Below are positions 1 to 26,829 of a DNA stretch of 26,829 nucleotides, in pieces (position 1 is the stretch's first letter; each line of letters opens with the position of its first letter). A model generated the notes under the pieces. The model was given only the letters and a program-made list of their open reading frames with translations, was not told the DNA's origin and did no database searches. The translations under genes and the position numbers were made by a program. Origin of the DNA: Promethearchaeota archaeon (GTDB lineage Archaea; Asgardarchaeota; Lokiarchaeia; Sigyniarchaeales; SOKP01); contig JAFGOA010000178.1 of the NCBI GenBank assembly GCA_016926735.1, positions 1 through 26,829 of the forward strand. Reading direction: 5' to 3'.

Positions 1-152
1 AATTAAAAATAAGTAATATTATGTGTTTTATATAAATAAAAACAAAACTTTAATAGATCTAAAATTTTGATATAATGTATTATATTCATGGTCTTTTTTT
101 TATTGACCATAACATCTAATTATATTAAAATATACTTATAGAGGCGAGTATT

Positions 153-689
153 ATTTACCACTCTGATGTTGACTACATATTTAAAGTAATTCTCACAGGA
201 CCTGGCGCTGTTGGTAAAACAAGTTTACTCAATAGATTTATCACAAATACATTTGTCAAAAATTATAAAATTACTATTGGAGTGGATTTTATGAGTAAAA
301 CCCTTCATATTAGTCCAAATAAGATTGCTAAAATGACAATATGGGACATTGGAGGACAAGAAAGATTTAAATTCTTACGACAGAGTTTTTATGAAGGTTC
401 TCATGGAGCATTATTAGTATTTGATTTAACTAGGACCGCTACATTCTATGAGATGAAATCATGGTTGGTAGAATTACAACAATCAGCAGGGATAGAAACA
501 CCATTTTTATTAATAGGAAATAAAGCAGATTTAATTGAAGATATTGGTGAGTGTATTGACCCAAATGAAGCAAAAATGTTTGCAGAACATTATAATAGTA
601 TATATATTGAGACTTCTGCTAAGTCAGGAATTAATGTGGAAGATGCCTTTCTTCAATTAGCTCATCTAATGATTAATAGAAAACGGTAA
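153..689 (+). CDS. Rab-like small GTPase (Ras superfamily); true N-terminus lies upstream of the listed ORF 282..689
   Basis: The frame is open from 129 (after TAA 126-128) and reads ...IYHSDVDYIFKVILTGPGAVGKTSLLNRF...YKITIGVDF...WDIGGQERF...NKAD...ETSAK, i.e. all G1-G5 motifs. There is no ATG/GTG/TTG before 282. An SD-like GAGGCGA at 141-147 precedes ATT at 153, so the start is inferred. No C-terminal Cys prenylation motif (ends INRKR). Confidence 0.9.
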   Translation: MYHSDVDYIFKVILTGPGAVGKTSLLNRFITNTFVKNYKITIGVDFMSKTLHISPNKIAKMTIWDIGGQERFKFLRQSFYEGSHGALLVFDLTRTATFYEMKSWLVELQQSAGIETPFLLIGNKADLIEDIGECIDPNEAKMFAEHYNSIYIETSAKSGINVEDAFLQLAHLMINRKR

Positions 690-787
690 ATAATCTTTTC
701 CTTAATATTATTACACTATTTTTCTAAAAACATTTTTAATGATTTAATAAGAAAGATTACAATTAAGAAAAAAATGAAATCATTAAA

Positions 788-3700
788 TTATCTAATTCTT
801 ATATGAGCCATTGATAAGAATATTGTTGAAAAATTTGTTTTCTTTCTTTTTTTTGTTTCATTTTTAAGATCCTCAAAAAAAAAACTAAGATCTCCTAATT
901 TTTTATTTATTTTTTCAATGTCTTTCCTTAAAAAATGAATTTGTTCTTTTGTCTCTTCAATTTTTTTAAGTTTTTTTTCTTTTAATTTAATATCTTTTAA
1001 TTGATTAATCTTGATTAAATCATTTTCATTAGATATAGTTTTCAAGTTTTTTTCTAATTTTAAATTTAGATTATTTTTCTTTTTTTCTAAGATTAAAATT
1101 TTATTTTGATATAATTTGGTTTTCCTATTTATCTCGATATTAAAAACCATATTATTTAATTGAATAATTTCTTGTTTCCAATTTTCTATATTTTTATTAA
1201 CAAGTTCAGATGCTAATTTTTCCTTAGTTTTAATATCAACTACTTCAAATTTATTTTCTAAACTTTCAAATGTAATATGATTAAGTAAAAGATTATAATT
1301 ATTAATATCAAGAATTATTTCACATAGATCATTAATTTCTTTGTTATCAGTACCAATTAATATTGGAGATATTATACTTTCTCTAATATATCCTTGAAAT
1401 ATTGTTTTATATATAAAAAGGAAGAGGGGAAAATGTAATTTATTAAATAGAGAATATTTTACTTCGATTATTTTTTTATTTAAATATAAAATAGTATAAT
1501 TTCCATTGAAGAAATCATTTATGCAATAATGGATTATTGAATCAATTAAAGGATGTCCAAGAGCAAGAAAATCTATTTCTTCCTGCTCTCTTGCTATATC
1601 CAAATTAAATGTACCATTATATTCATTTGAAAGCATTGTATTAAAATTTTGAATAAATGAATCATTTAAATTAATTCTTGATATGTCTGGAATACCTTTT
1701 CTCTCATCATTTAAAAATATATTATTTATAGAGCCATATCCATTTTCTAATTTTAAAAAATAATTAATAAAAAGATATAATTCGTTATGATTAAGTTTAA
1801 TATCTTTACATGAAGAAATTGATGATAAAAAGTCATTCATTTGAAAAGATTTTTTATCAATCATAAAGTCATCAAATTGAGTTCTTATTTCATTAATAGA
1901 TTTTAATTGGTTTTCTAAATCAAAATTAAATTCTCTTAGTTTTCTTTGCTTTTGTTCAGGTTCTGAGAAAATTAAATCTTTAAAATTCTTTTCAATATTT
2001 CCTATAATGGGTTCTAAATAACCAATTGATTCTTCAAAAATATTAATTCTTTTATTTAACGCATATATGATATCTGTTTCTATTGTTCCTTCTATAAAGA
2101 GATTATAAATATAGATCTTTTTTGAGGATTGCCCAATTCGATCTAGTCTACCGATTCTCTGTTCTAATTTCATAGGATTCCAAGGTAAATCATAGTTTAT
2201 AAGTACTCTACAAAATTGAAAATTACGACCTTCACCACCTATCTCTGTAGATAATAAAAGTGATAGCTTATCATCATTTCGAAATTGTTCCACAGAATAA
2301 TCTTTTTCTTCTTTATTTAACCCTCCATAGAATATATGAACAGAGTAATTCTTATTTGATTTATCTATAAGATTCTTAAGATAAAACAATGTATCAATAA
2401 ATTGAGTAAATACTAATATCTTTTCCTTCGGATTTTTTTTATAGATTTGTTCTAATATTTCCATAAATTTTACTGATTTGGAATCATATGGCATTTCCTT
2501 GAGTTTAATATAAAAGTTCTTAATAATTCTTTCTTGATTAAGAACACTAAATAAGTTATCATTAGGTTTAGTACTTAATAATTCCTTTAGGTCATTACTT
2601 GTATTAGATTCTGTATCAAGAAATTCTTCTTCAAATTCTAATTTAAAAAAGTCTGGATCCTTATCCTGTAATTCTTTAAATTCTGTTTTTAAATTTTTTA
2701 ATTTATCAATTTGTTTTAATCTTCTCTCGAGACTTTTTAATATAGCATATTTTGAGCTAGTTAATAATTTTTGTAAAGTTGTTATAATAAAACCTATTCC
2801 TGGATTTTTCTTACTTATCGTAGAATTATATATTTTAGCAAGATATAATCGAATTTCGTTATAGATTAATAATTCCTCTTTTTTTGGTTCCACCATTATT
2901 GTATTTACTATTCTTTCATTCAATAACTCATTTGGAAAGACTTTTTTTTTTCGATTTCTTATCAAAAATCTAGATAATGTATGCTCTTTTTCCAATCGTT
3001 CAATTAATTTATTTTTTGTTTCTCTATTTGTTAAGGAGTTGAATATTTTATTATATGATTGTTCTTCATCTAAATATTTGAAATCTTTTAATAATTTTAA
3101 AGTGTTTTTTAGTTCAAAAGTGTTTAATCTAGAAATTCCATCAATATTAGAAGCTAAGAGATTTATAAATGGCATATTTTTTCTAAAATGCTCAAAATCA
3201 GAGAATGTATCAAACTCCTCGGGATGAATCAGCTTTATTAGAGAATAGAGTTCAAAAGAGTGTAATTGAAGAGGAGTAGCTGTTAATAATAAAAGGCTTT
3301 CACAGTTCTCGCTTAATTTTCGGGCAAGAATATAATTTCTTGTTTCACGATAATTTCCTGTTTTAATATTTGTAAGATAACGACGTAAATGATGAGCCTC
3401 ATCAAAAATTATTATATCCCAACTAATTTGAGATAATAAATCTCTATATTTAGGATTTCTAGCAAATTGAAGAGAACATAAAATTAGATTATTATAATAG
3501 AATGGATTTTCTAATATAAGAGGATTTTTGTTATCTCCTCTTTTTTTGTATTTTTTAAATCGTTTTCCATCATATATTTTAAAATTAATATTAAATTTAT
3601 TTCTCATCTCAAATTTCCATTGCTTTATCAATGTTGCAGGTACAATTATCAGTATTCTTTCAACTAAATCTCTGGCTAACATCTCCTTAATATAGATACC

Positions 3701-4405
3701 AGTTTCAATAGTCTTTCCTAATCCTACTTCATCAGCTAAAATCATCCTAGGATAATATTCTTCAGATAATCTATGAGCAACGTTTATCTGATGTGGCATT
3801 AAATTAAGTCTTGAATTTGTGATACATTTTATATTATGTGATTTGTAATAAGAATCAAATAAATTAGCCCAATATTTTATTAAGAAATTCTTTGGATTAT
3901 CTAAAATATTTTTTTCTATTTGATATAATAACTGTGGTTTAAAAATTGATAATATCTCTGATTCATTAATCTGCGATTTTTTACCATCTTGAAATATTAC
4001 TTCATATGAGATTTTACCATCTTTTAAGTGAAGATTAGAACTATTAATTATACCAATTCTTCCTTGAATCTTAATTTTATCGTTTAATTGGAAAATATAA
4101 TGAATTAAATCAATGGGATGAATGATTTTCTGAAAATTATCATTAAATAAAACCCTATATTTTAATATAAAATTTAGATCTTCACCGTCATAAGAAGAAG
4201 AAATAGGAACTTTAATTTTATTAATAATTTTTCCTATACCTAAATGTGGATTTAGACGATAAATAACAAAATTATTTTCACTGAATTCTTTCCCACTACA
4301 GTAAATATTGAAACATTTTGAAAATTTAGATTCTAAAGGATTACCACAAAAAGGACATTTAATACTAAATTCTTCTTTTTTATGTTTTTCTCTCTTTTCT
4401 ACCAT
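788..4405 (-). CDS. SNF2-family helicase/ATPase, RapA/HepA-like, with N-terminal Zn ribbon and C-terminal coiled coil
   Basis: Motifs ILADEVGLGKT (I), DEAHH (II), TATP (III), STEIGGEGRNFQ (V), QRIGRLDRIGQ (VI). N-terminal CPFC..CFNIYC. ATG at 4405 preferred over TTG at 4417. Confidence 0.88.
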   Translation of the reverse strand: MVEKREKHKKEEFSIKCPFCGNPLESKFSKCFNIYCSGKEFSENNFVIYRLNPHLGIGKIINKIKVPISSSYDGEDLNFILKYRVLFNDNFQKIIHPIDLIHYIFQLNDKIKIQGRIGIINSSNLHLKDGKISYEVIFQDGKKSQINESEILSIFKPQLLYQIEKNILDNPKNFLIKYWANLFDSYYKSHNIKCITNSRLNLMPHQINVAHRLSEEYYPRMILADEVGLGKTIETGIYIKEMLARDLVERILIIVPATLIKQWKFEMRNKFNINFKIYDGKRFKKYKKRGDNKNPLILENPFYYNNLILCSLQFARNPKYRDLLSQISWDIIIFDEAHHLRRYLTNIKTGNYRETRNYILARKLSENCESLLLLTATPLQLHSFELYSLIKLIHPEEFDTFSDFEHFRKNMPFINLLASNIDGISRLNTFELKNTLKLLKDFKYLDEEQSYNKIFNSLTNRETKNKLIERLEKEHTLSRFLIRNRKKKVFPNELLNERIVNTIMVEPKKEELLIYNEIRLYLAKIYNSTISKKNPGIGFIITTLQKLLTSSKYAILKSLERRLKQIDKLKNLKTEFKELQDKDPDFFKLEFEEEFLDTESNTSNDLKELLSTKPNDNLFSVLNQERIIKNFYIKLKEMPYDSKSVKFMEILEQIYKKNPKEKILVFTQFIDTLFYLKNLIDKSNKNYSVHIFYGGLNKEEKDYSVEQFRNDDKLSLLLSTEIGGEGRNFQFCRVLINYDLPWNPMKLEQRIGRLDRIGQSSKKIYIYNLFIEGTIETDIIYALNKRINIFEESIGYLEPIIGNIEKNFKDLIFSEPEQKQRKLREFNFDLENQLKSINEIRTQFDDFMIDKKSFQMNDFLSSISSCKDIKLNHNELYLFINYFLKLENGYGSINNIFLNDERKGIPDISRINLNDSFIQNFNTMLSNEYNGTFNLDIAREQEEIDFLALGHPLIDSIIHYCINDFFNGNYTILYLNKKIIEVKYSLFNKLHFPLFLFIYKTIFQGYIRESIISPILIGTDNKEINDLCEIILDINNYNLLLNHITFESLENKFEVVDIKTKEKLASELVNKNIENWKQEIIQLNNMVFNIEINRKTKLYQNKILILEKKKNNLNLKLEKNLKTISNENDLIKINQLKDIKLKEKKLKKIEETKEQIHFLRKDIEKINKKLGDLSFFFEDLKNETKKRKKTNFSTIFLSMAHIRIR

Positions 4406-4553
4406 TATGCAAGTCAATAAAGGATTATTAATTCAAATTATTTACTTTTATTTATTATTGAGTAGTAATAGAGTTGAATTTCTTGAAAAGAAAATTCTTT
4501 ATAAAATTCTTAAATTTCTTTCAATGGAGAAAAATAAAAAGATAAGAGACTAT

Positions 4554-4997
4554 CTAATTTTTGTTTAATAATTCGATTGTATTTTCAAAATCATAACTGT
4601 AAAATTTCTTATCATAGGGGCTATGAATTTCTATTTTTTCAATATCCAATTGTAATAAACTAAAATTTGGTTCATCATAAGATTTCCAAAAAGTGCTAAA
4701 AAATGATATTAGTTCTGAAAGCTCTTTTTTAACTTTGAAATCTTCTATTAATTTGATTTTTCCACTTGCTCGAATAGAACAAAATTTTTCCTCATCTTCT
4801 ATTTTACTACAGAACTCAAATAGATTATTATTTTTTATTTGTTCAATTTTTGGACGTGAAGTCTTAGTACAACACTATTATTTGTTTCCATATTTAATTA
4901 ATGTCATTAATCTCACACGAGGGTGATTATTTTCCAATATAGCAAGGTTAATAGTTTCAATTTTATTTAAAAACTCGAAAATTTGATTGATATTCAT
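4554..4997 (-). pseudogene. Pyridoxamine 5'-phosphate oxidase-like (split-barrel flavin/F420-binding) gene interrupted by tandem TAA TAG
   Basis: Manual translation: MNINQIFEFLNKIETINLAILENNHPRVRLMTLIKYGNK**CCTKTSRPKIEQIKNNNLFEFC...SIRASGKIKLIED...FWKSYDEPNFSLLQLDIEKIEI...NKN*. The pattern LA...PRVR.M...T...PK..QI..N is typical of the family. Stops at 4880-4878 and 4877-4875, with no frameshift over 148 codons. Confidence 0.75.
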
Positions 4998-5135
4998 ATT
5001 ATCATCTTTGTTGATTATATTAATAATTATAAATATATTAACAACCTTAAAAATATTAATTCTCTAAGAATATATCTATTTAATCAAATAAATTATTTAA
5101 GATTTTGAAATGGGATAAAGAAAAAAATAGAAAAA

Positions 5136-6236
5136 ATGAGAGATGTTATTAAAGTTTTTACCAGTTTAAACCGAGAAATAATTAAAGAAAATTTATGTTG
5201 TTCTTGTGGTGCATGTGTTGCATATTGTGAAAACCAAAATTATGATGTTATAAAAATGAAAAATGATATTCCTCAATATAAATCAAATGACACCAAAAAG
5301 AATTGTATTCTATGTGGAGTTTGCTATAATATCTGTCCCCAAACAGATACAATTAAAACAGAATTGGATCAATTATTAGGAATTGAAAATGAGATAGGAC
5401 CTATCTATAAAATAATGATAGCTAGAACATTAAGATCATTATTTAATGAATTTAAACAAGATGGGGGGTTAGTGTCTACAATTTTAGAATATCTTTTTGA
5501 AAATAATAAAATAAATGCAGCTATTGTGTCTACCTATGATAAAAATCTAAAACCTATTCCTAAAATTATACTTAATAAATCTGATTTAATACATTCAGCA
5601 GGTACTCGCTATTCAGTATCTCCTCAAATATTACCATTTAAAGAATTATCTAATTTAACAAAAAGATTTTTAAAAGAAAATAATAACGAGAAAAAAGAAA
5701 ATCTAAAATTAGCATTTGTAGGTACACCATGTCAAGTAAAAACCATTAGAAAAATGCAATATTTTAAAAAAATCCCATCTCAGATTATAAAGTATATCAT
5801 AGGTCTTTTTTGTTTAGAGAATTTTTATTATGATAAATTTTATAATCTAATTGAAAGAGAAATAAATGTAAAAAGTAAAGATATAAAGAGGATTAATATA
5901 AAAAAAAAAGTATTTATAAAAACTTATAATAAAGGTAATTTTGAAATAGAACTAAATAAATTCGATTCTGCTATCAGAAATAATTGTATTTATTGTGATG
6001 ATTTTACTTCAAAGTATTCTGATATTAGTATAGGTGGTACAGGAGCTCCTGAAGGATATTCATTAATTCTAATAAGAAATCAAACGAGCAAGGACCTATT
6101 TAATAATATGATATCAGACCATTATATTGTAGAGCATAATGATTTTAATGATAAAAATTATACAGAATGGAAAGAAAATAAAATTAAATTGCTAAAGAGA
6201 ATGATTTTATTAAAAAAAAAAAAAAATGAAAAGTAG
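5136..6236 (+). CDS. Coenzyme F420 hydrogenase/dehydrogenase beta-subunit family protein (FrhB/FpoF-like) with N-terminal 2x[4Fe-4S]
   Basis: CCSCGACVAYC and CILCGVCYNICP ferredoxin motifs, plus FrhB motifs QDGGLVS, AGTRY, VGTPCQ, IGLFC, CIYCDDF..DISIG. Confidence 0.88.
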   Translation: MRDVIKVFTSLNREIIKENLCCSCGACVAYCENQNYDVIKMKNDIPQYKSNDTKKNCILCGVCYNICPQTDTIKTELDQLLGIENEIGPIYKIMIARTLRSLFNEFKQDGGLVSTILEYLFENNKINAAIVSTYDKNLKPIPKIILNKSDLIHSAGTRYSVSPQILPFKELSNLTKRFLKENNNEKKENLKLAFVGTPCQVKTIRKMQYFKKIPSQIIKYIIGLFCLENFYYDKFYNLIEREINVKSKDIKRINIKKKVFIKTYNKGNFEIELNKFDSAIRNNCIYCDDFTSKYSDISIGGTGAPEGYSLILIRNQTSKDLFNNMISDHYIVEHNDFNDKNYTEWKENKIKLLKRMILLKKKKNEK

Positions 6237-6577
6237 AAATTTACTTTTCAGTTTAAACTCCAAACAAACAAAATTATTTCCTTTTTTCCTGATAGAAAAA
6301 TGGATATTACTAGCGTTAATACTTATTATTTTTAATTATTTTAAAATGAATTATAGACCAATGATTATTTTAGGTCAAATATAATATAGTTATATTCAAA
6401 AATAGTAAGAATTAATGAAAAATTCAATATTTTATACAAAATAAATTTGAAAAATTAGTATATTTTTCTTGAATGTATTGAAATCTTTTTTGTTTTTCAA
6501 ATAAAAGTGATTATTTTGTTAATTAATAAAGTATTCTTATTCAGAAATAAATGAACAAACTCAAATAGTCTGAATTG

Positions 6578-6587
6578 TTTATATAAA
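6578..6587 (+). promoter_or_regulatory. Candidate archaeal TATA box of the aor operon
   Basis: TTTATATAAA about 55 nt upstream of the ATG at 6642. The AT-rich background weakens the call. Confidence 0.3.
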
Positions 6588-6641
6588 TTGATTTATAAAG
6601 TTGTTATTGAATAACTATCAATTAATAAAAATTGTGAGAAA

Positions 6642-8561
6642 ATGTCAAAAACAAAAGATATTACAATTCCAGATGAAATCGAAGGTTATTCACAAATACG
6701 AATAGACATAGATTTGACTACTGGTAAAATTACAGAAAGTACATTATCAAGTGAATTTCTAGCTAATTGGATAGGAGGATATGGTTTTGCAGCTAAAGTT
6801 TTATGGGACGAACTAAAACCAGGAATTGATCCTTTAAGTCCAGATAATATATTTGTTTTCGCTATAGGGCCTTTTCCAGGAACTTTATTACCAACAAGCT
6901 CTAAATATGGTGTGTTTGCTAAATCACCTTTAACAAATATGTTTGGTATGGCAATATCTTCTGGTTCAGTTGGTGCTCAAGCTAGGCGTGCAGGGATAAA
7001 TATGATTGTTGTAAAAGGTAAATCACCTGAACCTGTATATTTAGTAATTGACGATGATGATAAATATCTTGTTCCTTGTAAAAATACTGTATGGGGAAAA
7101 GGTTGTTGGGATACGGAGGAAATGATAAGAGAAGAATTTCAAGATCATAGATTAGCAGTTATGTCTATAGGTCCTGCCGGTGAAAGAATGAGTAGAATGG
7201 CATGCATTACAAATGATCGAAATAGACAAGCTGGTAGAACGGGCATGGGAGCAGTAATGGGATCGAAAAATCTCAAGGCAATTTGTTTTAGGGGTACAAA
7301 ACCAATAAAAGTTGCTAAACCTAAGGAGTTTTATCAAATAGCTAAAAAATTAATAAAAGTAGCTAATGGTCCTGCTACCTCTAAATATCGTGATCAAGGA
7401 ACACCTTCAGGATTAGTCAGTTATAATAAATTAGGAATGATGCCGACATTTAATTATCGAGAGGGAACATGGGAAAAAATCACAAATGGAGAATTTACTG
7501 GAGATTCACTCAATAGAGATTGGATTGTTAAAAAGGTTGCTTGTTCTCAATGCTCTATTGCATGTGATCATATAGCAAGAGTACCTAAATCCCATCCAGA
7601 TTATCCTAATTTAGTAGCTAGTATAGATGTAGAATTATTATATGGATTTGGAACAGGAACTGGATGTTCTGATTGGCCAACTGTTTTCAAATGTATCGTT
7701 TTATGTGATGATTTAGGTATTGATGCAATTTCTGGAGGAGTAACATCAGCTATGGCATGTGAATTATATGAAGAAGGATTAATTACTAAAGACGATTTGG
7801 GATATGAATTACCTTTTGGTTCAACAAAAAACCTCGTTAAATTCACTGAAGAAATGATTCTAGGGAAAGGATTTGCTGGTGAAATTTTCGGAGATGGTAC
7901 TAAAGAAGCAGGAAAACGATTAGAAAAAATGGGAAGAAAAAATGCAGGATATTATGGAATGCACATAAAAGGACTTGAAATGCCTGCATTTGATCTTCAT
8001 GGTATGAGTTCATTCGCCGTAGGAGAAAGTGTATCAATTAGAGGGGCTTGTCATCTTAGAAATGGTGCATATGGACTCGATGCTAAAGGAACTTTTGATA
8101 GATTTGCATATGATAAACCACTTGAAAGAGGAAAGGCAATTATAGAGTTAGAAGATGTTTATGCTATCATAGATTCTTATATTATTTGTAAGTTCACAAG
8201 AGGTATCTATGAAGATGATGATGAAATGGCTAAGGTATATGAACTTGTAACAGGAATAAATCATAATGGAGATTCTATAAAAAAAAGAGGAAATGCTATC
8301 GTAACATTATCAAAATGCTTCAACATTCGTGAAGGTTGGACTAGAGCAGATGATCACCCTCCTGCAAAATTCTTTAAAGACGCTCATACCAAGGGACCAG
8401 CAAAGGGAGTAACTTTAAAAGAAGATGGATTCCAAACATTATTAAGTGGCTATTATGAAGCAAGGGGTTGGGATAAAGAAACAGGAATACCTACAGATGC
8501 AACCTTAGAAGATTTGGGACTTGATTTCATAATAGGAAAATTAAATAGAAAAACAAAATAA
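6642..8561 (+). CDS. aor: Tungsten-dependent aldehyde:ferredoxin oxidoreductase family protein
   Basis: 639 aa with WIGGYG, KSPLT, AGRTGMGAVMGSKNLKA, Fe-S motif ACSQCSIAC, pterin-binding DDLGIDAIS, RGACH and YYEARGWD..GIP. Confidence 0.93.
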   Translation: MSKTKDITIPDEIEGYSQIRIDIDLTTGKITESTLSSEFLANWIGGYGFAAKVLWDELKPGIDPLSPDNIFVFAIGPFPGTLLPTSSKYGVFAKSPLTNMFGMAISSGSVGAQARRAGINMIVVKGKSPEPVYLVIDDDDKYLVPCKNTVWGKGCWDTEEMIREEFQDHRLAVMSIGPAGERMSRMACITNDRNRQAGRTGMGAVMGSKNLKAICFRGTKPIKVAKPKEFYQIAKKLIKVANGPATSKYRDQGTPSGLVSYNKLGMMPTFNYREGTWEKITNGEFTGDSLNRDWIVKKVACSQCSIACDHIARVPKSHPDYPNLVASIDVELLYGFGTGTGCSDWPTVFKCIVLCDDLGIDAISGGVTSAMACELYEEGLITKDDLGYELPFGSTKNLVKFTEEMILGKGFAGEIFGDGTKEAGKRLEKMGRKNAGYYGMHIKGLEMPAFDLHGMSSFAVGESVSIRGACHLRNGAYGLDAKGTFDRFAYDKPLERGKAIIELEDVYAIIDSYIICKFTRGIYEDDDEMAKVYELVTGINHNGDSIKKRGNAIVTLSKCFNIREGWTRADDHPPAKFFKDAHTKGPAKGVTLKEDGFQTLLSGYYEARGWDKETGIPTDATLEDLGLDFIIGKLNRKTK

Positions 8562-8577
8562 GAGAGGTCAAAAAAAA

Positions 8578-9120
8578 ATGTCAGGTTTAAAAAAGAAAAA
8601 AATCCATCAATGTATAATTGTTGACCCAGAACTCTGCTCTGGATGTGAGTCGTGCGAAACTATCTGCTCGTTCGTTCATGACGGAGTTTTCAACCCAATC
8701 AATTCACGAATTCATCGGGTTCGTGTGGAACCTGTATTTAATATAGCTTTAGCTTGTCAAAAGTGTGAGGATGCTCCTTGTATTAGAGCTTGTCCAGAAA
8801 AAGCACTTGATAAGGATGAGGAGGGTTCTATTCTTGTAGACGATGATAAATGCAATGGATGTGGATTTTGTATTCGTGCATGCGATTTTGGTGTAATTTC
8901 ACTTCATTTAGATTCACAGAAAGCTTTAGTGTGTGATTTATGTGAGGGTATGAAAGAAGAGTTTATTGATCCAGAAGTTGGTAAAAAAGAACCTCAATGT
9001 ATTGTTGTTTGCCCAAAAGAAGCTATTTCTTTAAAAAATGTCGAACAAATTGGTGAGGAGACTCGATTTGATGCTGTAAGACGTCTATTCTCAGAACAAA
9101 TTAAAGAATATGAATCTTAG
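8578..9120 (+). CDS. 4Fe-4S dicluster (DmsB/HydN-like) electron-transfer subunit of AOR
   Basis: CSGCESCETIC, CQKCEDAPCIRACP, CNGCGFCIRAC and CDLC...PQCIVVCP. Starts 16 nt after aor, with SD-like GAGG. Confidence 0.9.
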   Translation: MSGLKKKKIHQCIIVDPELCSGCESCETICSFVHDGVFNPINSRIHRVRVEPVFNIALACQKCEDAPCIRACPEKALDKDEEGSILVDDDKCNGCGFCIRACDFGVISLHLDSQKALVCDLCEGMKEEFIDPEVGKKEPQCIVVCPKEAISLKNVEQIGEETRFDAVRRLFSEQIKEYES

Positions 9121-9127
9121 AAGTAAA

Positions 9128-9152
9128 TTTTTTATTACTTTTTCTATTTTTA
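9128..9152 (+). terminator. Oligo-T tract after the aor operon (archaeal-type terminator)
   Basis: Several T5-T7 runs directly after the TAG at 9120, in the gap before a convergent gene. Confidence 0.4.
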
Positions 9153-9177
9153 TAAAAAGAACTATTTTTAAACAATA

Positions 9178-10029
9178 TTAGAATCCCACGATAAATCGTA
9201 GGACATCCATAAACCAATGAAACCCCATAGACATTTCAATATCCCGATACCATAAAAAAACAACCCTAATAATACCAAAAAATAGAAAAAGTGTTATTAC
9301 TTTAATTAAGGAGAATATAGGATCTATTGAAATTGTACTAATCACATGTAAGAAGGCATGAGGAATCGTTCCAATTATAAGTATAACAAAAAACATCTCT
9401 TTTTTAGTAACTCGTTGATAAAGAATATATATAGATACATTAATCAATAAGAGTCGATATACTATTTCTTCATAAAGTGCTGGATGAATTGCTGCTAATA
9501 ACGAATAGAAAGGATCTTTTAATTCAATAATTTTTTCTGTTGAGATATTTAGAAAAAAGATATTTAGGATTGCAAATGGAATACTTATAATTATACCATA
9601 AATAATAGACATAGTTAATTGTTTTGATTTCATTTGATAAGAGGATATTCTCACACCTATTTTCTTTTTTAAAAGAAGTATACTTGCTAAAAAACATAAG
9701 AATGTTGAAACAGAAATCATATAACTAAAAAATCCAAACCCAGATTTGACGACAGCACTTATGAAAACTAATATAGTAAAAATAGAAATAATAACAATTA
9801 TTTTTAGAGAAATTTCTTTATAGAATTTAATTATAAAAACAACCGCGATAAAATCTAATGCTAGTAAAATGGGTAATGTATTCTTAATTATACTTGAATA
9901 TAAATATAATATAACAATACTGATGAAAATAATCAATATAAAAAAATGTCCTAATTTTTTATTACGATTAATTTCTATCGAATTTAAACTAAACTGGTTA
10001 TTTTTAAAAATATTATAAGGGATACTCAT
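9178..10029 (-). CDS. CPBP (Abi/Rce1 CAAX-protease-like) intramembrane glutamic endopeptidase family protein
   Basis: Multi-pass hydrophobic protein with EEIVYR (EExxxR), HAFLH and FHWFMD motifs. Confidence 0.75.
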   Translation of the reverse strand: MSIPYNIFKNNQFSLNSIEINRNKKLGHFFILIIFISIVILYLYSSIIKNTLPILLALDFIAVVFIIKFYKEISLKIIVIISIFTILVFISAVVKSGFGFFSYMISVSTFLCFLASILLLKKKIGVRISSYQMKSKQLTMSIIYGIIISIPFAILNIFFLNISTEKIIELKDPFYSLLAAIHPALYEEIVYRLLLINVSIYILYQRVTKKEMFFVILIIGTIPHAFLHVISTISIDPIFSLIKVITLFLFFGIIRVVFLWYRDIEMSMGFHWFMDVLRFIVGF

Positions 10030-10206
10030 TATTTTTCTCTGTAAATTATCTTTTTAGAACCTATTTTTTTATAAAATTATCTTTAGTATTTAAACAATTT
10101 ATAGACCAATTTTTATTTTAAAACCTAATATAAACCTTTTTATCATTATGAATTATCTAAATACTCAAATCTCTTAATTAAAAATATTCTGTATATCATT
10201 AATTTC

Positions 10207-11355
10207 ATGACATCATTAACTAAAATAAGAAATTTTATTAAAGAAAAATTTTCAATTTATGAACTTAGTGGAGCATTTGGAGATTGGGGTATATTAGTTC
10301 CATTTATTATCGGTTATATATCGATTGTTAAAATAAATCCAGCCGGAATTTTTTTATGCTTAGGATTAACAAATATCTATTTAGGAATAATATATGACCT
10401 TCCCTTACCGGTACAACCACAAAAATCTATAGGAACGGTTGCAATATCTCAAAAATGGACACCTGAAAAAGTTATATCAACAGGGTTTGGAACAGGTATT
10501 ATTTGGATTATTTTAGCAAAAATAAAGATTTTAAATAAAATAAGTGATAAAATGCCAAAAGTGGTAATTAGGGGTATACAACTAGGACTGGCATTAGTAT
10601 TAGGATAGTCAGCATCTTTATTGTTGCGTGAAGATATAATTTATGGTTCAATCTTAATAATTATTATATTATTATTTATCAAAAAAGAGAAAGCCCCTAC
10701 TGCAATAATTCTTTTATTTTTAGGTTTAATAATAATTTTTTTTACAAATGATTTTACTTTTGGTAAGGTCATTATGGAAGAATCCGCACAATTTAGATTC
10801 TATATTCCTAATTTATGGGATTTTTTAATTGGAATGCTAGCAGCGGGAATCGCACAAATATTTTTAACGCTTACTAATGTAATGGTTGCAACAATATCTT
10901 TAATTCAAGATTTATTTCCAGATAAAAGTGATAGAATAGATGCTAACGGATTAGCTTCAAATATGGGTGCAATCAATGCTATAAGTCCTTTTTTTGGAGG
11001 TATTCCATTATGTCATGGTTCAGGAGGTTTAGCATCTCAATATGCTTTTGGGGCAAGAACAGGGGGATCAATGATATTTGAAGGAATATTGGAAATTATC
11101 CTTGGTATTTTTTTTTCAGGTTTTCTTTTTAATATTTTTATATTATTTCCTAAGGGTATACTTGGAGCTATGCTCATTTATACGGCATTTTTATTAGGAA
11201 GAATAGCTTTTAAGGAATTTCAATATAGTAATCTTCCGATTATTATAATAATCGCTCTAATTTGTTTATTTATAAATATTACTCTCGGATTTTTAATTGG
11301 TTTGGTTTTATATTTTATATACAAGAAGTTTTTTATTCAGAGTAGATCATCATAA
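10207..11355 (+). pseudogene. MOT1-type putative molybdate/tungstate (sulfate-like) transporter split by a single in-frame TAG at 10606-10608
   Basis: ORFs 10207..10608 and 10621..11355 share a frame and join as ...GIQLGLALVLG*SASLLLRED.... MOT motifs ELSGAFGDWG, PLPVQPQK and GGIPLCHGSGGLASQYAFGARTGGS are split between the two halves. Confidence 0.75.
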
Positions 11356-11448
11356 AGATAATTCTTTGTAAGGATTTCAAAAATTCATAAAACATTTTAA
11401 ATTAGGAATGATATTCTAATAACTAATTATCTCTATAATAATAAAAAT

Positions 11449-13659
11449 TTGAGAAAAATGCTAATAAGCGAAATTATAGGTATAGAAGAAAAATATGTAT
11501 CTTTACTTAAAAAAGAAGGCATAACTCATCTAGAGGAACTTTTACCATTATCTACATACAAACTTAAACAAATAGCTGAAAAAACAGGAATTCCTGTTAA
11601 ACTTTTAGATACATGGCAAGAATATGCAGATCTGATGAGAATTGAAGGAATTACATCAGAATATGCCTTTGCTATAAATGAGATAGGGATTGATTCCGTA
11701 AAGGAATTAGCGAATAGAAATGTGAATTCAACTTTAGAAAAACTCTCACTATTTCAAAAAAAGAATCCTAAAATATTAAAAAAGACGCCATCTATAGAAG
11801 AAATTGAATTATGGATAAAACATGCTAATCAAATAAAAGATCTACCTCCTACAACAAAACCTAAAAAAGAGGAAAAAGAAAAGGAGGATTTTGGGAACTA
11901 TGGACCTGAATATTGGAATAATAAATGGATTAAATCTCCAATAATATATACGGGTAGAGCTTTACGGGGAGAAGAATACAATACACAAATTGATGTTGAT
12001 GTAAAGGCATTTATTAAGAATAATGATGAGATTCTGAATTATATTATTCAAGAAAGAGACTTAAAAAAGCCAACTCATAATGAAACAGCTTTAGCATGTC
12101 AGCAATTTGTTTGCAATTTTCTAAAATATAAATTTGATGAAGAATCTTCAGAATGTCCCGAATTTTGGCAATTTCCATTTGAATCTATCCAATTTGGTAT
12201 AGGGGATTGCATTGCTCATTATGAAGAAATTTATACTAAGGAAGGAATAAAACAAATTGGAAACTTAAAAATAGGAGATATCATATTATCTTATGATTTT
12301 AAAAATAAAGAATTTTGCTATAAACCGATCACTAAAATATGGGAAAAAGGTAAATTAGAAATATGCAGAATTCTCCTTCGGAATGGTCAAACTCTCGATG
12401 TTTCTGAAAATCATCCTTTTTGGATCCGACAAAATCAAAAAGAAAGTTTTTATGAAAAAAGCTATTTAAAAGATATAGATTTATCAAAATGGTGGAAGAG
12501 AAAGACACCTATAGCAAAAAAGATACCCTATGAAATAAAAGATATTGAATGGATATCAGAGGAATTAAGTTTTGTAATTGGTCACTTTCTTGCTGAGGGA
12601 TGGCATGAGAAAGATGGAAAGATTAGATCATCTGGATATGACGTACTTGATGAAATAATTCCTATTTTAGAAAAAAATGAGATCCCTTATAGTGAATATA
12701 CAAATACCTCAGGTGTGCCATGTATTACATTTTTAAAATCTGAATTCAAATCATTTTTAAGATTATTTAAAGAAAATAGCTATAATATCCATATACCCGA
12801 AGAAATATTTCACTTACCAGAGAGAAAATTGGAAGCATTAATTAATGGTTTTTATCTTGGAGATGGCCATAATGGAAATTATCCTGATAAAAGAGGATAT
12901 ATTTCAAATAAACAAGAGGTTCTTTCCACATCATCAAGAAGATTAGCAAATGATATTCAGAGAATTGGATTACAATTAGGAAGAACTTTTCATATTTGGA
13001 AACAAGTAAAACATGGTGGTTTTGGAAAAAAACCAATATATAGAATAACATATAATCCTAAAAGCCATTTTCTTAAAGATTTTGGGTATAAAAATATAAG
13101 TGAAGTTTCAATAAGAGAATATGAAAAGATTGGATCAACTAGAATGTTAGATTTTGAAGTTAAAGATACAAATTCTTATGTTTTTAAAAATGGAATAATA
13201 GGACATAATTGCGAAGATGGGGCTATACTTATTGCAGCACTAATGATAAATGCAGGAGTTCCCTCTTTTAGAGTTAAGGTATGCGCTGGGAGTGTTCTAG
13301 CAGATCCTAAAGTAGCTCCTTCTGAAGATAATATAGGCGGTCATGGTTATGCTATTTACTTAGCAGATAGAAAGGATTCTGACCGTGGGCTAGAATGGGT
13401 TATTTTAGATTGGTGTTATATACCAGATCCCGAAATACAAATCGATAAGAAACCTCTAGCAAAGAATGGGGGAACAGATGGTGCTTATCAAGATGTTTGG
13501 TTTACATTTAATGACGAATTTAGTTGGAGCCAAAATGATTTTGAAATTACTCAAGGAAGAATAAGTAATAAGCAAAAAGCAAAGAAAAAGGAAGTAGGTA
13601 GTGAAATTAAAAATATGGTTGAAAGAGTTTTAAAGGATCTTGGTTTAGATATAGAATAA
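11449..13659 (+). CDS. DUF4332-like (HhH) N-terminal domain fused to a transglutaminase-like cysteine protease domain, intein-containing
   Basis: N-terminus has ADLMRIEGI..EYA..INEIGIDSVKELA (DUF4332-like). After intein removal the junction reads GIGD/CEDGAILIAALM (GDCED nucleophile motif), followed by GGHGY and LDWCY as His/Asp triad candidates. Start is TTG 11449 or ATG 11458. Confidence 0.8.
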   Translation: MRKMLISEIIGIEEKYVSLLKKEGITHLEELLPLSTYKLKQIAEKTGIPVKLLDTWQEYADLMRIEGITSEYAFAINEIGIDSVKELANRNVNSTLEKLSLFQKKNPKILKKTPSIEEIELWIKHANQIKDLPPTTKPKKEEKEKEDFGNYGPEYWNNKWIKSPIIYTGRALRGEEYNTQIDVDVKAFIKNNDEILNYIIQERDLKKPTHNETALACQQFVCNFLKYKFDEESSECPEFWQFPFESIQFGIGDCIAHYEEIYTKEGIKQIGNLKIGDIILSYDFKNKEFCYKPITKIWEKGKLEICRILLRNGQTLDVSENHPFWIRQNQKESFYEKSYLKDIDLSKWWKRKTPIAKKIPYEIKDIEWISEELSFVIGHFLAEGWHEKDGKIRSSGYDVLDEIIPILEKNEIPYSEYTNTSGVPCITFLKSEFKSFLRLFKENSYNIHIPEEIFHLPERKLEALINGFYLGDGHNGNYPDKRGYISNKQEVLSTSSRRLANDIQRIGLQLGRTFHIWKQVKHGGFGKKPIYRITYNPKSHFLKDFGYKNISEVSIREYEKIGSTRMLDFEVKDTNSYVFKNGIIGHNCEDGAILIAALMINAGVPSFRVKVCAGSVLADPKVAPSEDNIGGHGYAIYLADRKDSDRGLEWVILDWCYIPDPEIQIDKKPLAKNGGTDGAYQDVWFTFNDEFSWSQNDFEITQGRISNKQKAKKKEVGSEIKNMVERVLKDLGLDIE
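12208..13209 (+). mobile_element. Intein (334 aa) with LAGLIDADG homing endonuclease
   Basis: Block A CIAHYEEIYT, block B VSENHPFW, LAGLIDADG-like VIGHFLAEGW and LINGFYLGDGH, block F MLDFEV.DTNSYV, block G IIGHN followed by +1 Cys (TGC 13210-13212). Confidence 0.93.
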
Positions 13660-13664
13660 AACAA

Positions 13665-15677
13665 TTAAAATTCTTTTCCACATTTTTTACATTTATTTAT
13701 TTTTCTATATATAATAATTGGAGTATAAGAGATGATTCTATTTCTATCAATTATTTCCATAAGAGAAGACCCTACAGCACCACATTTTGGACATAATTTT
13801 CTTGATGAATTCTCAGAATTTTCAACATATTCTTGAGATGATTCTGTATTTGATCTTATTTTTCGATTTGAAAGGTTTTTATTTATTACAGGAACCATTA
13901 CTGATTTAGGTTGTTTTAATTTTTTGATTTTATTTTCTTTAGATTTTAATTCATTTGCCAAAATGTTTATTTCAGAATATAATGGAGCTATTTCACGCTG
14001 TAATTGAAGATTGCTGTTCTCTGTGGATTGAACTTTCTGAATTAAATTATATGTCTCTTGATTCAATTGTTCTTTTCTTTTTTCATAACTAAACAATTGA
14101 GATTGCATATTAGAGACATATCCTATTAATTCTCGTATCTCTTTGTCCTTATTTAGAATTTCAAGATTTAAATATTCAGCCTGATTTCTAAGATTACGAA
14201 TTTCCTCATTATCAAAATTACAGGATTGATAGACAATGTTATTCTTTATGGATTGTTCCATAGGTAACTCATTTATTTGAAAATTATTATGATTATCTTC
14301 AGGATATTGATAATAATTAGTATGAATCTGAGAAGACACATTACTTAATTGATTTAATGAAAGATATTCAATAGAAGGTTTATTATTCTCAACTTTAGAT
14401 ATATTTGAATTAGTTATTCGAGGATTTTTATCTATTTTGAATTTTCTCCTATTTGTGAGAATTTGTCGATTTTGAGAACTACCTAATCTATATATTATAA
14501 TAATTAAGAGGAATATACTTATGGGTATCAATGCAAAAAAATATGGAATACTTTCTGGATATATTGAATACGTATTTAATATCTTAATATTTACATAATA
14601 TTCAGAATTGAAATTTGCTAATGAATTGGGTGTATATTTATATGGTTGTGGAAATTCACTATAAAAATTAGAACTTAATGGAACACTAAAATTCTCTCCA
14701 ATATTAAATGTAAATCTTTGAAAATCTATTCGATTAAAATAATTATCAGATAATTGATGCCAAGTTGGATCAGACGCTATCCATCCAACATTATCAACAT
14801 AATATTCAACCCATGCATGTCCTATGAAAGGAAGACTATCTATCCCTATATTTGTTGAAAAATTCCAAATTTGCCCTATATGAGGATTTTGAATAGGTTG
14901 GTTAGAGAGTAAAAATCCTGAAACCTTACGTGCAGGAATATTCTGAATTCTAAGTAATGTTATCATTATATCTGAGAATTCTGAGCAATCTCCTCGATGA
15001 TTATCATAAGCCCAAGAAGCACCCATTTCATAATTTAGAGAATCATCATAGATAAGATAATCTCCTATCCAATTACAAATTTTTTCTGCTTTTTCTATTG
15101 GATTATCTCTATAATTAATACCAGTAAGATTATTTGAGGCAAAAATAAGATCTGGATCATTTCGATCAAAAAATGGTTCAGTTTGATTACAATATAATTT
15201 GAATATCATACTGCTCATATTATAGTTTCCAATTTCATAATCTTCTATATCTTCGAATAAAACTTCACTAAGAATGATATTATATTTTTGGCTTAGAGAT
15301 ACACTCTGATCAGGTTCTAAAGTTGTATTAAAGATATCATAAATATTATTATATTGATCTTTTTGGAGAAAAGATTCTGAATTAGAATTGATAATATTAT
15401 TATATTGTAGAATGCTTTGCTGATAGGGAGCGATACTATAATCTAATATAGGATCATAAATTCTATCATTTAAGCGAGCTATTTTGAAATAATAGTCATT
15501 GGATTCGTACAAATTTGTTAAAGTAAAATTTACATCTACTTGATATTCAATCTTTTGAGGAACACTATAGATATTTTGAGATTGCCCTTTAGATATTACT
15601 GAAAAAGGTAGAAAAATTGAAATAATTATTGTTAACAATAAACCTATATAAATTAATCTATAAGTTTTAAAGTTCAT
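13665..15677 (-). CDS. Membrane-anchored transglutaminase-like protein with C-terminal coiled coil and Zn ribbon
   Basis: N-terminal signal/TM, then GDCSEFS, GHAWVEYY and WIASDPT (Cys-His-Asp). TM segment IPYFFALIPISIFLLIIIIY, heptad-rich region, terminal CPKC...CKKC. Confidence 0.85.
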   Translation of the reverse strand: MNFKTYRLIYIGLLLTIIISIFLPFSVISKGQSQNIYSVPQKIEYQVDVNFTLTNLYESNDYYFKIARLNDRIYDPILDYSIAPYQQSILQYNNIINSNSESFLQKDQYNNIYDIFNTTLEPDQSVSLSQKYNIILSEVLFEDIEDYEIGNYNMSSMIFKLYCNQTEPFFDRNDPDLIFASNNLTGINYRDNPIEKAEKICNWIGDYLIYDDSLNYEMGASWAYDNHRGDCSEFSDIMITLLRIQNIPARKVSGFLLSNQPIQNPHIGQIWNFSTNIGIDSLPFIGHAWVEYYVDNVGWIASDPTWHQLSDNYFNRIDFQRFTFNIGENFSVPLSSNFYSEFPQPYKYTPNSLANFNSEYYVNIKILNTYSIYPESIPYFFALIPISIFLLIIIIYRLGSSQNRQILTNRRKFKIDKNPRITNSNISKVENNKPSIEYLSLNQLSNVSSQIHTNYYQYPEDNHNNFQINELPMEQSIKNNIVYQSCNFDNEEIRNLRNQAEYLNLEILNKDKEIRELIGYVSNMQSQLFSYEKRKEQLNQETYNLIQKVQSTENSNLQLQREIAPLYSEINILANELKSKENKIKKLKQPKSVMVPVINKNLSNRKIRSNTESSQEYVENSENSSRKLCPKCGAVGSSLMEIIDRNRIISYTPIIIYRKINKCKKCGKEF

Positions 15678-15836
15678 TTGTTGCTATTTTTTGGATAAAG
15701 GAGAAAAAATCCAAAATTGATTATTTTTAATTACCTTAATCTATATTTTTGTCTACATTATATAAATTATTAACTGTTATTATATAATCTAAAAAAAAAT
15801 TCTTAAATAAAAAAAAGAAAAAGTAATAAGTAAAAA

Positions 15837-17111
15837 TTAATAAGTATATCTTATTCTATTCTTAGATTTTTTAACAGCAAGGAATACTAATGCAGTAACA
15901 ACAACAACTACACCGATAATAACAGCAATAATAATTATCATCATAAAATTATCTGGATTTAGGTTTGTCTCTAAAACAGTTACGTCCATAGTATACATAA
16001 CAGAGCTAGGATCTGCCCCACTAGTTGCAGTAATATATGGAAATGGGAATTCACCATAAACATCAGGAAACGGCGGAATTGTCCAATTAGCTCCAACATT
16101 ATCAGTAAATCGTAGATAATCTATTCTATTAAAATAATTCTGATTCGATCCAGCCCACGTAGGATCAGCAGGTATCCATCCGATATTTTCTACATAGTAT
16201 TCAACCCATGCATGACCTAATAAATTACCATCTCCTGTTTTTGCGTTAAAGAAAAAATTGAATTTTTGTCCTACACTTGGTTTAAGATTAGGATTATTAG
16301 AGATCACATATCCAGTAACTTTACGAGCAGGAATGTGTTGAATTCTCAACAATGTAATCATAAGGCTAGAATATTCAGAACAGTCCCCTCTATGATTATC
16401 ATATGCCCAAGACGCCCCCATTTCCTTTACGAGGGAATCATCATAAGTTAGATAATTACTTACCCAATTATATATTCTTTCTGCTTTCTTAATAGGATTA
16501 TCTGTAGGATTAATTCCAGTTAAATTATTAGAAGCATAAATAAGATCTGTATCTCTTATATTATAGAATTCTTCAGTAGTATTACAATACAAACTAAATA
16601 TATTATCATTCCAATCATATTCTCCTATATCTGAATCTGTTATATTTGAAAATATAACTTCATTTAGCGTAATGTTGTAATGTTGACTTAATTTAAGATT
16701 ACCATTCAAATTTGTTTTATTATAATGATCATATGTATTATTAAATCTGTCTGTCCAGAGAAAGTAATTATATGGTATGGGAGAAATGTTATGATATAAT
16801 AGAGTACTTTCTTGATAAGGAGGAGTATCACCCCACATAGGAGATGTTGGAACTATATTATCAAATCTTGGTAATATAACATTATAATCCTTAGTACCAG
16901 CAGTATCTGATATAGTAAAATTTACTTCAACACTACATTTTACACTTTGAGGAGTACTATAGTGAGATGGTGGCGTTGTAGCATATGCAGGTATTGTTAT
17001 ATTTATACCAATAGATGATATTAGAATAATAATAAATATTGAAAATGTAAATAATTGTTTTTTTTCTTTCATAATGATTAGATTTTTTTTTATTTTAATA
17101 TAAAAATTCAT
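15837..17111 (-). CDS. Exported transglutaminase-like protein with C-terminal membrane anchor
   Basis: Signal-like N-terminus (probable start MKEKKQ), GDCSEYS, GHAWVEYY, WIPADPT, and a C-terminal hydrophobic helix followed by KKSKNRIR. Paralog of 13665..15677. Confidence 0.87.
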   Translation of the reverse strand: MNFYIKIKKNLIIMKEKKQLFTFSIFIIILISSIGINITIPAYATTPPSHYSTPQSVKCSVEVNFTISDTAGTKDYNVILPRFDNIVPTSPMWGDTPPYQESTLLYHNISPIPYNYFLWTDRFNNTYDHYNKTNLNGNLKLSQHYNITLNEVIFSNITDSDIGEYDWNDNIFSLYCNTTEEFYNIRDTDLIYASNNLTGINPTDNPIKKAERIYNWVSNYLTYDDSLVKEMGASWAYDNHRGDCSEYSSLMITLLRIQHIPARKVTGYVISNNPNLKPSVGQKFNFFFNAKTGDGNLLGHAWVEYYVENIGWIPADPTWAGSNQNYFNRIDYLRFTDNVGANWTIPPFPDVYGEFPFPYITATSGADPSSVMYTMDVTVLETNLNPDNFMMIIIIAVIIGVVVVVTALVFLAVKKSKNRIRYTY

Positions 17112-17177
17112 ATTTTTATCTTTTAGTGTAATTCTTTAAAAGTGATTTATCCATTAATTTCAATTATAATATCTAAT

Positions 17178-17474
17178 TCAATTTAAAAAGATATTATTTG
17201 AAAAATGTGAATTTTTCTTATTTGAACCATATATATCAGAAATTCCTTTTAATATAATCTTTTTTCTCCTAAATATGATCTTATTATTGATTAAAGATTT
17301 TATTATCCAAATATAATATGAATTAGTATTTGGAACATATATACTGCGCTTCCATCCCTCATAACATTGTTTTGAACAAAATATTCTTTGTTTTTTTTGT
17401 AGTGTTTTGTTAATAAGAATAAATTTCTTTTTTTTTGTTCTTTTTATTAATTTCTTACAATAAGAGCAGTGCAT
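17178..17474 (-). CDS. Small basic hypothetical protein with TRASH/FCS-type Zn finger
   Basis: MHCSYC...RIFCSKQC pattern; Lys-rich; 98 aa. Confidence 0.5.
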   Translation of the reverse strand: MHCSYCKKLIKRTKKKKFILINKTLQKKQRIFCSKQCYEGWKRSIYVPNTNSYYIWIIKSLINNKIIFRRKKIILKGISDIYGSNKKNSHFSNNIFLN

Positions 17475-17712
17475 TTTTTCTCATATTCATAAATAAATAA
17501 GATATATTTAAAAGAAAAAATCAAGATCATATAGAAAAAATATATCAACTGAAAGAATTTAAACAGAATTAATTAAAAAATAGGGAAAAAAAAATAAAAT
17601 GAGATCAATAAAGAATCAATATTCATGTCAAGGTCATTAACATTGTATAATATCTTTATAAATCTTTAATATTTGTTAGTTATTCATAAAGTTTGTTAAA
17701 ATATTGACCAGA

Positions 17713-17967
17713 CTAAAAGCTTGATCCTTTCTTTTTAAAACTTTTTCGAGGTCCTTTTTCTAAAACACTAACCTCATTTGCTTGTGGTCCCTTTTTTCCA
17801 TCTACGATTTCATATTCAACAACATCTCCTTCGTAGATGGTTTTAAATTCATTATCTTCACCAGAAATAGCTGAATAATGAACAAAAACATCATCAGAAC
17901 CATCTTCAGGGGTTATAAAACCAAACCCTTTCCGACTATTGAACCATTTAACTGTTCCTTTTGCCAT
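17713..17967 (-). CDS. cspA: Cold-shock domain protein (CspA family)
   Basis: [11 protein letters not shown]1 KGFGFI, RNP2 VFVHYS, GKKGPQA; short basic tail. Confidence 0.95.
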
Positions 17968-18761
17968 TTTTAAAACCTAAATTTATTCCAAGATACCTTT
18001 ACAAAAGGTTTTGTATATATAAGTAAAGCGTTCTTTTATAATAAATTTATGTAATTTATAACTATGTTGAAATTTTAAAAAAAAGTCTCTTTAGATATAA
18101 TTCAAAATTAAAAAGCTAATTCTATTTAAAGTACTAATATTTTTGTAATTCTAATTATATTTGTATTAATGAGTTACTTAATTTTAATGAGAAAGAACTT
18201 TAAGAGAAATTGATTAAGTTATTAATTTTTTTTTTATTTTTTAACTAAAATATAGTAAGAACTTAAATAAAATAAAGATAAAATATCGGAAGTTTCGATC
18301 CACATCATAATTCTATTATATCTTTAAATATTACGTCTAGTTGAATTAGACCATAAAATTGAATAAAATTAGACTTATTTTATTTCAAAAAATATTATCA
18401 GCTATAGTTACTGAATTATTTATAGTATAAGTCAAAATGCCTCTATTCCATCTAATGAAATGATTTTTGAGAATACTTTACTAAATATATCAATCTATTT
18501 ATCCACCGAATTGTTATAATCTATTATAATAGCATTCAGCTGAAGTAGGCGTGATCATTCATCTCATCTTATATATCTCATTGAAGATTAGGAGCAAATT
18601 ATGTATATAAAATATATGTTTTATCTTATAAAAGATTATAATATGAAAAATTACTGATTTAGTAAAAATAAGGTATATTATTCACTGATATTATTGAATG
18701 ATCTAATTTTTATACAATATAGTCTTTTTTCTATACTATATAATTAATCTTAAAATTAATT

Positions 18762-19184
18762 GTGAAAAAAATGAATGATGAAAATTGTATTTTCTGTAAA
18801 ATTATAAAAAAAGAAATTCCATCAAAAATTATTTTTGAGGATGATAAAACATTAGCCTTTTTAGATATTAATCCTATATCGGAGGGACATGCAATAGTAA
18901 TTCCTAAAGATCATTATGAAACATTAGAATTTTTACCTGATAATGAATTAAAATGCTTATATCAAACAGTAAAAAAGGTAGCAAAATTAATATATGAAAA
19001 ATTAAATCCAGATGGATATAATATTATACAAAATAATTATAAAGCAGCTGGACAAGTAATTGACCATTTTCATGTTCATATTATCCCTCGGGAAAGCGGA
19101 GATAAAAAAATAACTTTAGCCTTACCACGAAGCAGTGCATCCAATGAAATATTAACAAGTGTAATGGAAAAGATTAAATCCTAA
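18762..19184 (+). CDS. HIT family nucleotide hydrolase (Hint-like)
   Basis: CIFCKII, AFLDINP...GHAIVIPK, GQVIDHFHVHIIPR (histidine triad). Start is GTG 18762 or ATG 18771. Confidence 0.93.
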   Translation: MKKMNDENCIFCKIIKKEIPSKIIFEDDKTLAFLDINPISEGHAIVIPKDHYETLEFLPDNELKCLYQTVKKVAKLIYEKLNPDGYNIIQNNYKAAGQVIDHFHVHIIPRESGDKKITLALPRSSASNEILTSVMEKIKS

Positions 19185-19346
19185 TTTTTAAAGTCAAGAT
19201 TGTAAATTTTTTTTATTAATTAAGCAGATGGTAAAAAATAATTATTAATAGAAAAGTTTATAAAAATCATTAACTACATTTTATACATAAATCCAAATTT
19301 AAAGTTTTAATTCTCATAATATCAATAATGAAAGAGGAATTTAAAT

Positions 19347-19817
19347 ATGGAAGAAGAAAAAATTAATGAACAACAAAAAATAGCAGAATTTAAAGAAAAA
19401 ATTTCAAAGTTAGAAAAAATATCTGAAAAACCTAAATCAACCACAATATATATAACAAAAAATCCTGAGATAAAAGAAGTATTTAAGTATCACAATATTA
19501 AAAAATCTGTTTATATTTTATTTTTTGTCTCTGCTTGTTTCTTTATTCCATTTGCAATTATTGGACTATTGGTCTATGTGTATCCAGAAGGAACAGTGAA
19601 AATCTCTGGAGTTCCAGTAAATAGTTCAATTATATTTAATTTTGTAATAGGATTGGGTATTTTTTTCTTAATATGTTCAATACTTCTGATATTTGTATTA
19701 ATTAAAAAATCAGATATAGAAAAGGAAAATGAAGAACGTAGAAGAGAAGAAAGACAGAAAAAATCCACTGAATATGCTGAAGGAATGAATGAATTTTATA
19801 GTCAGTTTAAAGAATAA
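19347..19817 (+). CDS. Hypothetical two-TM membrane protein
   Basis: Two hydrophobic helices flanked by charged termini; SD-like GAGG before the ATG. Confidence 0.7.
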   Translation: MEEEKINEQQKIAEFKEKISKLEKISEKPKSTTIYITKNPEIKEVFKYHNIKKSVYILFFVSACFFIPFAIIGLLVYVYPEGTVKISGVPVNSSIIFNFVIGLGIFFLICSILLIFVLIKKSDIEKENEERRREERQKKSTEYAEGMNEFYSQFKE

Positions 19818-19857
19818 AATTAATTTAATATTTTTTTTTAAAAAAAAAGAATTGTAA

Positions 19858-21123
19858 TTATAGATATTCATTTTTTATTTGAGATAAAACAACAGAAGTT
19901 ATTATTATTATTCCCAGTAAAAAATAAATTGCATCGAAGTTCCATGTTAGAATTAAAGCAAACAACGGATAGAATAACGCATGTAGAATACTTCCAAACA
20001 TATTTATTGTACTTAAGACTGTAGCTCTATTGTCTGTTTCTATTTGAGAATTTATCCCTTTAATAAATAACATATTTCTAGAAAGCCCAAGTCCTGAAAT
20101 GAGGATAATTAATAGTAAAACTCCTGGAAGCAATCTCATAAAACCTAATACTATCAATAAAGTACCTATCGTAAAGGTATAGCTTTTCGTAAAGGCACTT
20201 TTTTTTTTTAGTTTCATATCTAAATATGATAGTAATTTTGTAAATATTACCTGTGAAATTGTCATTATTAAAGCGATAATTCCAAAATAGCCAATAGGAA
20301 CATGAAACCGAGTTAAATGAGGTTGATACATCCAAATCATAAAAAATACAAGCGACTCTATTAGTATCAATTCAAAACCAAGGATTTTCAATTTTTTATT
20401 TTTCTTAAGTTCGATTAATCCAGATTTAACGATTTTATAATAATTTTCTTTTTCCTCTTTTCTTAACTCACCATTTGGTTCTTTAATTATTATTGCTATC
20501 AGAGTAGCAAAAATTAATGGAATCATAGTTAAACGCATTGTCATTTGAAGAGAAATAAATTCTGCAACAATAGATCCAATGGGTGCTGATACACCTACAC
20601 CAATTAATCTAAAAGATTGAATATTACCCATTTTCTTTGAAATTTCATCCTTTTTGCCTATTTTTCTTAAAGTATCATATAAAAGTGCCTGATCTGTACC
20701 TGATATCGAAGCCATTGAAAATGCAAAAAATGTTTCTCCAATGAGAAAAACAATTATGCTAGGATATGAGGAATAAATTATCGCTGCACAAGCTCCTGAC
20801 AAACCTCCAATTACTAATGAGAATTTTCGCGAAGTATGATCTGCAATTGCTCCACAAGGAATCTCAAAAACCAATACCATTATCATGAAATAACTTTGGA
20901 TGCACATAGCCTCGAAAAAACTAATTTTACCCCATTCTGTAAAGAAAGGAACTAGTACTCCGGTTATCATGAAGAAATTAGCAAATAATTGATATAAATT
21001 TAATTTCCATATATTAGATTTCCATTCCTTTTGTTCCATCTGTGCAGTAACTTCTTGACTTTTTTGTGGGTTACCTATAAGATTTATTGCTTTATCTTTA
21101 TTTTTATTCTTATTCTTATCCAT
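19858..21123 (-). CDS. MFS transporter
   Basis: About 12 hydrophobic segments; FEIPCGAIADHTSRK (MFS motif A region), SGTDQALLYD, RATVLS. Confidence 0.9.
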   Translation of the reverse strand: MDKNKNKNKDKAINLIGNPQKSQEVTAQMEQKEWKSNIWKLNLYQLFANFFMITGVLVPFFTEWGKISFFEAMCIQSYFMIMVLVFEIPCGAIADHTSRKFSLVIGGLSGACAAIIYSSYPSIIVFLIGETFFAFSMASISGTDQALLYDTLRKIGKKDEISKKMGNIQSFRLIGVGVSAPIGSIVAEFISLQMTMRLTMIPLIFATLIAIIIKEPNGELRKEEKENYYKIVKSGLIELKKNKKLKILGFELILIESLVFFMIWMYQPHLTRFHVPIGYFGIIALIMTISQVIFTKLLSYLDMKLKKKSAFTKSYTFTIGTLLIVLGFMRLLPGVLLLIILISGLGLSRNMLFIKGINSQIETDNRATVLSTINMFGSILHALFYPLFALILTWNFDAIYFLLGIIIITSVVLSQIKNEYL

Positions 21124-21746
21124 AATTTTCTATCTCTACATTTAATTTTGATATTTATATTCTCTAATTACAATAGCAAATGTTTATAGATTGAGCATTT
21201 TCATAGGTAATCATCTTTAAAAAAAAATATCATTGAATTATAATTTATAAAAAAGCTAAATCAGAATAGTAATAAAGTGAAAACCTTGAGCTATTATTAG
21301 ATGCTAATCTAATTTAAATAATAATAAACTCTTTTAAAAAAAATACATGTGTAAAAATGGGACTATCTATAATACAACAATCAGAAGTTTTTCTTGATAA
21401 TCCTATTGTACTTAAATTCATAAATATCAAATTTAATTTTATATTTTTTTAAATATAATATTATTTTTAAATCTATGTAGAATTTAATGCTATTAAGGGG
21501 AAAGAAATGGGATAAAAAGATCTTTTATATAAATTAAATCTCCTCTTAGCAAAAAAAAAATCAATACTAAAATTGAAACGAATAAAATAGAGGTTACTAT
21601 CTGTTTTCTAAAAAAATGAATAATAATAATGATTAAAATTAATAAACAATATTAATTGTTAAAAGTAATTAATTTTGAATATTTGAAATAAATAAAAAAA
21701 TAAATCTCATGTTTCATGGAGGTTCAATAATACTAGGGAGTTTAAA

Positions 21747-23699
21747 ATGTCTGAAAAACAGACCAATGAATTAAAGATTGCGGTTTTTGTGTGTCGTTGA
21801 GGGATTAACATAGCAGGTATATTAGATATTCCAAGAATTGTTTCAGAAATCGATAATTTACCAAATGTGTGGGCTTATGAGTATTTATCAATGTGTACTG
21901 AAGGTGGTTCAGCATATATAAAAGAACAACATGAGGAAAAACATTTCGATCGTATTGTTATAGCAGCATGTACACCTAAAACTCACCAACCAGTATTTCA
22001 TGCAATATTACATGAATTAGGTCTTCCTCCTAGATATTTAGAATTTGTAAATATTAGAGAACATTGTAGTTTTGTACATCAACAACAGAAAGAACAAGCC
22101 ACTGAAAAATCTATTGATTTAATTAAAGCAGGAATTGCAAGATCTCGTTTATTAGAGAATATAGCAACAAAAACTGTTCCTGTAAATCCTGTTGTATTAG
22201 TAATTGGAGGTGGTATTGCGGGTCTTTCAGCAGCTATAGATTTAGCTAATGCTGGTATTAAAGTTCATTTAGTCGAAAAAAATTCTACTATTGGAGGGCG
22301 TATGTCGCAGCTAGATAGAACATTTCCTACAGATGATTGTTCAATTTGAATATTGGGCCCAAAAATGCTCGAAGCTAATCGTCATAAAAACATTAATATT
22401 CTTAGTTATAGTGAAGTTGTCGATGTTGATGGCTATATTGGAAATTTTAAAGTAAAGGTAAATCGTAAAGCTCGATTTGTTGATGAAAACAAGTGTACTG
22501 GATGTGGTTCATGTACAGATGTATGTCCTATTTACGTTCCAAATTATTTTGATGAAAATCTTTCTGCAAGAAAAGTTATTGACAAAGCATTCGCACAAGC
22601 AGTTCCAGCAATACAAGATATTGTAAGAGAGTCTTGTGTAGAGTGTTTTGCTTGTGTTGATACGTGTGAGAATGATGCTATTGATTTTAGTCAACAAGAT
22701 CAAATAATTGAAATAGATGTGGGAACAATAATTATTGCTACTGGGTGGGACCTTTATAAAGGTGATGATTATGGATATGGGATATATGAGAATGTGATTA
22801 ATCAAATTGAACTTGAACGAATTATCGCTCCTAATGGTCCAACATATGGTCATTTGAAGAGACCATCTGATAGAAAGCGACCTACTAAAATATTGTTTAT
22901 AAATTGTGTTGGTTCAAGAGATGTCAAGAAAAATGCTTATTGCAGTGTTGTATGCTGTAATTTATCATTAAAAAATTCGAAACTTATTAAATCAGAATAT
23001 CCAGATTCGGAAATTATATGTACTTATATTGATATGAGATGTGCTGGAAAGGATTATGAAGAATATTATAGGAGATCTAGAGATGCTGGAATAATTTTTA
23101 TTAAAGGATTAGTTGGAAGTATTCAAGAAGATTCTTTAACTAAAAATTTGATTGTTAATTTTGAACCAGTAGGAACGGATACAATCCTTAATATGGAATT
23201 TCATATGGTCGTTTTATCTTCGGCCTCTTTACCATCTCAAGGTACAATTGAAATTGCTAAAGTACTCAAGATGGAAAGAAGTCCTGATGGATTCTTAAAA
23301 GAATTCCATGCTAGACTTGATCCTATTAGTACTAAAGTACCCGGTATATACATATGTGGTTCAGCTCAAGGCCAAAAAGAAATAGATAAGGCTGTAAGTC
23401 AAGCAAAAGGAGCAGCATCTTCAGCTTCTATTCCTATGAATAAAGGAGAATATACTATGGAATTAATTCGAGCTACACCTACTGATGAGCGTTGTGCAAA
23501 ATGTTATAAATGCATTGAAACATGTCCTTATTCAGCAATTTCTGTTAATCAAAAAGGAAATTTAGTTGTTGATATAATAAAATGTCGAGGTTGCGGTACT
23601 TGTACAGCAAGCTGTCCTTCAAAGGCTATAGAATTAACATACTATAGAGATGATCAATATATGGCATATATTGATGAATTACTTCCAATTAATGATTAA
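21747..23699 (+). CDS. hdrA: Heterodisulfide reductase subunit A (flavin-bifurcating), selenoprotein with 2 Sec (650 aa)
   Basis: ATG 21747 follows AGGGAG. Reads IAVFVCR-TGA(21798-21800)-GINIAG (family VFVCHCGxNI) and RTFPTDDCSI-TGA(22347-22349)-ILGPKM (family FPTxDCxxCILxPKM). One frame joins ORFs 21867..22349 and 22353..23699. Also VIGGGIAG, CVGSRD, YCSVVCC and four ferredoxin motifs. Confidence 0.93.
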
Positions 23700-23715
23700 A
23701 GGAGAAAAAAAAAAA

Positions 23716-24147
23716 ATGACTGATAATAACGAAATAAAGATCATTGCTTTCTTATGTTGGAAATGAGGTTATGGTGCTGGAGATATGGCGGGAACAATTC
23801 GTGCACAATATCCTCCATCTCTGCGAGTAATATTAGTTCCTTGTACAGGTAGAGTTGATTCTGATCTTGTTATGAGGACTTTTGGTAGAGGTGCTGATGG
23901 CGTCTTAGTTATTGGATGATATCCACATGAATGTGACTATGAAACGGGTAATTACTCTGCATTTCGAGAAATTGAATATATTAAAGAAATTCTAAGAGCT
24001 GCTGGTATTGATGAAAAAAGAATAAAGATGGAGTTCTGTAGTGCTGCTGAAGGTCAGAAATTTCAAAGGGTAGTAATAGAATTTGATAAAGAAATCAGAG
24101 AGCTAGGCCCAAATCCAATAAAAATTGATACACAAATAAAAAAATAA
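23716..24147 (+). CDS. mvhD: MvhD/VhuD-type [2Fe-2S] hydrogenase delta subunit, selenoprotein with 2 Sec (143 aa); absent from the ORF track
   Basis: MTDNNEIKIIAFLCWK-U(23764-23766)-GYGAGDMAG...VPCTGRVD...GADGVLVIG-U(23917-23919)-YPHECDYETGN...FCSAAEG...LGPNP. Both TGAs sit at conserved Cys positions (CxxC.Y and GCxxxxCxY). GGAG SD at 23701. Confidence 0.93.
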
Positions 24148-24152
24148 ATGTG

Positions 24153-24198
24153 TTCTCTAATGAAATAAGATTAAAAAATTTAGAATCTTATTGAAGAA
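24153..24198 (+). promoter_or_regulatory. SECIS element, eukaryote-like (AUGA/GA core, A-rich apical loop), in the 3' UTR of hdrA-mvhD
   Basis: TTCT(24153-56)..ATGA(24160-63)-AATAAGATT(24164-72)-loop AAAAAATTTAG-AATCTTATT(24184-92)-GA(24193-94)-AGAA(24195-98). This gives a perfect 9-bp upper stem on tandem GA pairs and a short lower stem. Confidence 0.8.
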
Positions 24199-24229
24199 AT
24201 GGTAGCACCATTACAATCACATTAAAAAT

Positions 24230-24258
24230 AAATATTCATAGATTATTTATGAATATTT
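24230..24258. repeat. Perfect 11-bp inverted repeat (hairpin) downstream of the SECIS
   Basis: AAATATTCATA(24230-40)-GATTATT-TATGAATATTT(24248-58). Confidence 0.6.
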
Positions 24259-24310
24259 TAAGACGAATTAATGAATTTTAAAAAATACTATATTAAATTA
24301 TAAAAAAAAT

Positions 24311-25462
24311 TTGAGTTGTAAGGTTGTGGAATTAAAAGCAGAATATCTAATTAAAGAAAAAGATTTTCCTAAATTACTCAATACTTTATTAAAAGAAAAA
24401 TTTGTTGATAAGATCATTGGTGCTAAAACAAAAGTTGATAAAAAATCAGGGGCAGTGGATAGATTTACTATTTCTCCAGAATTATGGGATAACCCTAAAC
24501 AATCAGAAAATTTGCCATTAACCAATCTTATCGCTTATGGTTATGCAAGAACAGACTCCGCTGGAAAATTTTTGCATAAATCGGTTGATGGAGCTAAAAA
24601 AGAGAAAATAGGTCTTATAGCTAGACCATGTGACACTCGAGCATTAATTGAATTAGCTAAAATTAAACAAGTTAATTTGGATAATCTTTTTATTATAGCG
24701 CTTGAAGATCGTGGAATGGTTTTAAATATATCGAAAGAAATTAAAAAAGATAAAAATATCGATCCATCAAAAATCATAAAAGAAAAGATAGAAGATAATA
24801 AAATAGTCTTTTTATTCAAAGATGGAAAGACTAAAGAAATTAAAATTAATGTTGCAGATAATTGTACAAGATGTATCAGAAAAACTCCAGTTATTGCAGA
24901 TATTACAATTAGTGATGTAGGATTATCTATTGAATCGGAAGATCTTATTCTAAAAATTTATTCTGAAAATGGAAGTAAATTGATAGAAAAGTCAGATTTG
25001 AAATTTAATAAACTAGATAATAAAATAAAAGTAATTCATGAGGAGAAACTAAAGGAAATTTTAAAACAATCAAAAGAAAAGAGATCCAAGGACTTAAAAG
25101 AATGGCAAGAATTATCTCAAAAAGAAAAACTCGACAGATTAAACAAATGTACGATGTGTGGAATGTGTATAAATAGTTGTCCGGTATGTTTTTGTATTGA
25201 TTGCATACTACAAAAGAAGAGAAAGGCAAAAAACATAGATAAAATAACTTATCAGCTCACCCGTATAGCTCATGATGCTGATCGGTGTGTTGAGTGTGGA
25301 AATTGTGATAATAACTGCCCAATGCATTTACCTTTATCTTTATACTTCCAATCTCTAAACGATGCTTTTAAAGAAAAGTTCAAATATTCATCAGGAGAAT
25401 CTGTTGATGATATTCCATTTAGGAGCGCAAATGCAATCAAGGAAATGGAACTAGAAAGATAG
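24311..25462 (+). CDS. FdhB/FrhB-family (F420-dependent dehydrogenase beta-like) Fe-S protein with C-terminal 2x[4Fe-4S]
   Basis: KIGLIARPCDTRALIELAKIKQVNLDNL, NCTRC...ADITI, CTMCGMCINSCPVCFCIDC and RIAHDADRCVECGNCDNNCP. Start uncertain (TTG 24311 or GTG 24326). Confidence 0.82.
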   Translation: MSCKVVELKAEYLIKEKDFPKLLNTLLKEKFVDKIIGAKTKVDKKSGAVDRFTISPELWDNPKQSENLPLTNLIAYGYARTDSAGKFLHKSVDGAKKEKIGLIARPCDTRALIELAKIKQVNLDNLFIIALEDRGMVLNISKEIKKDKNIDPSKIIKEKIEDNKIVFLFKDGKTKEIKINVADNCTRCIRKTPVIADITISDVGLSIESEDLILKIYSENGSKLIEKSDLKFNKLDNKIKVIHEEKLKEILKQSKEKRSKDLKEWQELSQKEKLDRLNKCTMCGMCINSCPVCFCIDCILQKKRKAKNIDKITYQLTRIAHDADRCVECGNCDNNCPMHLPLSLYFQSLNDAFKEKFKYSSGESVDDIPFRSANAIKEMELER

Positions 25463-25667
25463 TTCTTTTTATTTTTAATTTTTACATACTTATATATTTA
25501 TTATCATAATTTTTTCTATATTATCCTTGTTTGAGTGGAAATATATGGATTTTAACAATAATTACATAAAAATTCATAATAAGAAGGATACTTTAATTTT
25601 TTTATATTTTCTATGATTTATAACAGAAAACCTTTTTAGAATCTTTAATCTAAGAAGAAGATATATT

Positions 25668-26489
25668 ATGAAGATGATAAATGAAACTGCTATAATCACA
25701 GGTTCAACTAGCGGAATTGGAAAGAAAATAGCTGAAATCTTTCTTAAAGAAGGATGTAAAGTTGCTATTTGTTCAAGAAATAAAGATAATGTAGACAGAA
25801 CTCTTTCTGAATTTCAAGAAAAATTTGGGGAATCTGTTATTGGAGATGTTTGTGATGTATCAAAATCCGCAGAATTAAAAACGTTTGTAAAGAAGACTAT
25901 AGATATTTTTGGTTCAATAAGAATTTTAGTTGCAAATGCAGGATTAAGTCTTTCATATGGTCCATTTCATTATTTATCATTAGAAAAAGTAAATAATGAA
26001 GCTAAAAAAATAATGGAAACAAATCTAATAGGAACAATAAATTCAATATCTTCAGTTTTACCTTATATGAAAGCACAAAAATACGGGCGAATAATTACCT
26101 TATCAGGAGGAGGAGCTGAACGTCCTTTAGAAAATATGACCATCTATTCTGCATCTAAAGGAGGAATATTAGCTTTTACTCGATGTTTATCAAAGGAGTT
26201 GGAAAATGAAAATGAAGATATAAAGATCAATATTTTTAATCCAGGTATGACTAAAACAAATCTATTAGATTCATCAAAAGTTATTAAAGAATGGAAAAGT
26301 GAGATTAATTTTAGTAAAGAACTAGAACTAATAATTAAATATGTAGCTTCGGATATTAATAAGAGTTGTAAAAAAGTAATTCCTTATGTTCTTCCTACAT
26401 GTAATAAAAATGGAAAATCTTTTCGAGGTTTTTCAATCATTAATATGATTAAGGGATTTAGAAAAATAAAAAAACAAGGAAAAAATTAG
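25668..26489 (+). CDS. SDR family NAD(P)-dependent oxidoreductase
   Basis: TGSTSGIG, VANAG, catalytic YSASK, NPGMTKT. Confidence 0.93.
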   Translation: MKMINETAIITGSTSGIGKKIAEIFLKEGCKVAICSRNKDNVDRTLSEFQEKFGESVIGDVCDVSKSAELKTFVKKTIDIFGSIRILVANAGLSLSYGPFHYLSLEKVNNEAKKIMETNLIGTINSISSVLPYMKAQKYGRIITLSGGGAERPLENMTIYSASKGGILAFTRCLSKELENENEDIKINIFNPGMTKTNLLDSSKVIKEWKSEINFSKELELIIKYVASDINKSCKKVIPYVLPTCNKNGKSFRGFSIINMIKGFRKIKKQGKN

Positions 26490-26611
26490 GATTATTATTC
26501 ATTTCTTAATATTCTAAATTTTAAATACCAAATATTTTCTTAAAATTATAATAAAAGCTTTTAACTTTTTATTTATTTCTTGAATTATAAAAAAAAAAAA
26601 ATCACATATAA

Positions 26612-26829
26612 ATGTCACTTCCTATTAAAAAAGCAATAGAAATAGATGATAATACTACACATTATATCCATAAAATGCTAAATCATGAAATGATATTAAA
26701 ATATGAAGATAATAAATGTGTAGAATGCTCTTTTTGTCATTATGTATGCCCAGTAACAGTAAGTATCTACAATGAAGTATATAAGAAAACTGCAATTGGT
26801 ACCCCAGAAGAAATGGGTATAGATTCAGA
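26612..26829 (+). CDS. 4Fe-4S (poly)ferredoxin-like protein, truncated by the window end
   Basis: MSLPIKK...KYEDNKCVECSFCHYVCPV...; the frame is open to the window edge. Confidence 0.7.
   Translation, partial: MSLPIKKAIEIDDNTTHYIHKMLNHEMILKYEDNKCVECSFCHYVCPVTVSIYNEVYKKTAIGTPEEMGIDS

Follow-up and report, generated by a model that had tools for sequence, protein, structure and literature searches.

A Lokiarchaeial hdrA-vhuD gene pair with four in-frame UGA codons and a single downstream lokiSECIS predicted to serve both genes

The window, a 26,829-nucleotide stretch of DNA (contig JAFGOA010000178.1 of the Promethearchaeota archaeon assembly GCA_016926735.1), contains two adjacent rightwards-transcribed genes, each of which is interrupted by two in-frame TGA codons. 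The genes, their UGA codons and the spacer between them are as follows:

21747..23699, + strand: hdrA (heterodisulfide-reductase subunit A homolog), 650 aa, two predicted Sec codons, TAA stop
21798..21800, + strand: hdrA UGA, predicted Sec18 (U18), 2362 nt 5' of the SECIS AUGA
22347..22349, + strand: hdrA UGA, predicted Sec201 (U201), the canonical HdrA Sec position, X in the aligned chain 9sfi_A
23700..23715, + strand: hdrA-vhuD spacer, 16 nt, containing AGGAG as a Shine-Dalgarno-like motif of vhuD
23716..24147, + strand: vhuD/mvhD (FlpD family), 143 aa, two predicted Sec codons, TAA stop
23764..23766, + strand: vhuD UGA, predicted Sec17 (U17)
23917..23919, + strand: vhuD UGA, predicted Sec68 (U68)

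Both frames were translated with TGA read as U, and the assignment of the products to the HdrA and VhuD/MvhD families is upheld by Pfam and NCBIfam, with a PF02662 match of 6e-45 for VhuD/MvhD. The hdrA product has the FAD and 4Fe-4S domains of HdrA and a Sec codon at the canonical site near residue 200, and the vhuD product is an FlpD-family protein with two Sec codons at conserved Cys positions, as is characteristic of VhuD/MvhD selenoproteins. The first-pass annotation had placed all four TGAs (21798, 22347, 23764 and 23917) at conserved Cys positions, and alignments to paralogs and to solved chains bear this out, with each TGA opposite a Cys. Paralogs encoded on two other contigs of the same genome (C207 and C228) have Cys opposite all four U positions; U18 lies opposite Cys in HdrA chains of the PDB, and U17 and U68 lie opposite Cys in the solved structure of chain 8rvu_F. 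In solved chain 9sfi_A the residue opposite U201 is a non-standard X, which we take to be Sec. Standard gene calling had been expected to split hdrA and to lose mvhD, and calling with translation table 11 does just this, returning separate ORFs of 160, 448 and 44 aa.

The spacer at 23700-23715 lacks a T-run and is too short for a hairpin, in agreement with the earlier view that 16 nt leave no room for a SECIS between the genes. Given this short distance, the Shine-Dalgarno motif of vhuD's own and the lack of a T-run between the genes, hdrA and vhuD are probably co-transcribed. The locus is absent from three metatranscriptome runs (0 of 30 bins covered). A scan for sigma-70 promoters and intrinsic terminators, which does not extend to archaeal promoters, is uninformative, with 20 promoter-like sites where 20.7 are expected by chance, and with zero terminators. 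The arrangement is strongly conserved: hdrA is directly 5' of vhuD in all 30 relatives' loci, and the spacer is 10-25 nt long in 109/109 loci, counts that overstate independence, since these are related loci and some genomes contribute to both sets. A second hdrA-vhuD pair (contig C50) has an identical layout. As had been stated, hdrA ends at its own TAA, and across the 109 loci the hdrA stop is TAA (78) or TAG (31) and never TGA; vhuD ends in TGA in eight of them.

Immediately after vhuD is an element whose predicted structure is a three-way junction, with the SECIS hairpin as one of its arms:

24147..24225, + strand: whole SECIS-bearing element, three-way junction (covariance model R1, 79.6 bits, E 4.6e-20)
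24147..24152, + strand: P1 closing helix, 5' strand, partner of 24218-24223
24156..24163, + strand: 5' side of the K-turn, read from the sequence as C-stem UCU (partner AGA at 24195-24197), 3-nt bulge AAU, and GA
24160-24163, + strand: AUGA core
24164..24192, + strand: SECIS hairpin with a 9-bp stem (24164-24172 / 24184-24192)
24173-24183, + strand: apical loop AAAAAAUUUAG, A-rich, 11 nt
24193..24197, + strand: core GA (24193-24194), then the AGA partner of the C-stem
24198..24212, + strand: hairpin P3 (AAUGGU-AGC-ACCAUU), located 3' of the core
24218..24223, + strand: P1 closing helix, 3' strand

The AUGA begins 13 nt past the vhuD TAA, close to the 3' end of the selenoprotein gene as in other lokiSECIS elements, and the 2362 nt that separate it from the first UGA match the 2.36 kb estimated in the first-pass annotation. 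It stands just 5' of the main stem, where 79 of 80 relatives also have AUGA and the remaining one UUGA, and the stem is followed immediately by GA both here and in 79/80 relatives (lokiSECIS elements have GA or AA). The 9-bp stem and 11-nt apical loop are likewise those of a lokiSECIS, and AAAAAAUUUAG fits the rule that the first five bases are mostly A and that the last is a G, which usually comes after an A. The CU/AG pairs of the C-stem are conserved among relatives, and GC is found within the P3 loop in 79 of the 80. Every lokiSECIS feature given in section 11 of PMC4989117 is found in the element.

Twenty-four relatives went into covariance model R1, from which the genome itself, four divergent elements and L056 were left out; the model was searched in the window with filters off. 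The single match is at 24147-24225, in keeping with the claim of one AUGA/GA hairpin just after the mvhD stop, and the next best scores 14.3 bits; the family model by which the element is recognized as a lokiSECIS is one of our own making. One R1 match is present 3' of vhuD in 80/80 Promethearchaeota loci, and the element is present in 29 of the 30 relatives' loci. Double changes are seen in all nine stem pairs in the CM-fitted alignment of 80 relatives. This alignment (A4), whose pair counts are to be read with the caveat that it is fitted to the model, has 92.8% of cells paired compared with at most 48.7% in slid controls and double changes in 22/23 pairs; the corresponding values for MAFFT alignment A2 are 88.7% and 13/23. 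A further MAFFT alignment (A1) was dropped because four divergent elements were misaligned in it. The folding energy of the hairpin taken alone is unremarkable (z = -1.17, with 23 of 200 shuffles folding equally well), and it is on comparative evidence that the predicted hairpin is beyond chance. A pattern scan of the genome (ATGA-9bp-loop-9bp-GA) is too unspecific to be of use, giving 97 matches compared with 49-58 in shuffles. Rfam scans of the window at gathering score and of 21100-24400 at E<=10 contain no SECIS family, neither the eukaryotic nor the bacterial models matching; the sole match is to Corona_FSE (16.3 bits) and is attributed to chance.

The genome encodes the Sec machinery that the first-pass reading presupposes. 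SepSecS is present (364.5 bits), as is an SPS gene with an in-frame TGA (a Sec-containing SPS, contig C151), together with PSTK-like and SelB-like proteins that both score under their NCBIfam cut-offs. A tRNA-Sec candidate, spotted by eye, is intron-split and adjoins the SepSecS gene; after in-silico deletion of two insertions it is called as tRNA-SeC(tca) in 96 of 1175 variants. Unspliced, the candidate reaches only 26.9 bits with the Rfam model for tRNA-Sec. The genome has no match to Rfam RF01852 at E<=0.001, and tRNA-Sec is absent among the 35 tRNAs called by ARAGORN. No SBP2 was found in Asgard genomes according to the portions of PMC11227280 used here, and an extra L7Ae-domain paralog as a stand-in for SBP2 finds no support, with just two PF01248 genes found.

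We consider it very probable that one lokiSECIS serves this Lokiarchaeial hdrA-vhuD selenoprotein pair on one mRNA, with Sec insertion predicted at the UGA codons of both genes. The two genes would be carried on a single transcript, and the RNA directly 3' of vhuD would fold to give the kink-turn hairpin, with its AUGA...GA core, 9-bp stem and A-rich 11-nt loop, which the closing helix and the second small hairpin would keep within the three-way junction. The SECIS would act on the whole mRNA and not on one reading frame. Its binder would be something other than SBP2, candidates being L7Ae or the SelB/EFSec-like factor itself, and SECIS and binder would supply Sec-tRNASec to any ribosome meeting a UGA on the mRNA. 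We infer that all four UGAs are read as Sec, with looping giving a reach of up to 2.36 kb and past the hdrA stop. Being exposed to the SECIS, hdrA would therefore have to end in UAA or UAG, which would explain its stop usage. Archaeal translation can closely follow transcription, which is a difficulty for the shared-SECIS model, as it does not explain how a SECIS 2.4 kb downstream would be seen by the first ribosome to reach codon 18.

Were the downstream SECIS to serve vhuD only, the hdrA UGAs would be recoded by a separate, unrecognized signal in hdrA or its leader, such as a bacterial-like local hairpin or a methanogen-type SECIS. A second SECIS in the hdrA leader or coding region had been named in advance as evidence against a shared element, and R1 with filters off finds none in the leader of hdrA, within either gene or between the two, the best score across 21124-24146 being at most 9.5 bits (E > 2). 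R1 detects only elements resembling its training set and would miss signals of other kinds; the divergent SECIS that belongs to the second pair (contig C50) escaped it in a genome-wide search (150 of 7751 candidates scored), and with default filters it misses second-tier elements. However, the 60 nt 3' of the hdrA UGAs rank 590 and 475 among 753 in-frame windows ordered by folding and so are no better structured than average, and Rfam at E<=10 offers nothing relevant in 21100-24400. Moreover, RNAz around these genes gave no conserved structure besides the lokiSECIS in the account given in the relevant part of PMC4989117, and the 109/109 hdrA genes without a TGA stop are as predicted if hdrA is exposed to a downstream SECIS. 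A separate hdrA signal is accordingly improbable, and a shared lokiSECIS is the reading that we prefer.

The shared element is followed by a third gene:

24311..25462, + strand: frhB-like gene (FrhB/FdhB C-terminal domain and 4Fe-4S), conserved, without TGA codons

This gene is possibly part of the hdrA-vhuD operon. It is found on the same strand 3' of the locus in 28/30 loci and there is no T-run of at least five between the SECIS and the gene, so the element may be intercistronic rather than located in a 3'-UTR; of the earlier description as a 3'-UTR SECIS, the position 3' of vhuD stands and the UTR designation is open to question. The same two observations, an AT-rich 13-bp hairpin at 24230-24258, and the conservation of P1 and P3 helices that the classical SECIS model does not need would also suit an element in an hdrA-vhuD-frhB-like mRNA that has a second role (for instance in processing, stability or attenuation at the vhuD-frhB-like junction) besides or instead of Sec insertion. 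We regard such a role as unlikely, in that the same three-way architecture is also present in this genome 3' of vhuU (C142), SPS (C151) and an ORF for a Cys-Sec-Sec protein (C109), all of which have downstream neighbours that differ from those of the hdrA-vhuD locus. Because it is found after unrelated selenoprotein genes with other neighbours, the architecture tracks Sec genes and not the hdrA-vhuD operon.

That the UGAs are read without Sec (by near-cognate read-through, as Cys or Trp) or are true stops in a decaying hdrA and vhuD is scarcely credible: homologous TGAs do appear as W in some public gene calls, a gene-caller artefact, but TGA is an ordinary stop in this genome (ending 14% of long open frames), the TGAs occur solely at conserved Cys positions, both frames are open and conserved past them in more than 100 loci, a complete Sec pathway is encoded, and the canonical HdrA site is opposite the non-standard X of 9sfi_A.

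A further and more tentative proposal concerns the structure of the element. Instead of the plain hairpin and core of published accounts, the Asgard SECIS may form one arm, that of the kink-turn, in a three-way junction that is obligatory. P1, and P3 with its near-constant GC loop, accompany all five SECIS of the genome and those of ~100 related loci; at hdrA-vhuD the junction may be intercistronic in an mRNA of three genes. A candidate dock for an archaeal SECIS-binding factor, one that would enable cross-cistron recoding over kilobases, could be P3 together with the junction.

The shared arrangement has been described previously. In the sections drawn on here, Mariotti et al. 2016 (PMC4989117) report for Lokiarchaeota a SECIS shared by HdrA and VhuD with a ~2-kb reach and an inferred polycistronic mRNA, and Huang et al. 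2024 (PMC11227280) repeat this account and extend it to >400 Asgard genomes. The locus is a further example of an already published arrangement, and not a discovery; the first-pass annotation correctly treated the class as known, and its cross-cistron inference over ~2 kb is also already explicit in these sections of both papers. The pair has the same-strand order, short spacer, single SECIS after vhuD and non-UGA hdrA stop by which Mariotti et al. recognize shared pairs in that text. To the extent of those descriptions, the likeness to the Lokiarchaeota HdrA-VhuD loci includes gene order, the very short spacer, a multi-Sec HdrA and a two-Sec VhuD, one element only after vhuD, a UAA or UAG hdrA stop, the ~2 kb reach (PMC4989117), and an AUGA, 9-bp stem, 11-nt loop (starting with As and ending in AG) and GA; nothing essential differs. 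The lokiSECIS of the published text that we used consists of a hairpin and core (with a lower stem and internal loop in the Huang model), whereas here it is an arm of a three-way junction with P3 and P1.

The eukaryotic type I SECIS (RF00031, bound by SBP2) is similar in its location 3' of the coding region, its AUGA...GA kink-turn core, the unpaired As of its apical loop and its action on several UGAs over kilobases. It differs from the element here, which has a shorter upper stem, an additional hairpin inserted 3' between core and lower helix, and a prokaryotic, probably polycistronic mRNA. RF00031 gives no match, whether with the gathering score or with E<=10 as the threshold. The element is predicted to work like a eukaryotic SECIS, yet by this model it is not a member of the family. 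The VhuD SECIS of Methanococcales and Methanopyrus, as portrayed in the part of PMC4989117 consulted, is also 3' of vhuD, with two vhuD UGAs per element and AUGA and GAC/AAC motifs, and methanogen SECIS are defined there by two stems, the upper one of 3 bp and GC, on either side of an asymmetric loop with the invariant GAA_A. In contrast, the 9-bp stem here is perfect, uninterrupted and AU-rich, lacking both the GAA_A internal loop and a GC-rich upper stem of 3 bp, and the lokiSECIS also serves the upstream gene according to the same portion of the literature. Vertebrate selenoprotein P mRNA is another case in which several UGAs are recoded from afar by 3' elements, although it has a single ORF and two SECIS (as cited in the PMC4989117 text used) and the locus here has one element for two ORFs.

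As an example of the Asgard 'missing link' SECIS the locus is of textbook quality, with a eukaryote-like 3' element apparently used by a prokaryotic operon for UGA recoding in two genes. Its value is in confirmation and as experimental material, because the arrangement is already in print. No experimental test of Sec insertion was found in the parts of the Asgard SECIS literature consulted (PMC4989117 and PMC11227280 among it), and the conserved three-way junction offers concrete mutants (P1, P3 and K-turn) with which the function of an Asgard SECIS could be tested for the first time. The hdrA stop, invariably other than UGA, provides a clean evolutionary signature of cross-cistron action, and such loci are mis-annotated by standard gene callers, with hdrA in two pieces and vhuD lost.

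The Cys-Sec-Sec protein on contig C109 is unannotated and is encoded in an arsenic-resistance (ars) operon. It has no sequence match in Pfam, NCBIfam or PDB, and fold searches give weak similarities, the best being to SAMP1 by Foldseek (E 0.48) and to CysO by VIA (Z 4.6). If confirmed, it would be an additional archaeal selenoprotein family.

When TGA is read as selenocysteine (Sec), hdrA and vhuD (mvhD) are each a single open frame, separated by a 16-nt spacer with AGGAG inside it and followed by one SECIS-bearing RNA structure. The features are as follows.

21747-23699, plus strand: hdrA, a single 650-aa protein with U18 (21798) and U201 (22347), ending at TAA
23716-24147, plus strand: vhuD, encoding 143 aa, among them U17 (23764) and U68 (23917), ending at TAA
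24147-24225, plus strand: the SECIS-bearing structure
24311-25462, plus strand: frhB/fdhB-like gene with 4Fe-4S motifs, downstream of the SECIS

Under translation table 11 the same region yields ORFs of 160 aa (21867-22349), 448 aa (22353-23699) and 44 aa (23785-23919), the breakage by ordinary gene calling that the first-pass annotation had described. Re-reading of the window shows all of its coordinates to be right, including the hdrA TAA and the 16 nt to mvhD, and confirms its observation of a four-UGA hdrA-vhuD locus with one hairpin. TGA is an ordinary stop in this genome and terminates 14% of 2213 long open frames.

The HdrA product contains FAD/NAD-binding and 4Fe-4S domains and the VhuD product matches FlpD (PF02662, 6e-45) in Pfam; the top NCBIfam families are HdrA2/HdrA and VhuD, both under the strict cut-offs. 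The closest solved structures are methanogen HdrA (9sfi_A, 3.2e-200) and MvhD/VhuD chains (1.3e-37) respectively. The four TGAs occupy conserved Cys positions, as had been claimed, with U18, U17 and U68 opposite Cys both in the solved chains and in all-Cys paralogs on two other contigs (C207 and C228), and U201 opposite an X residue in 9sfi_A. These paralogs are a stand-alone HdrA (C207:2956-4899, minus) and an 813-aa fused HdrA-MvhD (C228:29898-32216, minus), and Sec and Cys versions coexist in the genome. A second hdrA-vhuD pair at C50:71724-74200 (plus) has one Sec in HdrA and two in VhuD.

The hairpin was reported as a single AUGA/GA element directly after the mvhD stop, and its AUGA is indeed at 24160-24163, 13 nt past that stop, followed by a perfect 9-bp stem with an 11-nt loop (AAAAAAUUUAG) and then GA. 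As read from the sequence, the core is a textbook kink-turn: UCU pairs with AGA in the C-stem, AAU forms a 3-nt bulge, and tandem G·A/A·G pairs lead into the 9-bp stem, whose first pair is non-standard in 32 of 80 relatives. At the sequence level the window has every feature that defines the lokiSECIS, the published Asgard eukaryote-like SECIS, and every one that defines the shared gene pair. The element fails to match the Rfam eukaryotic SECIS model, and it is without the GAA_A bulge of the methanogen type. The free energy of the hairpin alone is ordinary (z = -1.17; 23 of 200 shuffles are equally good), and a loose genome-wide pattern scan is noisy, with 97 matches vs 49-58 in shuffles.

Comparison with relatives provides decisive sequence evidence that the element exceeds chance. 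A vhuD match is present in 60 of 61 genomes of the same class, and among the 30 best loci hdrA is directly upstream in all 30, with the strict AUGA/9-bp/GA pattern immediately 3' of vhuD in 27; of the other three, one has a UUGA core, one has two mismatches, and L056 has no such element after vhuD. In two related SECIS elements (L036 and L080) the core reads UUGA instead of AUGA, while the stem and the P1 and P3 helices (described below) are intact. A covariance model (R1) was trained on 24 of the 30 relatives, leaving out the genome itself, four divergent elements and L056. With filters off, R1 finds one strong match in the whole window (24147-24225; 79.6 bits, E 4.6e-20), with a runner-up of 14.3 bits at 2082-2150 and no match above 9.5 bits over 21124-24146, in agreement with the claim of a single SECIS. 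In a second, independent collection, mostly titled Promethearchaeota or Promethearchaeia with some labelled uncultured archaeon or other phyla, there is exactly one R1 match in 80/80 loci, on the vhuD strand and starting 0-80 nt after the vhuD match. As the loci are related and some genomes occur in both sets, these counts are not independent events. In the model-fitted alignment of these 80 loci 92.8% of cells are paired vs at most 48.7% with slid partners, and 22 of 23 pairs show double changes; a plain MAFFT alignment gives 88.7% and 13 of 23. The region between a divergent MFS transporter gene and hdrA (21124-21746) is unusually long (623 nt) and extremely AT-rich, with no match to Rfam or R1.

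The genome (3.88 Mb, 26.2% G+C, reported 99.3% complete) also encodes Sec machinery, including the following.

C7:723-1883: SepSecS, 364.5 bits
C91: PSTK-like protein, 139 bits, under the cut-off
C47: SelB/EFSec-like GTPase, 231.7 bits vs a cut-off of 242
C151: selenophosphate synthetase (SPS), with its own in-frame TGA

Neither Rfam nor ARAGORN finds a tRNA-Sec in the unmodified genome. A candidate is present at C7:183-343 (plus), 380 nt upstream of SepSecS, with a 9-bp acceptor stem, discriminator G, UCA anticodon, long variable arm, 4-bp T stem and encoded CCA. Two insertions split it, one of 31 nt inside the T loop and one of ~33-38 nt inside the D arm; when both are deleted in silico, 96 of 1175 variants are recognized by ARAGORN as tRNA-SeC(tca). 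The available text of PMC4989117 likewise describes a T-loop insertion in tRNA-Sec for Loki.

We favor as the best reading of these sequences that hdrA, vhuD and the element would be co-transcribed on one mRNA, with the SECIS acting at the mRNA level to direct Sec insertion at the UGAs; cistron boundaries would then be irrelevant. The proposal that one SECIS is shared across the cistron boundary is supported by the R1 search, which found no second element in the window, by spacers of 10-25 nt in 109/109 loci, by hdrA stops that are never TGA (TAA 78, TAG 31, TGA 0), and by unremarkable folding of the 60 nt after the hdrA UGAs (ranked 590th and 475th among 753 windows). Further support comes from the vhuD stop, which is TGA in 8 of the 109 loci and, in the C50 pair, is the UGA within the AUGA core of its own SECIS. 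The 60 nt 3' of the first vhuD UGA (23767-23826, plus) have an unusually stable fold (-15.1 kcal/mol, eighth among 753 in-frame windows); the stretch may act locally to stimulate recoding or may just be richer in G+C. According to the available text of PMC11227280, Asgard archaea have no known SBP2, and this genome has only two L7Ae-family genes; L7Ae or the SelB-like factor are guesses for the binder. It is a puzzle that, if translation closely trails transcription, the first ribosome would meet codon 18 well ahead of SECIS synthesis.

The shared SECIS is a correct rediscovery, because the phenomenon is described in Mariotti et al. 2016 (PMC4989117) and Huang et al. 2024 (PMC11227280). The former, in the text available, reports that HdrA and VhuD genes form tandem pairs in Loki, separated by very short spacers and with multi-Sec HdrA, HdrA invariably terminated by UAA or UAG, and 'only a single lokiSECIS... 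downstream of the second gene'; the latter extends the arrangement to >400 Asgard genomes, and accessible parts of a 2026 review (PMC13188914) restate it. The window locus matches these pairs in order, short spacer, multi-Sec HdrA and single downstream element. No Asgard or cross-cistron SECIS test was found in the portion available of Peiter et al. 2022 (PMC9622424). The locus is of modest interest, and two leads deserve specialist attention.

The placement of the element just after the mvhD stop stands, but its label as '3'-UTR' may instead mean intercistronic, given that 28 of 30 related loci have the frhB-like gene next on that strand and that the window has no T-run of at least 5 between the SECIS and this gene. 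A conserved hdrA-vhuD-frhB-like module is likely, and the genes are possibly one operon. Between the SECIS structure and this gene there is a 13-bp AT-rich hairpin (24230-24258, plus), which could be a terminator, though just four Us come after it.

The element exceeds the published hairpin in size. A closing helix (P1, 24147-24152 paired with 24218-24223) and a small 3' hairpin (P3, 24198-24212) lie on either side of the kink-turn arm and make up a three-way junction with it, which may be new. A simple parser that requires at least 5 bp in P1 and at least 4 bp in P3 detects the junction in 44 of 47 hdrA-vhuD elements vs 874 of 4700 shuffled flanks; the 47 fall into two sequence classes whose P1/P3 sequences are wholly different. 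In 79 of 80 relatives the P3 loop has GC. Each of the five SECIS elements in the genome forms the kink-turn arm of such a junction, the other four being downstream of these genes.

C50:~74153-74236: second vhuD
C142 around 8130, minus strand: vhuU
C151 after 12622: SPS
C109 around 12889, minus strand: an ORF with Cys-Sec-Sec

Available main text on Asgard SECIS describes a lower stem and internal loop and mentions no P3-like hairpin, and a literature search found no paper pairing 'SECIS' with 'three-way junction' in an Asgard context.

The ORF on C109 (minus, ~13328-12912; L083:1396-1812, minus) is unannotated and encodes 139 aa with Cys-Sec-Sec, TGA-TGA being codons 105-106; the AUGA of its own lokiSECIS is at C109:12889. 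All 14 of 14 relatives' loci keep Cys-Sec-Sec, a conserved tail of ~35 residues past it and their own SECIS. Public gene calls end at these TGAs or give W, and the named ones are 'hypothetical protein'. The protein has no sequence match in Pfam, NCBIfam or PDB, and the available text of PMC11227280 and PMC13188914 does not list it among Asgard selenoprotein families. Its AlphaFold model (pLDDT 81) is weakly like beta-grasp sulfur carriers (CysO, Z 4.6; SAMP1 and MoaD, Z 3.6). We propose that it might bind As(III) or handle selenium, and the ORF may represent an arsenic-linked selenoprotein family that is new in archaea. In this genome its neighbors are an ACR3-type carrier on one side and an LMW-PTP-type ArsC on the other, with arsR adjoining; among the 14 loci, matches within 1.5 kb are to ACR3 in eight (E<=1e-100) and to ArsC in four, and ArsR matches in seven (two partial).
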